A stretch of DNA of 64,000 bases, taken from positions 617,385 through 681,384 of the forward strand of contig JBAZSB010000001.1 in assembly GCA_041662625.1 (NCBI GenBank). Reading direction: 5' to 3'. The notes beneath the pieces were generated by a model. The model was not told the origin of the DNA. It made no database searches and worked only from the letters and a program-made list of their open reading frames with translations. Source of the stretch: Patescibacteria group bacterium (GTDB taxonomy: Bacteria > Patescibacteriota > Patescibacteriia > Buchananbacterales > UBA6539). Shown here in pieces: positions 1 through 64,000 of the stretch (position 1 is its first letter; each line of letters starts with the position of its first letter). The translations under genes were made by a program, and so were the position numbers.

Positions 1-368
1 ATTACCTTGCCGAAGTCTTGCACGCCCCCTGCCCCGATTTTAGCTATTACTTCATCAATCTTTTTATTTAATTCTTCTTCACTTAACTCAGGGGGTAAAT
101 ATTTATTAACAATATTGATTTCATTTTCTTCTTTAGTCGCTAATTCCGCCCGGCCACCTTGCTGATACAAAACGGCAGCCTCTTTTCTTTTTTTAATTTC
201 GCTCCGCAGTAATTTAATTATTTCCTCTTCGGTCAGCGGCTCGCGATTTTTAGCAATCTCCGCATTAGTAATAGCCGTTTTAATCTGCCTTAATACCAAA
301 ACCGCCAGTTCATCCCTTGCTTTAAATGCCTGGTTAAAATCAGTTTCTAACTGTTTTAAAACTCCCAT
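1..368 (-). CDS. GatB/YqeY domain-containing protein (partial; continues beyond window start)
   Basis: Minus-strand translation from ATG (complement of 366-368) reads MGVLKQLETDFNQAFKARDELAVLVLRQIKTAITNAEIAKNREPLTEEEIIKLL..., typical GatB/YqeY helical domain; classic position downstream of rpsU. Confidence 0.7.
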   Translation of the reverse strand, partial: MGVLKQLETDFNQAFKARDELAVLVLRQIKTAITNAEIAKNREPLTEEEIIKLLRSEIKKRKEAAVLYQQGGRAELATKEENEINIVNKYLPPELSEEELNKKIDEVIAKIGAGGVQDFGKV

Positions 369-373
369 TGATT

Positions 374-616
374 TTAGCGGTAAGTATTCGGGGTTTTATC
401 TTCTTTAAGTTTGCCAATTTTTTTTAAGTATTCTCTTTTCACCTGGATTTCTTTGCGTCGTAGGGCTTCTCTTCTGATTTGCGTCTTATTTTTTGGCCGT
501 TCATAAAACCGAATCTTTCTCGATTGAATCAATCTACCACTCTGTTGTAATTTTTTGTGGAATCTTCTCAGTAAACTCTCAAAAGTTTCACTTTTCTTTC
601 TTTTTACTTCAGCCAC
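374..616 (-). CDS. rpsU: 30S ribosomal protein S21
   Basis: 80 aa, MAEVKRKKSETFESLLRRFHKK...; basic, matches S21 N-terminal consensus (MxxVxVRxNExxExALRRFKR). Confidence 0.9.
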   Translation of the reverse strand: MAEVKRKKSETFESLLRRFHKKLQQSGRLIQSRKIRFYERPKNKTQIRREALRRKEIQVKREYLKKIGKLKEDKTPNTYR

Positions 617-723
617 CGATATTCACCTCCTTTGTGATGAATAGTTATTAATTCTTAAAGGAAAATCTTAATCGATTTTCTGGTTTTATAATACCATTTT
701 CTAACTAATTAGTCAACAGAATT

Positions 724-2085
724 CTAACCACTAAACTGGTTTGCTAATTTCTTCTTCAATTCCTGAACAGTTTTATTAAAATTTATTACTTCCTGGACTC
801 CGCTTTCCATATCCCGAACTAAAATCGTACCATCCATTACCTCTTTTTGACCTAAAATTAAAGCATATCGAACATGAAGCTTATTGGCTAATTCTAGCTG
901 CGATTTTAGACTGTCTTTGGCAAAATTTTCTGCTACCTTAATATTTTCTTGGCGTAATTGCTCAAATAAAACCAAAGCTTTAACCTTGGCTTGGTCGCCA
1001 ATTTGCGCTAAAAATATTTCCGGATTCTGATCCGCTGGCAAAGCCGCCTCTTTCTGCCGCAATTGACTGATGACTCGTTCGACTCCTACCGAAACGCCAA
1101 CTGCCGGAGTGGGCCGACCGCCCAAAAGTTCCACTAAACCGTCATAGCGTCCCCCGCCCCCCAAGGCACTTTGGGCACTTTCTTCTTTTTCCCCTGGCCA
1201 AATTTCAAAAACCGTTTTGGTATAATAATCAAGACCACGAACTAAATAAGGATTGAGTTTATAAGAAATATTTAGTTCATCTAAATATTCGACAACCTTC
1301 ATAAAATGTTCCTTGCACTCATCATCAAGCCAATCAACAATTTGGGGTGCTTCGGTTTTGACAAACTGGCAAGAGGGTTTTTTACAATCCAGCAAACGTA
1401 ACGGATTTTTAGTTATCCGCTTTTTACAATCTTCGCAAAGCATCTTCCGCTTACTCCGATAGTAATTAGTCAATTCTTGAATATAGGCCTTGCGGCAATC
1501 CGGACGCCCAATGCTATTGATTTGGATGCTAATTTGCGATAAACCAATCTGTTTAAAAAAATTATTTACAATCCCAATCACCTGAGCATCAATCACCGGA
1601 TTAATATCGCCAATTATTTCAAAACCAAATTGATAAAACTGCCGCTGGCGGCCTGATTGCGGCCGTTCCCGACGAAATGCCGGCCCAAAGTAATAAAATT
1701 TTACTGGCTGGGGAAGATTAATCATACCGTGATTGATGTAGGCCCGCACGACTGAAGCGGTAAACTCTGGTCGGAGAACAACTAAGCCTTGCCCCTGATC
1801 GGTAAAACTAAACATTTCTTTTTCCACAATGTCGGTCTGTTTACCAATTGAACGAACAAAAAGGGCGGCTTCCTCTAAAATGGGCGGATCAATTTGCGGA
1901 AAACCATAACCATTGGCAAAACTTTCAGCGGTTTTTTTTACAAACTGCCAGTAAGGCTGGTCGGCTGGCAAAATATCTTTAAAACCTCGTAAAAGTTGAG
2001 GTGACTTCGATAAAAATTTCTTGCCCGCCGGTTTGGGTTTGTCACCCCGACTGATTGAAGCGGACCTTTCTTCGTTTTTAGTCAT
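724..2085 (-). CDS. hisS: histidine--tRNA ligase
   Basis: 453 aa; class II aaRS motifs, FRRERPQSGRQRQFYQ, GGGRYDGL, HisRS anticodon-binding C-terminus. Confidence 0.9.
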   Translation of the reverse strand: MTKNEERSASISRGDKPKPAGKKFLSKSPQLLRGFKDILPADQPYWQFVKKTAESFANGYGFPQIDPPILEEAALFVRSIGKQTDIVEKEMFSFTDQGQGLVVLRPEFTASVVRAYINHGMINLPQPVKFYYFGPAFRRERPQSGRQRQFYQFGFEIIGDINPVIDAQVIGIVNNFFKQIGLSQISIQINSIGRPDCRKAYIQELTNYYRSKRKMLCEDCKKRITKNPLRLLDCKKPSCQFVKTEAPQIVDWLDDECKEHFMKVVEYLDELNISYKLNPYLVRGLDYYTKTVFEIWPGEKEESAQSALGGGGRYDGLVELLGGRPTPAVGVSVGVERVISQLRQKEAALPADQNPEIFLAQIGDQAKVKALVLFEQLRQENIKVAENFAKDSLKSQLELANKLHVRYALILGQKEVMDGTILVRDMESGVQEVINFNKTVQELKKKLANQFSG

Positions 2086-2089
2086 AAAT

Positions 2090-2707
2090 TTAGAAATTAT
2101 AATTTAAATCATTTAAAACTAAACCAAGCCGATTCAAGGGCCAACCTCGAACTAAAGTTTTACCAATAATATCTTGGCGCGGCACTGGACCAAAAGCCCT
2201 CGAATCAAGGCTAGCGATTCGATTATCCCCCAAGACATAATATTCGGTCTGGCTTAGTTCAACTTCAACATCACCCAAAGTTTTCATGGCCGGCAGTAGA
2301 TAATCTTCCTGTAATTCCACCCCTTGCGGATTAGCTTGATTGAAAATCGTCACTTTACCTTCAGCAATTTTAATCTTTTCACCGGGCAAGCCAATAATTC
2401 GTTTGATAAAATACTGACTTAAATCAAAGGGGTAGCGAAAAACCACCGTATCACCCCGCTCCGGCTCATCAAAGCGATAACTGATTTCATTGATAATTAG
2501 ATACTCATGGTCATAAAAATTTGGTTCCATCGAAGCCCCTTTGACATAAAAAGGTTTAATTAAAAAATAACGAACCGGCACAATAATAACTAGAGAAATC
2601 ACCACCACTTTGAATACTTCCCAAACAAAAATAGCAACCTGCTTACCAAAAGATAAATTTTCTTCCTCCAGATAGGAGGGGGTTTTTTTCTTGCTAAATA
2701 GTTTCAT
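2090..2707 (-). CDS. lepB: signal peptidase I
   Basis: 205 aa; N-terminal TM, catalytic GASMEPNF (Ser box) and GDNRIASLDSRAFGPV (box E). Confidence 0.9.
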   Translation of the reverse strand: MKLFSKKKTPSYLEEENLSFGKQVAIFVWEVFKVVVISLVIIVPVRYFLIKPFYVKGASMEPNFYDHEYLIINEISYRFDEPERGDTVVFRYPFDLSQYFIKRIIGLPGEKIKIAEGKVTIFNQANPQGVELQEDYLLPAMKTLGDVEVELSQTEYYVLGDNRIASLDSRAFGPVPRQDIIGKTLVRGWPLNRLGLVLNDLNYNF

Positions 2708-2779
2708 ACTTCTAATTTTAGTCGTTAGCTTTTAGCTTGTAGCTTTTAGTAATTACAACTATAAGCCACAAGCCACAAT

Positions 2780-3508
2780 CTAACTAAGACGATCCGGGTA
2801 ATTCGTGATAATGCCATCAATCCCCAAATTTTCCAAATAATCAATTTTTTTATAATTATCAACCGTCCAGGCGCAAATTTTGATCCCGTGTTTTTTAAAT
2901 AGCGCCACCTTATTTTTATTTAATAAATGATAGTTGATGTTCAGGTAGTCGGCGTGGGAATTTTTAACCAGCCAGGTGATATAGTACTTAGTTATGGGTA
3001 AAAACAAAATGGCCAAAAAGTCGAGAATTAACCAAAAAGAGAAAAAATTGCCTGAACGAAAAACCAAAGCCGTGGTAATTTCCGGTTCCAAGCGTTCAGC
3101 AGCTCGGATTTCCCCGGCGTAATTGGAAGAAACCATCACATTGGAAAAATCAATTTTATAATCCCGCAAGGTTTGAATAACAATCTGAGCACTGCCTCGG
3201 ACTTTCAATTCAATATCTAATCCGACTTGATTATTAACTACTTCTAAGACTTCACCAAGCGTCGGAACTGTTTCTTCGCCTCTAATTACGAACTTTTTGA
3301 CCTCGGCTAAAGTTAATTTTCTAACCCGGCCAAATTTTTGGGTCAAACGTTTTAAATTCTTATCGTGAATCACGACCGGATATTTATCCTTAGTAATTTG
3401 AATATCAAACTCAATCATGTCCACCCCTATTTCCAAGGCTTTCTTAAAAGAAGAAATTGTATTTTCCGGAGCATAAGCTTTGGCGCCCCGGTGACCGATT
3501 TTTAACAT
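2780..3508 (-). CDS. glycerophosphodiester phosphodiesterase family protein (with an internal hydrophobic insertion)
   Basis: MLKIGHRGAKAYAPENTISSFKKALEIGVDMIEFDIQITKDKYPVVIHD... GDPD signature (HRG, E/D, H); residues ~150-185 hydrophobic (FFSFWLILDFLAILFLPI). Confidence 0.75.
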   Translation of the reverse strand: MLKIGHRGAKAYAPENTISSFKKALEIGVDMIEFDIQITKDKYPVVIHDKNLKRLTQKFGRVRKLTLAEVKKFVIRGEETVPTLGEVLEVVNNQVGLDIELKVRGSAQIVIQTLRDYKIDFSNVMVSSNYAGEIRAAERLEPEITTALVFRSGNFFSFWLILDFLAILFLPITKYYITWLVKNSHADYLNINYHLLNKNKVALFKKHGIKICAWTVDNYKKIDYLENLGIDGIITNYPDRLS

Positions 3509-3530
3509 AATTTACAATGTATAATTTATT

Positions 3531-3607
3531 TGGTGGACAATGCTGGACTCGAACCAGCGACCTTCGCGATGTGAACGCGACGCTCTAACCAGCTGAGCTA
3601 ATTGTCC
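3531..3607 (-). tRNA. tRNA-Val (anticodon CAC)
   Basis: Minus strand GGACAATTAGCTCAGCTGGTTAGAGCGTCGCGTTCACATCGCGAAGGTCGCTGGTTCGAGTCCAGCATTGTCCACCA; cloverleaf with anticodon loop TTCACAT; CCA encoded. Confidence 0.85.
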
Positions 3608-3831
3608 GTGGCCAGGGCGGGAAGCTATTACTGTTAATTGCTATAAAAAGAAAGCGTTGGGTTCACGGGACACCTAATTTTACGCTTTTGGTGTCTGCCC
3701 AATTACTAGTATTAAATTGCCCCTCAATCATAACATAAAATGTCAAGCCTGTAAACCGTAAAACTAATTAATAAAACTAATACCCGGCTTTTAATAACTA
3801 GCCTTCAGAAATTTGCCACAAGTGACTTTTT

Positions 3832-5277
3832 ATGGCAAAATTAAAACACCAAAACTCTATGGTCAGAAACGACGTTGATTTTCTCGACGAACAAAATAAA
3901 TTGGTCAAAAAGCCAAAAAGAAAACTGAAATTTATCAGTAAACTAATTATCTATTTACTGATAATTTTTGTTATCCTCTTTGTTGCCTTCGGCATCGGTG
4001 TGATTAATTCCGGGGAAAATTTGGCAAAAACTTTGGGCAACGTCGGCCTTTGGAGCCAGATTAAACATTTAATCGGCAGTGAGGATAAAAAATTACTGGG
4101 TGAAGACGAAGACCGGATTAATATTTTGCTCTTAGGAATCGGCGGTCTGGACCATGATGGTCCATTTTTGACCGATACCATGATGATTGCCAGCTTCAAA
4201 CCTTCAACCGATCAAGTAGCTTTAATTTCTATCCCCCGCGACCTCTTAGTACCGATCCCTGGCTATGGCTGGCAAAAAATTAACCATGCTGATGCTTATG
4301 GTGAAAACGCCAATCCGGGCCGCGGCGGCGAATTGGCTAAAAAAGTAGTCAGTCAGGTTTTTAACATACCAATTCATTATTATGTGCGCCTGGATTTTGC
4401 TGGTTTCAAAAAAATAATTGATGACCTGGGCGGAATCACAATTGAAGTCGAAAATGTTCTGGATGATGAATCTTACCCGGTACCGGGCAAAGAAACCGCC
4501 ACCACTTCAGAAAGGTATGAGCATCTTTATATTAAAACCGGTCGCCAACATCTGAATGGTGAATTAGCCTTAAAGTATGTCCGCTCCCGGCAGGCTAAAG
4601 GCATTGAAGGCTCTGATTTTGCCCGCAGTAAACGCCAACAAAAAGTTCTGATGGCAGTCAAAGAAAAAGGGTTGTCTTTGGGTACCTTGGCTAATCCCTA
4701 TAAAATCAGCAAGGTGATGGATACTTTGAGTCAACATCTGGCAACTGATCTGGAGGTCTGGAAAATTATCCGGCTTTTTAACATGGGTAAAAGCGTTAAA
4801 GAAGAAAATATTATCCGCCGGGTTTTTGATGATAGCCCTGACGGCGTCTTGTATGCAAACGTTACCGAAGGTGGCGCTTTTGTCCTGCAGCCTAAAGCCG
4901 GCGATTTTTCGGAACTGCAAAAGATCACCCAGCATATTTTTGACGCAGCCAAGATGGCTGAAGCAATGCCCAAACGGATCGAAATCCAAAATGGCACCAA
5001 AATTACTGGTTTGGCTTACCGAACTTCCCAATATCTCCAAAGCTTGGGCTACCAGGTGATTAATCTTGGTAATGCCCCAACCCAAGACTACCAAAAGACG
5101 GTAATTTATAATTTAGCTGATGACAGCAAAGATAAAACTGCGGAAAATTTGGGCAAATTACTGGGGGCCGAAATTGCGGAAGTTATCCCCGACTGGGTAA
5201 AAGCAACTACCAGCCCCAAAATCAGCAGCCACACCGATATTTTAATTATTTTGGGTCAGGATCGGAAAGAACTATGA
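3832..5277 (+). CDS. LytR-CpsA-Psr (LCP) family cell-envelope phosphotransferase
   Basis: 481 aa; N-terminal TM, LCP core (ILLLGIGGLDHDG...TDTMMIASF...ISIPRDL...INHA), C-terminal LytR_C-like region. Confidence 0.85.
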   Translation: MAKLKHQNSMVRNDVDFLDEQNKLVKKPKRKLKFISKLIIYLLIIFVILFVAFGIGVINSGENLAKTLGNVGLWSQIKHLIGSEDKKLLGEDEDRINILLLGIGGLDHDGPFLTDTMMIASFKPSTDQVALISIPRDLLVPIPGYGWQKINHADAYGENANPGRGGELAKKVVSQVFNIPIHYYVRLDFAGFKKIIDDLGGITIEVENVLDDESYPVPGKETATTSERYEHLYIKTGRQHLNGELALKYVRSRQAKGIEGSDFARSKRQQKVLMAVKEKGLSLGTLANPYKISKVMDTLSQHLATDLEVWKIIRLFNMGKSVKEENIIRRVFDDSPDGVLYANVTEGGAFVLQPKAGDFSELQKITQHIFDAAKMAEAMPKRIEIQNGTKITGLAYRTSQYLQSLGYQVINLGNAPTQDYQKTVIYNLADDSKDKTAENLGKLLGAEIAEVIPDWVKATTSPKISSHTDILIILGQDRKEL

Positions 5278-6467
5278 CTAAGCTCCCTATCGTCGTCATC
5301 ATCGGCCGCATCAATGTCGGCAAGTCTTCCCTTTTCAACCGGTTAACCGAAACAGGCAAGGCTTTGGTTTCAAAAATTCCTGGGACGACCCGCGATTATA
5401 ATTTAGGTCGGGTTAATTGGCAAAAAAAAAGTTTTAGCCTAATTGATACTGGCGGGGTCAATATTGAAACTTTAAAAAATAGCATCCGTTCACTCCTGCC
5501 GGACCAAAATAATCAACTAAAAAATGTTGACACTATTGAAAAAGAAATTGTCCGACAAACTAAAGAAGCTATTGCTAAAGCGGATTTAATCCTGATGGTG
5601 GTTGATGGCCAAGCTGGCCTGATGCCTGAAGATAAAGAGCTAGCTTTAGTGGTCAAAAAATTAAAGGCACCGGCCATGTTAGTTTGCAATAAGATTGATA
5701 ACCCCAAATACCAACACCAGCCCAATGAATTTTTTGCTCTCGGTCTGGGCCGGCCCTGGCCGGTTTCGGCAATCAACGGCAGTGGTACCGGCGATTTTTT
5801 GGACGAATTAATTAAAAAAATAAAAAACCGTCCGGGCCGACCAAAAAAACCAGAAGCTAAAAAACCAATCAAAGTCGCCGTCATCGGCAAACCGAATGTC
5901 GGTAAATCATCACTGGTCAATAAAATCCTAGGAGAAAACCGGGTCATCGTGGCCGATACGCCGCAAACTACCCGCGAACCTCAGGATACGGAAATTGATT
6001 ATCTAGACGAAAAAATTATTTTAATCGATACGGCTGGTTTAAGGAAAAAAGCAAAAATCAAACGCGGGTTGGAAAAAATGTCCACCAAAAAAACTCTGAC
6101 CACCATCAAAATTGCTGACATTGTTTTATTCCTAACGGAAGTTGATCAACCGCTGGGCAAGCAAGACGAACATTTAGCCGGTCTGATTAAAGACGCCGGC
6201 GCCGGGGTAATCGTGGTTGCTAACAAATGGGATTTAGTCCCGGAAAAAGATGAAAAAACCGACGGCGAAATAAAAAAATATTATCAACGTTATTTTCCCT
6301 ATCTCAGCTTTGCTCCTCTGATTTTTACTTCCGCTAAAACCGGCAAAAATACCGACAAAATTTTGGATGTAGTTTTAAGTGTTAACCAAGAAAGACGAAA
6401 GGAAGTGCCGGAAGATGAATTAAAAAATATTCTAAAACAAGTTGTAAAAATTCACTATCCGGCCTAA
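5274..6467 (+). CDS. der: ribosome-associated GTPase Der/EngA, tandem GTPase domains; ORF ends at an in-frame TAA
   Basis: Two G-domains (GRINVGKSSLFNRL...DTGG; GKPNVGKSSLVNKI...DTAG...NKWD); overlaps preceding gene by 4 nt; ends ...KIHYPA then TAA at 6465-6467, where the KH-like domain is expected to continue. Confidence 0.85.
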   Translation: MTKLPIVVIIGRINVGKSSLFNRLTETGKALVSKIPGTTRDYNLGRVNWQKKSFSLIDTGGVNIETLKNSIRSLLPDQNNQLKNVDTIEKEIVRQTKEAIAKADLILMVVDGQAGLMPEDKELALVVKKLKAPAMLVCNKIDNPKYQHQPNEFFALGLGRPWPVSAINGSGTGDFLDELIKKIKNRPGRPKKPEAKKPIKVAVIGKPNVGKSSLVNKILGENRVIVADTPQTTREPQDTEIDYLDEKIILIDTAGLRKKAKIKRGLEKMSTKKTLTTIKIADIVLFLTEVDQPLGKQDEHLAGLIKDAGAGVIVVANKWDLVPEKDEKTDGEIKKYYQRYFPYLSFAPLIFTSAKTGKNTDKILDVVLSVNQERRKEVPEDELKNILKQVVKIHYPA

Positions 6468-6659
6468 GCCAAAGGTCAATTACGGCCTCATCTTTATAGC
6501 CTGGTCCAGACTAAAACTAATCCCCAAGAATTTACCATCATAGTTGGCCAAAAACAATCAATTCATTTCTCTTATTTACGATTTATCGAAAATCAACTCC
6601 GGCAAAATTTTGGGTTTTTGGGCGTTCCTGTTAAAATAAAGGTAAAGAATCTTAGACAG
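6468..6659 (+). other. der: in-frame continuation of der (C-terminal KH-like domain) downstream of the internal TAA
   Basis: Same frame after the TAA encodes AKGQLRPHLYSLVQTKTNPQEFTIIVGQKQSIHFSYLRFIENQLRQNFGFLGVPVKIKVKNLRQ*, which aligns with Der C-termini (…RGRRLKIYYMTQ…PPTFVVFVN…[25 protein letters not shown]). Confidence 0.75.
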
Positions 6660-6781
6660 TAGATCGGTAGGCTGGTAGATTAGTAGAAGTAATAAAGTGC
6701 TTCTACTTTCTATCTATTAGCCTAACGTCCTACCAATCTACCCCCTACTTCCTAATTCCTACCGCCTAATAAACTAATCAT

Positions 6782-7354
6782 ATGAAACTAATCGTCGGCC
6801 TGGGTAATCCAGGCAAAAAATATGAAACCACCTGGCATAATGTCGGCTTTTTGGTAATTGATTTACTAAAAACCAAACAAGCCGGCGAATTTTTAAGCTG
6901 CAATAAAAGTAAAAAATTTAAAGCCGAAATTTGTGAAAACAACAGCCCGGAAGAAAAAATTATTTTAGCTAAACCCCAAACCTTTATGAACAACTCCGGC
7001 CAGGCTGTTAAAGCGATTGGACGATTTTATAAAATTAAGCCGGAAAACCTGTGGGTGATTCATGATGACATTGATTTGCCTTTGGGAAAAATCCGAATCT
7101 CCCAAAATGCCAGTGCCGCCGGCCATAAAGGGGTACAATCAATTATTGATGAAGTGGGGACGCAGGAATTCATTCGCTTTCGCCTTGGGATCCAGCCGAT
7201 TACTCCTTTAAAAATGCCAACGGAAAAATATGTCTTGCAAAAAATCGATTCAGAGAGTAAAGTAATTATTGATGAAGTAATAGAAAAAGTCCTGGCTGCT
7301 TTGGAAATCGCTTTAGCTCAGGGAGTAACTGAGGCCATGAATGAGTTTAATTAG
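6782..7354 (+). CDS. pth: peptidyl-tRNA hydrolase
   Basis: MKLIVGLGNPGKKYETTWHNVGF... canonical Pth N-terminus and HDD motif (VIHDDIDLPLGK). Confidence 0.9.
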   Translation: MKLIVGLGNPGKKYETTWHNVGFLVIDLLKTKQAGEFLSCNKSKKFKAEICENNSPEEKIILAKPQTFMNNSGQAVKAIGRFYKIKPENLWVIHDDIDLPLGKIRISQNASAAGHKGVQSIIDEVGTQEFIRFRLGIQPITPLKMPTEKYVLQKIDSESKVIIDEVIEKVLAALEIALAQGVTEAMNEFN

Positions 7355-7384
7355 AGCCGGGCTTTAAATCTGATAATTATCAAC

Positions 7385-7408
7385 ATAGCGCCAAGAGGCG
7401 CTTTTATT
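7385..7408 (+). terminator. intrinsic terminator after pth
   Basis: AGCGCC-aaga-GGCGCT hairpin followed by TTTTATT. Confidence 0.6.
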
Positions 7409-7667
7409 ATTGATGCAAAATGTCAAAAAAAATAGCCTCCAGAATCCTGCCTACCAGCGTAAGGCATATACCGAATAAACGGCACAGACCTCAGCTTGTG
7501 GCTACTAACCAGGCTAGGAGGGGTAACCTCGTATTCGCCGCTGGCAAACAGGATTCTGAAAGCTATTCTCTAAAGAATATAGTATGTTAACACTTTTCTT
7601 AAAAAATGTCAAGACACAACATATCCCAAGGCCAAAATCCGCTATTTTATTAGTAATTTTACAATAA

Positions 7668-8771
7668 ATGACAACTTTAATTATAAAAGATGAATTAAAA
7701 TATTGGCTGGCTTTTAATCAAATCCCAAAGATTGGCCCGGTCCGCTTTCAGAAACTTTTAAATTATTTCCCCGATCTGAAAACCGCTTGGCAAGCCGTAA
7801 GTCATGAGCTAATTAAAGCCGGGATTGAACCAGGGGTAGCAGAAGAACTAATCAGCTTAAGATTAGAAATTGATCCCGCTTTAGAATTAGAAAAAGTTGA
7901 AAAAATTAAAGTTCAAATCACAACAATCCTTGACCCTAACTATCCAAAGCTACTGAAAGAAATTTATGCTCCCCCACCCTTGATTTATCATTTTGGTAAT
8001 TTAGATTTGAATAATGATTTCCCTTTGGCGGTTGTGGGCCGGCGGAAAATCAGTCAGTACGGTAAACAAATAACCAGTGAAATTGTTTCCGAGTTAGCTA
8101 ATTGCAGTTTAACTATTGTCTCGGGTTTAGCTTTGGGAATTGATGCTTGTGCTCACCAGGCCACGCTACAAAACTCCGGAAAAACTGTGGCAGTTTTGGG
8201 CTCAGGCTTAAATCAGATTTACCCGGCTTCCAACCGTAAACTTGCCCAAGAAATTATTGAGTCCGGCGGTAGCATCATTTCTGAATTTCCTTTAGGCACA
8301 CCGCCCTACAAATCTAATTTTCCTCAAAGAAACCGAATTATCTCGGGCTTAAGTTTAGGTGTCTTAGTGACTGAAGCCGGCGAAAAATCCGGGGCGCTGA
8401 TCACCGCCGCCTACGCCTTGGAACAAAATCGAGAGGTCTTTGCGGTTCCGGGCAATATTTATAGTGCTGGTTCAATTGGCCCAAATAATTTAGTCCGGCT
8501 GGGTGCCAAATTAGTAACGGGTGCCGCTGACATTTTAGAAGTCTTAAACTTAAGCGAAGCAAAAGATTTTAAAAATACCAAAGAGCTAATCCCGGAAAAT
8601 GAAACCGAAAAAATCCTTTTGGAATTAATCACCACTGAGGCAGTCCACGTTGACAAATTAGTCCAGTGCGCTAGACTAGATATCAGCATTATTAATTCCA
8701 CTTTGAGCTTGATGGAAATGAAGGGAATGGTGAAAAACCTGGGTAATCAAAAGTATGTCAAAGCAAGATAA
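7668..8771 (+). CDS. dprA: DNA processing protein DprA (Smf)
   Basis: 367 aa; Rossmann-like DprA core (AVVGRRKISQYG..., GLALGIDACAHQ, GSGLNQIYPASN, GGSIISEFPLGT, RNRIISGLS). Confidence 0.85.
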   Translation: MTTLIIKDELKYWLAFNQIPKIGPVRFQKLLNYFPDLKTAWQAVSHELIKAGIEPGVAEELISLRLEIDPALELEKVEKIKVQITTILDPNYPKLLKEIYAPPPLIYHFGNLDLNNDFPLAVVGRRKISQYGKQITSEIVSELANCSLTIVSGLALGIDACAHQATLQNSGKTVAVLGSGLNQIYPASNRKLAQEIIESGGSIISEFPLGTPPYKSNFPQRNRIISGLSLGVLVTEAGEKSGALITAAYALEQNREVFAVPGNIYSAGSIGPNNLVRLGAKLVTGAADILEVLNLSEAKDFKNTKELIPENETEKILLELITTEAVHVDKLVQCARLDISIINSTLSLMEMKGMVKNLGNQKYVKAR

Positions 8772-8894
8772 AAGTTAATAAAAGTTTGTAAAAGCAAGAT
8801 AGAGTTTGTAAAAGCTAGTAATAGCCAGATAGTAACATCAACGTATCAACATAGCGCCAAAGCAAATTAATTAATAACAATTAACAAAATTATG

Positions 8895-9075
8895 GCGCTA
8901 ACAATGATAAATCCAAATGACAAAATCCAAATTTCCAATCAAATCCAAAATCCCAATGTCAAAAAACAATTTGATTTGGCCGAACGGACTGCTAAATTCG
9001 GCGAAAAAATAATTTGAGTTTTGAGCTTTGATATTGATTTGACATTGGAAATTTGGATTTTGACATTACCCTTTA
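8895..9075. repeat. AT-rich imperfect palindromic intergenic element (AAATCCMAA / TTKGGATTT arms) containing TTGACA boxes
   Basis: aaatccaaatgacaaaatccaaatttccaatcaaatccaaaatcccaatgtcaaaa ... ttgatttgacattggaaatttggattttgacatt; arms are reverse complements; same motif family as 30957-31095 and 36648-36790. Confidence 0.6.
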
Positions 9076-10396
9076 TTTAATGAAAAATTTATTACAAATT
9101 ACTTCAATGGACAAGAATCTTAAAAAATATCACCAGGCAGTCAATTATCTTGAATCAATTACCAATCTGGAACAACCCGACTACCTTAAAAAAACTAGTG
9201 GTCGGTCTTTATTTTTAAAACGGTTTAATTATTTTCTAAAGATTTTGGGTAACCCTCAGCAGGGCTTAAATTATATCCATATTGGCGGCACTTCGGGTAA
9301 AGGATCGACCGCCACGATGATTCAATCAATTTTAACTGAAGCCGGTTTTAAAACCGGGCTTTTTACCTCACCTTTTTTAACTACTTCGATTGAAAAAATT
9401 AAAATTGATGATTTATTGATTAGCCCTGATGAATTTACTAATTTAGTGGAAAAACTAAAGCCCGCCGTTGATAAAGCTTATCTGACTTCTCCCTATGGCC
9501 GGCCGTCGTATTTTGAAATTTTTACCGCCTTAGCATTTTTATATTTCCGGCAAAAAAAATGCGATTGGGTGGTTCTGGAAGTTGGCTTAGGCGGCCGCTA
9601 TGACGCCACTAATGTCATCCCACCGCCAAAAATTACAGTAATTAATTTAATCGGCTATGACCACGTTGAATTATTAGGCAAAACTTTGACTAAAATTGCC
9701 ACGGAAAAAGCCGGCATCATCAAGCCTAAAACCAGTTTTTTTACCACCGCCAAAAATAATAAAAAGGTCTTGGCAATTTTTCAAAAAGCCTGTAAAAAAA
9801 ATCAGGCAGAGTTTAATATTGTAGGCTGGCCAAAAACAGAATATCGGCTGAATTTACTGGGTAAACACCAGCAAGGCAATGCCGCTTTAGCTGCGGCGGT
9901 AGCCAAAAAACTTGGCATCAACGAAGCCAAAATTAAAGCCGGACTGGCCAAAGTTAAAATGCCTTGCCGCCTGGAAATTATTCAAAAAAATCCCCTAATA
10001 ATTTTGGATGGGGCCCATAACGTTTCTAAAATAAAGACAACAGTTGATTTTATAAGAAATTTGACATATCAAAAATTATATATTATTATTGCCCTAACTA
10101 AAGAAAGGAATGGATCAGATATTTTCAAAAAAATAAAATTGCTAGCCAATCATTCATTTGTCACCAGGTTTCAGTCAATCCACCACAAATGTTACCCGCC
10201 AAAAGATCTAGCTAAAAGAATAAATTCTAGAAAGCCAGTTGAAATTTGTCTTGATCCGCAAATAGCTCTAAACCAAGCGCTAAAAATCGCTAATAAAAAA
10301 GATTTAATTCTGGTGACTGGCTCATTCTATTTAGCCGGCGAGCTACGAACTAACTGGCGAAGTGAAGAAAAAATATTAAAAGAAAGGAAAGTCTAA
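9053..10396 (+). CDS. Mur ligase family protein, FolC-like (folylpolyglutamate synthase / dihydrofolate synthase-like)
   Basis: P-loop IGGTSGKGSTATMI, Mur-ligase middle and C-terminal (DGAHN) motifs; true start may be the downstream Met (MKNLLQ...). Confidence 0.65.
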   Translation: MDFDITLYLMKNLLQITSMDKNLKKYHQAVNYLESITNLEQPDYLKKTSGRSLFLKRFNYFLKILGNPQQGLNYIHIGGTSGKGSTATMIQSILTEAGFKTGLFTSPFLTTSIEKIKIDDLLISPDEFTNLVEKLKPAVDKAYLTSPYGRPSYFEIFTALAFLYFRQKKCDWVVLEVGLGGRYDATNVIPPPKITVINLIGYDHVELLGKTLTKIATEKAGIIKPKTSFFTTAKNNKKVLAIFQKACKKNQAEFNIVGWPKTEYRLNLLGKHQQGNAALAAAVAKKLGINEAKIKAGLAKVKMPCRLEIIQKNPLIILDGAHNVSKIKTTVDFIRNLTYQKLYIIIALTKERNGSDIFKKIKLLANHSFVTRFQSIHHKCYPPKDLAKRINSRKPVEICLDPQIALNQALKIANKKDLILVTGSFYLAGELRTNWRSEEKILKERKV

Positions 10397-10398
10397 CA

Positions 10399-12645
10399 AT
10401 GCCAAAAAACTTAGTCATCGTCGAAAGTCCGACGAAGGCCAAAACTATCTCAAAATTTCTGGGGCGCGACTACAAAATCGAGTCCTCTTTTGGTCATATC
10501 CGCGATTTGCCAAAAAGCAAGTTGGGTGTTGACGTTGATAATAATTTTGAACCGCAGTACGTCATCCCGCCCAAAGCCAAAAAGCGGGTCGGCGAACTAA
10601 AAAAATTGGCCGATAAATCCGACTTGATCTATTTTGCCACTGACGAAGACCGCGAAGGCGAAGCCATTTCTTGGCATTTGGTTGAAATTTTAAAAACGCC
10701 AAAAAGTAAAATTAAACGTATTGTTTTTCATGAAATTACCGAGGAAGCAATCCAAGACGCTTTAAAGAATCCCCGGACTATTGATTTGAATCTGGTTGAT
10801 GCCCAACAAGCGCGCCGGGTTTTGGACCGCCTGGTTGGTTACCAGCTTTCGCCGCTACTTTGGAAAAAAGTGGCCCGGGGGCTTTCGGCTGGCCGGGTCC
10901 AATCAGTTGCTGTTCGGTTAATTGTTGAACGCGAACGCGAAATTCAAGCTTTCAAAGCCGAAGAATATTGGAGTATTGAAACTATATTTTGTCCCCAAAA
11001 AGTTAAAACCGGGGAAAAACCAATTGAATTTGGCGCTCAGCTAAATCAAATTGACGACAAGACAATTGATAAACTGGCCATTAAAAATCAAGAACAAGCC
11101 GATAAAATCCTGGCGGATTTAAAAAATGCCCAGTACATTATTACTGATTTAGAGAAAAAAGCCACCAAAAAAAATCCCCTACCTCCTTTTACCACTTCCA
11201 CCTTGCAGCAAGCCGCCAATAACCGCTTGGGTTTTTCTGCCAAACAAACCATGATGTTCGCCCAGCAACTTTATGAAGGGGTAGAGCTGGGCAGCCAAGG
11301 GGCTGTAGGTTTAATCACCTATATGAGAACTGACTCGCTTAACCTGGCTGATAAATTTTTGACTGAGGCTCAAAGTTATATTAAAGATAAATTCGGCGAT
11401 GATTACACCCACGGTAAAAAATTATACAAAGCCAAATCAAAAATGGCCCAAGAGGCCCACGAAGCCATCCGGCCGACCTCTGCCTCTAATGATCCAGAAT
11501 CAGTCAAACAATATTTGGATGACCGCCAATACAAACTCTATAAATTGATTTGGCAGCGCGCTTTGGCTAGCCAAATGAGCGAAGCAGTAATGGATAATAC
11601 CCGAGTTGATATCAAAGCCCAGGCAACTCCTTATACTTTCCGGGCCACTGGGTCAATTATTAAATTTGCCGGCTTTTTGAAAGTCTACCCCACCAGCACC
11701 AAAGAAAATATCCTGCCTGAATTAAAAATTAAAGATGAACTTGATTTGATCGCCATTGATCCCAACCAGCATTTCACCCAGCCACCAGCCCGCTATTCCG
11801 AAGCAACTTTAGTTAAAGCTTTGGAAGAATATGATATTGGCCGGCCCTCAACTTACGCGCCGACTATTTCCACCATTCAGGACAGAAACTACGTGGTTAA
11901 AGAAGATAAAAGACTTAAACCAACTGAAATCGGCATTTTAGTCAATGATCTGCTGGTTGAACATTTCCCGGAAATTGTTGACTATAAATTTACCGCTCGT
12001 CTGGAAGATGACTTGGATGAAATTGCTGAAGGTAAAATCAAATGGCAGCCAGTGATTCACGAATTTTGGGGACCATTCAAAAAAAACTTGGACAAAAAGG
12101 ATAAAGAATTAAGTAAAAAGGAATTGACCGAAACCAAAACCGATGAAATTTGTGAGAAGTGCGGAAAACCAATGGTGGTTAAAATCGGCCGGTTCGGTAA
12201 ATTTTTGGCCTGCACTGGCTACCCGGAATGTAAAAATACCAAACCAATTAGTAACTCTGATTTTGAACCGCCAGCGCCACCCCAAGAAACCGGCGAAAAA
12301 TGTCCTGAGTGCGGCAGTCCTTTAGTTAAAAGAAAAGGCCGCTTCGGCGAATTCGTTGGCTGCTCTAATTATCCCAAATGTAAATATATCAAAAAACAAC
12401 CGGCTCAAGAATTCGGCACTTGCCCCAAATGTGGCCAGGGTAAAATCACAGGCAAACGTTCCCGCCGCGGCTGGTTCTATGGCTGCAACCGCTATCCGGA
12501 TTGTAATTTTGCCTTATGGGGCAAGCCAGTGATTGAAGAGGGTAAAAATGAACCCCAGACTTGCCCGGACTGCAGCTCAATTCTAGTCTACGGACCAAAT
12601 GACACAATCAAATGCAGTGCTAAAGGTTGTAAATATAAAAAATAA
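10399..12645 (+). CDS. topA: DNA topoisomerase I with C-terminal zinc ribbons
   Basis: 748 aa; TOPRIM (LVIVESPTKAKTI, ATDEDREGEAI), active-site region (GLITYMRTDS), three to four C4 zinc fingers at C-terminus. Confidence 0.95.
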   Translation: MPKNLVIVESPTKAKTISKFLGRDYKIESSFGHIRDLPKSKLGVDVDNNFEPQYVIPPKAKKRVGELKKLADKSDLIYFATDEDREGEAISWHLVEILKTPKSKIKRIVFHEITEEAIQDALKNPRTIDLNLVDAQQARRVLDRLVGYQLSPLLWKKVARGLSAGRVQSVAVRLIVEREREIQAFKAEEYWSIETIFCPQKVKTGEKPIEFGAQLNQIDDKTIDKLAIKNQEQADKILADLKNAQYIITDLEKKATKKNPLPPFTTSTLQQAANNRLGFSAKQTMMFAQQLYEGVELGSQGAVGLITYMRTDSLNLADKFLTEAQSYIKDKFGDDYTHGKKLYKAKSKMAQEAHEAIRPTSASNDPESVKQYLDDRQYKLYKLIWQRALASQMSEAVMDNTRVDIKAQATPYTFRATGSIIKFAGFLKVYPTSTKENILPELKIKDELDLIAIDPNQHFTQPPARYSEATLVKALEEYDIGRPSTYAPTISTIQDRNYVVKEDKRLKPTEIGILVNDLLVEHFPEIVDYKFTARLEDDLDEIAEGKIKWQPVIHEFWGPFKKNLDKKDKELSKKELTETKTDEICEKCGKPMVVKIGRFGKFLACTGYPECKNTKPISNSDFEPPAPPQETGEKCPECGSPLVKRKGRFGEFVGCSNYPKCKYIKKQPAQEFGTCPKCGQGKITGKRSRRGWFYGCNRYPDCNFALWGKPVIEEGKNEPQTCPDCSSILVYGPNDTIKCSAKGCKYKK

Positions 12646-12669
12646 GATATAAGAAACAAGATATAATCT

Positions 12670-13224
12670 ATGTCTTTTTTTAATATAATCATGATTGCAA
12701 TTGCTTTATCTTTGGACGCCATGGCGGTGGCGGCAGTCAGCGGGACGCAAGATCGGCATATAACTTTCAGACAATCACTAAAAATTGCTCTCTCTTTTGG
12801 TTTTTTCCAATTTTTTATGCCACTAGTCGGCTGGATCGCCGGCGTTGGTTTAAAAGATTTTATCTCTGGATTTGATCATTGGATAGCATTTCTACTTCTG
12901 GTTGTTATTGGCTTAAAAATGTTAATGGAATCTTTTAGCCCTGCCAAAACAAACCGGGTTGACATAAACAACTGGAAAGTATCAATTTTACTATCTTTAG
13001 CTACTAGTATTGATGCCTTGATTGTTGGTATAACTTTTGCTCTACTGCCGGTGAAAATCTGGTTTGCCGCTATAATGATTGGTATTACTACCATAATTTT
13101 ATCTCTAGCGGCAATTTATATTGGTAAAAAATTTGGTGAACTTTGGGGTAAAAAATCCGAAGCAATCGGTGGCCTAGTACTGATTGGAATCGGCTTAAAA
13201 ATCTTGCTAGGACATTTATTTTAA
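12670..13224 (+). CDS. mntP: manganese efflux pump MntP (DUF204)
   Basis: 184 aa, 6 TM, internal duplication with conserved DAMAV / DALIVG motifs. Confidence 0.8.
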   Translation: MSFFNIIMIAIALSLDAMAVAAVSGTQDRHITFRQSLKIALSFGFFQFFMPLVGWIAGVGLKDFISGFDHWIAFLLLVVIGLKMLMESFSPAKTNRVDINNWKVSILLSLATSIDALIVGITFALLPVKIWFAAIMIGITTIILSLAAIYIGKKFGELWGKKSEAIGGLVLIGIGLKILLGHLF

Positions 13225-13245
13225 ATTTAAAAAAACTTAACAAAC

Positions 13246-13273
13246 AAAAAACCCTCCATTAGGAGGATTTTTT
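13246..13273 (+). terminator. intrinsic terminator after mntP
   Basis: aaaaCCCTCCattaGGAGGatttttt. Confidence 0.75.
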
Positions 13274-13530
13274 GTAACCTACGCAAAGAGGAAAAATCAA
13301 TATATTGCCGCCATCGAATAGGAAACTACCGACAAAGCCAGATAGACTGGGAGTACTAGCGTGGCGGTCAAAACGGTAAATGTTCGGGAAATGTCAAAAT
13401 CGAAATCTGTTGGCTGCTCGCGAACTTGCGGTTGGATACATTCTTGCTTTTCCATACTTTTTGTTTTTATTTTTTAGATATCCCTCGCACAAAGCTTGGG
13501 CTGAAATTTTTAAGGAACAAAAGTTTTTTT

Positions 13531-13555
13531 GTCCCGACCTTTCGGGACTTTTTGT
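13531..13555. terminator. hairpin + U-tract (GTCCCGA palindrome family), bidirectional-looking
   Basis: tttttttGTCCCGAcctttCGGGACtttttg; A/T runs on both sides. Confidence 0.5.
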
Positions 13556-13820
13556 TTTTGCGCCCGTCAATTGTCTTAGGGCATGGTCTCACCAAAAGCC
13601 CCGAGCGACTGGCTTCAAAATAAGCTAAAGGGAGTCGAGGGGCGGAGGCGGACAATTTAAAAAGATAGGTCTTGGGCCTATCTGTATCATCTATAACCAG
13701 TATAGCATACCTAGCAATAAAAGTCAAGCGGAACGGGCGAAATTTTAATTAAATATTATAATATTTTAATATTAAAATTGATTCAATATTAAAAATTAGA
13801 AATTGAAAATTAACTAAAAT

Positions 13821-13882
13821 GCGGCTGAAAGAGAGATGAACCCTGAAACCATGTTGATGCTAGGGTTCTCCTTTCAGACCGC
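13821..13882. other. long near-perfect hairpin (about 21 bp stem with 2 mismatches) in a 1.3 kb non-coding region
   Basis: GCGGCTGAAAGAGAGatgAACCCTgaaaccatgttgatgctAGGGTTCTCCTTTCAGACCGC. Confidence 0.5.
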
Positions 13883-14596
13883 AGAATTATGATAGCAAAT
13901 CTAACTTTATTTGGCAATAAAATATGTATGTATATAATTTGACCCGGACCTGTAAATTACCAGATCCGGGGGTGGACAAGGTTCGTTCTGCGTCAGCGAA
14001 GAGCCTTCCGAATAATGGACTTTTTGTTCGTGGCGGTATGCATCTACTAAAATTGCTACGAGTTGTAGTCGCTAGCAAACTACCATAGCTAATTCCTTCG
14101 ACACAGTGACCGGGCGTTGCCTCTCGTACACCAAACGAATTGTCACGCCGAAGTAGTTAAGAGAGGATTAACCTCTCCCCGAGGGCCCTTCGGCCAACCC
14201 TCAGCTAGTCGACAGCTTCTTCATGAGATGGATCCTCCGTGCGATTGGGGTTGCGGTTAAACTACACTACATTTGTCTTGCCAGCTCTGCCGCTGTTCCG
14301 TATTGACTTTACTGATGCAGTCTAGCGAGCAAACCTGACTTATTAATATTACACATTTTTCGAAAAAAGTCAAGGATTTGCTAAAAATATTGTGGCTATT
14401 TCACTTAAATAAATTTCAGATTTTAAGATAATAAAGTTTCAAGATAAAAAGAAAACACCCCAAGTAAAACCAAGGGTGTTTTCCGGTTTCTAGGATTATT
14501 CCTAGCATCAATATCGGCATCTTAGCACAGATTTATCAACTTGTCAAGGCTTAATAAAAAGAGTAGGCTAAAAATAGACAAAGTAACATAAATAAT

Positions 14597-15640
14597 ATGG
14601 CTAAAAAATCTATGGCTAGAAGATTAAAAACTCTAACTAAAAGTAAGGTCAGCCCCAAAATTATTGCCGGGGTTATTGTTTTAATTGGCTTAATCGGCCT
14701 ATCTTTTGTTGGCTCTTCACTGCTAAGCACCTTTAATATTGCTATCACCAATACTAATGATAGTTCCAAGGGCGGCAGCACCAACGAACCCGGTTTAGTC
14801 GCCTATTATCGGTTTGATGAAGGCTCAGGTAATACAGCTACTGATAAAATTATCCAAAACAACGGCACAATTTACGGGGCTCAATGGACTGATAATGCTA
14901 TTTCAGGCAAAGCTTTAAATTTTGTTGGTGCTAATAATTATGTTGAGGTTCCTCATCATGATGTTTTAAATCTGACTGATGTGATTACGATTTCAGTCTG
15001 GATAAAATTGAACAAAACTGTGGCTGAACAAACTTATCAATACATGATTGTCAATAAATCAAACTGGACTGGTAAAGATGGCTTCCAACTTGTCTTTAAT
15101 AAACCTTATTCTAATAATTTAATTTTCAGGATCCTGTATGAAAATACTTTTAAAGATGCAGCTTGGGATGCCTCCAGTCTCAAAAAAAATATTTGGTATC
15201 ATCTTGTCGGCACTTATGACAAAAAATTTATTAAACTCTTTGTTGATGGCCAACTCAAAGCAATTGTAAGTCTAAGTAAGCCAATTGATATTACCACTAA
15301 CAAACTGTATATTGGCAACCCAGGAGCAGATTATTTTAATGGCAGCATTGATGAAGTAAAAATCTACGGTAAAACTCTAACTGATGATGAAATTTCTGCT
15401 GCCTACCTGAATACTCGCTGTAAAAGAGATAACATTGACCCTAGTAACATAACCGGCGCCCAGCATAATATGATAGTAAATTTCCCTGCTAATTTAACAA
15501 CGGCAGAAATAAATGGGATCTTGAGCGCTTATCCCTGGATGAATCCTTATAATTTAAACGCCTGCGATAAAATATTTTTGATTCAAAACGTGAATAATTC
15601 TTTCACTGATCCAGCTTTTGCTCCAATCTTTACTTATTAA
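14597..15640 (+). CDS. membrane-anchored secreted protein with LamG / concanavalin-A-like lectin domain
   Basis: N-terminal anchor MAKKSMARRLKTLTKSKVSPKIIAGVIVLIGLIGLSFVGSSLLS; LamG hallmarks (LVAYYRFDEGSG...GKALNFVG.NYVEVPHH...ITISVWIK...WYHLVGTYD...LFVDGQL...DEVKIY...LTDDEI). Confidence 0.8.
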   Translation: MAKKSMARRLKTLTKSKVSPKIIAGVIVLIGLIGLSFVGSSLLSTFNIAITNTNDSSKGGSTNEPGLVAYYRFDEGSGNTATDKIIQNNGTIYGAQWTDNAISGKALNFVGANNYVEVPHHDVLNLTDVITISVWIKLNKTVAEQTYQYMIVNKSNWTGKDGFQLVFNKPYSNNLIFRILYENTFKDAAWDASSLKKNIWYHLVGTYDKKFIKLFVDGQLKAIVSLSKPIDITTNKLYIGNPGADYFNGSIDEVKIYGKTLTDDEISAAYLNTRCKRDNIDPSNITGAQHNMIVNFPANLTTAEINGILSAYPWMNPYNLNACDKIFLIQNVNNSFTDPAFAPIFTY

Positions 15641-15652
15641 TACCTAAAAGAT

Positions 15653-16990
15653 ATGAATAAAAAAATACTTTTGTATCTAACCATTATTCTACTAGTTTTA
15701 GGCTCAGTAACCATTCTAAGTTACCCCGTATTGGCTAGACGCGCCGGCACTCAATACTATTTTAAAGCTGAAACTGGTTTCCCTTGTGGCGGGCTTTGTA
15801 CTGCCCAGGGCATACGCCCTCTTGGTTCAGAGGCTGGTTGTTCTTATGAATGTAAACCTGATTTTACACCTTTATGTTCAGATAACACTAACCCGAATTG
15901 GCCTTATGTTGATTATACAGTTGTTTGCACATTAAAAGCCGACTGCGGCTGTGACATAAAAGATCCTCATTGCGCTTCAGAATCGCAACACTGCGAGGAG
16001 AATGAAATAAGTTCTGAATTCACACCACCGGCCGATAACCCAGATGCTTTACCTTGTGGTGGCCATTCTTGTTGTCAAATTGCTTCAACCAGATCGTACA
16101 CCCAATGTATTGCTTGTACTCAGGAATTTAAAAATGGTCAGCTAATAGATATAAATGAGTGCGTCAAGGCAGAAGAATGTGGTGATCCTTGTTTGCAATG
16201 TCCGCCAGCCCATTGTGTTGTGCTTGACGCCAATAAAACCGGCCGTGATGTCGGCTACAAGTGTGTTCCTGATGAACCTACCCAGAAAAGCGCAGCAGGG
16301 GGCAGTAGCTACAGCGGATCCCCGGATGGTATTAAAACCAGTGATCTCGATGATAGCAGTATAACGGATGAAAATGGAAATGTTACCCCCTATCCTAAAT
16401 GCAAAAAGTGCAATAAAATTACTGAAATTGAATGTGAAGGCACACTAGGTAACTGGTGCTGCAAAAAAGGAAAAGAAACTTGCGGTGAAAAACCTCTGGC
16501 CGGATTAGGAACTAAAATTAAGGCTTGTGACCCTATCAGTTGCCCGACCGGTAATTACCCATCAGAGAACACCGTTAAATGCAATGGCGATGGCGAAGCG
16601 GCAGCGGCAATTTGTTGTAAACCAAATCCTGATGGTTCTAGCCCTTGCGGTAAAATTACAGTAACAAAACGAAGTCCCTTGCCACCATTTAAGATGATGA
16701 CTGTCACTGTTCCCACTTGCGTGCCTCCCGGTGATTGCAATTCTTCCTCAGAAGGCTATTGTGGTACTACTACTGATGGCAAGGCTGTTTGTTGTAAAGC
16801 CTCAGAAAATCAAAAATGTGTTCAGGTGGACGGGAAAAATCAACCAGCTTGCCAACCTTCAAGTTGTCCTTCTGGTCAAGTAAAATGTACCGGCAAAATT
16901 GAAGAGGCTGGACATACATCAACAGTCAGCATCTGCTGTAAGGCTTGTGGTGATCGTCACCCTAATGGTGCACCTTCCTGTGCTGATTAA
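15653..16990 (+). CDS. secreted cysteine-rich repeat protein
   Basis: 445 aa; N-terminal signal/TM, roughly 60 Cys in CxC / CC / CxxC patterns (…CCKPNPDGSSPCGK…, …ICCKACGDRHPNGAPSCAD). Confidence 0.6.
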   Translation: MNKKILLYLTIILLVLGSVTILSYPVLARRAGTQYYFKAETGFPCGGLCTAQGIRPLGSEAGCSYECKPDFTPLCSDNTNPNWPYVDYTVVCTLKADCGCDIKDPHCASESQHCEENEISSEFTPPADNPDALPCGGHSCCQIASTRSYTQCIACTQEFKNGQLIDINECVKAEECGDPCLQCPPAHCVVLDANKTGRDVGYKCVPDEPTQKSAAGGSSYSGSPDGIKTSDLDDSSITDENGNVTPYPKCKKCNKITEIECEGTLGNWCCKKGKETCGEKPLAGLGTKIKACDPISCPTGNYPSENTVKCNGDGEAAAAICCKPNPDGSSPCGKITVTKRSPLPPFKMMTVTVPTCVPPGDCNSSSEGYCGTTTDGKAVCCKASENQKCVQVDGKNQPACQPSSCPSGQVKCTGKIEEAGHTSTVSICCKACGDRHPNGAPSCAD

Positions 16991-17013
16991 TAAACAAAAT
17001 ATAAATTAAAAGA

Positions 17014-17043
17014 AACAGCCGTCACGACTTGCTGACGGCTGTC
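17014..17043. terminator. bidirectional hairpin between convergent genes
   Basis: CAGCCGTCAcgacttgcTGACGGCTG 9-bp stem; separates the 15653 gene (+) from the 17022 gene (-). Confidence 0.55.
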
Positions 17044-17384
17044 ATAATAGCGCTCGATCGAACATCCAGCTCGGCAAGCTGGTCGATGATCGCCATGAGA
17101 AACACCTCGTCTCTCGGGGTCAATGCGTGGGCATCGATCCACGGGAAAGCTTGAATCAACTCATCATAGCGATTCACAAAGTGTTCCTTGTCTTGCTGGA
17201 ACTGCGCGAGCAGCTGCTGCTGCTCAGCAGTTAGGTTGCTGGGATCAATTTCCCGCCACCCCTGGTAGGCTTGCTGCAACTCTAGGTTGCCTTTCAAAGC
17301 CTGCTTCACAGGAGTACTAGCGCAACCAGCGCCAACAACCAGTAATATCACCAGCCAAAGAGCAGTAGTCTGTTTCATTCTCAT
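17022..17384 (-). CDS. GC-rich lipoprotein of unknown function (Gram-negative-type lipobox), likely horizontally acquired
   Basis: SD GGAGGA 5 nt upstream of ATG (MRMKQTTALWLVILLVVGAGCAS...); lipobox VGAGC; locally GC-rich relative to the flanks. Confidence 0.55.
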   Translation of the reverse strand: MRMKQTTALWLVILLVVGAGCASTPVKQALKGNLELQQAYQGWREIDPSNLTAEQQQLLAQFQQDKEHFVNRYDELIQAFPWIDAHALTPRDEVFLMAIIDQLAELDVRSSAIMTAVSKS

Positions 17385-17462
17385 GTCCTCCACCCCGAAA
17401 ACGGGGTTAGCTTTTCAACCTGGTTTTATTCCTAAATTATACAATACCATAAATTTATCCTC

Positions 17463-18122
17463 TTGTCAAGCACATTTTCCAATGCTATAATTGCCTTGAT
17501 GAAAGAAAAAATCACAAAGGTAATTTTGATTAGTTTGGGAATTTTTTTTATTGCCTTTGGCACTTTTGCCATGGACTTTGGTATTTACCGCGGCAAACCC
17601 GGCTGGTTGCTCTGGCTCTGCTATTGGGGCATGGTCATTATCGGCTTTGGCATTTTAACTAAAAATGGCTATCTCATTTTAAGCCAAATAAATATTTTAA
17701 CTATTCCCCTGCTCTTTTGGAACATCGACTTTACTCATTATCTTGCAACCGGCAAAGACCTTTGGGGCATTACCGATTATTTCTTTGGCGAGATGCTAAA
17801 GACTGCCCGCTTCATCAGTTTCGAACATCTTTTTTTATTACCCCTAACACTTCTGGCGCTTTATTTAATTAAGATTAATAAAAAAGGCGCCTGGAAACTC
17901 AGTCTGGCGCAACTCGCCCTGTTTTTTGTCTTAAGCCGGCTTTTCACTAATCCCGAACATAATGTCAATTGCGTTTTTGTTTCTTGCTACCCGTTTTTTC
18001 CTACTGATAGCTGGCATCCCTTAAGATGGTTTTTGGTTTATGGCGCCATGATTTTGTTTACTTATTGGATCATAAGCGTTATGCCACTTTTTAAAAAGAA
18101 AATTGCTAAAAAAAATCAATGA
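17463..18122 (+). CDS. polytopic membrane protein, unknown function
   Basis: 219 aa with about 6 hydrophobic helices; start may be the internal Met (MKEKITKV...). Confidence 0.45.
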   Translation: MSSTFSNAIIALMKEKITKVILISLGIFFIAFGTFAMDFGIYRGKPGWLLWLCYWGMVIIGFGILTKNGYLILSQINILTIPLLFWNIDFTHYLATGKDLWGITDYFFGEMLKTARFISFEHLFLLPLTLLALYLIKINKKGAWKLSLAQLALFFVLSRLFTNPEHNVNCVFVSCYPFFPTDSWHPLRWFLVYGAMILFTYWIISVMPLFKKKIAKKNQ

Positions 18123-18160
18123 GCCTATAATAAAATTAGCCAATAATTAACCAAAACTTT

Positions 18161-20293
18161 ATGAAACTTCGACTTTTTTCCAAAAAACCTATGGCAAAAA
18201 AACTTCAAACAATCACTAAAACCAAAATTAACCCCAAAGTCTTAGCCGGGGTTATTATTTTAGTTGGCTTAATCGGCTTATCTTTCATTGGAACATCGCT
18301 CTTAAGCACAGGCGTCACTTTAGTTAACTCCAATACTAATGTTAACGACAACTCTAAACCAAAAATTGACCTTTGCAAGGCTCATAACGGAACCAATGAT
18401 TTAATCGCTTGGTATAAATTAGATAGTGCTGTAGATAATGTTACCCAAGACTATTCGGGGAATAATTTTGGGGGCATTGCTTCAGGCACTCCGGCTTTCG
18501 CCCCAGGCATTCCTGGCCAAGGTTGTCAGTTTGATGGCATCAATGATTATATTGCCCTGACATTTAAATATTGCGGCGGCAAACACTTAATTAATGGTTT
18601 AACCACTTGTGCTTGGTTCAGCACAACGGAAAAAACTGGCGTCAATTTTGATAATTGGGCTTTTATTGATTTTGATCGCACTCAATACTTCAGTTTTTTT
18701 GTCACGCCAACTGGTAAAATTGGTTTTTCTACCCACTCAGCTTCCAATAATAATTCAACCAATGACTTTTACAGCACCGTTAATGAAGAAGCTCCCGCTT
18801 TAAATGATGGCCAAGTTCATTTCGCTTGTGCGGTTTATAACCAAGGGACTAAATTAATTTATATTGATGGTAAAAAAAATGCCCAAACCTATGCTCATGC
18901 TGGCAAACCATTAGAAGGTACGGCTGACCGCTGGGGCTTCATCGGTGATGGCTCCCAAGCCACGGGGGCGGATGGTCTGCGATATAATAAATATTTTAAA
19001 GGGATGATTAATGAGGTCAGACTTTACGAAAAAGCTTTATCGGAAGATGACGTCAGATCACTTTATAAAGAAGTAATGATACCTACCTTAGATCCTTCTG
19101 GCCAGGTTAATAATAAATGTTCAGTCAGTCCAATCGATTCTGCCCAATGTTATACGGCAATTGATAGCGCCTGCACCAGCCAAACCATAAAACCAAAAGA
19201 TAGTTGCATCGAAACCTTTATTAATATTTATTTGGGTGATGATGCCGCTGCTAATAATGTCGCCGCCCTTGATCCCGAAGGTATTGGCGCCCCCTGGCCG
19301 CCTTTAGGTGATGATTTAATAGTAAAATACTGTATTTCAAACTTAAATTATACTCGAGCTAACCGGCCACTTTGTAAAAAGAATTTAGGCGGACTAGACT
19401 CATCAATCTTTGAAATAACTAGTAATGTTACTTTAATCAATAGTGCCCTAGCTAATTTAGGCTTGGGAGGAGCCAAATCAGGTGGCGCTTGTAGCTATAG
19501 TAGCTGTAATGACTGCAAAAGTTTAGGAACAGCTCTAGCTCAGGCGGCAGCCAGTTGCTCAAGTGGCGGTAGTTGCCCCAGTGATAAGGTAAAAAGTAAT
19601 TGTTCTGGGGATAAATATGTACTTTGTACTTTTGATGGTGGTTGGAGTGAATCAATGAAACTATCTGATTGCCAAGCTAAAAACCCGATAATATATTGCC
19701 CAATAACCCCAACTTGTCCAAGCACTGAAAAGTGTGATTGTAATTGGTTAGACCCTACGTACATAAAAGCTTCGCGATTTAGTTGCGCTCCTATTTTTAA
19801 AAAAGAAAATACCCAGTGCGGAGCAGCAAATGTTGCCGGTTCGGATGAACTTGTATGTAAACTAGGCTATGCCTTATGTTTCTTACCATCAGGTATGAGT
19901 CTAGCATCGGGTGCTCATGCTGGCGGCAATGCAGTGGATATATATGTTAGCGGCACAACTGCTCAAGATAAAATTCATCTTGGCCGCCAATTTCTCTATA
20001 ATATTGGACCTTCTGTCACGACTGAATTTTTCAAAAAACTAAGGGCTTTAAGCGAATTAATGCCCTGCGAGATTAAAGGATTAGGCGCAATAACTCCAGC
20101 AGAAAGAGTTCCAATGGTTCATCTTGATGTCCGCCAAAATAGAGGCTGCGTTTTCTATAATGTCACTTCCAAAACAAATCCCGCTGCTTGGGCTGGCAAA
20201 TGCGTTGAGGGCAGCTATCCCGAACTATTTTACAAATTTCCGCCTCAATCTCAAATAGATGCTGAAATAAAAAGTTGCGGCAACTACTATTAG
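18161..20293 (+). CDS. membrane-anchored LamG-domain protein fused to a C-terminal Cys-rich domain
   Basis: N-terminal anchor MAKKLQTITKTKINPKVLAGVIILVGLIGLSFIGTSLLS (paralogous to the 14597 gene); LamG block (LIAWYKLDS...GQGCQFDGINDYIAL...VHFACAVYN...LIYIDGK...INEVRLYEKALSEDDV); C-terminal about 350 aa Cys-rich. Confidence 0.8.
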   Translation: MKLRLFSKKPMAKKLQTITKTKINPKVLAGVIILVGLIGLSFIGTSLLSTGVTLVNSNTNVNDNSKPKIDLCKAHNGTNDLIAWYKLDSAVDNVTQDYSGNNFGGIASGTPAFAPGIPGQGCQFDGINDYIALTFKYCGGKHLINGLTTCAWFSTTEKTGVNFDNWAFIDFDRTQYFSFFVTPTGKIGFSTHSASNNNSTNDFYSTVNEEAPALNDGQVHFACAVYNQGTKLIYIDGKKNAQTYAHAGKPLEGTADRWGFIGDGSQATGADGLRYNKYFKGMINEVRLYEKALSEDDVRSLYKEVMIPTLDPSGQVNNKCSVSPIDSAQCYTAIDSACTSQTIKPKDSCIETFINIYLGDDAAANNVAALDPEGIGAPWPPLGDDLIVKYCISNLNYTRANRPLCKKNLGGLDSSIFEITSNVTLINSALANLGLGGAKSGGACSYSSCNDCKSLGTALAQAAASCSSGGSCPSDKVKSNCSGDKYVLCTFDGGWSESMKLSDCQAKNPIIYCPITPTCPSTEKCDCNWLDPTYIKASRFSCAPIFKKENTQCGAANVAGSDELVCKLGYALCFLPSGMSLASGAHAGGNAVDIYVSGTTAQDKIHLGRQFLYNIGPSVTTEFFKKLRALSELMPCEIKGLGAITPAERVPMVHLDVRQNRGCVFYNVTSKTNPAAWAGKCVEGSYPELFYKFPPQSQIDAEIKSCGNYY

Positions 20294-20318
20294 CATCTCA
20301 ATTAGCTCAATAAATAAA

Positions 20319-20365
20319 TGAGACCCCTGCGCTTACTGAACTACTTCAGCGCAGGGGTCTTTTCG
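20319..20365. terminator. strong bidirectional terminator
   Basis: GAGACCCCTGCGCttactgaactacttcaGCGCAGGGGTCTTTTCG; 13-bp stem. Confidence 0.8.
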
Positions 20366-20375
20366 CCTGAGGAAC

Positions 20376-20882
20376 CTACGGGTTGATCACAACATCGTGC
20401 AACCACCCCGAAGTGATCATCCTTTGCAGCCCGGTGACAAGGGCTGCGCGGTTGGCCTTCAGTGGCCGGAATGAAACGACCGTATATTGGTCGAACATCC
20501 GGCCTGCCCAGACAATGCCATTGAACGAAAGCTCGTCCACGCGCATTGCTTGCCAACCGGTGCCAAGGGCTCTGACCTGATCGAGTTGGATGTCGTCCAA
20601 CCCGTTGTTAATCAGGAGATACACCCTGCCATTACTGGCAAAAGCATACCAGTAGCTCTCAGCGTCTTCGCCCATATTCGGCGTGACAACCATCTGACCG
20701 TGGGCGATCTCTTTGGCATCGGCGAGCTCGCGGGTGCCCTTCTCACACTGATGAACAAACATCTCTCCGCGGGAGATGTTGCTTTCGGAGTAGACGCTAG
20801 GAAACTGATCTTGCGTCAACTTCGTCGTTGTCTGACACCCTGCCAGACAAGTCAGTGCTACTAAAAGTGCTATCTGCTTCAT
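20376..20882 (-). CDS. GC-rich lipoprotein of unknown function (lipobox LAGC), likely horizontally acquired
   Basis: SD GAGGAG then ATG: MKQIALLVALTCLAGCQTTTKL...; GC-rich relative to flanks; the ORF track gives a longer N-extension (to 20936). Confidence 0.55.
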   Translation of the reverse strand: MKQIALLVALTCLAGCQTTTKLTQDQFPSVYSESNISRGEMFVHQCEKGTRELADAKEIAHGQMVVTPNMGEDAESYWYAFASNGRVYLLINNGLDDIQLDQVRALGTGWQAMRVDELSFNGIVWAGRMFDQYTVVSFRPLKANRAALVTGLQRMITSGWLHDVVINP

Positions 20883-21037
20883 TTCTTGCTCCTCTAGCGG
20901 TTCAAAACCGCTTGTAGAATACAGTAATTCCGACAATTCCTGAATTTATCATTATACAATATTTTAAAAAATTTGTCAATATTAAAACAAAAAATACCCA
21001 ACAATTTAGCTTATTTTAGATATTTTTAATTAGTTAC

Positions 21038-21078
21038 CAAAACCGCCCCGAACTAAGTTGTGGGGCGGTTTTTTTATA
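21038..21078. terminator. bidirectional intrinsic terminator
   Basis: accaAAACCGCCCCgaactaagttgtGGGGCGGTTTttttt. Confidence 0.8.
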
Positions 21079-21094
21079 ACTAGCTGATTAACTT

Positions 21095-21508
21095 CTAATG
21101 TAAAGGAGGGGTACTGGTTGGCGTAGTTGTGGTAATACAAGCCCCATTCTGACAGCCACTTAAACATTTGTAATAATTAACTGATCGCAATAAGCCAGCC
21201 GGATCACCTAATTTACCGCAATACCACTCCCGTAAAGTTCCTGGCCTTAAAGTTCCAGCGCCATTACAGACATCTCTCTCAACTCTAACATAGCCGGTAT
21301 TATAAATTACCGTCGTCGTCCCGACTTTAAAATAATTTTGCCCCGAGTCTGTTTCACTACATGATACTGGTACAAGGGTAACTCCGGCTAACCCGCCAGA
21401 AATCATACCATAACCGACAGCCACTACTGCACCAATTGCAACGACAGCTACAGTGGCAAAAACGACTTTGCTAGAAACTCGGGTTTTAGTTTGGGTTAAA
21501 ACTGCCAT
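21095..21508 (-). CDS. small membrane-anchored, Cys-containing exported protein, unknown function
   Basis: 137 aa; N-terminal TM (VVFATVAVVAIGAVVAVGYG), 8 Cys in C-terminal half. Confidence 0.45.
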   Translation of the reverse strand: MAVLTQTKTRVSSKVVFATVAVVAIGAVVAVGYGMISGGLAGVTLVPVSCSETDSGQNYFKVGTTTVIYNTGYVRVERDVCNGAGTLRPGTLREWYCGKLGDPAGLLRSVNYYKCLSGCQNGACITTTTPTSTPPLH

Positions 21509-21538
21509 AGTTTTAAAAAATAAATTAGTTCAAAATAT

Positions 21539-22549
21539 TTAAATCGCTTTATTTTCCAGCCATTCCTGCATTACTGTCTGAATATCAGCCACACCGACCT
21601 GAGGCCAAGCTGCTTGGTCACCATCAAGTTTTGGCTTTTCCCCCCGTTCTTTCGCCGCCAAGTGATCATCGATATTTTCAATGCTGACCTTAGAAGCGGC
21701 TTCATCCATTAAATCAATAGCCTTGTCGGGGAAAGACTTATTTTTGATATGTTGGGCTGACAAATGGACTGCTGCCAAAATGGCTTCATCCGTAATATTG
21801 ACTTTATGGAACTGTTCATACTTCCTTTTGATCCCACGTAAAATTTGGATGGTTTCTTTCGAATCGGGCTCATCGATTAAAATGGGATGAAGCCGCCTGT
21901 CCAGGGTAACATCTTTTTCAATAAATTCTTTGTATTCCTTAGCCGTGGTGGCACCAATTACTTGTAAATCACCACGCGCTAAAGCTGGCTTTAGAATATC
22001 ATCAGCATCAATTGAACCTTCGGCTCCCCCGGCTTCGGCTAAAGTATGAATTTCATCAATAAACAAAATAATATTGCGCTTAGCCGCGGTAATTTCATCA
22101 GCAACTTTTTTTAATCGCTGTTCAAACTCACCGCGATATTTCGTCCCGGCCACAATTGCTGGTAAATCTAAAGCTAAAACTTTTTTTCCCAGTAGAATAT
22201 CAGGAACTTTTTTATCAGTAATTGCCTGAGCCAACCCTTCGGCCACGGCAGTTTTACCCACCCCGGATTTTCCCACCAAAACCGGATTATTTTTCGTCCG
22301 CCGGCACAAAACCTGAATGACCCGCTCAATTTCTTCCTCCCGGCCAATCACCGGATCAAGTTTGCCTGCTGCTGCCATTTGAGTTAAGTCCCGAGAGTAT
22401 TGGGCTAAAGTTGGTGTTTCTTTGCCAAGATTAGATAAATTAGTGAAATTAAAACTACTTCTTTTCCAAATAAAAAATAAAGCCGCCAAAATTATAACGG
22501 CAATAATTAAAGAATAAATTGAGGAAAGATTAAAAATCGAAAATGTCAT
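21539..22549 (-). CDS. membrane-anchored AAA+ ATPase resembling the D1 domain of ClpA/ClpB/ClpC (truncated, single AAA module)
   Basis: N-terminal TM, then [40 protein letters not shown] (Walker A), [10 protein letters not shown] (Walker B), sensor and arginine-finger regions typical of Clp D1; no D2 or middle domain. Confidence 0.65.
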
Positions 22550-22638
22550 GATACCATCTTAAAATTTAATAATTGATTTTTGACCCTAAATCCTTTACAA
22601 TAATTATACTATAAAATATAAGATAAAACAACAAAATT

Positions 22639-24153
22639 GTGACTGAAGTCGAAAGCTTAATTAAAATTCTCAAAGAAGGCAACAAAGAAAATAATAAAAC
22701 GCCAATTTTTCCTCATTTCCGACGGAAAAATCCGGAGTATGATTTAGATTTGATCAGATTGGCTTATGATTACGCCCAAAAAGCTCATGAAGGCCAAACG
22801 CGCAAGTCCGGTGAACCTTATATCGAGCACCCTTTGGCCACAGCGACTAAATTGGCAGAAATGGGCATGGATCAGGCAACAATCATTGCCGGCTTGCTTC
22901 ATGATGTTCCGGAAGATACTAATTATAGTTTAGTTGATATCGAAAAAAACTTTGGCCCCGAAGTGGCCAAACTCGTAGGCGGCATCAGCAAATTGGGCAT
23001 CATTAAATATCGCGGAATTGAAAAATATGCTGAGAATTTAAGAAAAATGTTTGTTTCCATGGCTGAAGATATCCGCATCATTCTGATTAAGATGGCCGAC
23101 CGGCTCCATAACTTGAAAACTCTTGGGTCTCTACCAAAAGAAAAACAAAAAAGAATTGCCCAGGAAAGTTTGGAAATTTATGCCCCGATTGCCAATCGCC
23201 TCGGCATGGGCCAAATCAAGGGCGAGTTTGAAGACCTGGCCTTCCCCTATGTCTACCCGGAAAAATATGAATGGATGAAAAAAGAAATCTTACCTAAAAT
23301 TGAAGTCCGGATGGAATATATCCAAAAAGTAATCAAGGTGGTAAAAAAAGAATTGGAAATTCAGAAGATTAAAGTTATCTCCCTCCATGGTCGGGCTAAA
23401 CGGCTTTATAGTCTTTATCACAAACTGGCTAAACCTCACTACGATGGCGACGTTTCAAAAATTTATGACTTGGTCGCTTTAAGAATTATTGTCCCCACCA
23501 TTTCTGATTGCTATCAAGTGCTGGGGATTATTCATAAACTTTGGAAACCACTCCCCGGCCGGATCAAGGATTATATCGCCCAACCCAAACCCAATGGTTA
23601 CCAATCACTTCATTCAACTGTCTTTTGCCTTGACGGAAAAATTGTTGAGTTTCAAATTAGGACACCGGAAATGCATGAACAAGCCGAGTATGGTATCGCC
23701 GCCCACTGGCATTATAAAGAAACGGAAAAGGGACCAAAAAATTTAGGCGATAAAGGCCACACTTTACCTAAAAAATTCCAATGGGTCCAAGATCTGGTTA
23801 ATTGGCAAAAAGAGATTCAAGATAACCAACAATATTTACAATCGTTGGCCATTGATTTTTTCAAAAACCGGATTTTTGTCTTTACCCCCCAAGGCGATGT
23901 TATTGATCTGCCCGAAGAAGCCACCCCGGTTGATTTTGCTTACCATGTTCATACCTGGATTGGCGATCATTGTACGGGTGCCAAAGTCAATAATCAGATG
24001 GTCAGCTTGGAGGCTAAACTAAAAAACGGCGACGTCATTGAAATCATCACCGATAAAAATCGTAAAGGTCCCAGTCATGACTGGCTAAAATTTGCTAAAA
24101 CTTCGGCGGCTAAAGGTAAAATCAGGTCTGGGGCCGATAAAATAAAAAAATAA
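22639..24153 (+). CDS. rel: bifunctional (p)ppGpp synthetase/hydrolase, short Rel/SpoT homolog (HD + synthetase + TGS)
   Basis: HD domain (HPLATATKLAE...HDVPEDT), RelA_SpoT synthetase (RAKRLYSLYHK...DLVALRIIV...GYQSLHSTV), TGS-like C-terminus; GTG/TTG start. Confidence 0.85.
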   Translation: MTEVESLIKILKEGNKENNKTPIFPHFRRKNPEYDLDLIRLAYDYAQKAHEGQTRKSGEPYIEHPLATATKLAEMGMDQATIIAGLLHDVPEDTNYSLVDIEKNFGPEVAKLVGGISKLGIIKYRGIEKYAENLRKMFVSMAEDIRIILIKMADRLHNLKTLGSLPKEKQKRIAQESLEIYAPIANRLGMGQIKGEFEDLAFPYVYPEKYEWMKKEILPKIEVRMEYIQKVIKVVKKELEIQKIKVISLHGRAKRLYSLYHKLAKPHYDGDVSKIYDLVALRIIVPTISDCYQVLGIIHKLWKPLPGRIKDYIAQPKPNGYQSLHSTVFCLDGKIVEFQIRTPEMHEQAEYGIAAHWHYKETEKGPKNLGDKGHTLPKKFQWVQDLVNWQKEIQDNQQYLQSLAIDFFKNRIFVFTPQGDVIDLPEEATPVDFAYHVHTWIGDHCTGAKVNNQMVSLEAKLKNGDVIEIITDKNRKGPSHDWLKFAKTSAAKGKIRSGADKIKK

Positions 24154-24209
24154 GAAATTAAAAAATTAAATGCTTTTTGATTTCTTATTTTTTTATTTTC
24201 TTAATCTGG

Positions 24210-25073
24210 TTAACCTACAATTTTTCTGATAACCTCTTCCAACTCCTCACTGGAATAAAATTCAATAGTAATTGTTCCGGCTTCGCCGGATTTTTTAACT
24301 GTCACTTTAGTCCCTAATACCCCTTGTAATTTTTCTTCCAGATCAGTAATATTTGGATCTTTGGCCTGACGAAAATGCCGCTTAACCACGACTTTTCTGG
24401 CCTGACCTTCAACTGCCCGAACCGTTAGATCCTGCTTCAAAACTTTTTGAAAAAAATTCATCCTTTCCTGCGGCGGCAGACCGGCAATTATGCGGGCCGT
24501 ACTATAATTAATCTTCCCATTGATTAAGGCTTTCTGAATTTCACTAGACAAAGTCAATAAACGCAAAGTATTAGCTACGACCGAACGATTCTTACCCACT
24601 TTTTTGGCTACTTCCTCTTGGGTTAAATTAAATTCATCAATTAACCTTTGGAAAGCCACGGCTTCTTCAATTGAGTTTAAATCTTTACGCTGCAAATTTT
24701 CTACTAAGGCTAATTCCAGTTTTTGCTGTTCTTTGATATCGCGAATAATCGCCGGCACGGTTTTAAATTCTAAAAATTGAGCGGCCCGCAAACGACGTTC
24801 GCCCGCAATCACTTCGTAACCATCTGACGTGGCAGTTAAAATCAATGGCTGCAAAATCCCATGCTCTTTAAGGGAATTAATCAATTCTTCCATGCTCTCA
24901 TAACTAAAGTCAGAACGGGGTTGCTGAGGGTTAGCTTTAATTTTAGCGATTGGCACCCTCGCTATCATTTCCTCATCAGGTAAAACTTCGGAATCCTTAG
25001 AAATGATTTTTTTATCAATTTTTGGCGGGATTAAGGAGCTGAGTCCTTTGCCCAAGCCGGTCGTCTTTGACAT
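24210..25073 (-). CDS. parB: chromosome partitioning protein ParB/Spo0J
   Basis: ParB box IAGERRLRAAQ, HTH region, 287 aa. Confidence 0.9.
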   Translation of the reverse strand: MSKTTGLGKGLSSLIPPKIDKKIISKDSEVLPDEEMIARVPIAKIKANPQQPRSDFSYESMEELINSLKEHGILQPLILTATSDGYEVIAGERRLRAAQFLEFKTVPAIIRDIKEQQKLELALVENLQRKDLNSIEEAVAFQRLIDEFNLTQEEVAKKVGKNRSVVANTLRLLTLSSEIQKALINGKINYSTARIIAGLPPQERMNFFQKVLKQDLTVRAVEGQARKVVVKRHFRQAKDPNITDLEEKLQGVLGTKVTVKKSGEAGTITIEFYSSEELEEVIRKIVG

Positions 25074-25077
25074 AATT

Positions 25078-25178
25078 TTGAATTTTTAATTTTGAATTTC
25101 GAATCAATTTCGAATATTAGAATATTAAATATTGAATTAAAATTCAAAATTCGAAATTATTTATTGATAAATTTGATT
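25078..25178. repeat. AT-rich palindromic intergenic element between parB and parA (AATATT / GAATTT motifs)
   Basis: tttgaatttcgaatcaatttcgaatattagaatattaaatattgaattaaaattcaaaattcgaaatt; shares aatattagaatatt..gaattaaaatt with 56335-56432. Confidence 0.55.
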
Positions 25179-25949
25179 CTAAATTAGATTCTCTAAAGTA
25201 ATAATCTCTCTCGCTAAATCTTCATACGCCTTCCCACCAGCAGAGCGGGCATCGTACGATAAAATTGATTGGCCAAAACTGGGCGCTTCAGTCAACCGGA
25301 CATTACGCGGCACTACCGTGGAAAATAAGCGGTGCGGGAAATGCTGTTTTAACTCGTTCAAAACCTGGCCGGAAAGCTTGTTACGCTTATCATAAAGAGT
25401 GACGAGGGCACCTAAAATCTCCAGGTTTGGCTTTAAGTTTTCTTTCACTAAACTAATAGTATTTAATAATTGGCTCAAGCCCTCTAAAGCTAGATATTCG
25501 GCCTGGACTGGAATTAAAACTTCATCAGCCGCCACTAATCCATTTATCGTCAGTAAATCCAAAGAAGGCGGACAATCGATAATGATATAATCGTAATCAT
25601 TGGTTACTTCAAGCAAAGAATGATGCAGTTTAAACTCTCGGTCATCCAAATTTACCAGTTCCACCCTCGCCCCGGCTAAATCCGGTGTCGCCGGCGCGAT
25701 TTTATAGCCCTGATGATTAGTCCCTTTGATAATCTCCCGAAAAGAAACTGGCTCAATCAAGGCATGATAAACTCCTTTATCCAGCTGATTAGGATTAAGC
25801 CCTAAGCTTGAAGTGGCATTAGCCTGCGGATCAGCATCAACCAATAAAACAAACTTACCCAGCCAAGCCAGATAAGCACCTAAATTAATCGCTGTAGTTG
25901 TCTTGCCGACTCCTCCTTTTTGATTAACAATGGCGATTGTTCGTGACAT
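25179..25949 (-). CDS. parA: chromosome partitioning ATPase ParA/Soj
   Basis: Deviant Walker A IAIVNQKGGVGKTTTAINLGAYLA; 256 aa. Confidence 0.9.
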   Translation of the reverse strand: MSRTIAIVNQKGGVGKTTTAINLGAYLAWLGKFVLLVDADPQANATSSLGLNPNQLDKGVYHALIEPVSFREIIKGTNHQGYKIAPATPDLAGARVELVNLDDREFKLHHSLLEVTNDYDYIIIDCPPSLDLLTINGLVAADEVLIPVQAEYLALEGLSQLLNTISLVKENLKPNLEILGALVTLYDKRNKLSGQVLNELKQHFPHRLFSTVVPRNVRLTEAPSFGQSILSYDARSAGGKAYEDLAREIITLENLI

Positions 25950-26012
25950 ACCTTAATTATAATAAAAAAATTCATCTTTGACAATTAAAGATTTTTTTAT
26001 TATACTAAAATT

Positions 26013-26096
26013 TGAGTTATTAGCCCGGGTGGCGGAATTGGTAGACGCGCACGACTCAAAATCGTGTGGACTTCGGTCCATGAGAGTTCGATTCTC
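26013..26096 (+). tRNA. tRNA-Leu (anticodon CAA)
   Basis: GCCCGGGTGGCGGAATTGGTAGACGCGCACGACTCAAAATCGTGTGGACTTCGGTCCATGAGAGTTCGATTCTCTCCTCGGGCA; long variable arm; no CCA. Confidence 0.85.
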
Positions 26097-26173
26097 TCCT
26101 CGGGCATAAATTGACACCTTTGACACCTAGCGAAAAATGGATTATCATAAGGAAGTTAATTACTTATATTCGA

Positions 26174-26248
26174 CGCGGGATAGAGCAGTAGCAGCTCGCC
26201 AGGCCCATAACCTGGAGGTCGGGGGTGCAAATCCCCCTCCCGCAACCA
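26174..26248 (+). tRNA. initiator tRNA-fMet (anticodon CAT)
   Basis: CGCGGGATAGAGCAGTAGCAGCTCGCCAGGCCCATAACCTGGAGGTCGGGGGTGCAAATCCCCCTCCCGCAACCA; C1:A72 mismatch and A11:U24 typical of bacterial initiators; 3' end ...CCCGCAACCA like E. coli tRNAfMet. Confidence 0.8.
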
Positions 26249-26275
26249 AGAAGTATTTTAGATAATTCAATGAGA

Positions 26276-26404
26276 CCAGGCCCATAACCTGGAGGTCGGG
26301 GGTGTCCCGACGCACATTATTTGTAATATTAATAAAGAAGTCGGGATCCCGATGATATTTAGAAATAAATTAAGGAATCGGGACAAATCCCCCTCCCGCA
26401 ACCA
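26276..26404 (+). pseudogene. partial duplicate of tRNA-fMet (anticodon stem to 3' end) carrying an ~80-nt structured insertion in the T-loop
   Basis: ccaggcccataacctggaggtcgggggtg [tcccgacgcaca...gtcgggatcccgat...aatcgggac] aaatccccctcccgcaacca; no 5' acceptor or D-arm upstream; insertion bounded by GTCCCGAC / ATCGGGAC inverted repeats. Confidence 0.7.
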
Positions 26405-26405
26405 A

Positions 26406-26482
26406 GGCGAGGTAGCTCAGTTGGTTAGAGCGAAGGAATCATAACCCTTAGGTCGTGGGTTCGACTCCCACCCTCGCTACCA
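26406..26482 (+). tRNA. elongator tRNA with CAT anticodon (tRNA-Met or tRNA-Ile2/lysidine)
   Basis: GGCGAGGTAGCTCAGTTGGTTAGAGCGAAGGAATCATAACCCTTAGGTCGTGGGTTCGACTCCCACCCTCGCTACCA; G1-U72, CCA encoded. Confidence 0.8.
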
Positions 26483-26600
26483 AATTTAGTTAATTTTAGC
26501 AAAAATCCCTCCAGACAGGGGTTTTTTATTGCTTGATAAAAAATTTTCTGTTAAAATTAAAGATATAGACTAATAATTATTTTAGAGTGAAAAATTATTT

Positions 26601-27074
26601 ATGATTCTAACTGTTCATGCTGCCGCCGGGGTGTTAATTGGCAGTTTTATCAACCAGTCACCAATCGCTTTTTTGGTAGGCTTCGTTTCCCATTCTTTTC
26701 TCGATATGCTCCCCCATGATGATAGTGACATCCATTCCAAAGGCCACACCGTCAAATCATTAAAAAAATTATACTTTAATAAAATTATCGGCCTGATTTA
26801 TCTTGATGTCTGCCTGGCAATAATTGTGGCAGCGGCTTTGTTTACCAATAATGCCCATTTTATCACCCGGCCAATTATTTGGGGGATCATCGGCTCGATT
26901 CTACCGGATGTTTTGCAGGCGCTTAGCTTTTTGCAGCCCAAAAATCGGGTTTTGAAAAAATTTAATGGATTTCATAGCCTTATTCATTATTCTCCCAAAA
27001 ACCCTATCTCTTTAGTTATGGGCCATACTATTCAAATAGTTACGTTAATAATCCTAATTAATCCACTGATATAG
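26601..27074 (+). CDS. membrane-bound metal-dependent hydrolase-like protein (YdjM/DUF457-like), paralog 1
   Basis: MILTVHAAAGVLIGSF...FVSHSFLDMLPHDD...ILPDVLQA; 4 TM; tandem paralog follows. Confidence 0.45.
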   Translation: MILTVHAAAGVLIGSFINQSPIAFLVGFVSHSFLDMLPHDDSDIHSKGHTVKSLKKLYFNKIIGLIYLDVCLAIIVAAALFTNNAHFITRPIIWGIIGSILPDVLQALSFLQPKNRVLKKFNGFHSLIHYSPKNPISLVMGHTIQIVTLIILINPLI

Positions 27075-27134
27075 TTAATATAAATTAGTTAATAAATTAA
27101 GCCGTTAAATTTAACGGCTTTAATTAATTAAGCA

Positions 27135-27605
27135 ATGTTTCTCACAGTTCATGCGACACTTGGCACTATAATTGGGGAGTATACCGGCAACATCGGCCTG
27201 GCTTTTGCGGCGGGATTTGTTTCCCATTTTATTTTAGATATGATCCCCCACGGTGATCAAGATCTAATGACTAGAGAAAAATCAAACCTCGCAAAACAAG
27301 ATCTGGTTTTGACTGCCAAAATCGCTTCGGCTGATGGTCTGGTAATGATAATTTTTTTGGCCATACTCTATTGGCAACATATTATCCCTTTAACCCTACC
27401 AGTTTTAGCCGGCATTATTGGGAGTATCGCACCTGATTTTATCAATGGTTTTTATTTGCTGACTAAACATCCTTGGCTAAAAAAATATTCTTATTACCAT
27501 TTTGCCCTTCACGATTTTATAAAAATCCGGCTTTCAATTACTACCGGATTTATCTGCCAATTATTAATTGTAATCCTTCTAACTATAGCTTTAATAATTT
27601 TCTAA
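27135..27605 (+). CDS. membrane-bound metal-dependent hydrolase-like protein (YdjM/DUF457-like), paralog 2
   Basis: MFLTVHATLGTIIGEY...FVSHFILDMIPHGDQD...IAPDFING; tandem duplicate of preceding gene. Confidence 0.45.
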   Translation: MFLTVHATLGTIIGEYTGNIGLAFAAGFVSHFILDMIPHGDQDLMTREKSNLAKQDLVLTAKIASADGLVMIIFLAILYWQHIIPLTLPVLAGIIGSIAPDFINGFYLLTKHPWLKKYSYYHFALHDFIKIRLSITTGFICQLLIVILLTIALIIF

Positions 27606-28851
27606 ATTTTCCTGGCTGCTTAAACGGCCCAATTAAAACTAAGTTCAAATTTTGCTCCTGAATTAATTCTTGAGCAATTTTTTTAATCTGTCCTTTTTTA
27701 ACTGCAAAAACTTTTTTTAGCTTTTCTTCTGGCGTAGAAATTTTATTCAGTAATAATTCTTGCTTACCGTACCAATCGGCAACATTTTCTGAATCTTCCA
27801 ATTCTAGAACTAATTTACCTTTCAAAAATTCTTTGGCCGATTCTAGCTCTTTATCAGTAACACCTTGATCCCGAATTATTTTTAGTTCGGCTAAAATTAA
27901 ACTGATCGCTTGGTTAATCCTAGCTTTGTCTAAACCAGCCTGAACTAACAAAGCACCGACATCCTGATAGGCAGCAAAATCAGCTTTAATATAATAAGCC
28001 AAGCCGTATTTTTCCCTGACCGTGGTAAATAAACGCGAACTCATATTCCCACCCAAAATAACGGCTAATAAATAAAGGGGATAAATTTTTGGATCATTCA
28101 GAGAATAGCTGGGGAAGCCCAGGCCAAGCTGGACTTGTTCGGTCGCTTTAAAAAATAATTCAATTTTTGGCTTATTTTGGCTAATTTTAATCTTTTTAAA
28201 ACCATTTTTATTTTTGTGACCCGTATTATTACCAAAGTATTCTTTAGCCAAAGCCCTGACTTTATTTTTATTAAAATTACCGGAAACTGTTAAAATCATT
28301 TTGGCCGGCTGATAAAATTTATTTTTATAATTTAAAATAGCGCGGCGAGAAATTTTTTTAATCACCTCTTTTGGACCAGAGATTATCCAACCTAAAGAAT
28401 TATCCCCAAAAATAGTTTTTTCAAACAGCGCCCCTAAATAGATTAAGGGGTTATCCTGATACATATTAATCTCCTCAATAATTACTCCCCTTTCTTTATT
28501 AATTTCTTGGACGGCAAAAGTTGAATTAAAAAGCATGTCGGAAAGCAAATCAAAAGCCAGCTCAATTTCTTCAGAGGCAACTTTTACATAATAACCAGTA
28601 TGATCTTTGCTGGTAAAAGCATTATATTCGGCGCCGACCGAATCAAGCGCTTTACTAATATCTAAACTCGTAGGCCGACGCTTAGTGCCTTTGAACATTA
28701 GATGCTCAATAAAATGAGAAGCCCCGTTGATACTTCGACCTTCATAACGCGAACCAACCGGTAGTAATACCAAAACCGTCACCGCCTTAGTTTCTTTAAG
28801 CGGCGCAGTGATTAGAGTTAGGCCATTTTTAAGTTTGGTTTTTGAATACAT
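27583..28851 (-). CDS. M16 family zinc peptidase (insulinase / PqqL-like)
   Basis: HxxEH zinc motif in SHFIEHLMFKGT; 422 aa two-lobed M16 architecture. Confidence 0.85.
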   Translation of the reverse strand: MYSKTKLKNGLTLITAPLKETKAVTVLVLLPVGSRYEGRSINGASHFIEHLMFKGTKRRPTSLDISKALDSVGAEYNAFTSKDHTGYYVKVASEEIELAFDLLSDMLFNSTFAVQEINKERGVIIEEINMYQDNPLIYLGALFEKTIFGDNSLGWIISGPKEVIKKISRRAILNYKNKFYQPAKMILTVSGNFNKNKVRALAKEYFGNNTGHKNKNGFKKIKISQNKPKIELFFKATEQVQLGLGFPSYSLNDPKIYPLYLLAVILGGNMSSRLFTTVREKYGLAYYIKADFAAYQDVGALLVQAGLDKARINQAISLILAELKIIRDQGVTDKELESAKEFLKGKLVLELEDSENVADWYGKQELLLNKISTPEEKLKKVFAVKKGQIKKIAQELIQEQNLNLVLIGPFKQPGKFRKLLKL

Positions 28852-28854
28852 AAA

Positions 28855-28945
28855 GAAGTAGCGAGTTAAGCGAGTTAAGTAAATTCAGTGAAATCAGCTG
28901 AACTCGCTTAACTTGCTGAACTCGCTTAACTTGCTATCGGATTCT
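28855..28945. repeat. gene-less inverted/direct repeat element of the GCGAGTTAAG family (same arms as the cassette at 51540-52030)
   Basis: agcgagttaagcgagttaag-taaattcagtgaaatcagctga-actcgcttaacttgctgaactcgcttaacttgct; arms reverse-complementary; each arm internally duplicated. Confidence 0.6.
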
Positions 28946-30345
28946 CAAAATATACTTAATTTTTCTTCAAAATAATCTTTTAGATCACCGACTTTAATTC
29001 TTTCCTGCTTCATCGTATCCCGATCGCGAACCGTGACCGCTTTGTCTTCTAAACTTTCGAAATCAACGGTTACACAATACGGCGTACCAATTTCATCTTG
29101 GCGGCGGTATCTTCGGCCAATTGAAGCCACTTCATCATACTGGCAAACCCAGTTTTGCCGCAAAGTATTAAAAATTTCTTTCGCTGGTTTAGCCAATTCA
29201 GGTTTTTTGGATAAAGGCAAAACGGCAATTTTTATCGGCGCTAATCTTTTATCAAATTTCATTACTACTTCCAATTCTTTGTTTGATTCAGTGGTGGTTG
29301 TCCGGCCGCCGGAAATTTCCGTGTAAGCATCAACTAAAACTGCCAACGTGGAACGGTCGGCGCCAGCCGAAGGCTCAATGACATAAGGAATGAATTTTTT
29401 GCCATCCTCCTCAGTATAGCTCAGGTCTTCTCCGGAAAATTTAGCATGCTGGCTCAAATCAAAATCCTGCCGGTTAGCAATGCCTTCCAGTTCTGACCAG
29501 CCGGCAAAAGGAAAATTATATTCGACATCAGAGCAGGCCTTGGCATAGTGAGCAAGTTCATCCTTCTCGTGCGGCCGTAAACGCAAATTTTCTTTTTTGA
29601 TTCCTAAAATTTTAATATACCAATTTATTCTTTCTTGCAGCCAATATTCATAGTATTTATCTGCCTCTTTGGGTTGGCAGAAATATTCACATTCCATCTG
29701 CTCAAATTCGCGGGTGCGGAAAATAAAATTACCCGGCGTCACCTCGTTGCGAAACGATTTACCGATTTGGGCAATGCCAAACGGCAGTTTCAAGCGCATT
29801 GAATCTTTAACATTTTTAAAATTGACAAAAATCCCTTGCGCCGTTTCCGGCCGCAGATAAACCGTTGCGCTTTCTTCTTCCAAAGGGCCCATAAAAGTTT
29901 TAAACATTAAATTAAACTGCCGCTCTTCGGTTAATTCCCCGCCACACTCCGGACAAACCGGCTTTTTTTTAGGCTTTTCTTTCATTGTCCCTAAGTCTGG
30001 CTTGGCCGAAATCGGGGCTAATAAGTGATCAGACCGAAATCGCTTTTTACATTTTTTACAGTCAACGAGCGGGTCAGTAAAACTTTTTAAATGGCCTGAA
30101 GCCTCCCAGGTTTTGGGGTGCATTAAAATAGAGGCATCCAAACCAACCACGTCATCGCGCTTTTGCACCATTTCTTGCCACCAAAGCCGCTTGATATTAT
30201 TCTTCAGCTCCACCCCTAGCGGACCATAGTCATAGAAAGAATTGAGGCCGCCATAAATCTCAGAAGACTGAAAAAGAAAGCCTCGGCGCTTACAAAGCGA
30301 AACGAGTTTACTCATTAAATCATTACTTTCTTGTTTCTTTGTCAT
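28945..30345 (-). CDS. glyQS: glycine--tRNA ligase (dimeric class II, GlyQS type)
   Basis: 466 aa; class II motifs ([21 protein letters not shown]; [10 protein letters not shown]), anticodon-binding C-terminus. Confidence 0.9.
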
Positions 30346-30387
30346 AAAAATAGATTACCTAATTTCCGACTTTTTTTCAAGCCCAGA

Positions 30388-30951
30388 CTAGATTAAAAGA
30401 CTTAATACCAAAGCGCTAGTGACTGTGACCGTAATATTGTCATTGATTTTAATCGGCAGGCTTTCCACAATTGCAGCCACAATCGCTGTCTTAAAAGCCA
30501 GAGAGAATGCGGCCATTAGACTGAGATCAATTATCATCCACTTTAATAAAATCATGGCACCAATTGTACCAAAAAACACAAAAGCTAAACTCCCGGCATA
30601 AGTTTTATTCTGGTTCCATGCTAATTCTTTAGCCCGAAAATTTTTACCCACTAAGGTGGCCATCCCATCACCCAATGCCAAAATTGCCCAAGCCGCAGCA
30701 ACAATTGACGGAGGGAAAACCAACACCAAAACTAACAAGGTCAAAAAATATAAAATGGCCCCCTCACTATACTTTTTTTCAAACTGACGATAAAGGTGGG
30801 ATTTTATCCTGAGTTTAGGAACCAAAAAAAGAGTAAAGAAAAGCAACAAGAAAAGAATCCCGACCGCTTGGAAACGGCTCAGGTATTTTAAAAGAAAGGC
30901 AAACAAAAAAAGCAAAACATGGATTCCTTGACGTTTTTCTTCACGAAACAT
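30388..30951 (-). CDS. small polytopic membrane protein, CdsA / dolichol-kinase-like CTP-transferase family (tentative)
   Basis: LGDGMATLVGKNFRAKELAWNQNKTYAGSLAF resembles the CTP-transferase C-terminal motif (G-D-G-x-A-x5-G ... K-[ST]-x-E-G-S). Confidence 0.35.
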   Translation of the reverse strand: MFREEKRQGIHVLLFLFAFLLKYLSRFQAVGILFLLLFFTLFLVPKLRIKSHLYRQFEKKYSEGAILYFLTLLVLVLVFPPSIVAAAWAILALGDGMATLVGKNFRAKELAWNQNKTYAGSLAFVFFGTIGAMILLKWMIIDLSLMAAFSLAFKTAIVAAIVESLPIKINDNITVTVTSALVLSLLI

Positions 30952-30956
30952 AGTGG

Positions 30957-31095
30957 TAAAAATTACAAATTACATGACGAAATCCCAAGTACCAAATCCC
31001 AAATATCAAACAAATCACAACTTTTAAAATTCAAAACGACAATTCTGAGCGTTTGGAATTTGGAATTTTGGTCATTGGTGCTTGTTTGGAATTTG
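30957..31095. repeat. AT-rich imperfect palindromic element (left flank of surface-protein module)
   Basis: aaattacaaat...aaatcccaagtaccaaatcccaaat...caattctgagcg...tttggaatttggaattttgg...tttggaatttgtaattctgaatttggtg; close paralog of 36648-36790. Confidence 0.65.
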
Positions 31096-31133
31096 TAATT
31101 CTGAATTTGGTGCTTATTTTTGTGCTTGGAATT

Positions 31134-34100
31134 TTACCCAAAGATACTTTTTTCTGGCGGCGGAGCAGCAGATTTTTTATCTTCTGGTTTTTCTTGAGTC
31201 TTACTAACCTTGGCCTCTGGCTTAATCTCTTCGATTTTTTCTAATTTTTCTTCAATATTTTCGCCAATATCTTTGACTTTTTCTTCGAGTTTTTCTAGCT
31301 CTTCAATTTTATCGGTAATTTCTTCTTCAACTTCTTTGACCTCTTTTTTAGCTTTGATTAACTCTTCCAGTGATTTACGACCAACTTCTAAATCTTCAAC
31401 TTTTTCGGTCAATGACGGTTCAGTGACTGGTTTTTCCACTGGTGGTACTGCCGGAGGAACCACTGGATGTGCCTCAATCACTTTAGCTGGTAGGCCAATT
31501 TTATCACTTGGCGGCGCAACCGGTGGCAGGGGCGGTGTTACTACTGGCGGTGTAATACTTGGCAGCGCTTCTGTAACTCCACCTTTCTTTAAACCGATAT
31601 TGAGTCCAACGATTGCCTCCTTAGCCTTGGCGATTAAATCAATTGCCTCAGTCTTATGAGGCTCATACCCCAATTTTTCAGCAGTCACATAATAGACATT
31701 ATTATTAACCAAGAAGGAATAGCGCCCCCGCGCATCAGTTAAACGGGTTTCCAAAAGCTTGTTATACTGCTTGTCATAAATCCGGGTGATCGCGCGAGCC
31801 AATGGCTTTTTATTATTTTGATCATAAATAATACCCCAGTTCTTCGGCGGTTTTTGATAACCCAGCCGGCGGAATAAAACATAAAGTAAACAATGGAAGC
31901 CAAACATCGTAAAGGTTAAAAATCCCGGACTAATTATCATGGAGACAGTAGCTAAAGGAACTGCTGAAAATGCTGCGGCGTATTGGACTTTGCGTAAATA
32001 ATATTGAAAGATGATTTTTTTAACTGGTTTAGTGTCTTCTTGGGGATCGAGAGGAATATTGGCCGTGATTTCTGCTTTTTGATTCGTCACCTCAATTGTT
32101 TCACCATGATATAAATCAAGAAATTTTACATCTTCTTTTTTATCTTTGAGGTATCGCGTGGGGAAATCAAATTTTGGTTTAGTCACACTTAAATAATAAC
32201 GACCCGGTTCAGCCAAAATTAAATAACGGCCCAGCTTATCAGTGACTCGCGATTGTATCAAGCGATTGTTCTCTTTCTGATATAATCTCACGATTGCTAA
32301 ATCAACTGGCTGCTTGGTCAAAGAATTATAAACCACGCCCCATTTCTTTCGTTTACGCCTAAATAAAGCGGCAAAGGGCTGGGTAATAAAAAATTGTAAG
32401 TAGGAAAGGAAATTAAAAAAGGAAAAAGTAGCGAAAGTATTAATTGCCACAGTAGCAATCAAAATTGGAGCGGCAATCCGATTAGTTTGTTCAACCTGGG
32501 GGTTATCTAATATTTTATCTTGCAAGAATGCTTGAACATTTTTAATAACTTCGGCAAAATTTAATTCACTATTATCAGTTGGCTTGGTACAACCCGGATC
32601 AGCCGGAAAATCAATTAAGCCATCTCTATCATTATCCAAACCATCCAGACATTGGGTCAGCAAAAATCGAAAGTTCGGCGGCAAACCACAGTCAACTGGG
32701 CAAGACCAGACTGTCTCAGCCTCTTCACAAATATTATTGCCACAACAGGGAACAGTAGCTAAACAGCGGCAAGCGGCTAAATCAATTAGTTGGCAGGTGC
32801 TGCAAGCCACTTCACAACCTTCAGTACAAGAACGGGTTTCTGGGGGCCGATCCAAGTTCAAATTACAATTGTTAATGTCATAACATTCCCGCCTTTGAAT
32901 ACCAGCAACACATGCGCCCCAGTTTAAACAAGTCCAATTGGGCGTACAGGGCAAAATACAATCCTGGGGACATTGCTCATGAGTTTCCCCTTGTTCGCAC
33001 TGACCATTACCGCAACAAGGTATCAACTCCTGGCAAACACACTGCTCAATATTAATTTGTTCACAAGTACCACAACTTAAACCGGGACAATTAGGGCCAC
33101 AGCTTTGTTGTAGCGCCGGCGGATTAATGGGCACGGGGCAGGCATTACGGTCGAAACATTCTCGGGTTTGAATCCCATTTAATGGACAAGGGTCTGGCTG
33201 CCAGTCAGTGCATTCCCAATCTGATAAACAATCAACCGGACAATCCACATGGCAAGTGTAGGGATCTTCGGCTGGCGGCTCACAAACATCATTACCACAA
33301 CAATTGACAGTATTTGTACAAGTACAAGTGGCTTCATCAAGCTCCTGACAATCGCCACAAGTCACTCCCGGACAGACACCACAATCTTGTTCATAGTCAT
33401 AATCGGCTTCGCAAGGCGGGATTGTTTGGTCAACGCAAGCTACGGTTTGTTTATTGGTTACTGGATTACAATCTCCGGGGGTACATAAAAAATCCGGCTC
33501 ACAAGCACATTCGGGGTCGCCCGGCTGCGAAGTGTCAGTACAAGTTGAAGCTGGATAGTCACAAAAACCATCACTATCATCATCAATCTGATTATCACAA
33601 ATCTCAACTCCGCCACTAGTCTGAAAGGAACCAGTGGCAACTGTTTGTAGGCTTCCGGCATTAGCGGTAATCCGATAATAATAAACCGTGCTGGGGGTTA
33701 AATTGGTAATATTATGGCTGTAATTCTGCCCGGACAAACTGGCTGAGCCTTCATTAACATCAGTGGTCATCCCCCATTCCAGCAAGGACGAAGTTGATTG
33801 GCAGCGCGTCCGCCAGCCAATAGTGGCAGTCGTGTTGGTAACTGATTCACTGATATTATCAATTAATAACTCATTTTTGCAGTCAGCCGAACAGCAATCG
33901 CCAGAAGTAATATTATTGTCATCACATTCTTCAGTTACTGGATCAAGGCTGCCATCGCCACAACCAACTTCTAATTGGCAGGTGGCTGAGCAACCATCAC
34001 CAGAAACAGTATTGCCATCATCACATTCTTCACCTGGATCTTTGATGTTATTGCCGCAGACCGGAACATAGCAATCTTGGTTAAATTTATTAGTAGTACA

Positions 34101-34913
34101 GCCATTACCGCAAGACACTTCCTGTGATCCAGCCACACATGGGCCGTAACTACAAATCATCGGACCAGGAATACAGGGTGGTGGGCCTTTATTATGGGCT
34201 AAGTAACCTTGGGCAAAATAATTATGGTTTTGGTCAACTTCTAAGTTATAAACTAAAACATCACCAGTTTGCATCTCAACTGCTGAAACAATAATTGCTT
34301 GACCGTCCTCACGCAAAAGCTTATCACCAATTTTTATCTGGCTGGCCTTAAGCCATTGATTATTAACATAAAGCGGGTGGTCAGATGTGACCTTAATTTC
34401 CTGATTAATAACCAAATATTGACTGGCCTGATGTTCAAAAGTTTTGAGAACCACTGACGGTTCTAGCGTTTTAGTTTTTTCATTATAGGAAATGACTAAA
34501 TCACCAACTTTTATTTCTTCAATTGCTAAACTTGAGCCACCAGCCAGGGAAATTTGGGTCCCAGCCAGAAAACACGGCACGCCACAAATACAAAGATTAC
34601 ACTCGGTATCCTCGCCGCAATCTGAACCTGATTCACAGGCTTCACCACATTCCTTAATACTATCACCACAAACTTTATCTGGCCTCGTGCAATCCCCTTT
34701 ACAACCATCACAGTCGCTATTATTACCATCATCACAGACTTCACTTAAAGCTGTCTGAATAATGCCATCGCCGCAACGAGGGGAAACCACATGGGCATTA
34801 ACATTAACATTAGCCGCTTCTGCCTGAGGCAAAAATAAACAAAGAAAAATTAACCCTAAACTCAAGGTTAAATTAAAACCCAGTAAAAAAAACTTTTTAC
34901 TTTCTTTTTTCAT
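31134..34913 (-). CDS. giant Cys-rich cell-surface protein with internal Hint (bacterial intein-like) domain, Myxococcus-type Cys-rich repeats, FN3, tandem ~90-aa Cys modules, TM segments, CarboxypepD_reg-like domains, Pro-rich and coiled-coil tail
   Basis: Signal peptide; Hint domain aa 114-241 (CFLAGTQISLAGG ... VYNLEVDQNHNYFAQGYLAHN); CGDGxxDPxxEECDDGNxxSGDGCSAxC repeats; FN3 (TATIGWRT...YYYRITA); 3x (CxxCxxLxxAxCxCxxxxPCCGNxxCExxE...CPxDC) modules; two WG(V/I)(V/I)Y...TD..GRY domains; EEK-rich C-terminus. Confidence 0.8.
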   Translation of the reverse strand: MKKESKKFFLLGFNLTLSLGLIFLCLFLPQAEAANVNVNAHVVSPRCGDGIIQTALSEVCDDGNNSDCDGCKGDCTRPDKVCGDSIKECGEACESGSDCGEDTECNLCICGVPCFLAGTQISLAGGSSLAIEEIKVGDLVISYNEKTKTLEPSVVLKTFEHQASQYLVINQEIKVTSDHPLYVNNQWLKASQIKIGDKLLREDGQAIIVSAVEMQTGDVLVYNLEVDQNHNYFAQGYLAHNKGPPPCIPGPMICSYGPCVAGSQEVSCGNGCTTNKFNQDCYVPVCGNNIKDPGEECDDGNTVSGDGCSATCQLEVGCGDGSLDPVTEECDDNNITSGDCCSADCKNELLIDNISESVTNTTATIGWRTRCQSTSSLLEWGMTTDVNEGSASLSGQNYSHNITNLTPSTVYYYRITANAGSLQTVATGSFQTSGGVEICDNQIDDDSDGFCDYPASTCTDTSQPGDPECACEPDFLCTPGDCNPVTNKQTVACVDQTIPPCEADYDYEQDCGVCPGVTCGDCQELDEATCTCTNTVNCCGNDVCEPPAEDPYTCHVDCPVDCLSDWECTDWQPDPCPLNGIQTRECFDRNACPVPINPPALQQSCGPNCPGLSCGTCEQINIEQCVCQELIPCCGNGQCEQGETHEQCPQDCILPCTPNWTCLNWGACVAGIQRRECYDINNCNLNLDRPPETRSCTEGCEVACSTCQLIDLAACRCLATVPCCGNNICEEAETVWSCPVDCGLPPNFRFLLTQCLDGLDNDRDGLIDFPADPGCTKPTDNSELNFAEVIKNVQAFLQDKILDNPQVEQTNRIAAPILIATVAINTFATFSFFNFLSYLQFFITQPFAALFRRKRKKWGVVYNSLTKQPVDLAIVRLYQKENNRLIQSRVTDKLGRYLILAEPGRYYLSVTKPKFDFPTRYLKDKKEDVKFLDLYHGETIEVTNQKAEITANIPLDPQEDTKPVKKIIFQYYLRKVQYAAAFSAVPLATVSMIISPGFLTFTMFGFHCLLYVLFRRLGYQKPPKNWGIIYDQNNKKPLARAITRIYDKQYNKLLETRLTDARGRYSFLVNNNVYYVTAEKLGYEPHKTEAIDLIAKAKEAIVGLNIGLKKGGVTEALPSITPPVVTPPLPPVAPPSDKIGLPAKVIEAHPVVPPAVPPVEKPVTEPSLTEKVEDLEVGRKSLEELIKAKKEVKEVEEEITDKIEELEKLEEKVKDIGENIEEKLEKIEEIKPEAKVSKTQEKPEDKKSAAPPPEKSIFG
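34191..34574 (-). other. Hint / BIL domain segment within the 31134-34913 gene
   Basis: Begins with Cys (CFLAGTQI), contains TSDHPLYV, ends VYNLEVDQNHNYFAQGYLAHN (C-terminal HN), as in intein/Hedgehog Hint modules. Confidence 0.7.
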
Positions 34914-35919
34914 TTGGTAATTTTTTTGTTTCCTGTTTTAATTTTTTCACCCGCGAGTTAATCTTAATTAGGATGATTAAAACAAAAAATATGATAATCA
35001 AAGCAATGATTGAAGAAACGGGAATAAACCAGAAACTCAATTCTTGAGTTACCGCTTGCTGACTGTCTGAGCCATAAGTTAAATTCAGGCTTGCTGAATA
35101 CCGGCCAAAGGTGAAATGATTTAGCTCCTCTTTAAGATTTCCCCAAAACTGTTGAATAATATTTGGATAAACCAATGGGCTTCCCCAGATAATTTCAAAT
35201 CTTCTGGTGCTTTGCGGCAAAACATTACGCAATTCTTTATTCACTGGTAAAACTTCTTTCTGGCCAAGCCAATTTTTCAATTCAATTGTCCCAGTCGGCT
35301 GCAGATGAATGTTGCCGGAATTATTAAACCGAATAATAAAATTAATGGGTAAGTGCCAAAAATAATTTTGGTCCCCTTGAATTTTAAATTCCAATAACTG
35401 CCCTTGTTCCACCAGTTCACCTTTAACTTTTAAAAAAATTAAAGTACCAACTTTGCTTTTAATGGTTACTGCGGGCTTTTCTTGAGTCGGTTCCACTTGA
35501 TTCTCCCAAAAAATTACAGCATAGTAGCCCCCAGGGATCGCTTGGGGCGGCACAACCACAGTAAAAGGAACAATAGCGGCTTGTTTTGGTTTTAAAAGAA
35601 TTGAATCTTGACTTAAATTAAACCAATTTAAGAATTCATCCTTTTCCTCCGGGGGTAAATAAACTGGCTGGCCCGCTTCATCACCGGCCTTAAATTTTTC
35701 GATGCTTGGAACCAAAAACAAATTTTGGTCGGTTTCATTATATATTTTAACTACTGCCGGCTGGGTCTGACCGGGATCAGCCTCTAATTCCAGCAAAGGC
35801 GAAATTACTGTGGTGGCCAAAACCGGACAACTAAAAAATAAAGTGAAAAATAAAATAACCAATGAACTAACCGCCAAAATATTAGGCCCCAGCTTCAGAT
35901 TAGAGATAAATAATGACAT
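34897..35919 (-). CDS. cell-surface protein, CscA-like (DUF916/DUF3324-type) with C-terminal TM anchor
   Basis: Signal peptide, two beta-rich domains (…PVYLPPEEKDEF…IPGGYYAVIFWEN…), C-terminal TM plus basic tail (IIALIIIFFVLIILIKINSRVKKLKQETKK). Confidence 0.5.
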   Translation of the reverse strand: MSLFISNLKLGPNILAVSSLVILFFTLFFSCPVLATTVISPLLELEADPGQTQPAVVKIYNETDQNLFLVPSIEKFKAGDEAGQPVYLPPEEKDEFLNWFNLSQDSILLKPKQAAIVPFTVVVPPQAIPGGYYAVIFWENQVEPTQEKPAVTIKSKVGTLIFLKVKGELVEQGQLLEFKIQGDQNYFWHLPINFIIRFNNSGNIHLQPTGTIELKNWLGQKEVLPVNKELRNVLPQSTRRFEIIWGSPLVYPNIIQQFWGNLKEELNHFTFGRYSASLNLTYGSDSQQAVTQELSFWFIPVSSIIALIIIFFVLIILIKINSRVKKLKQETKKLPNEKRK

Positions 35920-35922
35920 AAT

Positions 35923-36642
35923 TTAAAAATTAGACGTGGCCGAGTAAGTCAAAGTAGTGGTATAAGTACCACCAGCCGTATCAGTGGAGATATTAGCAAT
36001 ATAAGAAACCGTAAAAGTCGTTTGACTGATATCATTAGTCGCCGAAGCGACAGTATTGCCGCTGGCAAATTTAAACTGATTTGCCGTATTATAGCCGGTA
36101 GCGGCTGAACCAATTGGCGCAGTACCGCTTGGGTCAGCACCAATAAGTGGGCTGGTATTGGCCACCAAATTAATGCCAAATTGCTTTAATCCAGGGCTGG
36201 AAGCTGTAGCCGCTAATAACGCATCGATACTATTAGTACCGCTGGTTAAAGTTGATCCAAAAACTGTGATAACGAAACCTCCCACCGCATTAGTATCAAT
36301 AACCATAGTATGGCTGTCTCTACCGGTGGTAGAATCGGTTAATTCCCCTAACTCAATGGCCGGATCAGCAATTGAAAAACTTAAATATTGATCAGGATAC
36401 ATCTCACGAAAACCAGCTTTAATGCCATAAGTTGCGGCTGTAGCCGTAGCAGACAAAATTACCGACTCCCCAATCGTGTCCTGGATACCATAATTAGCTG
36501 AACTGCTATCCTCACTGCCACCGGAACTGAAAGCATCGGCCCAAATGACATAATTGGTGCTTTCCATTCTCGCCCAAATTTCACCACCAGAAAAAAACAA
36601 TAAACCGGCGCTAATTAATAAAAAAATTAATCTTTTTGTCAT
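35923..36642 (-). CDS. secreted Thr/Ser-rich beta protein, WxL-domain-like surface protein (tentative)
   Basis: Signal peptide; C-terminal ...TDTAGGTYTTTLTYSATSNF resembles WxL-domain C-termini (YxxxLTWxL) with Tyr in place of Trp; adjacent to CscA-like gene as in Firmicutes csc loci. Confidence 0.4.
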   Translation of the reverse strand: MTKRLIFLLISAGLLFFSGGEIWARMESTNYVIWADAFSSGGSEDSSSANYGIQDTIGESVILSATATAATYGIKAGFREMYPDQYLSFSIADPAIELGELTDSTTGRDSHTMVIDTNAVGGFVITVFGSTLTSGTNSIDALLAATASSPGLKQFGINLVANTSPLIGADPSGTAPIGSAATGYNTANQFKFASGNTVASATNDISQTTFTVSYIANISTDTAGGTYTTTLTYSATSNF

Positions 36643-36647
36643 TTATT

Positions 36648-36790
36648 TAAAATTACAAATCACAAATTCCAAGCTCCAAACAAATTCCAAATTATAATTT
36701 CCAAAATCCAAAATAGTAATTCTCGGGTTTTTGGATTTGTAATTTTGGTTATTGTAATTTGTTTGGAATTTGTAATTTTGAATTTGGTGA
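36648..36790. repeat. AT-rich imperfect palindromic element (right flank of surface-protein module)
   Basis: aaattacaaatcacaaattccaagctccaaacaaattccaaatt...taattctcgggtttttggatttgtaattttgg...tttggaatttgtaattttgaatttggtg; 27/28 identity with the 3' arm of 30957-31095. Confidence 0.65.
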
Positions 36791-36871
36791 CTATACATTA
36801 TGATTTATTCATAATTTAGAGCTTTGAAAAAGCATTCCTTGCTATCAATTATACTAAAAATCCAGCAAGTA

Positions 36872-36910
36872 AGCAAAATTGCCCCCTCGAGTATCTGGGG
36901 GCAATTTTGC
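36872..36910. terminator. bidirectional intrinsic terminator
   Basis: aaaattGCCCCCtcgagtatctGGGGGCaattttgc. Confidence 0.7.
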
Positions 36911-36949
36911 TTAAAAATTTACTAATCAACTCCAAAGGAAGCTTGTAAA

Positions 36950-37549
36950 CTACTGAGTGGTATCGATATTAGTGTTGGTATTGGTATCAGCGGCATCAGG
37001 AGTTTTATTCGTCAAATAATCATTAATTGCCTGTACTACCCGTGAGTCGTCTTTCAGGCCTTCGATAATAACGACGTGCTCGCGATTGATCATCATACTA
37101 TCTTTTGGGCCGTGGATTTCGCTGCCCAATTTAATCAAAGTTAATCTTTGTTCAGGTTGAGTCTGAACGTCTGAAGGCTGAGCAATAGTATTTGACGAAG
37201 TGACTACCTGAAGATAATAAATCTCTTTCAAAACAAGATAATCTTTATTTTGTTCGGCAATTTTGCCAAAATAAACTTGGCCGTTGGTCAAAAAAACTGC
37301 CTGCCAGCCTTCAGTTGAGATTGCTTCACCTGGTAAAGGCAAAAAATCAAGACTAACCACCCCGGCATAACCAGCGATCAGATAAAGACCGCCGCCAATA
37401 ATCACTAAGATAACAATTAAAGTAACCAATCCTTTGACCCAGGAACCACCATCACTATTTCTTTTTTTATCACCACCACCGACTGAACTGGGAATGCTGG
37501 TTTGAGGCCGCATCGGATTAGTAGACTTAATTGGCATCGGATAAGCCAT
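36950..37549 (-). CDS. membrane-anchored protein of unknown function
   Basis: 199 aa; N-terminal basic/Gly region, one TM (LVTLIVILVIIGGGLYLIAGYAG), extracytoplasmic domain, acidic Thr/Asn tail. Confidence 0.45.
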   Translation of the reverse strand: MAYPMPIKSTNPMRPQTSIPSSVGGGDKKRNSDGGSWVKGLVTLIVILVIIGGGLYLIAGYAGVVSLDFLPLPGEAISTEGWQAVFLTNGQVYFGKIAEQNKDYLVLKEIYYLQVVTSSNTIAQPSDVQTQPEQRLTLIKLGSEIHGPKDSMMINREHVVIIEGLKDDSRVVQAINDYLTNKTPDAADTNTNTNIDTTQ

Positions 37550-37639
37550 AAAACCTCCTTAAGTAACTGAGTCTTTTAGACTCTTAGTCAACTAAAGATA
37601 ATTATTTATTAATATAAAATTATGTATCTTTTAATTCTC

Positions 37640-38743
37640 CTAGGCGAGATCCTCATTTTCATGATCAAGCCGGGCTTTAATTTTTGGCAATTCTGACTTT
37701 TTGACAAAATCTTGAACTATTACCCCAATGGCGGTTGCTACCGGGATTGCCAAAATTAACCCAATTATACCAGCAAGACGAAAACCAATCAACATCACAA
37801 TAATAATTACCACCGGATTAAGGCCAACTTTTTTCTGCATTACTTTTGGCACCAAAAACTTCTCTTCCACTTGTTGAACGGCCACATAAAAAAGTAAAAT
37901 CATTATCCCCCGGCTCAGAGAAAAAGATGGCACCACAAAACCCAAAAAAACTGCAGGAACCGCCCCTAAAACCGGACCCAGGTATGGAACAAATTCGGTA
38001 ATTGCCGCCACCAAAGCCAAAACTAAAGCATAACGCGGTAAAAGGATAATCAAACCAACAAAAGAAAGAAGGCCAACAATCAAACCCAAGATGAGTTGGC
38101 CGGCTGCCCAAGCCGTAATCTTTTTTTGGATACTATGGAATAAATCAGTCAAATAATCATGATATTGAGCCGGAGCAATTACCTTAAATAATTTATTGAT
38201 TGCATCCTTTTCAATCACCAGATAAAAAACAATGATCAGAACGAGGAAAAAATTCACGATACTCTGAAAAATCGAACGAATAAGCGAATAAACTCCACCG
38301 GCGGCGTTCTCTAATCCCGATTGTAAACTTTTCAGACCACCCTGAATATTATCCATCAGGCCCTTCTCTTCTGAATATTGACGCAGACTATTAAAATTTT
38401 CGACAATCTTGCTCCAAAGATCGGGAAAATTTCTGGTTAAAATTCCAACCTGTTCGGCAATTGGCGGAATAATTAATCTCGCCACGATAAATAAAAATAC
38501 AAATAGGATTAGATAAATAAAAAGAATCAACAAAGCCCGCGGTATCTTTCTTTTAATAATACTTACCGACCAGCTTTCCAAGGCATCAACCAGGGGTTCG
38601 AGGACAATAGCGAGAATCACCGAAATAACAACCAGCAAAATGATATCGCGGATAAAATAAACAAAAGCTAAAAATAAAACAATCCCAACAATTTTCAAAA
38701 CCGTACCCGTAGAAATATTGATGGTTAGATTTCTGTTTTCCAT
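37640..38743 (-). CDS. AI-2E family transporter (UPF0118 / PerM / TqsA-like)
   Basis: 367 aa, 8 TM; conserved FVPYLGPVLGAVPAVFLGF block. Confidence 0.8.
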   Translation of the reverse strand: MENRNLTINISTGTVLKIVGIVLFLAFVYFIRDIILLVVISVILAIVLEPLVDALESWSVSIIKRKIPRALLILFIYLILFVFLFIVARLIIPPIAEQVGILTRNFPDLWSKIVENFNSLRQYSEEKGLMDNIQGGLKSLQSGLENAAGGVYSLIRSIFQSIVNFFLVLIIVFYLVIEKDAINKLFKVIAPAQYHDYLTDLFHSIQKKITAWAAGQLILGLIVGLLSFVGLIILLPRYALVLALVAAITEFVPYLGPVLGAVPAVFLGFVVPSFSLSRGIMILLFYVAVQQVEEKFLVPKVMQKKVGLNPVVIIIVMLIGFRLAGIIGLILAIPVATAIGVIVQDFVKKSELPKIKARLDHENEDLA

Positions 38744-38898
38744 AATAATGCAATAATGATTGGCTTCTTTCCTTGTTTAAATTATACTAAATAGGCACTC
38801 CAGTGTCAATCAAAAAGATATGCTATACTAAATGTATAATTCACTAAGAACTATCAAACTGGGAGCTAAAAAGACAAATCAAATATTACTATTAGATT

Positions 38899-39351
38899 AT
38901 GCCCACTATTACTACAAATAAAAAAGCTCTCCATGACTTCCAGGTGTTAGAAAAGCTTGAAGCCGGAATTATTTTGACCGGCCCAGAAGTTAAATCAGTT
39001 AAGGCAGGTCAAATCAATCTAAAAGGTGGCTATATTAGTATCGATAACAAAAGCCAGGTTTGGTTAACCGGCGTTCATATCGCCCATTACAAGCCAGCCA
39101 GTGCCATTCAGACTAACTATAACCCCAGCCGAACCAGAAAACTCCTGCTCAATAAAAAAGAGATTAATTACCTCCGGGGTAAGGAAAAGGAAAGAGGCTT
39201 GACAATTTTACCAATTTCTGTGTATACTAAAGGCAATCTAATTAAGCTGGAAGTTGGCTTAGTCAGAGGTAAAAAGCAGTATGACAAGCGCCAGACCATA
39301 AAAAAACGGGAGATCGACCGCGAGATCAGGCGCCATATAAAACGCAAATAG
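38899..39351 (+). CDS. smpB: SsrA-binding protein SmpB
   Basis: 150 aa; KALHDFQVLEKLEAGIILTGPEVKSVKAGQINLKGGYISI...RKLLLNKKEINYL...GLTILPISVY; basic C-tail. Confidence 0.9.
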   Translation: MPTITTNKKALHDFQVLEKLEAGIILTGPEVKSVKAGQINLKGGYISIDNKSQVWLTGVHIAHYKPASAIQTNYNPSRTRKLLLNKKEINYLRGKEKERGLTILPISVYTKGNLIKLEVGLVRGKKQYDKRQTIKKREIDREIRRHIKRK

Positions 39352-39413
39352 CAAATCGCTTATTGCTAATCGTAAAATGATTTGCTATTGGCGATTGGCG
39401 ATTTGCCAAATAC

Positions 39414-39802
39414 GGGGATGTCTAAAATCGATAGGATCTAGATTTAAAGTCCTCAGGTCGAGCATTGGTCTACTTGGCTCGCTAATCTCAATGACCAAAC
39501 AAATAAGTGCCAAATCACTTGTCGCTAAGGTAAAAAGTGCTTTCAGCTCTTTAGCCTTAGCTCCCGCTTTGGCCTAAAAACCCAGAGCCATCAGCCCGGT
39601 GATGCCTAATAGCCGGTCCCTGGTGTCAATAATTAGGCTGCCGCAAGTTAATGCCTCATTGATTTGCATAAGCACTTGAGGCTTTGGCTTTTGGGGTTTT
39701 GTCAGTTTTTGACCCAAAGGCCGAAAATAAAAATTGACTAAACCTGTAAAACTATTTTGAATCTAATTCTAGACAGGGGTGCAAATCCCCTCATCTCCAC
39801 CA
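39414..39802 (+). ncRNA. ssrA: tmRNA (ssrA)
   Basis: 5' GGGGATG... pairs with 3' ...CATCTCC-A-CCA giving G3:U70 (Ala identity); T-arm GGGG-TGCAAAT-CCCC; internal tag frame ...AFSSLALAPALA-TAA ending 39577; immediately downstream of smpB. Confidence 0.8.
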
Positions 39803-39807
39803 CTCGA

Positions 39808-39862
39808 CTCGTCCCGATTTATCGGGACTCGCTCGTGGTGCCTCGAATTTGGCAAGAGGCAC
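39808..39862 (+). other. two hairpins in the tmRNA 3' trailer (GTCCCG-atttat-CGGGAC; GTGCCTC-gaatttggcaa-GAGGCAC)
   Basis: Perfect 6-bp and 7-bp stems; no U-tract, so possibly processing/stability elements. Confidence 0.45.
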
Positions 39863-39904
39863 TAAGTAAAAACATTTAACAGTTAATTATTAACTTATAA
39901 GGCA

Positions 39905-40456
39905 TTGAGAATTTCAAGAAGACGACCAAATTACAAGGCCAGCCAATTTAAAAAACACCGGATTAACCAATTTATTCGGGTGCCACAGGTTAGGTTAATC
40001 GACGAGACCGGCCAAAATTTTGGCGTGGTCAGCACCAGTGAAGCTTTGGCAATGGCACAAGAAAAAGGCTTAGATTTAGTGGAAGTCTCCCCTCTCGCCC
40101 AGCCACCGGTTGCTAAAATCGTTGATTACAGCAAACTTAAATATCAGGAAGAAAAAGAACGGCGCAAAGAAAAAGCTAAGCAGAAAAAAATTGAAGTGAA
40201 AGGAATTAGATTGTCACTGAGAATTAGTGAACACGACAAGGACACCAAAGCCAAACAAGCGGAAAAATTTTTAAACCAGGACGATAAAATAAAAATTGAG
40301 ATAATCCTTAAAGGCCGGGAACGCCAGCATGCTGATTTAGCCCGCGAAATCATCAACAAATTTATCAGCTCAATTAACGGGTTAATCCCAATCAATATTG
40401 AACAACCGTTAAATATCCAGGGTGGCAAATTATCGGCACTGATCGCTAAAAAATAG
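39905..40456 (+). CDS. infC: translation initiation factor IF-3
   Basis: 183 aa; VRLIDETGQNFGVVSTSEALAMAQEKGLDLVEVSP...KIVDYSKLKYQ; non-ATG start (TTG/ATT region), as is common for infC. Confidence 0.9.
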   Translation: MRISRRRPNYKASQFKKHRINQFIRVPQVRLIDETGQNFGVVSTSEALAMAQEKGLDLVEVSPLAQPPVAKIVDYSKLKYQEEKERRKEKAKQKKIEVKGIRLSLRISEHDKDTKAKQAEKFLNQDDKIKIEIILKGRERQHADLAREIINKFISSINGLIPINIEQPLNIQGGKLSALIAKK

Positions 40457-40584
40457 TTAGCTAAGATCAAACCAGCCTATCGCTGTTTTTTAATTTAAGG
40501 GATAAAGCGATAGAGCGATATAGTCAATAAAGTTCTTTTACCTTATCGCTTTATCAACTATATTAACTCTATTAACTTAAAATT

Positions 40585-40788
40585 ATGAAACTAAAAACTC
40601 ACAAATCAACGGCAAAAAAAATTAAAATCACTGGGGGCAAAAGAAAAAAAAAATTATTCACCAAACATTCTGGTCAGGATCATTTTAATGCCCGCGAATC
40701 CGGAAATATGACCCGCCACAAACGGAAAAATATTGCCGTGTCTAAAGTTGATGAAAGAAATATTAAACGTTTATTACCTTATTCATAA
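40585..40788 (+). CDS. rpmI: 50S ribosomal protein L35
   Basis: 67 aa, MKLKTHKSTAKKIKITGGKRKKKLF...; basic. Confidence 0.85.
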   Translation: MKLKTHKSTAKKIKITGGKRKKKLFTKHSGQDHFNARESGNMTRHKRKNIAVSKVDERNIKRLLPYS

Positions 40789-40826
40789 AGTTAATTGCTA
40801 AAGGTTAACTGTCAATTGTTAAATTT

Positions 40827-41174
40827 ATGCCACGAGTAAAAAGAGGAAAAACTCACGTTGCCAAACGGAAAAGACTTTTTCAAAAAACTAAAGGCTATCG
40901 CTGGGGCCGCAAAAACACCATTCGCTTAGCCAAAACCGCAATCAACAAAGCCGGTGTCCATGCTTATACTGGCCGCAAAAAGAAAAAAAGAGTCAACCGG
41001 GCTTTATGGCAGATTCAAATCAACGCCGGCACCCGCCAGTACGATTTAAGCTATTCCAAATTCATCCATCTGCTCAAAAAGAACAAAATCGACCTGGACC
41101 GCAAAGTCTTAGCCGAACTTGCCGGCAAGCAACCGAAAGTTTTTGCCAAAATCATTTCTGAAGTAAAAAAATAA
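40827..41174 (+). CDS. rplT: 50S ribosomal protein L20
   Basis: MPRVKRGKTHVAKRKRLFQKTKGYRWGRKN...; infC-rpmI-rplT operon order. Confidence 0.9.
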   Translation: MPRVKRGKTHVAKRKRLFQKTKGYRWGRKNTIRLAKTAINKAGVHAYTGRKKKKRVNRALWQIQINAGTRQYDLSYSKFIHLLKKNKIDLDRKVLAELAGKQPKVFAKIISEVKK

Positions 41175-41197
41175 ATTACAATAAAAAATTCCACAGC

Positions 41198-41244
41198 GGA
41201 GGCGTACCCGCCCGCTTCGCGTTCGGGCAAGGCTCAGTTGGTTA
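41198..41244 (+). pseudogene. tRNA-Asp 5' fragment (acceptor 5' strand + D-loop) interrupted by a GC hairpin insertion
   Basis: GGAGGCGTA [cccgcccgcttcgcgttcgggcaag] GCTCAGTTGGTTA then diverges; preceded by ttccacagc, which is the reverse complement of gctgtggaa at 41686-41694. Confidence 0.6.
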
Positions 41245-41271
41245 TCTCTTTAAAAAAATAAAGTGCAAAAC

Positions 41272-41345
41272 GGAGGCGTAGCTCAGTTGGTTAGAGCGTC
41301 TGCCTGTCACGCAGAAGGTCGTGGGTTCGAGCCCCATCGTCTCCG
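41272..41345 (+). tRNA. tRNA-Asp (anticodon GTC)
   Basis: GGAGGCGTAGCTCAGTTGGTTAGAGCGTCTGCCTGTCACGCAGAAGGTCGTGGGTTCGAGCCCCATCGTCTCCG; flanked by aaagtgcaaaa / ctttgcacttt inverted extension; no CCA. Confidence 0.85.
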
Positions 41346-41395
41346 CTTTGCACTTTATTTTTTATTATCCAAAAGCCAATTATAAAATTAGGGGG

Positions 41396-41510
41396 GTCAC
41401 GCAGATTTACCCGCCGTAGCGCAAGCATAGGCGGGAGGTCGTGGGTTCTGCGCCACCTTAATTAATAAAAAAGGCGCACCAGCCTCTGGCTGGGAGCCCC
41501 ATCGTCTCCG
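41396..41510 (+). pseudogene. tRNA-Asp 3'-half copy with two GC-hairpin insertions (after anticodon stem and in T-loop)
   Basis: GTCACGCAGA [tttaCCCGCCgtagcgcaagcataGGCGGG] AGGTCGTGGGTTC [TGCGCCaccttaattaataaaaaaGGCGCAccagcctctggctgg] GAGCCCCATCGTCTCCG + ctttgcactttatttttt. Confidence 0.6.
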
Positions 41511-41542
41511 CTTTGCACTTTATTTTTTATTATCCAAAAATC

Positions 41543-41685
41543 GAGGGTTCGCCTGCCCCGCCCTAAGTCTTTAACCAAAAGACTAAATACTCATTTAAAG
41601 TAAGGCGTCAGCCGTTTCCGAGAGATTAAGTTAGAATACTAAATTTACTCTTTCGGACTTAGGGCGGGGAGCCCCATCGTCTCCG
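41543..41685 (+). pseudogene. tRNA-Asp T-arm/acceptor 3' copy with a ~110-nt insertion bounded by 14-bp inverted repeats (MITE-like)
   Basis: GAGGGTTCG cctg [CCCCGCCCTAAGTC ... GACTTAGGGCGGGG] AGCCCCATCGTCTCCG ctgtggaa. Confidence 0.6.
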
Positions 41686-41877
41686 CTGTGGAATTTTTTT
41701 TGTTAGCCAAAAGCGTCTGCCTGCCTGCACCGCCATTACTATCAACCCAGCCACCCCAAAAGGGCGGTTTTTAGTTAATCCCGATATGTATTTACTACGC
41801 CCTGGAAGCCACTTGACAAAAAATGCTATTCCATTATACTAAATAATACCACCTAAATAATAATTGAATATTGGAAT

Positions 41878-42237
41878 ATGGCAAAAGCACACATAACCAC
41901 CGAGAATGGCGTAAAAATAACAATTGAGGGAACGCCAGAGGAAGTAAGCACCTTAATGAAAAAAATGAAAACCGGCCGCTCAAAACAGAACTATTTTAGC
42001 GCGGCAAAACGAATTTCAAAAAACCGGGCAAAGGCAACCCCCATGAATTTAATTGATGGACTTATAGATGGTGGTTTTTTTAAAAAACCTCAGGAACTTA
42101 GTGCAATAAAAATTGCTTTGCAAGAACAAGGTCATAATTATCCGGTAAATCGCCTTTCCCCTGCCCTAATACGTCTAGTACGAAAAGGGCAATTAAAAAG
42201 AAAAAAAGATAAGAAGCTGTGGCTATATACCAACTAA
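41878..42237 (+). CDS. small basic winged-helix protein, paralog 1 of 5
   Basis: C-terminal module LIDGLIDGGFFKKPQELSAIKIALQEQGHNYPVNRLSPALIRLVRKGQLKRKKDKKLWLY shared by the next four genes. Confidence 0.55.
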   Translation: MAKAHITTENGVKITIEGTPEEVSTLMKKMKTGRSKQNYFSAAKRISKNRAKATPMNLIDGLIDGGFFKKPQELSAIKIALQEQGHNYPVNRLSPALIRLVRKGQLKRKKDKKLWLYTN

Positions 42238-42259
42238 TTAAAATTATATTTAAAATTTT

Positions 42260-42583
42260 ATGGCTTCAAATGAATCACAAAATAAAAAAATAATAATTAG
42301 ATTAGAGAAACTCGAAGCGGTTGTATTCGGAGACGGTAAGACATCAAAAAAAATAAAAAAGGATTCATCGTTTAGGGGACCAAAGGGTGGATGTCAATTA
42401 ATTTTGTCCAAGGGATTTTTTAATAAAAAGAGAGCTGTTGATGAAACAAAGAAGGAATTAGAAAAATATGATTATTATTATTCACGAGATGCCATTCAAA
42501 CAGCTCTTAATCGGATGTCTAAAAATAACGGGCTATTAGTTTCTCTCAAGGGTAAACCAAAAATGTATGTCAAAAGAAAGTAG
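42260..42583 (+). CDS. small basic winged-helix protein, paralog 2 of 5
   Basis: N-terminus IIIRLEKLEAVVFGDGK paralogous to paralog 4; C-terminus LILSKGFFNKK...AIQTALNRMSKNNGLLVSLKGKPKMYVKRK. Confidence 0.55.
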   Translation: MASNESQNKKIIIRLEKLEAVVFGDGKTSKKIKKDSSFRGPKGGCQLILSKGFFNKKRAVDETKKELEKYDYYYSRDAIQTALNRMSKNNGLLVSLKGKPKMYVKRK

Positions 42584-42836
42584 TAAAATTGCGAAAAGTG
42601 CACCTGATAGTTTAAAACTTTTATGGTCAAGAGGATTTTTCAAGTCCTGGAAAAATTATGGTCAAATTACTAAAAGTTTATCTAATAATGGCTATAATTT
42701 TACTACCTCCGGACTAAGTATGGCATTAGAACGTGCCAAGCATCTAACTAGGCGGGGCAAACGGGGCAATTACGAATACATTCAAAAATATCCTTTTGTT
42801 AAAGAAGGAGGTGAAAAGTCGAAAAATCATAAATAA
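42567..42836 (+). CDS. small basic winged-helix protein, paralog 3 of 5
   Basis: LLWSRGFFKSWKNYGQITKSL...LSMALERAKHLTRRGKRGNYEYIQ; overlaps previous gene by 17 nt. Confidence 0.5.
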   Translation: MSKESSKIAKSAPDSLKLLWSRGFFKSWKNYGQITKSLSNNGYNFTTSGLSMALERAKHLTRRGKRGNYEYIQKYPFVKEGGEKSKNHK

Positions 42837-42841
42837 CTACT

Positions 42842-43153
42842 ATGGACAAAACTACAAAAAATTTATTAATACGTGTTGAGAAACTTGAAAATGCAGTTTT
42901 CGGTACTAAGAAAAAAATAAAAACTGCTACGGGCGATGAGAAAAGCCTATCGAATCATATTATCGGATTGCGCGATCGCAGTACTTTTAGACAGCCGCTA
43001 ACGCCAAAAGAAATTCATGAAAAACTGGAATCCACCTATCCTTGTGACCTCAGTCGGGTCAAAGTAGAATTAATCCGACTTCAAAAGCGAAGGCAACTTA
43101 GAAAAACTTCAAAATTAATCGGGAAAAAGAGATACGTAGCATATGTCTGGTAA
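42842..43153 (+). CDS. small basic winged-helix protein, paralog 4 of 5
   Basis: LLIRVEKLENAVFGTKKK ... LSRVKVELIRLQKRRQLRKTSKLIGKKRYVAYVW. Confidence 0.55.
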   Translation: MDKTTKNLLIRVEKLENAVFGTKKKIKTATGDEKSLSNHIIGLRDRSTFRQPLTPKEIHEKLESTYPCDLSRVKVELIRLQKRRQLRKTSKLIGKKRYVAYVW

Positions 43154-43889
43154 CTCTCTCAAGAAAAAAGCCCGCGATCTTATCATCGACTCGAAGAGCC
43201 GCTATGTACTGATACAAAAACTTATTATCGGAGGATTTTTTGATTCACCAGTTTCAAGCGAGCGAACAGTTTTGGCTATAAAAGAAAAATTTGGTAAGCA
43301 ATGGAAAACCAATTATGTGCAGACATATATGCAAAAATTCATGTCGGCCGGCATTATTCACGCCATAAAGCCCAAAGGACAAAAATGTAATTATTGGGTT
43401 CTCGTAAACGTGACAAGGGAAATGGCCCTACGAGAAATTGGCAAGAGTATAAAAGTACAGGAAATCCAAGAAGAACTTTTCTCCAAAGCACTCGTGAATC
43501 GCTTACAAAAAAATTTCGGCCAGGACTTAGATGAATTACGTGAAAATTTTGGCAGAAATGGAAATTCGACGGCATTCTTATTGAGAAAAATTCTTGAAAA
43601 ATTGATTATTATTGTCTTTGCTAAGAATGGTAAGGAAAAACTTCTTGAAGATAAAAATCGGCCAGGTGGATGGGTTGGCTTAAAAGAAATGATTGAAATA
43701 GCAACCCGAGAAAAATTGAATGGTATTTCATTTTTAACAGCTAAAACGGGAAATGAAATAAGAGGGCTCAAATTTCTTGGTGATACCGCTGCACATAATC
43801 CTCTAGTAGATGTGCAAATGAGCACCATTGTTCCCCAGATGCCATTTATTATTACAGCATATGAAGAGCTCGCGAAAAGACTTCGATAA
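43143..43889 (+). CDS. winged-helix paralog 5 fused to a C-terminal alpha-helical domain, possibly DUF4145/HEPN-like
   Basis: N-terminus LIQKLIIGGFFDSPVSSERTVLAIKEKFGKQW...; C-terminus ...LRKILEKLIIIVFAK...EIRGLKFLGDTAAHNPLVDV...AYEELAKRL ([RK]xxG[ND]xxAH-type motif). Confidence 0.5.
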   Translation: MSGNSLKKKARDLIIDSKSRYVLIQKLIIGGFFDSPVSSERTVLAIKEKFGKQWKTNYVQTYMQKFMSAGIIHAIKPKGQKCNYWVLVNVTREMALREIGKSIKVQEIQEELFSKALVNRLQKNFGQDLDELRENFGRNGNSTAFLLRKILEKLIIIVFAKNGKEKLLEDKNRPGGWVGLKEMIEIATREKLNGISFLTAKTGNEIRGLKFLGDTAAHNPLVDVQMSTIVPQMPFIITAYEELAKRLR

Positions 43890-44004
43890 AGCAACCCCCA
43901 CTTCCTATCCGCCCGCCCCAAATCCATCCTAATTTTCAAAAAAGAAAAATCGCCTCTCGACTTCCCCTTCTAAATACTTAACGTCGCTCGAGGCGGTTTT
44001 TTGG

Positions 44005-44040
44005 AATAAAAAAGAGACCCATGACGAAACCACAGGTCTT
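44005..44040 (-). terminator. intrinsic terminator for the 44066-44740 gene
   Basis: Minus strand AGACCtgtggtttcgtcatGGGTCTcttttttatt. Confidence 0.65.
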
Positions 44041-44065
44041 ATTAGTGATGCTAGCCCGACTTATT

Positions 44066-44740
44066 TCAGTCCGGACAGCACATCGGGAACGTTTGCCCCG
44101 GAAAGTGTTCCTCGTTCCAGGACCAGCCCCCTGCTTCCTCCTTGCCTAAAACCTCAGGCGGTTTTTCGCAATTCCATTTGGTGCGTGCCTGCTCGCGATC
44201 ACCCATAATGGTAATACAAGTTGCATCGGAACAGTAGAAACAGCCAACTTCGTCGCCTGGTATAGCTATTTCCTCAATTCCAATACTGCCACATGCAGGA
44301 CAGTAACCATAGCGATCGTCCTGGAACCACTCGTCTTCCCGAACGACCTTGTCCGACCCGACGGTCCGCGGAAAAGGCAACATCGCCGTCACTTGCCTCA
44401 GTATTTCTTGCATTTCGTCGGGCGTCAAGCCCCGTTTTTCGACCGAAACATCGCCCCAACGATAGATTCGACTACTGGACCAGGTGATGATCTTAATCGC
44501 CGGATTTTTCGCCCTGATCGCCTGGGCAATTTTGGCGCCATCGTTTCCTGAACTATCCCCCAGCGTGAGGTTACCATCGACTATCGCAACATGGATCTTC
44601 AGGGAATCCAATTGATCCACGATTGCCAATGCTGCCTCCAATGTTTCCGCTTCGGTAACGGAGTGACCTGCCCCTTCCAGCCCCCGCTTTACGATTCTGC
44701 GGCCGCTGGGTCTGTCTTCGACCAAAAATACATTCGCCAC
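44066..44740 (-). CDS. GC-rich response-regulator receiver (REC) domain protein with C-terminal Cys-rich zinc-ribbon-like domain; likely horizontally acquired
   Basis: SD GAGGAGG then GTG; VFLVEDRPSGRRIVKRGLEGAGHSVTEAETLEAALAIV...IHVAIVDGNL...KIITWSS (CheY-like D/D/K); C-terminus CPACG...CFYCSDATC...WNCEKPP...PMCCPD; GC-rich relative to the flanks. Confidence 0.6.
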   Translation of the reverse strand: MANVFLVEDRPSGRRIVKRGLEGAGHSVTEAETLEAALAIVDQLDSLKIHVAIVDGNLTLGDSSGNDGAKIAQAIRAKNPAIKIITWSSSRIYRWGDVSVEKRGLTPDEMQEILRQVTAMLPFPRTVGSDKVVREDEWFQDDRYGYCPACGSIGIEEIAIPGDEVGCFYCSDATCITIMGDREQARTKWNCEKPPEVLGKEEAGGWSWNEEHFPGQTFPMCCPD

Positions 44741-45007
44741 TTCTCGTTCCTCCTCTCGTTGTAACTATCCTGTAATTACGAAAAGTCTGCCCTAATTTCG
44801 CCCAACAAAGGCGAAACCGACCCATCAATAAGAATAGGAATTCAATAAAAAATTACTACTTTAATGATAGTTTGTCAATTCAATGCCAAACTAGACGATT
44901 TCTGTCTACCTGCCCTGGCCTGCCGGCAGGCAGGCTTCTTGGCTCGCCATCTGGCGGCTAGTGGGGTATACTTAATATATAAGCGTATTACCGATTAAAT
45001 TGAATCT

Positions 45008-45313
45008 ATGCCGATTAAACAATTACATATTGTAGAAAAGATAAAATTTATTGTCTCTAGTAGTATAAGAACAAAAAAACAAATACTAGACGAGGTAGAA
45101 GAAGATGCTCAAGAACATCACCTGCTTAATCAAATGCAGGAAAAAGAAGACGATGCCAAAGTTGACCACGCCCAAAAGGAATTACAAGAAGAAAATGAGA
45201 TAGCAGACGGTACATATTCACGCATATTCCAGGCATTAGTAATAAGCATTTTTATTAATTTTATTTTTTTAGTAGCTTTTGCTATTCTTTGGTATTTTCT
45301 TATTTACAGATAG
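45008..45313 (+). CDS. small protein with acidic N-region and C-terminal TM
   Basis: 101 aa; ...ALVISIFINFIFLVAFAILWYFLIYR. Confidence 0.35.
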   Translation: MPIKQLHIVEKIKFIVSSSIRTKKQILDEVEEDAQEHHLLNQMQEKEDDAKVDHAQKELQEENEIADGTYSRIFQALVISIFINFIFLVAFAILWYFLIYR

Positions 45314-45328
45314 ATAGAAATAATTACT

Positions 45329-46078
45329 ATGGTCAAAAAAATAAAAAAATCTCATTTATTGTCACTTTTGGTAATTCTTTTTTTATTGCTGGCCTGGATT
45401 GTTTTTGAATTGTCGCTTGAAGATCCCAAAGGAAAAGTGAATGTGGTTAAAAAAGTTTACTACCAGGCCGTGCGCATTATTATACCGATTAAACCAGCAA
45501 TTAAGCTGGCAGTCCCCTACCACCGCCAGGAGCATGCTCTCTCATGTGAAGTTGCATCTTTACTAATGGCCTTGAAATATCGAGGGGTTAATGCCACAGA
45601 AAGTGAATTAATCCAGCAGCTGCCAATATCTGACCCAGCCCCACGGAGTAAAAATAACACCTGGGGTGATCCTAATTTAGGCTTCGTCGGTAATATTGAT
45701 GGCCGAATGCCCAATACTGGCTACGGCGTTTACGAACAACCGATTTATGATTTAGCTGCCAAATACCGAGAGGCTAAAATTATTACCAATGGAACACTGA
45801 CTGACTTAACGACGGAATTAGGCAACAATAATCCAATTGTCGTTTGGGGAGTAGTGGTTGGCAGAAGCAAAGATATCTCCTGGAAAACGCCGGAAGGAAA
45901 AATTATTATTGCTCAGCTCGATGAACACGCCCGGACTTTAATTGGTTTTACTGGCCAATCAGATAATCCGGAGTTAATGATCCTTTTAGATCCTCTTTAT
46001 GGCGAAGTAAGATTGAAAGTTGCAGATTTCTTAAAAAATTGGGATTTGCTTGAAAAAAAAGCCGTGGTTATTTACTAA
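45329..46078 (+). CDS. YvpB-like peptidase C39-family (C39_2) protein, membrane-anchored
   Basis: N-terminal TM; VPYHRQEHALSCEVASLLMALKY (Gln/Cys region of C39-like fold), ...ARTLIGF (His region). Confidence 0.55.
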   Translation: MVKKIKKSHLLSLLVILFLLLAWIVFELSLEDPKGKVNVVKKVYYQAVRIIIPIKPAIKLAVPYHRQEHALSCEVASLLMALKYRGVNATESELIQQLPISDPAPRSKNNTWGDPNLGFVGNIDGRMPNTGYGVYEQPIYDLAAKYREAKIITNGTLTDLTTELGNNNPIVVWGVVVGRSKDISWKTPEGKIIIAQLDEHARTLIGFTGQSDNPELMILLDPLYGEVRLKVADFLKNWDLLEKKAVVIY

Positions 46079-46146
46079 TTATTCCCAATTACTAAATCGG
46101 GGGCAGACAACAGACAGGTCATCATTTTCGTCCTTATCATTAAATC

Positions 46147-46180
46147 GATCGCCTCAAACTTGTTGAGAGGCGGTTTTTTG
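46147..46180 (+). terminator. intrinsic terminator
   Basis: atCGCCTCaaacttgttGAGAGGCGgtttttt. Confidence 0.7.
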
Positions 46181-46419
46181 GTACCAGATTATTCGCAAGG
46201 CTACCGCCCCGGCCAAGCGGTTTTCTAGGGTAGTATTATCCTAGATAATTATCGCTTAATCTAACTAAAAAAGCAGCCAAAGCGTAATCAAAGAAAGAAT
46301 TTGGGGAAGAAAACAGTATTATATAATAGACTGAGGTCTATTTTGTGTTGTTGATCTTGTCAAAATTTGGTATAATTTAAGTGTATTTATATATTATTAA
46401 TTTATTATTACCAAAAAAT

Positions 46420-49380
46420 ATGACCAAAAAATCAATCATTTTTTCCTTAACTGTAGCTTTTTTTGTTTTAGTGACATGTTTTTATTCTCTAACTTTTGCC
46501 CGGGCGGAAAATGACTATAACGGTAAAATTGTTAAAATGAATGGCTTAACCAGTCTTTATTATGTTGCTTCAAACGGAAAACGCTATGTCTTTCCGAGTG
46601 AAAAAATTTTTAAATCGTGGTTCCCGGATTTTAGTGATGTTATCACCATAGATTCCGGCGACCTGGCAGATATTCCTTTGGTTGGCAATGTCCTTTATCG
46701 CCCTGGCGTACTCCTGATTAAAATTAATACTGATCCAAAAATTTATGCCGTTACAAAAACCGGCATCTTGCGTTGGATTGAAACTGAAGCAATCGCCAAA
46801 GCACTCTATGGCGACAGTTGGAATCTTCTCGTTGATGATGTGTCTGATTCATTTTTTACTAATTATGCTATTGGAGAATCAATTGATGAGGTATCGGACT
46901 TCAATGCTGATGAAGAAGTCGAAGATACGGATACAATCGAAGCTAATCATGGTTTAGCTTTGGGCAATGCCAAACACGCCCGGACCAAAAAATGTGTTAT
47001 GTCAGGATCTATCCGGGTATGTGCGTCAAACGATAATAGTGGTAATGAAAGTAATAATAACAATAATGGTGATCCTTATATTACTGCGATTGAAGTTTCT
47101 AATAGCGGAGAGGCGGGATATATTGATGTTGATGACACTATCACTATTACTTTCAGTGAAGCTATTGACCCAAAATCAATTAATGCTAATCTCGAAAGAG
47201 GCGGCTATGTTAATGACGTTACTTATTCAAACACCGGTGGAGTCACGATTTCCTCATCAGGGAAAGTAACCGTTAATAACATTGCCTCTTTTAGCATGGG
47301 AACAGTTGATCTTTCGGAAACTTTCACGGCTAAATTAGACCTAAGTTCTAACGGAAAAATTTTAACCATTACCTTAACAAACGGAAGTGATGTTGAAATC
47401 GTCAGCGAAAATTTTGATAACGCTACTCAGGTTGGTGGTACTATCAAAGATTTGGCCGGAAAAGTAATGCCGAGCGATTCCAGTATTAATGATCCGACCG
47501 GGACTTTTGGCGGGGATAACAGCAGTAATCCTTATATAACTAAAATAGAAGTTGTTGATGGCGGAGAAGCGGGATATATTGATATTGATGACACTATCAC
47601 TATTACTTTCAGTGAAGCTATTGACCCAAAATCGATTAATAGCAACTTGGGAGCAGGCAATCAGGTTACCGGCATCTCATATTCACAAACCGGAGGAGTC
47701 AAAATTTCGTCATCCGGAAAAGTGACTATTAACGGTATTGCTTCTTTTGACATGGGAGCAGTTGATCTTTCGGAAACTTTCACTTCCAAACTCGCTCTTA
47801 GCTCTAATGGCAAAATTTTAACTATTACTTTGACTAGCGGCAGTGATGTCGAGATCGTTAACGAAGATTTTGATAATGCGAGTCAAACCGGCGGCACTAT
47901 TAAGGATTTAGCCGGTGATGGAATGGAAAGCGATTCCAGTATTAATGATCCGACCGGGACTTTTGGCGGAAACCTTTATAATAGCAGTGGCAATCCTTAT
48001 ATAACTAATATTAAGGTTTCCAACGGCGGCACAGAAGGATTTATTGACGCCGGTGACATTATTGAAATTACTTTTAATGAAGCCATTGACCCAAAATCAA
48101 TTAATAGCATTCTTGGGGCCGGAAGCTATATCACCGGCGTTTTGTCCACATCAAATGGCGGAGTCAGAGTTTCTTCATCAGGGGAAGTAATTATTAATAA
48201 CATTGTTTCTTTCGACATGGGTTCGATTGATTATTCAGAAACTTTCACGGCTAAACTAGCCCTTGATTCTAATAGCAAGGTTTTAACTATAACTTTGACC
48301 GGCGAAAACGATGCTGAAATCACCAACGAAGACTTCGACGTTGTTAGCCAGCTCGGCGGCTTTGTCAAAGATCTAGATGGTAATGCAATGGAAAGTGATT
48401 CTGGTATTAGTGATTTATCAGGAACTTTCGGAGGCAACTTTGATGATAGCAGTGGTAGTGGCAGTAACCCTTACATAACCGAAATTAAAGTTTCTAACGG
48501 CGGAGAAACGGGATATATTGATACCAGCGACAAAATTGCTATTACTTTCAGCGAAGCTATTGAGCCGGAATCAATTAATAGTGGACTTGACAGAGATGAT
48601 TCCGTTAATGGTATTTCGTATTCCCAAACCGGCGGAGTAAGAGTTTCGTCATCGGGAAAAATAACAATCAACAATATTGCTTCTTTTGACATGGGTTCAG
48701 TTGACGGTTCAGAAACTTACACTGTCAATTTGGCCCTCAATTCCAATGGCAGAGTTTTAACCATAACTTTGACTAGCGGCAGTGATGTTGAAATTACTGA
48801 TGAAGATTTTAGTGATACCAGCCAGACCGGTGGGATTATCGAAGATGAGGATGGTAATGAAATGCCTAGCGATACCAGTATTGGTGATCCGACTGGGACT
48901 TTTGGCGGAAAACTTTATAATAGTGGTGATGATAATAGTGCACCTTATATCACTGACATTCAAATTTCTAATGGCGGTGATTCCGGGTATATTGATACTA
49001 ATGACACGATTGAAATTACTTTCAGCGAAGCTATTGAACCAGAATCAATCAGCAGTAATCTTGAAGCCGGAAGCTATGTCACTAGTATTCCATATACATC
49101 AACTGGCGGAGTCAACGTTTTTGCCGCCGGCGCATTGTTTGTCGAAGGAATCTTTACCTTTGACGTCGGATCAGTTGAAAATTCTGGAATTTTTACCACT
49201 AAACTTGCCCTCAGTTCTAACGGTAAGATCTTGACCATTACTTTGACCAGTGGAAGTGATATCAAAATCACTAGTAAAAATTTTGACAGCACTAGCCAAA
49301 CCGGTGGCACCATCGAAGACGAATCTGGTAATGAAATGATTAGTAATTCCAGTATTAATGATCCGGATGGAAGTTTCTAG
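46420..49380 (+). CDS. large membrane-anchored surface protein with six tandem ~150-aa repeats
   Basis: Start at ATG 46420 (MTKKSIIFSLTVAFFVLVTCF); N-domain then 6x (NPYIT.I.VSNGGE.GYID..D.I.ITFSEAI.P.SIN....GISYSQTGGV.VSSSGK.TINNIASFDMG.VD.SETFT.KLAL.SNGK.LTITLT.GSDVEI..E.FD..SQTGG.I.D..G..M.SD.SI.DPTGTFGG). Confidence 0.7.
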   Translation: MTKKSIIFSLTVAFFVLVTCFYSLTFARAENDYNGKIVKMNGLTSLYYVASNGKRYVFPSEKIFKSWFPDFSDVITIDSGDLADIPLVGNVLYRPGVLLIKINTDPKIYAVTKTGILRWIETEAIAKALYGDSWNLLVDDVSDSFFTNYAIGESIDEVSDFNADEEVEDTDTIEANHGLALGNAKHARTKKCVMSGSIRVCASNDNSGNESNNNNNGDPYITAIEVSNSGEAGYIDVDDTITITFSEAIDPKSINANLERGGYVNDVTYSNTGGVTISSSGKVTVNNIASFSMGTVDLSETFTAKLDLSSNGKILTITLTNGSDVEIVSENFDNATQVGGTIKDLAGKVMPSDSSINDPTGTFGGDNSSNPYITKIEVVDGGEAGYIDIDDTITITFSEAIDPKSINSNLGAGNQVTGISYSQTGGVKISSSGKVTINGIASFDMGAVDLSETFTSKLALSSNGKILTITLTSGSDVEIVNEDFDNASQTGGTIKDLAGDGMESDSSINDPTGTFGGNLYNSSGNPYITNIKVSNGGTEGFIDAGDIIEITFNEAIDPKSINSILGAGSYITGVLSTSNGGVRVSSSGEVIINNIVSFDMGSIDYSETFTAKLALDSNSKVLTITLTGENDAEITNEDFDVVSQLGGFVKDLDGNAMESDSGISDLSGTFGGNFDDSSGSGSNPYITEIKVSNGGETGYIDTSDKIAITFSEAIEPESINSGLDRDDSVNGISYSQTGGVRVSSSGKITINNIASFDMGSVDGSETYTVNLALNSNGRVLTITLTSGSDVEITDEDFSDTSQTGGIIEDEDGNEMPSDTSIGDPTGTFGGKLYNSGDDNSAPYITDIQISNGGDSGYIDTNDTIEITFSEAIEPESISSNLEAGSYVTSIPYTSTGGVNVFAAGALFVEGIFTFDVGSVENSGIFTTKLALSSNGKILTITLTSGSDIKITSKNFDSTSQTGGTIEDESGNEMISNSSINDPDGSF
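47060..49380 (+). repeat. six tandem ~440-bp DNA repeats encoding the protein repeats
   Basis: Recurring ccttatataac..., gggatatattga..., cagtgaagctattgacccaaaatc...; repeat units visibly diverged. Confidence 0.7.
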
Positions 49381-49406
49381 AGGCTAAATATTATATCTTT
49401 CTCACC

Positions 49407-49433
49407 AAAAAATCGCCTAACAGGCGATTTTTT
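49407..49433 (+). terminator. terminator of conserved AATCGCC-N5-GGCGATTTTT family, followed by GCTATAAT -10-like box
   Basis: aaaAATCGCCtaacaGGCGATTttttgctataat. Confidence 0.7.
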
Positions 49434-49450
49434 GCTATAATCAAACTACT

Positions 49451-49687
49451 ATGATTATAAAAATTCTAGGTTTGGGCTGTCCCAATTGCCAAAAATTAGA
49501 AGCTAATGCCAAAAAAGCCGTGGAAGAACTTGGCTTGGATGCCAAAGTGGAAAAAGTGACTGACTTTGCCAAAATTGCCCAATACGGCGCCATGGCGATG
49601 CCGGCTTTGGTAATTAATGAACAGCTGAAAATCGCCGGGCGGATACCAGACGTTGAAGAGATAAAAAAATTACTAAAAAATGATTAA
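49451..49687 (+). CDS. thioredoxin-family small redox protein (redox-active disulfide protein 2-like)
   Basis: 78 aa; MIIKILGLGCPNCQKLEANAKKA...; CxxC at N-terminus. Confidence 0.8.
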   Translation: MIIKILGLGCPNCQKLEANAKKAVEELGLDAKVEKVTDFAKIAQYGAMAMPALVINEQLKIAGRIPDVEEIKKLLKND

Positions 49688-50639
49688 AGCTTTCAGCGAC
49701 TATTTAGCTTTTACGGTCTTTGGCCTTGGCCAAAATTCAGCGCTTGGCAAAAGTGTGGAGTTTTTTATTAATGACAGCATTAAAATCTTGCTACTGCTAC
49801 TGGTCATCACTCACCTAATGAGTTTAGTCCGTTATTACCTACCAATTGAAAAAATCAGGGATTTCCTCACTGCAAAAAAATTCTACGGTCTGGATTATTT
49901 TCTCGCCTCATTATTTGGTGCCCTCACGCCATTTTGTTCTTGTTCCTCCATTCCTTTATTCATCGGCTTTTTGGAGGCCAGGATTCCACTGGGGGTCACT
50001 TTTGCTTTTTTAATTACTTCGCCTTTAATTAATGAAGTGGCTCTGGCCTTGTTTGTCGGACTGTTCGGCTGGAAAGTCACAATTATCTACGCGGCGTCAG
50101 GAATTGCCATTGGCATGATTGGCGGCTATATTTTGGGAAAGTTAAATTTAGAAAAATATGTTGAGAAATTTATCTGGCAGATCAAAACAGATAATCGCGG
50201 GCCGCAAGCTAAAAAATTACCCCTAAAAAAAGTCTTAGTCATTGTCACCAAAGAGGCATTAGGTATTACCAAACAAATAACCCCCTACCTATTGGCTGGG
50301 ATTGCACTCGGTGCTTTGATTCATGGCTATATTCCCCAAGGCTTTTTTGAAAAATATATTACTAAAGACAATTTATTTGCCGTGCCGCTAGCAGTTCTCA
50401 TCGGCATACCGCTTTATTCCAATGCCAGCGGGGTGATTCCGGTCATTCAGGCGCTGGTAGCCAAAGGTTTGCCACTGGGAACGGCTTTGGCTTTTATGAT
50501 GGCAACCGTTGGTCTTTCCCTGCCGGAAGCTTTGATTTTAAAAAAAGTTATGAAGTGGCAGCTTTTAGCGGCATTCTTTGGAATAGTGGGTTTAGGAATA
50601 ATTATTTTAGGCTATCTATTTAATATCATTTTGTCTTAA
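49680..50639 (+). CDS. permease, DUF318 (YraQ-like), the usual partner of the thioredoxin-like gene
   Basis: 319 aa polytopic; CSCSSIPLFIGFLEARIPLGVTFAFLITSPLINE motif; overlaps upstream gene by 8 nt. Confidence 0.75.
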   Translation: MIKAFSDYLAFTVFGLGQNSALGKSVEFFINDSIKILLLLLVITHLMSLVRYYLPIEKIRDFLTAKKFYGLDYFLASLFGALTPFCSCSSIPLFIGFLEARIPLGVTFAFLITSPLINEVALALFVGLFGWKVTIIYAASGIAIGMIGGYILGKLNLEKYVEKFIWQIKTDNRGPQAKKLPLKKVLVIVTKEALGITKQITPYLLAGIALGALIHGYIPQGFFEKYITKDNLFAVPLAVLIGIPLYSNASGVIPVIQALVAKGLPLGTALAFMMATVGLSLPEALILKKVMKWQLLAAFFGIVGLGIIILGYLFNIILS

Positions 50640-50661
50640 AGCTTAAAAAGGGATATAATAA

Positions 50662-51168
50662 ATGCATATGAAAAAACTACTTTTATTATCATTACTAGCA
50701 ACTACTATCGCCTTGTCTGGTTGTATACCCACAATTACTCCCACCAATCAAAATCAACCAGAGATCAATAGCAATACTAACACTGTACCAAACGGAAATA
50801 AACTTGATTTAAGCAATCGAGGCCTAACGCAAGTTTCTCAGGATGTTTTCAAAATGACAAATTTACAAGAACTTAATGTTTCAAATAATAAGTTAACCGG
50901 CGCCTTACCTGCAGAAATCAGACACTTACAAAAACTACAAATACTTGATGCTTCTAATAATCAAATGACTGGCGTACCGGCAGAAATTGGCCAACTGCAG
51001 AACTTACAAATACTTAACCTGGCTAATAACCAGCTGACTGGATTACCATATGAGCTAGGCAACTTAAAAAAATTAAAAGTCTTAGACCTATCTGGTAATA
51101 ACTATTCGACTCAAGATCTTGAAATCATCCGCCAAGGTTTACCCCCTGACGTCAATATCATTTTGTGA
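50662..51168 (+). CDS. leucine-rich-repeat lipoprotein
   Basis: Lipobox LSGC; five LRRs (LQELNVSNNKLTGALPAEI / LQILDASNNQMTGVPAEI / LQILNLANNQLTGLPYEL / LKVLDLSGNN). Confidence 0.8.
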   Translation: MHMKKLLLLSLLATTIALSGCIPTITPTNQNQPEINSNTNTVPNGNKLDLSNRGLTQVSQDVFKMTNLQELNVSNNKLTGALPAEIRHLQKLQILDASNNQMTGVPAEIGQLQNLQILNLANNQLTGLPYELGNLKKLKVLDLSGNNYSTQDLEIIRQGLPPDVNIIL

Positions 51169-51198
51169 TTCGGTAATAAATTTTCTTGAATTCAAAAA

Positions 51199-51238
51199 CC
51201 AAAAAACCGCCTGACGACAAACTCAGAGCGGTTTTTTG
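51199..51238. terminator. bidirectional intrinsic terminator
   Basis: caaaAAACCGCctgacgacaaactcagaGCGGTTTtttgtt. Confidence 0.7.
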
Positions 51239-51272
51239 TTAGGCTCAGTATAGCGCGAAAATTCTGAGTCAA

Positions 51273-51482
51273 TTAAGCTTTCTGGGTTTTGGCCTTAAAG
51301 GTGGACTCCAAGACATGGTAACGCGGTTGTTTGCTGTTGTTGTCGTCTTCATTCCATTTCTTGTTTTGAAAAACGGCAACCCGCTTGCCATCAATCTCGC
51401 CAGTTAAAGCCGGCCCTTTTTCGCTCTTGGCCTTATTGACCCAAAGCGCTCCGAGCCTGTTCGAACTTTGATTTTGTGCCAT
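51273..51482 (-). CDS. small protein, DUF736-like (tentative)
   Basis: 69 aa; LGALWVNKAKSEKGPALTGEIDGKRVAVFQNKK...KQPRYHVLES. Confidence 0.3.
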   Translation of the reverse strand: MAQNQSSNRLGALWVNKAKSEKGPALTGEIDGKRVAVFQNKKWNEDDNNSKQPRYHVLESTFKAKTQKA

Positions 51483-51539
51483 AGGGTTATGGTTAGTTAA
51501 GAATAAGCATGGATTAGTTTAAAAATTAGAAAGTTTGTT

Positions 51540-51600
51540 TAGCGAGTACAGTTTATACAGCGAGTTTGGCGAGTTAAGTTTTGCTATTTTTTATTTGGCA
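51540..51600. repeat. left inverted repeat of the four-helix-bundle gene cassette
   Basis: agcgagtacagtttatacagcgagtttggcgagttaagtttt; reverse-complement partner at 51985-52030. Confidence 0.55.
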
Positions 51601-51948
51601 TTGAACCCAAGCGTTAAGCATTTTGCCAACCTCATCACATAGACTTATTATTTTTTCATAAGCTTCGTCTGATATATAATTTAAATCTTTAGCAATCAAT
51701 AGTTGATATTTGGTTTCCTCCAAAGAACCTCTGGAAATACTATAAAAGTGCAGGCTTTCTTTAACTGATAATCTACTAAAACCTTCAACAATATTTGAGG
51801 CAATAGAAACCGCTGCCCGGCGCAGTTGCTGAACTAAAGCATATTTTTCGTCTAAAGGAAAATTCTTAGTCATCCGGTAAATTTCCAATACCAATTTATG
51901 AGCTTTATTCCAAACCTTTAGTTCCTTGAAAATTTTGACATTTGCCAT
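51574..51948 (-). CDS. four-helix-bundle protein of the 23S rRNA intervening-sequence protein family
   Basis: MANVKIFKELKVWNKAHKLVLEIYRMTKNFPLDEKYALVQQLRRAAVSIASNIVEGFSR... Confidence 0.85.
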   Translation of the reverse strand: MANVKIFKELKVWNKAHKLVLEIYRMTKNFPLDEKYALVQQLRRAAVSIASNIVEGFSRLSVKESLHFYSISRGSLEETKYQLLIAKDLNYISDEAYEKIISLCDEVGKMLNAWVQCQIKNSKT

Positions 51949-51984
51949 AAGTTTATATTTATTGAGTGAAATTAAGTGCCCATA

Positions 51985-52030
51985 AACTGTACTGACTGAA
52001 CTCGCTGACCTCGCTGTACTCGCTATTTAA
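51985..52030. repeat. right inverted repeat of the four-helix-bundle gene cassette
   Basis: actgtactgactgaactcgctgacctcgctgtactcgct; contains the reverse complement of agcgagtacag and cagcgagtt. Confidence 0.55.
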
Positions 52031-52147
52031 TACAAAAAACGCCCTTTTTTGGCGCTATGTTGATTGGCTTAAGTTTTACTATTCTTAGGTTAGCAAAGCC
52101 CAATTGACCTGTCAAGGCCGCTTTATGCTATAATAAAGCTAACCTAT

Positions 52148-52492
52148 ATGACCAGCATCTACGAAAAAATTTTTGGCAAAGTGAAAAAGGGTAGCCTTTA
52201 CACCAGCCAGGGTAACTTCGGCGGCTCTTATAGCTCTTCCAGCCTGCGTTCCTCAATGCAGAAGTTTAGGAATACACTTTACAGCGGCGTGGCCGGCAAA
52301 AATCTTTCCAAAGAAAATGCTGACTATATCATTTCCGTTATTGAACCCCATTTAAAAAATTTGCCGCTTGGCGGAAAATTATCCTATTCCACAAAACTGG
52401 CAATGCGGGAAAAACTCTGGCAATCAGTGCTAGCCGGAAAGCTTAGTAAAGAAGACTTTGAAGACGCCAAACACATAATTGAATTGTTCTGA
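52148..52492 (+). CDS. hypothetical protein
   Basis: 114 aa, Ser/Gly-rich N-region, no recognised motif. Confidence 0.35.
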   Translation: MTSIYEKIFGKVKKGSLYTSQGNFGGSYSSSSLRSSMQKFRNTLYSGVAGKNLSKENADYIISVIEPHLKNLPLGGKLSYSTKLAMREKLWQSVLAGKLSKEDFEDAKHIIELF

Positions 52493-52512
52493 TCTAGTTA
52501 TCGTCAGAAATA

Positions 52513-52537
52513 AAGAATCGCCCAATTGGCGATTTTT
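52513..52537 (+). terminator. terminator of conserved AATCGCC-N5-GGCGATTTTT family, followed by GCTATAAT
   Basis: aagAATCGCCcaattGGCGATTtttgctataat. Confidence 0.7.
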
Positions 52538-52598
52538 GCTATAATATTATAATTTGTAATTAATACAGAGAATTAAGCCTCTGTTTTTATTTTAAAAA

Positions 52599-53975
52599 TT
52601 ATTGGTTGATTGGTTCGCTGTGAACAACCACGCGCTCAATTGCCGGCATTTGCTGCCGGGCCAAATATTCAATCCGGCTGGAACTGCTATGAGCGTCTTC
52701 TAGAGAAACTTGATTTTCAAAAGTGGCATGAACGGTAATAAAATAATTTCTACCAAATTTTTTGATGGCAATATTATGGATATCTTTAAGCAAAGGCGAA
52801 TCTTTTTTTATTTTAGCAAACACCTGATTTATTTTTTCCGTTTCAGCCTCGCTCACTGCTTCCCCTTCTAGAGTCTTTGGGTCAACCGGTTCAATATGGG
52901 TATTAATGGTTACTTCTTCGGCCAATTCTTTTCTAATTTGATCTTCAAGCTGGCTGGCAATATCGTGGGCTTGCTGGACAGAAAAAGCATTACTAATTTC
53001 CAAGTCAAAACTAACATCCATTTTGCCGTTTAATGATTGAACGGCAATATCATGAACCGAAACATCGAAATTAGCCGCCACCATCTGTACTTTCTCGGCA
53101 ATTGTTTCGCTGGAAATCGCAATCGCTTTGGCACTGACCAGTAAATCAGCTTCGGGTAGATGTTTTTTGACTTCGTCTTCAACATTTTTAATAATTTGCT
53201 GAACTTTAGACTGCGCCAGTTTTCGATTGACATTAATTACTAGTTCGATAAAAAGGGAAGCCCCAGCCGGCCGGACTCTTAATTTTTCAATGCTTAAAAC
53301 ACCATCAACCTGGATAACAAGGGCTGAAATTTTTTCCGTTGTCCCCTGGGGTGCAGCGTCAATTAAAACATCAATAGTTCTTTTGCCCAACCGCCAACCG
53401 GCAATTATCACTAGTAAGGCAACAAACAAAGCGGCAATGGAATCGGCGCCATTGATGCCAAATAAAACCAACCCTAAACCTAAAAGGACAACGGCCGAAC
53501 TCCAAATATCGGAACTGAAGTGCAAGGCATCAGCCTCCAGCGCCTGACTTTTGGTTTGCTTGGCGACCCTGGCTAAGGCGCGGGAACGGGAAAAATCAAC
53601 AATAATTGAAATGATAATAATGGCAAAGGCATACCAGGCGGCGTCAACTTTGGCGGGTTCAAAAAATAACCGCTTAAGACTTTCGTAAATAATCCAGGCA
53701 CTGGTTAAAAAAAGCAGCCCGGTTTCAATTAAAGCTGAGACACTTTCGGTTTTGCCGTGGCCAAACTGGTGGCGGCTGTCAGCCGGTTTATCGGAAACCC
53801 GCACGGCAAAATAAGTCAAAAGCGCCGCGCCTAAATCCATGGCGGAATGAGCCGCTTCAGAAATTATACCCAAGCTGCCAGTCACTACCCCAACAACCAG
53901 TTTACCTAGCGTCAAAAATAAGCTGGCAAAAACCGAGCTCAAAGCTACAGATTGTTTTTGATTAGTTTTAGCCAT
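52599..53975 (-). CDS. cation diffusion facilitator (CDF) family metal efflux transporter with extended C-terminal cytoplasmic region
   Basis: Probable start MAKTNQKQS (53975); TM core with HSAMDLGAALLTYFA...HQFGHGKTE...; about 200-aa C-terminal extension beyond a standard CDF. Confidence 0.8.
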   Translation of the reverse strand: MAKTNQKQSVALSSVFASLFLTLGKLVVGVVTGSLGIISEAAHSAMDLGAALLTYFAVRVSDKPADSRHQFGHGKTESVSALIETGLLFLTSAWIIYESLKRLFFEPAKVDAAWYAFAIIIISIIVDFSRSRALARVAKQTKSQALEADALHFSSDIWSSAVVLLGLGLVLFGINGADSIAALFVALLVIIAGWRLGKRTIDVLIDAAPQGTTEKISALVIQVDGVLSIEKLRVRPAGASLFIELVINVNRKLAQSKVQQIIKNVEDEVKKHLPEADLLVSAKAIAISSETIAEKVQMVAANFDVSVHDIAVQSLNGKMDVSFDLEISNAFSVQQAHDIASQLEDQIRKELAEEVTINTHIEPVDPKTLEGEAVSEAETEKINQVFAKIKKDSPLLKDIHNIAIKKFGRNYFITVHATFENQVSLEDAHSSSSRIEYLARQQMPAIERVVVHSEPINQ

Positions 53976-54030
53976 AAAAAGATTATTCTTTGTATTATAG
54001 CATATTACTCGAAAAACCAATAGAAAAAGA

Positions 54031-54065
54031 TAAAAAAAAGAGGGGAACTGAGACCAGCTCACCTC
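54031..54065 (-). terminator. intrinsic terminator/attenuator immediately upstream of the CDF start codon
   Basis: Minus strand GAGGUGAGCUGGUCUCAGUUCCCCUC + U8 (about 10-bp stem, one mismatch). Confidence 0.6.
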
Positions 54066-54099
54066 ATGTCGGGTCAGTCCCCGCAGTATCAGCATTAGG

Positions 54100-54444
54100 T
54101 TATTTCATCTGTCGGGTCAGTCCCCACAGTATCCGGACCAGTTTCCATGGTCCGATCTTTGCGAATAGCTTCCAATCAATTGGAGCTACTCCTTCCCTCG
54201 CTGTCGTCCGGTCGCCGCAAACAGCGACAAAGACCGGGAACAATACCGGTAGAAAAGCAGGGCAGACTCTGATCGTACCCCAAAACAAGTGGGGTAACAG
54301 ACTATCAAAACCTACCTTGCGGCTGTCGTTGGTAGGCAATGGGATTGCCTGCTCAAGCTCTCTGATGATCTCGCTTCTCCTCTGCTGACCACAGCCGGTC
54401 TTTGCTGCTTCATTCAGTAATGACATAACTCTCGCCGGTTTCAT
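54100..54444 (-). CDS. GC-rich 114-codon ORF with strong SD in the CDF leader; may be spurious if the region is a regulatory RNA
   Basis: ctaaacAGGAGGagtcgtcaATGAAACCGGCG...; GC-rich; contains two 24-nt direct repeats (gatactg[c/t]ggggactgacccgaca) at its 3' end. Confidence 0.25.
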   Translation of the reverse strand: MKPARVMSLLNEAAKTGCGQQRRSEIIRELEQAIPLPTNDSRKVGFDSLLPHLFWGTIRVCPAFLPVLFPVFVAVCGDRTTAREGVAPIDWKLFAKIGPWKLVRILWGLTRQMK

Positions 54445-54566
54445 TGACGACTCCTCCTGTTTAGCCTATTTCGGCTGACCTTACATTATCCTAAATTATC
54501 AGTTTTTGTCAAGAGTCTTTATTACTAATTTTTGTTTTCTTATTTTCTCTATGATATAATTAAACT

Positions 54567-55493
54567 ATGATTATCAGTTTCATCGTTATTATTATAGGCC
54601 TCTGCCTGTTCGAAGTTATCAGCAGTGTTGACAACGCTGTCATCAATGCCAATGTTTTAAAGACCATGCCGGTGAAATACCGCAAGATTTTTTTATTTTG
54701 GGGAATTATTTTTGCCGTCTTTGTGGTTCGGGGGATTCTACCTTTTTTGATTGTCTGGCTGGCCAATCCAGCTTTATCGGTAGTAGAAGTCTTTACTTTC
54801 GTTTTTTCTTCCAATAAAGAAATAGAGGAATACGTCGAGCAGTCAAAACCCATCCTGCTTTTGGGCGGCGGCGTTTACTTGTTTTTTGTCTTTTTATCCT
54901 GGCTTTTTTTGGAAGAAAAAAAATACGCTTTTTTGGTAGAAAATTTTTTGCACCGCCAAAGCATTTGGTTTTATGCCATTGCCTCGCTAATGTTAACAAC
55001 AATTATTTATTTAAGCTTGAAAGAAAATCCCATCCTAGCGCTTTCCGCTTCAATTGGCGCTTCAGCTTTTTTTATTACCGATGGCTTTAAAAAGAACGCC
55101 GAAGAGCAAGAAAGAAAATTACTTGATCCAAATAATAAACTCAGTGCCTGGAGTAAAATTCTATATTTGGAAATTTTGGATGCCTCTTTTTCCATTGACG
55201 GCGTCATCGGCGCTTTTGCCTTTACCATTTCGATCCCCTTAATTATTTTAGGCAATGGCTTGGGTGCTTTTGTCGTCCGGGAAGTAACCATCCGCGGCAT
55301 TGATACAATTTCAAAGTTTGCCTTTTTGAAAAACGGCGCCATGTATGCCATTGGCGTTTTGGGAGCAATTATGATTTTAGAAAGTTTTGGCCGCGAATAC
55401 CCCTTTTGGTTAGCGCCCTTAACTACGACTTCACTGCTTGGTTTCTTTTTATATCTTTCAATCAAGCATCTTAAACTGACAGAAAAAAAATAA
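54567..55493 (+). CDS. TerC / DUF475 family integral membrane protein
   Basis: 308 aa; LFEVISSVDNAVINA... and LEILDASFSIDGVIGAFAFT... duplicated motif typical of TerC-like proteins. Confidence 0.55.
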   Translation: MIISFIVIIIGLCLFEVISSVDNAVINANVLKTMPVKYRKIFLFWGIIFAVFVVRGILPFLIVWLANPALSVVEVFTFVFSSNKEIEEYVEQSKPILLLGGGVYLFFVFLSWLFLEEKKYAFLVENFLHRQSIWFYAIASLMLTTIIYLSLKENPILALSASIGASAFFITDGFKKNAEEQERKLLDPNNKLSAWSKILYLEILDASFSIDGVIGAFAFTISIPLIILGNGLGAFVVREVTIRGIDTISKFAFLKNGAMYAIGVLGAIMILESFGREYPFWLAPLTTTSLLGFFLYLSIKHLKLTEKK

Positions 55494-55507
55494 TAAATTA
55501 TAAAAAT

Positions 55508-55531
55508 AAAATCGCCAATCCGGCGATTTTT
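55508..55531 (+). terminator. terminator of conserved AATCGCC-N5-GGCGATTTTT family
   Basis: aaAATCGCCaatccGGCGATTttt. Confidence 0.7.
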
Positions 55532-55564
55532 ACTTGCCCACTCTTGGGTAGGATATAAAAAAAT

Positions 55565-56215
55565 ATGGATAAAAAAATTTTTATTGCCCTGACTCTTTAT
55601 TTAACTGCCCTTTTTGCCTCCAACACCTTGGGGATTAAATTGATGCCTTTTATTTTTGGTACTCATCTATCAGCGGCAATTTTTGCTTTTCCCATTGTTT
55701 TTTTAATGACTGATGTCATTGGTGAAGTTTACGGCAAAACACTGGCCCGGCTTTTTGTTAAAATGGGATTTTTTAGCACCCTGTTTTTCTTAGGCTTAAA
55801 CTGGCTTTCCAATGTCATGCCGGCCTCCCCAGATTTTTTTATGTTGCAGTCTTATAATGAAATTTTCGGCCTTTCTTTCCGTTTCGCCCTGGCGTCGCTT
55901 GCCGCCTTTGTCGTTGGCGAATACCAAGACGTTTTCTCTTTCTTTTTTCTTAAGGCCAAACTGGGCGGCAAACATTTCTGGCTCCGGTCTAACCTCTCCA
56001 ACCTCTGGGGTCAGCTGATTGATAGCGTAATTTGGTCCCTAATTGCGTTTTTGGGCGTCTATTCCCTAAAAATGATTGTAATGATCATCATCCCCTGGTG
56101 GCTGTTTAAAGTCGGCATGGGCATTATCTATACTCCCCTGAGTTATTTAGGCATAAGGCTTTTAAAAGGCAAATCATCATCTCCGGCTTTAAGTGACCAA
56201 GAATTAAAATCTTAA
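55565..56215 (+). CDS. queuosine-precursor (VUT / YhhQ, DUF165) family transporter
   Basis: 216 aa, 6 TM; ...AIFAFPIVFLMTDVIGEVYGK... Confidence 0.6.
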   Translation: MDKKIFIALTLYLTALFASNTLGIKLMPFIFGTHLSAAIFAFPIVFLMTDVIGEVYGKTLARLFVKMGFFSTLFFLGLNWLSNVMPASPDFFMLQSYNEIFGLSFRFALASLAAFVVGEYQDVFSFFFLKAKLGGKHFWLRSNLSNLWGQLIDSVIWSLIAFLGVYSLKMIVMIIIPWWLFKVGMGIIYTPLSYLGIRLLKGKSSSPALSDQELKS

Positions 56216-56334
56216 ATCAAATTCTGGTCTTGGCTCTATCCGCCGACTCAAATTCGAGATATCCCCCGTCATTAGCTATTGTAAAAAATAAAAACTTGGT
56301 ATAAGATAGAAATGTCGGGTGGAAAACAAGATAA

Positions 56335-56432
56335 GAATAAAATTAATTTTTAATTTAGAATTTAGAATTTTGATTCAATATTAAAATATTAGAATATTGA
56401 ATTAAAATTAGAATTTAAAAATTCTAGCTAGT
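56335..56432. repeat. AT-rich palindromic intergenic element (AATATT / GAATTT family)
   Basis: ttaatttttaatttagaatttagaattttgattcaatattaaaatattagaatattgaattaaaattagaatttaaaaattc. Confidence 0.5.
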
Positions 56433-57767
56433 ATGAATAATAATATCGAACTAAAGACAACTGAAAAAACAATCGAAAAGAAAAAATTTCTTTTTGTCTC
56501 TTATGATGCCTTAATCAGTGATATCGCCTGGCAAGTAATTAAGGAAGGTCATGAAGCCAAATATTATATCGAAAGTAAAATGGAAAATGATATTGCCGAC
56601 GGATTTGTTCCCAAAACCGATGACTGGGAAAAAGAATTGGATTGGGCCGATATCGTAATTTTTGATGATGTTTTAGGTATGGGTAAAATGGCCCAAAAAG
56701 CCCGCAAAAAAGGCAAATTAGTCATTGGTGGCACGCCCTATTCCGATATGCTGGAAGACGATCGCTCATTTGGCCAGGAAGAATTAAAAAGATTTGGTAT
56801 CCCTATCATCCCCTACCAAAGCTTTACCTCGTTTGACGAAGCCATCAGCTATGTCCAGCAAAATCCGGCCCGCTATGTCATCAAACCCAGTGGCGAAGCC
56901 CAAAACATCAAACTCTTCCTTTTTGTCGGTGCGGAAGATGACGGCAAAGATGTGATTCAGGTTTTAACTGCCTACAAAAAGATCGCTAAAAAAGAAATCC
57001 AGGTATTCCAGCTCCAGAGATGGGTCAATGGGGTCGAGGTGGCGGTTGGCGCTTTTTTCAACGGCAAAGAATTTGTTTACCCCATTAACGTTAATTTTGA
57101 ACATAAAAAACTATTCCCCAGAAACATCGGGCCTTCCACCGGCGAAATGGGCACCAGTATGTTTTGGAGCATGCCTAACCGCATCTTTAATCTGACCCTA
57201 AAAAAGATGGAGGCCAAACTAGCCGAAGAAGGCTATACTGGTTACATTGACCTCAGCTGTATTGTCAATAATAATGGGATTTATCCTTTGGAATTTACCG
57301 CCCGGTTCGGCTACCCCACCATCAGCATCCAGCAGGAAGGCATTTTAATGCCCATTTCTGAATTCCTTTATAAACTGGCGGAGGGTACTTTAACCAAATT
57401 TCGAACCCGAAGCGGTTTTCAAATCGGAGTCCGGATTGTGGCGCCGCCCTTTCCCTACGGCTCGGATATTAAAATTTTGGACAAACATTTCCGCGAAAAA
57501 GTTGTGATTTTCAAAAAACCGAATTTTGAAGGCGTTCATATTGAAGATGTAAAATTGGTTGACGGCGAATGGGTGCTAACCGGTACTTCTGGTGTATCCC
57601 TAATTATCGTCGGGTTGGGCCAGACAATGAAACAAGCTCAGCATCAGGTTTACCAAAGAATTACAAATGTTTTGATTCCGGATATGTATTACCGCACTGA
57701 TATCGGTGACCGCTGGTTTGAAGACAGCGACAAATTACACAACTGGGGTTATTTAAGAGAAGCCTAA
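56433..57767 (+). CDS. ATP-grasp enzyme, phosphoribosylamine--glycine ligase (PurD)-like
   Basis: 444 aa; N / ATP-grasp / C domain order; YVIKPSGEAQ..., ...EFTARFGYPT... resembling PurD EFNCRFGDPE. Confidence 0.5.
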   Translation: MNNNIELKTTEKTIEKKKFLFVSYDALISDIAWQVIKEGHEAKYYIESKMENDIADGFVPKTDDWEKELDWADIVIFDDVLGMGKMAQKARKKGKLVIGGTPYSDMLEDDRSFGQEELKRFGIPIIPYQSFTSFDEAISYVQQNPARYVIKPSGEAQNIKLFLFVGAEDDGKDVIQVLTAYKKIAKKEIQVFQLQRWVNGVEVAVGAFFNGKEFVYPINVNFEHKKLFPRNIGPSTGEMGTSMFWSMPNRIFNLTLKKMEAKLAEEGYTGYIDLSCIVNNNGIYPLEFTARFGYPTISIQQEGILMPISEFLYKLAEGTLTKFRTRSGFQIGVRIVAPPFPYGSDIKILDKHFREKVVIFKKPNFEGVHIEDVKLVDGEWVLTGTSGVSLIIVGLGQTMKQAQHQVYQRITNVLIPDMYYRTDIGDRWFEDSDKLHNWGYLREA

Positions 57768-57879
57768 AAATTACTAGACATCAAACTCGCCGGTTCCCTT
57801 CGGACCGCTTTTTTGTTAAACTTTAAAGGTAAGTCATCTCTTTCTGACCATTATTAAATAAGTGAAATAAGCTAGTAGG

Positions 57880-58080
57880 CTCTACCCCCTCTCCCTGTCC
57901 CTCCCCCACCTTTCGATTCTGCTCAAGGTGGCCTTGAGCTTGCCAAAAGGCCGCAAGGGGGGAGGGGACGAGATTAATAGGTTCGATGTGGTATTAGTTG
58001 AAACTCATTAATATCGTTTCCCTCTCCCTTAATGGGAGAGGGAACAAGGGAGAGGGTGAGGATAAGTATAACCCAATAGA
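57880..58080 (+). promoter_or_regulatory. structured polypyrimidine/polypurine-tract leader upstream of the 58087 gene
   Basis: ccccctctccctgtccctccccc ... aaggggggaggggac; TTTCCCTCTCCC-ttaat-GGGAGAGGGAA hairpin then a second GGGAGAGGGTGAGGA overlapping the SD-like region. Confidence 0.4.
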
Positions 58081-58086
58081 AAATCT

Positions 58087-59220
58087 ATGGATTCAAAACA
58101 AAATAATTCAGACAACAATAAAGAACTTGAGAGACTGATGAGAGATTTTGGTAATGTGGCTAATGCTTTAGCGATGTATCCGCCCGGCCATCCCCTGGCC
58201 GTAAGCCAGCTAAACAAGCTCTACCAAAAAATCACCAGTGCTTTTGAATCCACTGATATGTTAGCCATCCACCAAGGGGAAGGAATTTTGATAATTAATG
58301 ACAAACAAATAGCGGCTAATACCCCTTCAATCAAAAAAATTGTTGAACATCTTAACGATTTCAAAGTGACTGATCTGGAAATAACTAAAGGAATCAGCCT
58401 TGAAGAATTAAAAAATTTTTTGGAAATTATTACTCATAGCCAAGAAAGTATGGGGATGTATCCGGATCTAAAAACCGCCTGCGAGAAGAATCAGATTACT
58501 CATATCCAGTCACTCCAAGCGGCCTATATCCGGGTGCCAAAAAACGTCAAAGATAAGCTAGGCGGAAAAATAGTCGGCGAACTAAAAATCAGCACTGATG
58601 AAATGAAACGTTTGGTTGCCTACCTGAAAGGAGAAGTCGCACTCCAACACCCTGGTGAGACCAAAATCTATAAAAAAGTTTTTGCCAAACCCGAACTTTT
58701 AAGCAATCTGGTTGATCAAATCATTGTTGAATCCGCCAATCAGGAGCCGGAAAAAAGGAAAAAACTGGTGATTGTGGTTTTAAATCAAATCGGCCGTTAT
58801 CTAGCCCAAGACTCAACTAACCCCAGCCGGCAAAACCAAAACGTTAAAATTATTGATGCTTTGGCTAAAGCGCTGAATGGTTCAAAAAACTTTATTGCCC
58901 TCGGTGCTGATAATAATCTGAAAAATGAAGTTAGCCAAACCGTAGAAAAAATCAAATCTTTGGTAAAAAATCAAACTTTAATGGCGGAATACGCCAAATA
59001 CCAAGAAAAATTTCAGGAAATCAAAACCAAACTCCAAAAAATTTCCCCTCAGCTGGTAGAACTGGATTTGCCCAAAACAGCCGGTAGCACCCCGGAACTA
59101 ACTAAACTACTCCAAGAAATCAAAAGTTTTTTGGAAAAAATAAAAGCCAGTAGAGCTCTGGCTGAAGCTGATATTAAAAACATTGATTCCCTACTGCTAA
59201 AACTAAAAAAATATCTCTAA
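58087..59220 (+). CDS. hypothetical protein (alpha-helical, K/E-rich C-terminus)
   Basis: 377 aa, no recognised motif. Confidence 0.4.
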   Translation: MDSKQNNSDNNKELERLMRDFGNVANALAMYPPGHPLAVSQLNKLYQKITSAFESTDMLAIHQGEGILIINDKQIAANTPSIKKIVEHLNDFKVTDLEITKGISLEELKNFLEIITHSQESMGMYPDLKTACEKNQITHIQSLQAAYIRVPKNVKDKLGGKIVGELKISTDEMKRLVAYLKGEVALQHPGETKIYKKVFAKPELLSNLVDQIIVESANQEPEKRKKLVIVVLNQIGRYLAQDSTNPSRQNQNVKIIDALAKALNGSKNFIALGADNNLKNEVSQTVEKIKSLVKNQTLMAEYAKYQEKFQEIKTKLQKISPQLVELDLPKTAGSTPELTKLLQEIKSFLEKIKASRALAEADIKNIDSLLLKLKKYL

Positions 59221-59442
59221 TTTAGACAAACCCCGCACCTATATTTACTATTAATCTAATAGGTAGGCCAGGATCCCCATCCCGGCTGTCAATTTATACG
59301 CCAGCTAATCGCAGGCGGATTTTTAGACAAAGAGAAAACGGCCGAGTACCTTGTCTAGCTTGCGCTAGGGTACTCGGCCGTTTCAATTCGTTTCGACTCG
59401 CCTCCGCCAAGTTGTTCACTCGGCAAATTGTGGTGAGTCAGG

Positions 59443-60825
59443 CTACTCCTTCGGCGGTGTCATCTTGACACCCATTCCGTAGAAGCCTTCTCGAAGCACC
59501 CCGACAATCTCGTCGAGTTTCTCCGAGTTCTTCGCGTTGACGTCAGCGTTGGCCTGGTTGGCTTTCGCATTCGCCTGGTTGGCATCGGCCACGTCTTTGG
59601 TCACCTTGACCAACTGCTCCATCGACTGGGCCGTCCGGTCAAGCGAATTGCCCACTCTGTCCAGCGTGTTGGACACCAGCCCATTCGCGCGGGCCGGATC
59701 CAAGCCGGATACGCCGATTGCTCGACCGTGCGCGCTCATCAGCGCTTCAACCGCCTCATTGACTTCCGACCCATCTCCGTCGGCGATGGCCTTGTAGACC
59801 ATGCGGTCCCAATGGACGTTCCGAGAGCCAATGACTTCGAGTTCGCCGTGATTGTCAAGGTAGACTTTGGCATGAAGCCGGTTGTCTACAACCTGGGCTC
59901 CTTCGATGTCCTCCTTGGTCGCTGCTGCTTCGGTGGCCTTCTTGGCGGGCTCGTCCTTGGCGGCCTTGGCCACTTCCGTAGCCTGAGCCTTGGCCTTCGC
60001 GTCGTCGGACGCCGCCTCCTTGTGTCTGGACCACCCGAACACCAAGCCGATAGCCAGGACGAGACAGGCAGCCACGATCAGGAAGCCTCTGTTCAACCAG
60101 AACGGTATCCCGGTGGCGACGCCTCCGTCTGCTGTCGGCTCGGGCCGATTGCGGTCCCGACGCGGCTGGCGTTCCTCGCGCGGCCGAAAGGGAAGATCCT
60201 CGTGTCCCCGCGGCTGGCGTTCCTCGTGTCCCCGACGTGACGGCGCTCTCCGACCACCGCGATCTTCCCGATCGCCAAGCGGTTCGAAGCCACCGTCCGG
60301 ATCGAAGCCACCGCCTCCATCGACGTCCGGATTAAACTCCGAACCGCCTTCGACTGGTTGCCCCGACGGAACAATGGTCGGGATCTCGAAACCGCCCTCG
60401 TCAGGATCCCCGCCACTTGTTGCAGCGGAGAAAAGCGGCGGCGGGGTTCGGCCGGCGGCAACGGGCCCTTCTTCATCCAGGCTGAGACGATTCTCATCAA
60501 GGAAGAGCGGGGGCGGGGTGGTGCCGACGGGCTGCTTGCCTTCTTCGGGGACATCTGCCAGCGGCACAAATCCGAACTGCTGATCTTCTTCCGCACCGGC
60601 AGTCGGAAAGGCTGTGCCAGCGGCAGCAGGAATTCCCGGTGCGGCTCCCCTCAATGCCTCGACGAAGGCTACTCCTGCCGGATCGGCACGAAAGTGTTCT
60701 TGATCGTCCGCTTGGAACAGGGCATCGAGATCACTCTGACCCATCCCGGACTCACTCCGTGCGTCGGTCACTTCTTGCCCCGGACCGGCTTCGGGATCTT
60801 TTGCTCCACTCGTGTTCTCGTCCAT
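59443..60825 (-). CDS. GC-rich single-pass membrane protein with disordered acidic/Pro-rich cytoplasmic N-region and extracytoplasmic C-domain
   Basis: 460 aa; TM at about 237-260 (GFLIVAACLVLAIGLVFGW); internal nucleotide repeats (cgcggctggcgttcctcg x2) encoding EERQPRGHE / REERQPRRD. Confidence 0.5.
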   Translation of the reverse strand: MDENTSGAKDPEAGPGQEVTDARSESGMGQSDLDALFQADDQEHFRADPAGVAFVEALRGAAPGIPAAAGTAFPTAGAEEDQQFGFVPLADVPEEGKQPVGTTPPPLFLDENRLSLDEEGPVAAGRTPPPLFSAATSGGDPDEGGFEIPTIVPSGQPVEGGSEFNPDVDGGGGFDPDGGFEPLGDREDRGGRRAPSRRGHEERQPRGHEDLPFRPREERQPRRDRNRPEPTADGGVATGIPFWLNRGFLIVAACLVLAIGLVFGWSRHKEAASDDAKAKAQATEVAKAAKDEPAKKATEAAATKEDIEGAQVVDNRLHAKVYLDNHGELEVIGSRNVHWDRMVYKAIADGDGSEVNEAVEALMSAHGRAIGVSGLDPARANGLVSNTLDRVGNSLDRTAQSMEQLVKVTKDVADANQANAKANQANADVNAKNSEKLDEIVGVLREGFYGMGVKMTPPKE

Positions 60826-60858
60826 TACTCGACACTCCTTCTTGTAAGGCGGCTGGAT

Positions 60859-62082
60859 TCAGCCAACCGCCGGCCTGATTTCAACGTTCACTTCACTGCC
60901 ATTCACTACCATCAACCCAAGAGGGGCTTCCGGCCGATTCGTCTCTTCGAACACCAGGTTACTTTCCCATTTGCCGCTCTCCCCCTGGTGGATTTCATGG
61001 AGAGCGACTGCCCCAAACGATCCCTGCCGAACTTGAATCTTTCGGTAATCTTTGGGTAGCTTGTCGAAGACTACCTTGAACCGATCACCCTGATCGGCGA
61101 TTACCTTGGACCAGGTCCAACTGTCGAGGTCGTCGGGGTTGCCCGGCTTCACTGTCACCGTGTCCGTCTTCGGATGCGGCTTGGTGGGCCAGGTCGCCTT
61201 GGCAATGCTGGAACTGGTAGGAGCAGCAGCTACCTTCTCTTTGCTCGCAGGCAAAATTTGAGGTGGCTCTTCTTTTGGCGTTGCCGGTGGGCTCACCGAT
61301 GCGGCCAAATTGGGCTGCTCAACTACCTTCTGAATGGTATCAAATCGGATTTCTCCGCGCTTTACCAACCAGACACCATTCGAATCTGGTTGATACTGCT
61401 CGATCGGGACCATGTTAGCGGACATCCCGGTCTTGCCAGTCAAGCGAAAACTGGCATAAAGCGGCAGGTCGGGCCGAATCTCGAAAGTCGGGTCAACGAT
61501 CCACTTCCAGACCTTCTTCTTCTCACCCGACTGTTCGTCCACAACCTCTTCGATTACATTCCGATAGACCGGCGGGGTAACCTTGGGATCCCGGACGAAT
61601 TCGCCCGTTGTCTCATCCTTACGGAAGAACGGCTTGAGCTCCACGAGCTCGAAATCCGTCATCCCAGCCTGGATGAGTTCGAGCCGCTTTCCTGCCTGGT
61701 CGATATCCAAGAGGTCACCTGACATCTTGTCTGACGACGCAGCCAACGGATTACGGCCGGAAGTCAAACCGACCTTCTGCGACATTACTTGCAGTCGCGT
61801 TGGGCCAGTTCTGACCTCACTACTGACTTCGACTCCCAGATCCAGATTGGGTATACCGGGAAGGTTCACTTCCGGCACCTGCTGATCCAGGAGCGGCACG
61901 AGCAGCAGGAATGGCGTCGCCAAACAGGCCAACACCAACCATTTGCGTGCCCGCGTCTTCCAGAACAGTACAACCGCTACTGCCACCACCGCCATAATAG
62001 CCCCGGCCAAAGTGGTCAACCACCAAGCCAGAACCAAAACGGCTGCCAAAACGATGAATCGCCATATCCAGAACATGCTCAT
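60859..62082 (-). CDS. GC-rich membrane protein (two N-terminal TM) of unknown function
   Basis: 407 aa; ATGA overlap with the upstream gene, suggesting translational coupling. Confidence 0.5.
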   Translation of the reverse strand: MSMFWIWRFIVLAAVLVLAWWLTTLAGAIMAVVAVAVVLFWKTRARKWLVLACLATPFLLLVPLLDQQVPEVNLPGIPNLDLGVEVSSEVRTGPTRLQVMSQKVGLTSGRNPLAASSDKMSGDLLDIDQAGKRLELIQAGMTDFELVELKPFFRKDETTGEFVRDPKVTPPVYRNVIEEVVDEQSGEKKKVWKWIVDPTFEIRPDLPLYASFRLTGKTGMSANMVPIEQYQPDSNGVWLVKRGEIRFDTIQKVVEQPNLAASVSPPATPKEEPPQILPASKEKVAAAPTSSSIAKATWPTKPHPKTDTVTVKPGNPDDLDSWTWSKVIADQGDRFKVVFDKLPKDYRKIQVRQGSFGAVALHEIHQGESGKWESNLVFEETNRPEAPLGLMVVNGSEVNVEIRPAVG

Positions 62083-63245
62083 TCTCCTCGTCTCTTCCTA
62101 CCACCCGTCCCGCGGGTGGGTTTACTCGTTGGAATTTCTGTCTCTTCTGCGTCTTCAGCCACCTTCTCCTTACCACCGGCCTTGGCCCCAGACGAATCAA
62201 CACCGCCAAAGTCCAAGGTTACGGTTGGAAAACGGAGACCACCTTTCCCTGCTGCCAAGGTGTTTTGTAATCCCTCGGCAACCGGAAGAAAGATATTCCA
62301 CGGTGACTCGTCCGGCATCCCAGCGCCTTTCCTTAGGCTCTCCAATGCCTTACCGCGCTGAACTGCAGCCCGCGCACCCAACTCCGACTCGGTCACATGG
62401 GCCATTCCTGCCAGAACTTTTTCCAGAGGAAAGATGTTCTGGAAGCCAATGACTACCCTGATACCGAATCGTCCGATGTCGGGAACTTCCTCTTCAACGC
62501 CGCCGTTCATAATCTTGGTCGCGGCGTCGGCGAGTTGCATTAGTTCTCCCGCGTGGGCGATCTCAACTAACTCCACATCGGAGTAACCCGTTGTGACGTA
62601 GTTGATCGCGACTGACATAGCCTGAAGGATTACATCTTTCGATTTCCCCTTCAGGACGACAGCCCAGAGGATGGGATCAATCACTTCATACATCACGGTA
62701 GGATCCACATCAACCGGATTCGTTCTGGTGTTGGTCCGCACCCTCTTGGCATCAAGGCCTTGGGTTCGCATATCAACGACCTGAACTTCTACCCACAACA
62801 ATTCCGGCAGAACGATCATCTGCCAACCCTGACGCAAGTCTTGGTAGCTTCTCGCGTCCGAGGTATCATCACTTGGAGAAAATGAATTTCGTACCACCCA
62901 CGAAAACTTCTGGGGGATGTTACGAATTTCCACTAACCCAAGGATGACAATCCTCGTCATCAGGATCGGCTTACCGATTTCTTCATCCCGGCCGACTTCC
63001 TTCTTCTCCCAGAGGAAAAGAGGAACTCCTTGCTTCTGGCAGAACCACCGCCAGAAAAGGATTGCGCCACCAATCAGCGGCACAGCCACAGCGACAGTTA
63101 CCTTTGGGTTTTCACTCCACCCGAGGATAAACAGTGTCACTGCCAGCGCTAGCAGAACCAGCGCCTTGATCACTACCATTGCCAGTCTCATGTGTTTCGC
63201 TCCTTTCCAGAGTATCTCCAGGTCCCAAAGGACCTTACGTTGCAT
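62079..63245 (-). CDS. GC-rich SPFH / band-7 (stomatin/HflK-C-like) domain membrane protein
   Basis: N-terminal TM, then SPFH-like core (…ILMTRIVILGLVEIRNIPQKF…VDMRTQGLD…DVILQAMSVAINYVTTGYSDVELVEIAHAGELMQLADAATKIM…). Confidence 0.5.
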   Translation of the reverse strand: MQRKVLWDLEILWKGAKHMRLAMVVIKALVLLALAVTLFILGWSENPKVTVAVAVPLIGGAILFWRWFCQKQGVPLFLWEKKEVGRDEEIGKPILMTRIVILGLVEIRNIPQKFSWVVRNSFSPSDDTSDARSYQDLRQGWQMIVLPELLWVEVQVVDMRTQGLDAKRVRTNTRTNPVDVDPTVMYEVIDPILWAVVLKGKSKDVILQAMSVAINYVTTGYSDVELVEIAHAGELMQLADAATKIMNGGVEEEVPDIGRFGIRVVIGFQNIFPLEKVLAGMAHVTESELGARAAVQRGKALESLRKGAGMPDESPWNIFLPVAEGLQNTLAAGKGGLRFPTVTLDFGGVDSSGAKAGGKEKVAEDAEETEIPTSKPTRGTGGRKRRGE

Positions 63246-63485
63246 ACGGTTTCAGTCCACACTTCATCATAATTACTATACTTATATTGTCAAATTGCTG
63301 CCTTTTTCGCGCTAAAACAACAGAACAGCAATATTATATAATAGCATATTTTCAAAATTCTGTCAATATAAAATCGAAACTAAACTAAAAAAATCCCTAA
63401 TTTAAGGGAATTTTTTAAATTTTTTGCTAATTTAGGGTTATTTAAAAAATCTTATTTCTACCTATCAAATTTCAATATATAAGTC

Positions 63486-63887
63486 CTATTTACCTCCTGG
63501 AACACGAGTTTCTTCACCTCCTGGAACGGATGTTGCCCCGGTACTGCCCGTTATTGCCCCAAGTACAAAAGTCACAATCGCATAACTCATAAAAATAATC
63601 ACTAACCCAAAGGCCGCCCACATTACCATATCTTTGCCTTTTTTAATCTTTTCTTCACTGCCCGCCGCTATTACCCAGGTAAAACCACCTAAGATAAAGA
63701 CAAGTAGGGCCAGTGATCCGACAATACCCAAAAGCGCTTTAATTACATTACCAATTATGGCCCGCGGATCGGTTACACCGGATCCTAAGGGGTTAGGTAA
63801 TTCCACTGCCAAAACAACATTAAAATTCAAAAAAAACAAAAGAAGTAAAGTGGTAAAAAGAATAGTTCTTTTGATTCCTTTGGTCAT
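63486..63887 (-). CDS. TrbC/VirB2-like pilin family protein
   Basis: 133 aa; signal peptide then ELPNPLGSGVTDPRAIIGNVIKALLGIVGSLALLVFILGGFTWVIAAGSEEKIKKGKDMVMWAAFGLVIIFMSYAIV (two hydrophobic helices around a short polar loop). Confidence 0.55.
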   Translation of the reverse strand: MTKGIKRTILFTTLLLLFFLNFNVVLAVELPNPLGSGVTDPRAIIGNVIKALLGIVGSLALLVFILGGFTWVIAAGSEEKIKKGKDMVMWAAFGLVIIFMSYAIVTFVLGAITGSTGATSVPGGEETRVPGGK

Positions 63888-64000
63888 ACTATAATTATAA
63901 GTTACCTCGTTTAGAGTGTCAACGTCACGAGATTAAGAAGCTATTTTCTTAGGCTCTGGATTTTTTTAATCTTAAATATGATCAAACCAAGACTTATAAT

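Follow-up and report, generated by a model that had tools for sequence, protein, structure and literature searches.

At the locus studied here, a short minus-strand gene encodes a 124-aa four-helix-bundle protein, with an LRR protein, a 69-aa ORF, a 114-aa ORF and a cation-efflux pump encoded by its neighbours (Table 1). All coordinates refer to the window, the whole 64,000-nt stretch of Patescibacteria DNA that we analyzed. The product exceeded both curated HMM cutoffs, those of PF05635 (23S_rRNA_IVP; E 2e-42, 144.1 bits, cutoff 33.8) and TIGR02436 ('four helix bundle protein'; E 4e-38, 130.1 bits, cutoff 24), and is a clear member of the PF05635/TIGR02436 four-helix-bundle family. An AlphaFold model computed with 36 homologues gave a clean four-helix bundle (pLDDT 95.8). 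With Foldseek, the nearest solved structure was XCC0516 (2GSC, TM 0.88-0.96), then BT_0352 (2RLD, TM 0.75-0.87), followed by Avd, either alone or in the ribonucleoprotein of diversity-generating retroelements (DGRs; 4DWL, 8UB7 and related entries). The predicted model shares the four-helix-bundle fold of 2GSC and 2RLD, and both of these crystal structures contain five chains. In the set of species-representative genomes, the best homologue was no closer than 58%, and sequence matching yielded just three near-identical contigs, all of them short. A tblastn search of the window for a second four-helix-bundle gene returned only a weak match at 56820-56990 (-), inside a 444-aa plus-strand ORF, and we rejected it as spurious.

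The Avd protein of DGRs is a homologous basic four-helix bundle that acts as an oligomer bound to RNA and polymerase. The 124-aa product matched the Avd profiles PF22296 (E 1e-12) and NF033474 (E 9e-14) more weakly and below threshold, and this homology, which extends to the fold (4DWL, 8UB7), could mean that the gene is the avd of a DGR or a remnant of one. However, the NF033474 score of 51.7 bits is below the equivalog cutoff of 80, no reverse-transcriptase-sized ORF and no template/variable (TR/VR) repeat pair are present within 3 kb, and the flanking repeats are short tandem units as opposed to a TR/VR pair. We consider a DGR origin extremely improbable. By analogy, the homology does suggest that the protein could be an oligomeric nucleic-acid-binding scaffold.

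Table 1. Coordinates of the cassette, its parts and related features in the window.
Feature	Position	Strand	Basis or context
Site without cassette; complete cassette (arms and gene) here in L084, L086 and L087	7355..7440	+	between pth terminator-like motif and conserved structured element
Decayed cassette after dprA; 5' arm (AAGCAAGATAA units), TCAACATAGCGCC motif and ATGGCG kept relative to intact L084b	8760..9076	+	alignment to L084b
AT-rich short-period palindrome, AATTTCGA-type units	25081..25158	.	weak fold signal, z = -1.9
Gene-less hairpin; units GCGAGTTAA, GCAAGTTAA, GCGAGTTCA; ends TAGC...GCTA	28859..28936	.	palindrome, fold, units common to cassette arms
Gene-less short-period hairpin, AAATTCCAA-type units (unit family of 8907-9076)	36645..36786	.	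z = -5.7
Gene-less hairpin of GCGATTG-type heptamers, just upstream of tmRNA gene	39351..39406	.	z = -6.4
3' arm; reverse complement TA GCGAGTACA GTTTATACA GCGAGTTTG GCGAGTTAA GTTT; overlaps stop codon	51540..51581	-	repeat phasing, inverted alignment
Gene for four-helix-bundle protein (Avd-like), 124 aa, pI 9.2	51574..51948	-	PF05635/TIGR02436
Spacer/leader from 5' arm to ATG	51949..51983	-	partly similar in related cassettes
5' arm, G-rich 9-nt phased units: TA GCGAGTACA GCGAGGTCA GCGAGTTCA GTCAGTACA GTTT	51984..52025 (52025->51984)	-	repeat phasing, inverted alignment
Conserved motif TCAACATAGCGCC, then GC hairpin and T run, directly upstream of 5' arm	52035..52063	-	motif precedes cassette genes in relatives too
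AT-rich short-period palindrome, AATTTAG heptamers	56352..56423	.	z = -3.6

On either side of the gene are inverted arrays of phased 9-nt units (GCGAGTNNN), and we refer to these arms and the gene together as the cassette. Each arm is 42 nt long; complementarity is only 71% overall, reaches 83% in the inner 24-nt core, and is perfect in the outermost 12 nt (TAGCGAGTACAG / CTGTACTCGCTA). The inverted-repeat score of the arms has P ~0.001 relative to random window positions with the same geometry, and none of 2000 shuffles equalled it. The initial annotation had set the gene within inverted repeats and let the claim stand or fall with proper alignment of the arms; family match and arm alignment both uphold it. 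The TAA stop codon falls within the 3' arm, the cassette ends (TA/TAGC...GCTA/TA) are self-palindromic, and the arms are paired in the MFE and centroid structures of the predicted RNA fold. As in an rRNA intervening sequence (IVS), the terminal inverted repeats close a stem around the insert. No T runs follow the arms or the gene-less hairpin at 28859-28936, so neither has the form of an intrinsic terminator; the pattern of a GC-rich hairpin plus a T run fits only a separate motif at 52056-52038 (-). The TCAACATAGCGCC motif may be a leader, a promoter or a terminator.

The cassette shares its repeats with one other element of the window. Allowing at most one mismatch, GCGAGTTAAG occurs nine times in the window, where 3.3 +/- 1.9 are expected, and eight of the nine are inside the cassette or the 28859-28936 hairpin. 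Likewise, runs of two or more GCGAGT-like units phased at 9 nt were found only in these two elements, plus one probable chance match. The terminal pattern TAGCRAGT-N3-G..., picked post hoc with the data already seen, matches exactly the four ends of these two elements in the window, all of them inward-facing (0.01 expected). We rejected the GCGAGT occurrences at 47790 and 47878 as repeat elements; they are plain coding sequence.

The hairpin itself is a 78-nt near-perfect palindrome (-35 to -40 kcal/mol, z -6.2 to -6.7) in the 93-nt gap between two co-directional minus-strand genes, for GlyRS (28945-30345) and an M16 peptidase (27583-28851). It has exact words of 14-20 nt in common with the arms of related cassettes, including a 20-mer of the L084a 3' arm, compared with a control maximum of 11, and is therefore homologous to cassette arms. 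Thus the gene-less element that had been reported between glyQS and the M16 gene does carry the same arm repeats. Its description as an empty site fared less well: no spacer or ORF remnant is present within it, and we interpret it as a gene-less relative of MITE, REPIN or STRR type as opposed to an unoccupied target, with the true cassette-less site at 7355-7440. The comparison with MITEs is apt in that the hairpin is small, intergenic and palindromic and has the ends (TAGCRAGT...ACTYGCTA) and units of a gene-bearing element, and the terminal inverted repeats typical of transposable elements and MITEs are present in both. Unlike a MITE, it retains nothing of the internal cassette sequence, its parent element has no known transposase, and a target-site duplication is not definable.

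Among relatives, the GlyRS-M16 gap contains hairpins of quite different units in L173 and L175, and no hairpin of the 28859-28936 kind in L172 and L174, which suggests turnover at a fixed site. Similar gene-less arrays built from the locus-specific unit were seen close to the cassette at 13 of 56 loci (about 3 expected), and a further one is present in locus L088. Searched against Rfam at gathering thresholds, the window returned only tmRNA and tRNAs. When the cassette, the hairpin and the spacer between pth and dprA were searched by E-value, no match was returned, or only eukaryotic miRNA models below threshold, which we dismissed as hairpin-like matches.

We next turn to related genomes, all of them metagenome contigs whose relationships were inferred from a few marker proteins. 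Homologues with 81% identity lie after pth and after dprA, one with 76% identity lies after pth, and one with 67% identity lies between the genes for AdoHcy hydrolase and comEC. The arms of all of these have GCRAGTTNA-type units, as in the window cassette, and mostly TAGC...GCTA ends. In all related cassettes, across contexts, the stop codon is fused to the first 3'-arm unit. Window positions 6782-10396 are syntenic with the contigs of the closest homologues, and this is where cassette presence and absence can be compared directly. At 7355-7440 the arms and gene are missing together, with no solo hairpin left behind; no target-site duplication is definable, and the diverged empty-site alignment leaves ~20 unmatched bases. 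After dprA, the ORF of the decayed cassette has been replaced by an inverted-repeat element (8907-8939 / 9044-9076) of AAATCCAAA-type units. Neither Pfam nor tblastn supports a 41-aa ORF in the decayed cassette (8894-9017) as part of a four-helix-bundle protein, and it was discarded.

The site of the window cassette can also be compared. Contig L193 encodes a cation-efflux protein 91% identical to that of the window, with flanking small ORFs ~85-90% identical at the DNA level, and at the orthologous site it has a different cassette, with a protein only ~25-30% identical and TTGTTCAAT-type arms. An empty orthologous site for the 51540-52025 cassette was not found (L193 has the different cassette, and synteny is lost in L194 and L195). 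Related genomes are therefore polymorphic for the insertion, as seen at 7355-7440, in L193 and in the differing contexts of homologues. Together these comparisons show that gains, losses and replacements among related genomes affect the arms and the gene jointly. On a wider scale, similar arms pair with more similar proteins across all loci (62% versus 44% identity, p 3e-11). Near-identical arms occur in distant phyla with proteins 79-85% identical; cassettes from Geobacteraceae and Victivallales, for example, have an identical arm type and 79% protein identity, which indicates horizontal transfer of arms and gene together. The mobility proposed in the initial annotation, or at least turnover, is supported by this diversity of contexts, by presence and absence, and by cassette replacement. 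The cassette contains no transposase, no integrase and no recognisable nuclease motif, only the four-helix-bundle ORF, and a transposase acting in trans could conceivably serve it.

We surveyed the arms across the family, using 80 homologue loci from metagenomes and 80 from species-representative genomes. The upstream flank of each gene was aligned to the reverse complement of its downstream flank. Median scores were 34 for real flanks and 15 for permuted flanks in the metagenome loci, with 34 of 69 loci above the 99th percentile of the control, and 29 versus 16 in the genome loci, with 26 of 65 above it. A stricter control used other genes from the identical loci (n=440): a flank score of at least 35 was reached by 42% of 132 four-helix-bundle genes and by 2% of the other genes (p 3e-34). 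The arms are nearly always short tandem arrays, with a dominant period of 7 or 14, followed by 8, 9 and 10. The number of units per arm varies across loci, and the unit sequences are lineage-dependent, with CAGGAGT, CAGAATT, CAGTAGT and CAGAAGA types recurring. Of 42 loci, 39 have a 5' arm rich in G or in purines, and the G-rich 5' arm is seen on both strands because the structure is an inverted repeat. Arm mismatches comprised 43 sense, 50 antisense and 101 transversions; with no bias toward G-U wobble in them, the similarity of the arms looks like that of common repeat units and not like selection for base pairing. Hosts include CPR phyla, Bacteroidota, Acidobacteriota, Nitrospirota, Planctomycetota, Chloroflexota, Bacillota, Proteobacteria, a Calothrix and one ANME archaeon MAG. 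Such cassettes were found on viral or proviral contigs as well, 11 of 14 having strong arms. In the Calothrix locus (L146), the 14-mer GCAGAATTCAGGAG is repeated five times beside the four-helix-bundle gene. Arms made of repeat arrays are a property of the whole four-helix-bundle family.

These results bear on a rival account of the locus, in which the hairpins are ordinary local structures, either terminators or mRNA-stabilising hairpins formed by slippage in situ, the likeness of the two window loci reflects a genome-wide simple-sequence bias, and nothing is mobile. Hairpins do lie in intergenic gaps of operons, heptamer copy number differs among Coxiella strains (PMC4990558), and the different hairpins in the GlyRS-M16 gap of relatives could have arisen by turnover in place. 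However, the arms lack T runs, such flanks are found in only 2% of other genes, and slippage does not account for a cassette that is present or absent as a whole unit, for an unrelated cassette at the orthologous site in L193 between flanks ~85-90% identical, or for near-identical arms in distant phyla with proteins 79-85% identical. We regard a purely local origin as very unlikely and as already largely contradicted.

The four-helix-bundle gene is one of two kinds of cargo found in such arms. GxxExxY / PDDEXK_3 genes (TIGR04256, PD-(D/E)XK-like) were inside inverted short-period arrays in four of four cases among the fetched loci, with arm scores of 36-43. The flank screen also detected a true RAYT with REP-like hairpins in L151, and this recovery serves as a positive control for the method. 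Neither the four-helix-bundle nor the GxxExxY cargo had a defence-system match in PADLOC. REPIN-RAYT systems are comparable to the cassettes in several respects: a dispersed hairpin repeat of the host genome stands in inverted copies on either side of the gene, gene-less copies of the hairpin are intergenic, and the repeat sequence is lineage-specific. In contrast, the cargo here is not an HUH/Y1 (IS200-like) transposase, with L151 holding the only true RAYT, the arms are tandem arrays of 7-9-mers and not a single REP palindrome, and the cassettes are multi-copy with two alternative cargo families.

The presence of a second cargo also bears on whether the repeats could be binding sites for the protein. 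TRAP binds GAG repeats with one unit per subunit. By analogy, an oligomer of the four-helix-bundle protein might bind the 7-9-nt units (YAG core) in RNA or DNA, one per subunit, for autoregulation or transcript packaging, with the inverted symmetry and the hairpin being secondary. The phasing of the units, the semi-conserved core that recurs across phyla (CAGGAGT, CAGAATT, CAGTAGT, CAGAAGA), the correlation of arm type with protein similarity and the purine-rich 5' arm in 39 of 42 loci would all fit such a role, as would a basic protein (pI 9.2) with five chains in both crystal structures of its relatives and an Avd homologue that binds RNA as part of an RNP (8UB7 and related entries). Binding by the four-helix-bundle protein does not explain, however, why arms of this kind also surround GxxExxY genes, whose products are of an unrelated fold, why gene-less arrays of unrelated units occur in a genome with a single intact four-helix-bundle gene, or why arms differ in their number of units. 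As the primary explanation of the repeats, we find it improbable.

The PF05635 family takes its name from 23S rRNA intervening sequences, and the initial annotation assumed that these genes are normally found inside them. This did not hold in our sample, where only one of ~170 fetched loci, L063, is embedded in rRNA; free-standing genes are the rule for this family. L063 aligned to the bacterial LSU rRNA model of Rfam with 1513 bits. Its gene has the same orientation as the rRNA and lies ~700 nt upstream of the position-1930 motif, a location that fits the classical helix-45 site. The heptamer-array arms of L063 scored 77, among the highest values we obtained. In Coxiella, three tandem GACAGAT heptamers, variable in copy number between strains, lie upstream of the S23p ORF of the IVS, and RNase III cuts at the first heptamer within the terminal stem (PMC4990558). 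A CPR survey found 23S_rRNA_IVP ORFs dispersed across 16S and 23S insertion sites, and found rRNA sites common to ORF-less and ORF-bearing insertions (bioRxiv 10.1101/2024.02.27.582315). Four-helix-bundle genes have also been noted between cmr3 and cmr2 (PMC3936711) and between gmk and nadD (PMC5524665), and these operon-embedded genes fit the free-standing picture.

Comparison with the ORF-bearing 23S IVSs of Coxiella burnetii (S23p IVS) and Leptospira shows that the resemblance goes beyond the PF05635 family that they have in common. In both, terminal inverted repeats form a stem whose loop contains the ORF, and short tandem repeats adjoin the ORF, in the window cassette and in L063 as in Coxiella (GACAGAT x3). 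The 23S IVSs are considered selfish, and the metagenomic L063 shows that a 23S-embedded member can have heptamer-array arms. The IVS-like architecture that had been proposed for the cassette is supported by these two rRNA cases with repeat-built arms or heptamers at the stem. There are also differences. The window contains no rRNA by Rfam and the cassette is flanked by protein-coding genes, so it is not an insertion in a 23S helix; its units are 9 nt and not 7 nt as in Coxiella; and a terminator-like motif lies ahead of it. Cleavage by RNase III, demonstrated for the Coxiella IVS, is a prediction for the window cassette. Among the sampled loci there are more than 100 free-standing copies for each copy in rRNA. 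The L063 arms, the Coxiella heptamers and the CPR survey lead us to treat the free-standing cassette and the ORF-bearing IVS as one kind of object.

On balance we think it probable, with room for doubt, that the window cassette is a free-standing member of the element kind to which ORF-bearing 23S IVSs belong, that is, a selfish hairpin mini-cassette. An alternative is that the hairpin is primary. Here STRR-like hairpins would be autonomous and pre-existing in each genome, small genes of the four-helix-bundle or GxxExxY type would home into their loops as later passengers, and the element at 28859-28936 would be a potential target. Two unrelated cargo families in one kind of arms are readily understood in this way, as are a unit type common to different cassettes and gene-less hairpins within a genome, the excess of gene-less hairpins over cassettes in the window, and the CPR rRNA sites common to ORF-less and ORF-bearing insertions (bioRxiv 10.1101/2024.02.27.582315). 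Homing into a resident hairpin is harder to reconcile with the pth-dprA site, where arms and gene are jointly missing and no solo hairpin is left, with the stop codon fused to the first 3'-arm unit in all related cassettes in different contexts, and with an arm type that co-varies with protein similarity across phyla. We consider the hairpin-first order of events doubtful.

In the selfish mini-cassette, the ~120-aa gene for a basic Avd-like protein sits in the loop of a long imperfect hairpin. The units of its arms are 9-mers (GCGAGTNNN) in the Patescibacteria (Buchananbacteria-like) lineage studied here, whereas heptamers prevail elsewhere. We hypothesize that these parts work as follows. Transcription would usually occur by read-through from a co-directional upstream gene, the transcribed arms would pair into a dsRNA stem, and RNase III could cut the stem as in the Coxiella IVS, releasing the ORF RNA. 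Such excision would make the insertion tolerable in rRNA and in operons. On the model of Avd, the protein would probably be a nucleic-acid-binding pentamer and would serve the propagation or maintenance of the element. Across the loci, 108 of 122 upstream neighbours (88.5%) point in the same direction as the cassette gene, compared with a baseline of 343 of 501 (68.5%; p 3e-6). The gene upstream of the window cassette, however, is divergent, the 5' arm comes just after a terminator-like hairpin, and a sigma-70-like promoter was not detected there, so that transcription of the arms is conjectural at this cassette. The divergent neighbour, the upstream terminator-like hairpin and the lack of wobble bias among the mismatches weigh against a simple RNA story.

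A broader and more tentative proposal, which we view as possible though not favoured, is that the four-helix-bundle and GxxExxY cassettes form one hitherto unrecognised cross-phylum mobile class that unites ORF-bearing rRNA IVSs, STRR arrays, the Geobacter sites and CPR intergenic hairpins. Its members would insert, and would displace each other, at favoured intergenic hot spots by means of the repeat arrays together with an Avd-like oligomer or a PD-(D/E)XK-like cargo, without a known transposase. The cyanobacterial STRR and Geobacter arrays resemble the arms in being dispersed intergenic tandem heptamers to nonamers, often in inverted pairs at variable distance. In Geobacter metallireducens, paired tandem 7-9-mers were described as 'global regulator / IHF binding sites', and the class 3 unit there, MTYCTGA (PMC2700814), is the reverse complement of the CAGGAGT/CAGAATT units around four-helix-bundle genes. 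Unlike the cassettes, these arrays are not tied to four-helix-bundle genes, GxxExxY genes or rRNA IVSs in the published descriptions that we searched, and the link drawn here is one of sequence pattern.

With respect to novelty, the window element is a free-standing variant of the known ORF-bearing rRNA IVS. Apart from the single-case heptamer note in Coxiella, we found in the searchable literature no earlier description of family-wide repeat-array arms, of the second cargo or of a connection with gene-less heptamer arrays. They may be mentioned in curated descriptions of the families or in subscription-journal papers. Since the early 1990s it has been an open question where rRNA IVSs come from and what S23p/IVP proteins do. 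If our reading is true, the rRNA copies are the visible tip of a much larger population that includes free-standing cassettes with repeat arms, gene-less derivatives and a second cargo family. Questions about IVSs would then become comparative and testable, such as which features move together, what the ligand of the Avd-like protein is, whether excision by RNase III allows the element to persist within essential transcripts, and how hairpins and cassettes swap at fixed intergenic sites. Dispersed heptamer arrays, named differently in cyanobacteria and Geobacter, would share a common explanation. On the practical side, the arms likely break assemblies, and they can be mistaken for regulatory sites.

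In L193, a contig of a close relative whose locus is orthologous to that of the window cassette, the same site is occupied by a different four-helix-bundle cassette. The cation-efflux protein of L193 is 91% identical to that of the window and the flanks are ~85-90% identical, whereas the cassette proteins share only ~25-30% identity, and the L193 arms are built of TTGTTCAAT-type 9-mers. In the window, a small conserved ORF lies on each side of the cassette, one 69 aa and the other 114 aa long, and neither matched Pfam or NCBIfam. Both are kept in L001, L091 and L193, and a near-consensus promoter, TTGACC-17-TATAAT, belongs to the 114-aa ORF.

The GlyRS-M16 gap, which holds a gene-less hairpin in the window, also varies among relatives. 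Two of these (L173 and L175) carry intergenic hairpins made from quite different repeat units. A third, L172, lacks a hairpin of this sort; nothing more than an AT-rich stem and a small GC hairpin is present there. The L174 junction has neither gap nor hairpin.

Four-helix-bundle genes are not the only cargo, as inverted short-period arrays likewise flank GxxExxY / PDDEXK_3 (TIGR04256) genes. Inverted heptamer arrays also bracket housekeeping genes, one truA-like (L011) and one ssb-like (L092); these are probably two separate gene-less arrays, one per side. In L151, from a Microgenomates MAG, REP-like hairpins (CAAGGACAGTCCTT...) flank an IS200-like Y1 (RAYT-type) transposase gene.

The motif (A/G)TCAACATAGCGC(C), after which a GC hairpin and then a T run often come, has 12 real copies in ~176 kb of sequence from the window's clade. 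Every copy precedes a gene on its own strand, at a distance of 38-115 nt, and in 8 or 9 of the 12 that gene is a four-helix-bundle or GxxExxY cassette gene. It may serve as a leader or promoter; alternatively, it could act as a portable terminator or mark an integration hot spot.

The pth-dprA interval contains a conserved structured-RNA candidate of ~135 nt, with three inner hairpins inside a 29-nt closing stem. RNAalifold on two sequences gave 36 pairs, 5 of them compensatory and all 5 in one hairpin; no Rfam family matched at E<=1.

Coordinates of the features described (window unless a contig is named)
Feature	Location	Strand
Window cassette site	51483-52147	
Orthologous L193 site	L193 6907-7420	
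69-aa ORF, cassette flank	51273-51482	-
114-aa ORF, other flank	52148-52492	+
GlyRS-M16 gap or junction	L172 10283-10374; L173 11384-11459; L174 6222-6232; L175 5381-5477	
GxxExxY / PDDEXK_3 loci	L088 4122-4508; L112 8567-8965; L118 2560-2922; L132 3189-3593	
truA-like; ssb-like	L011 1178-1921; L092 1654-2121	
Transposase locus	L151 4283-4987	
(A/G)TCAACATAGCGC(C)	7380-7391; 8846-8857; 52052-52063; also L084, L086, L088, L091, L193	+; +; - (window)
RNA candidate	7431-7567; L084 712-850	+ (window)
tRNA gene	41272-41345	
Repeats enclosing tRNA	41183-41699	
Recurring arm	41503-41528	
Heptamer hairpin	39351-39406	
tmRNA gene	39414-39802	

Elsewhere in the window, a tRNA gene is enclosed by near-perfect 22-26-nt inverted repeats (AAAAAATAAAGTGCAAAACGGAGGCG / CGTCTCCGCTTTGCACTTTATTTTTT plus a related pair), one arm of which recurs nearby. 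A hairpin made of GCGATTG-type heptamers stops 8 nt short of the tmRNA gene; it is stable, at -28.9 kcal/mol with a z of -6.4.
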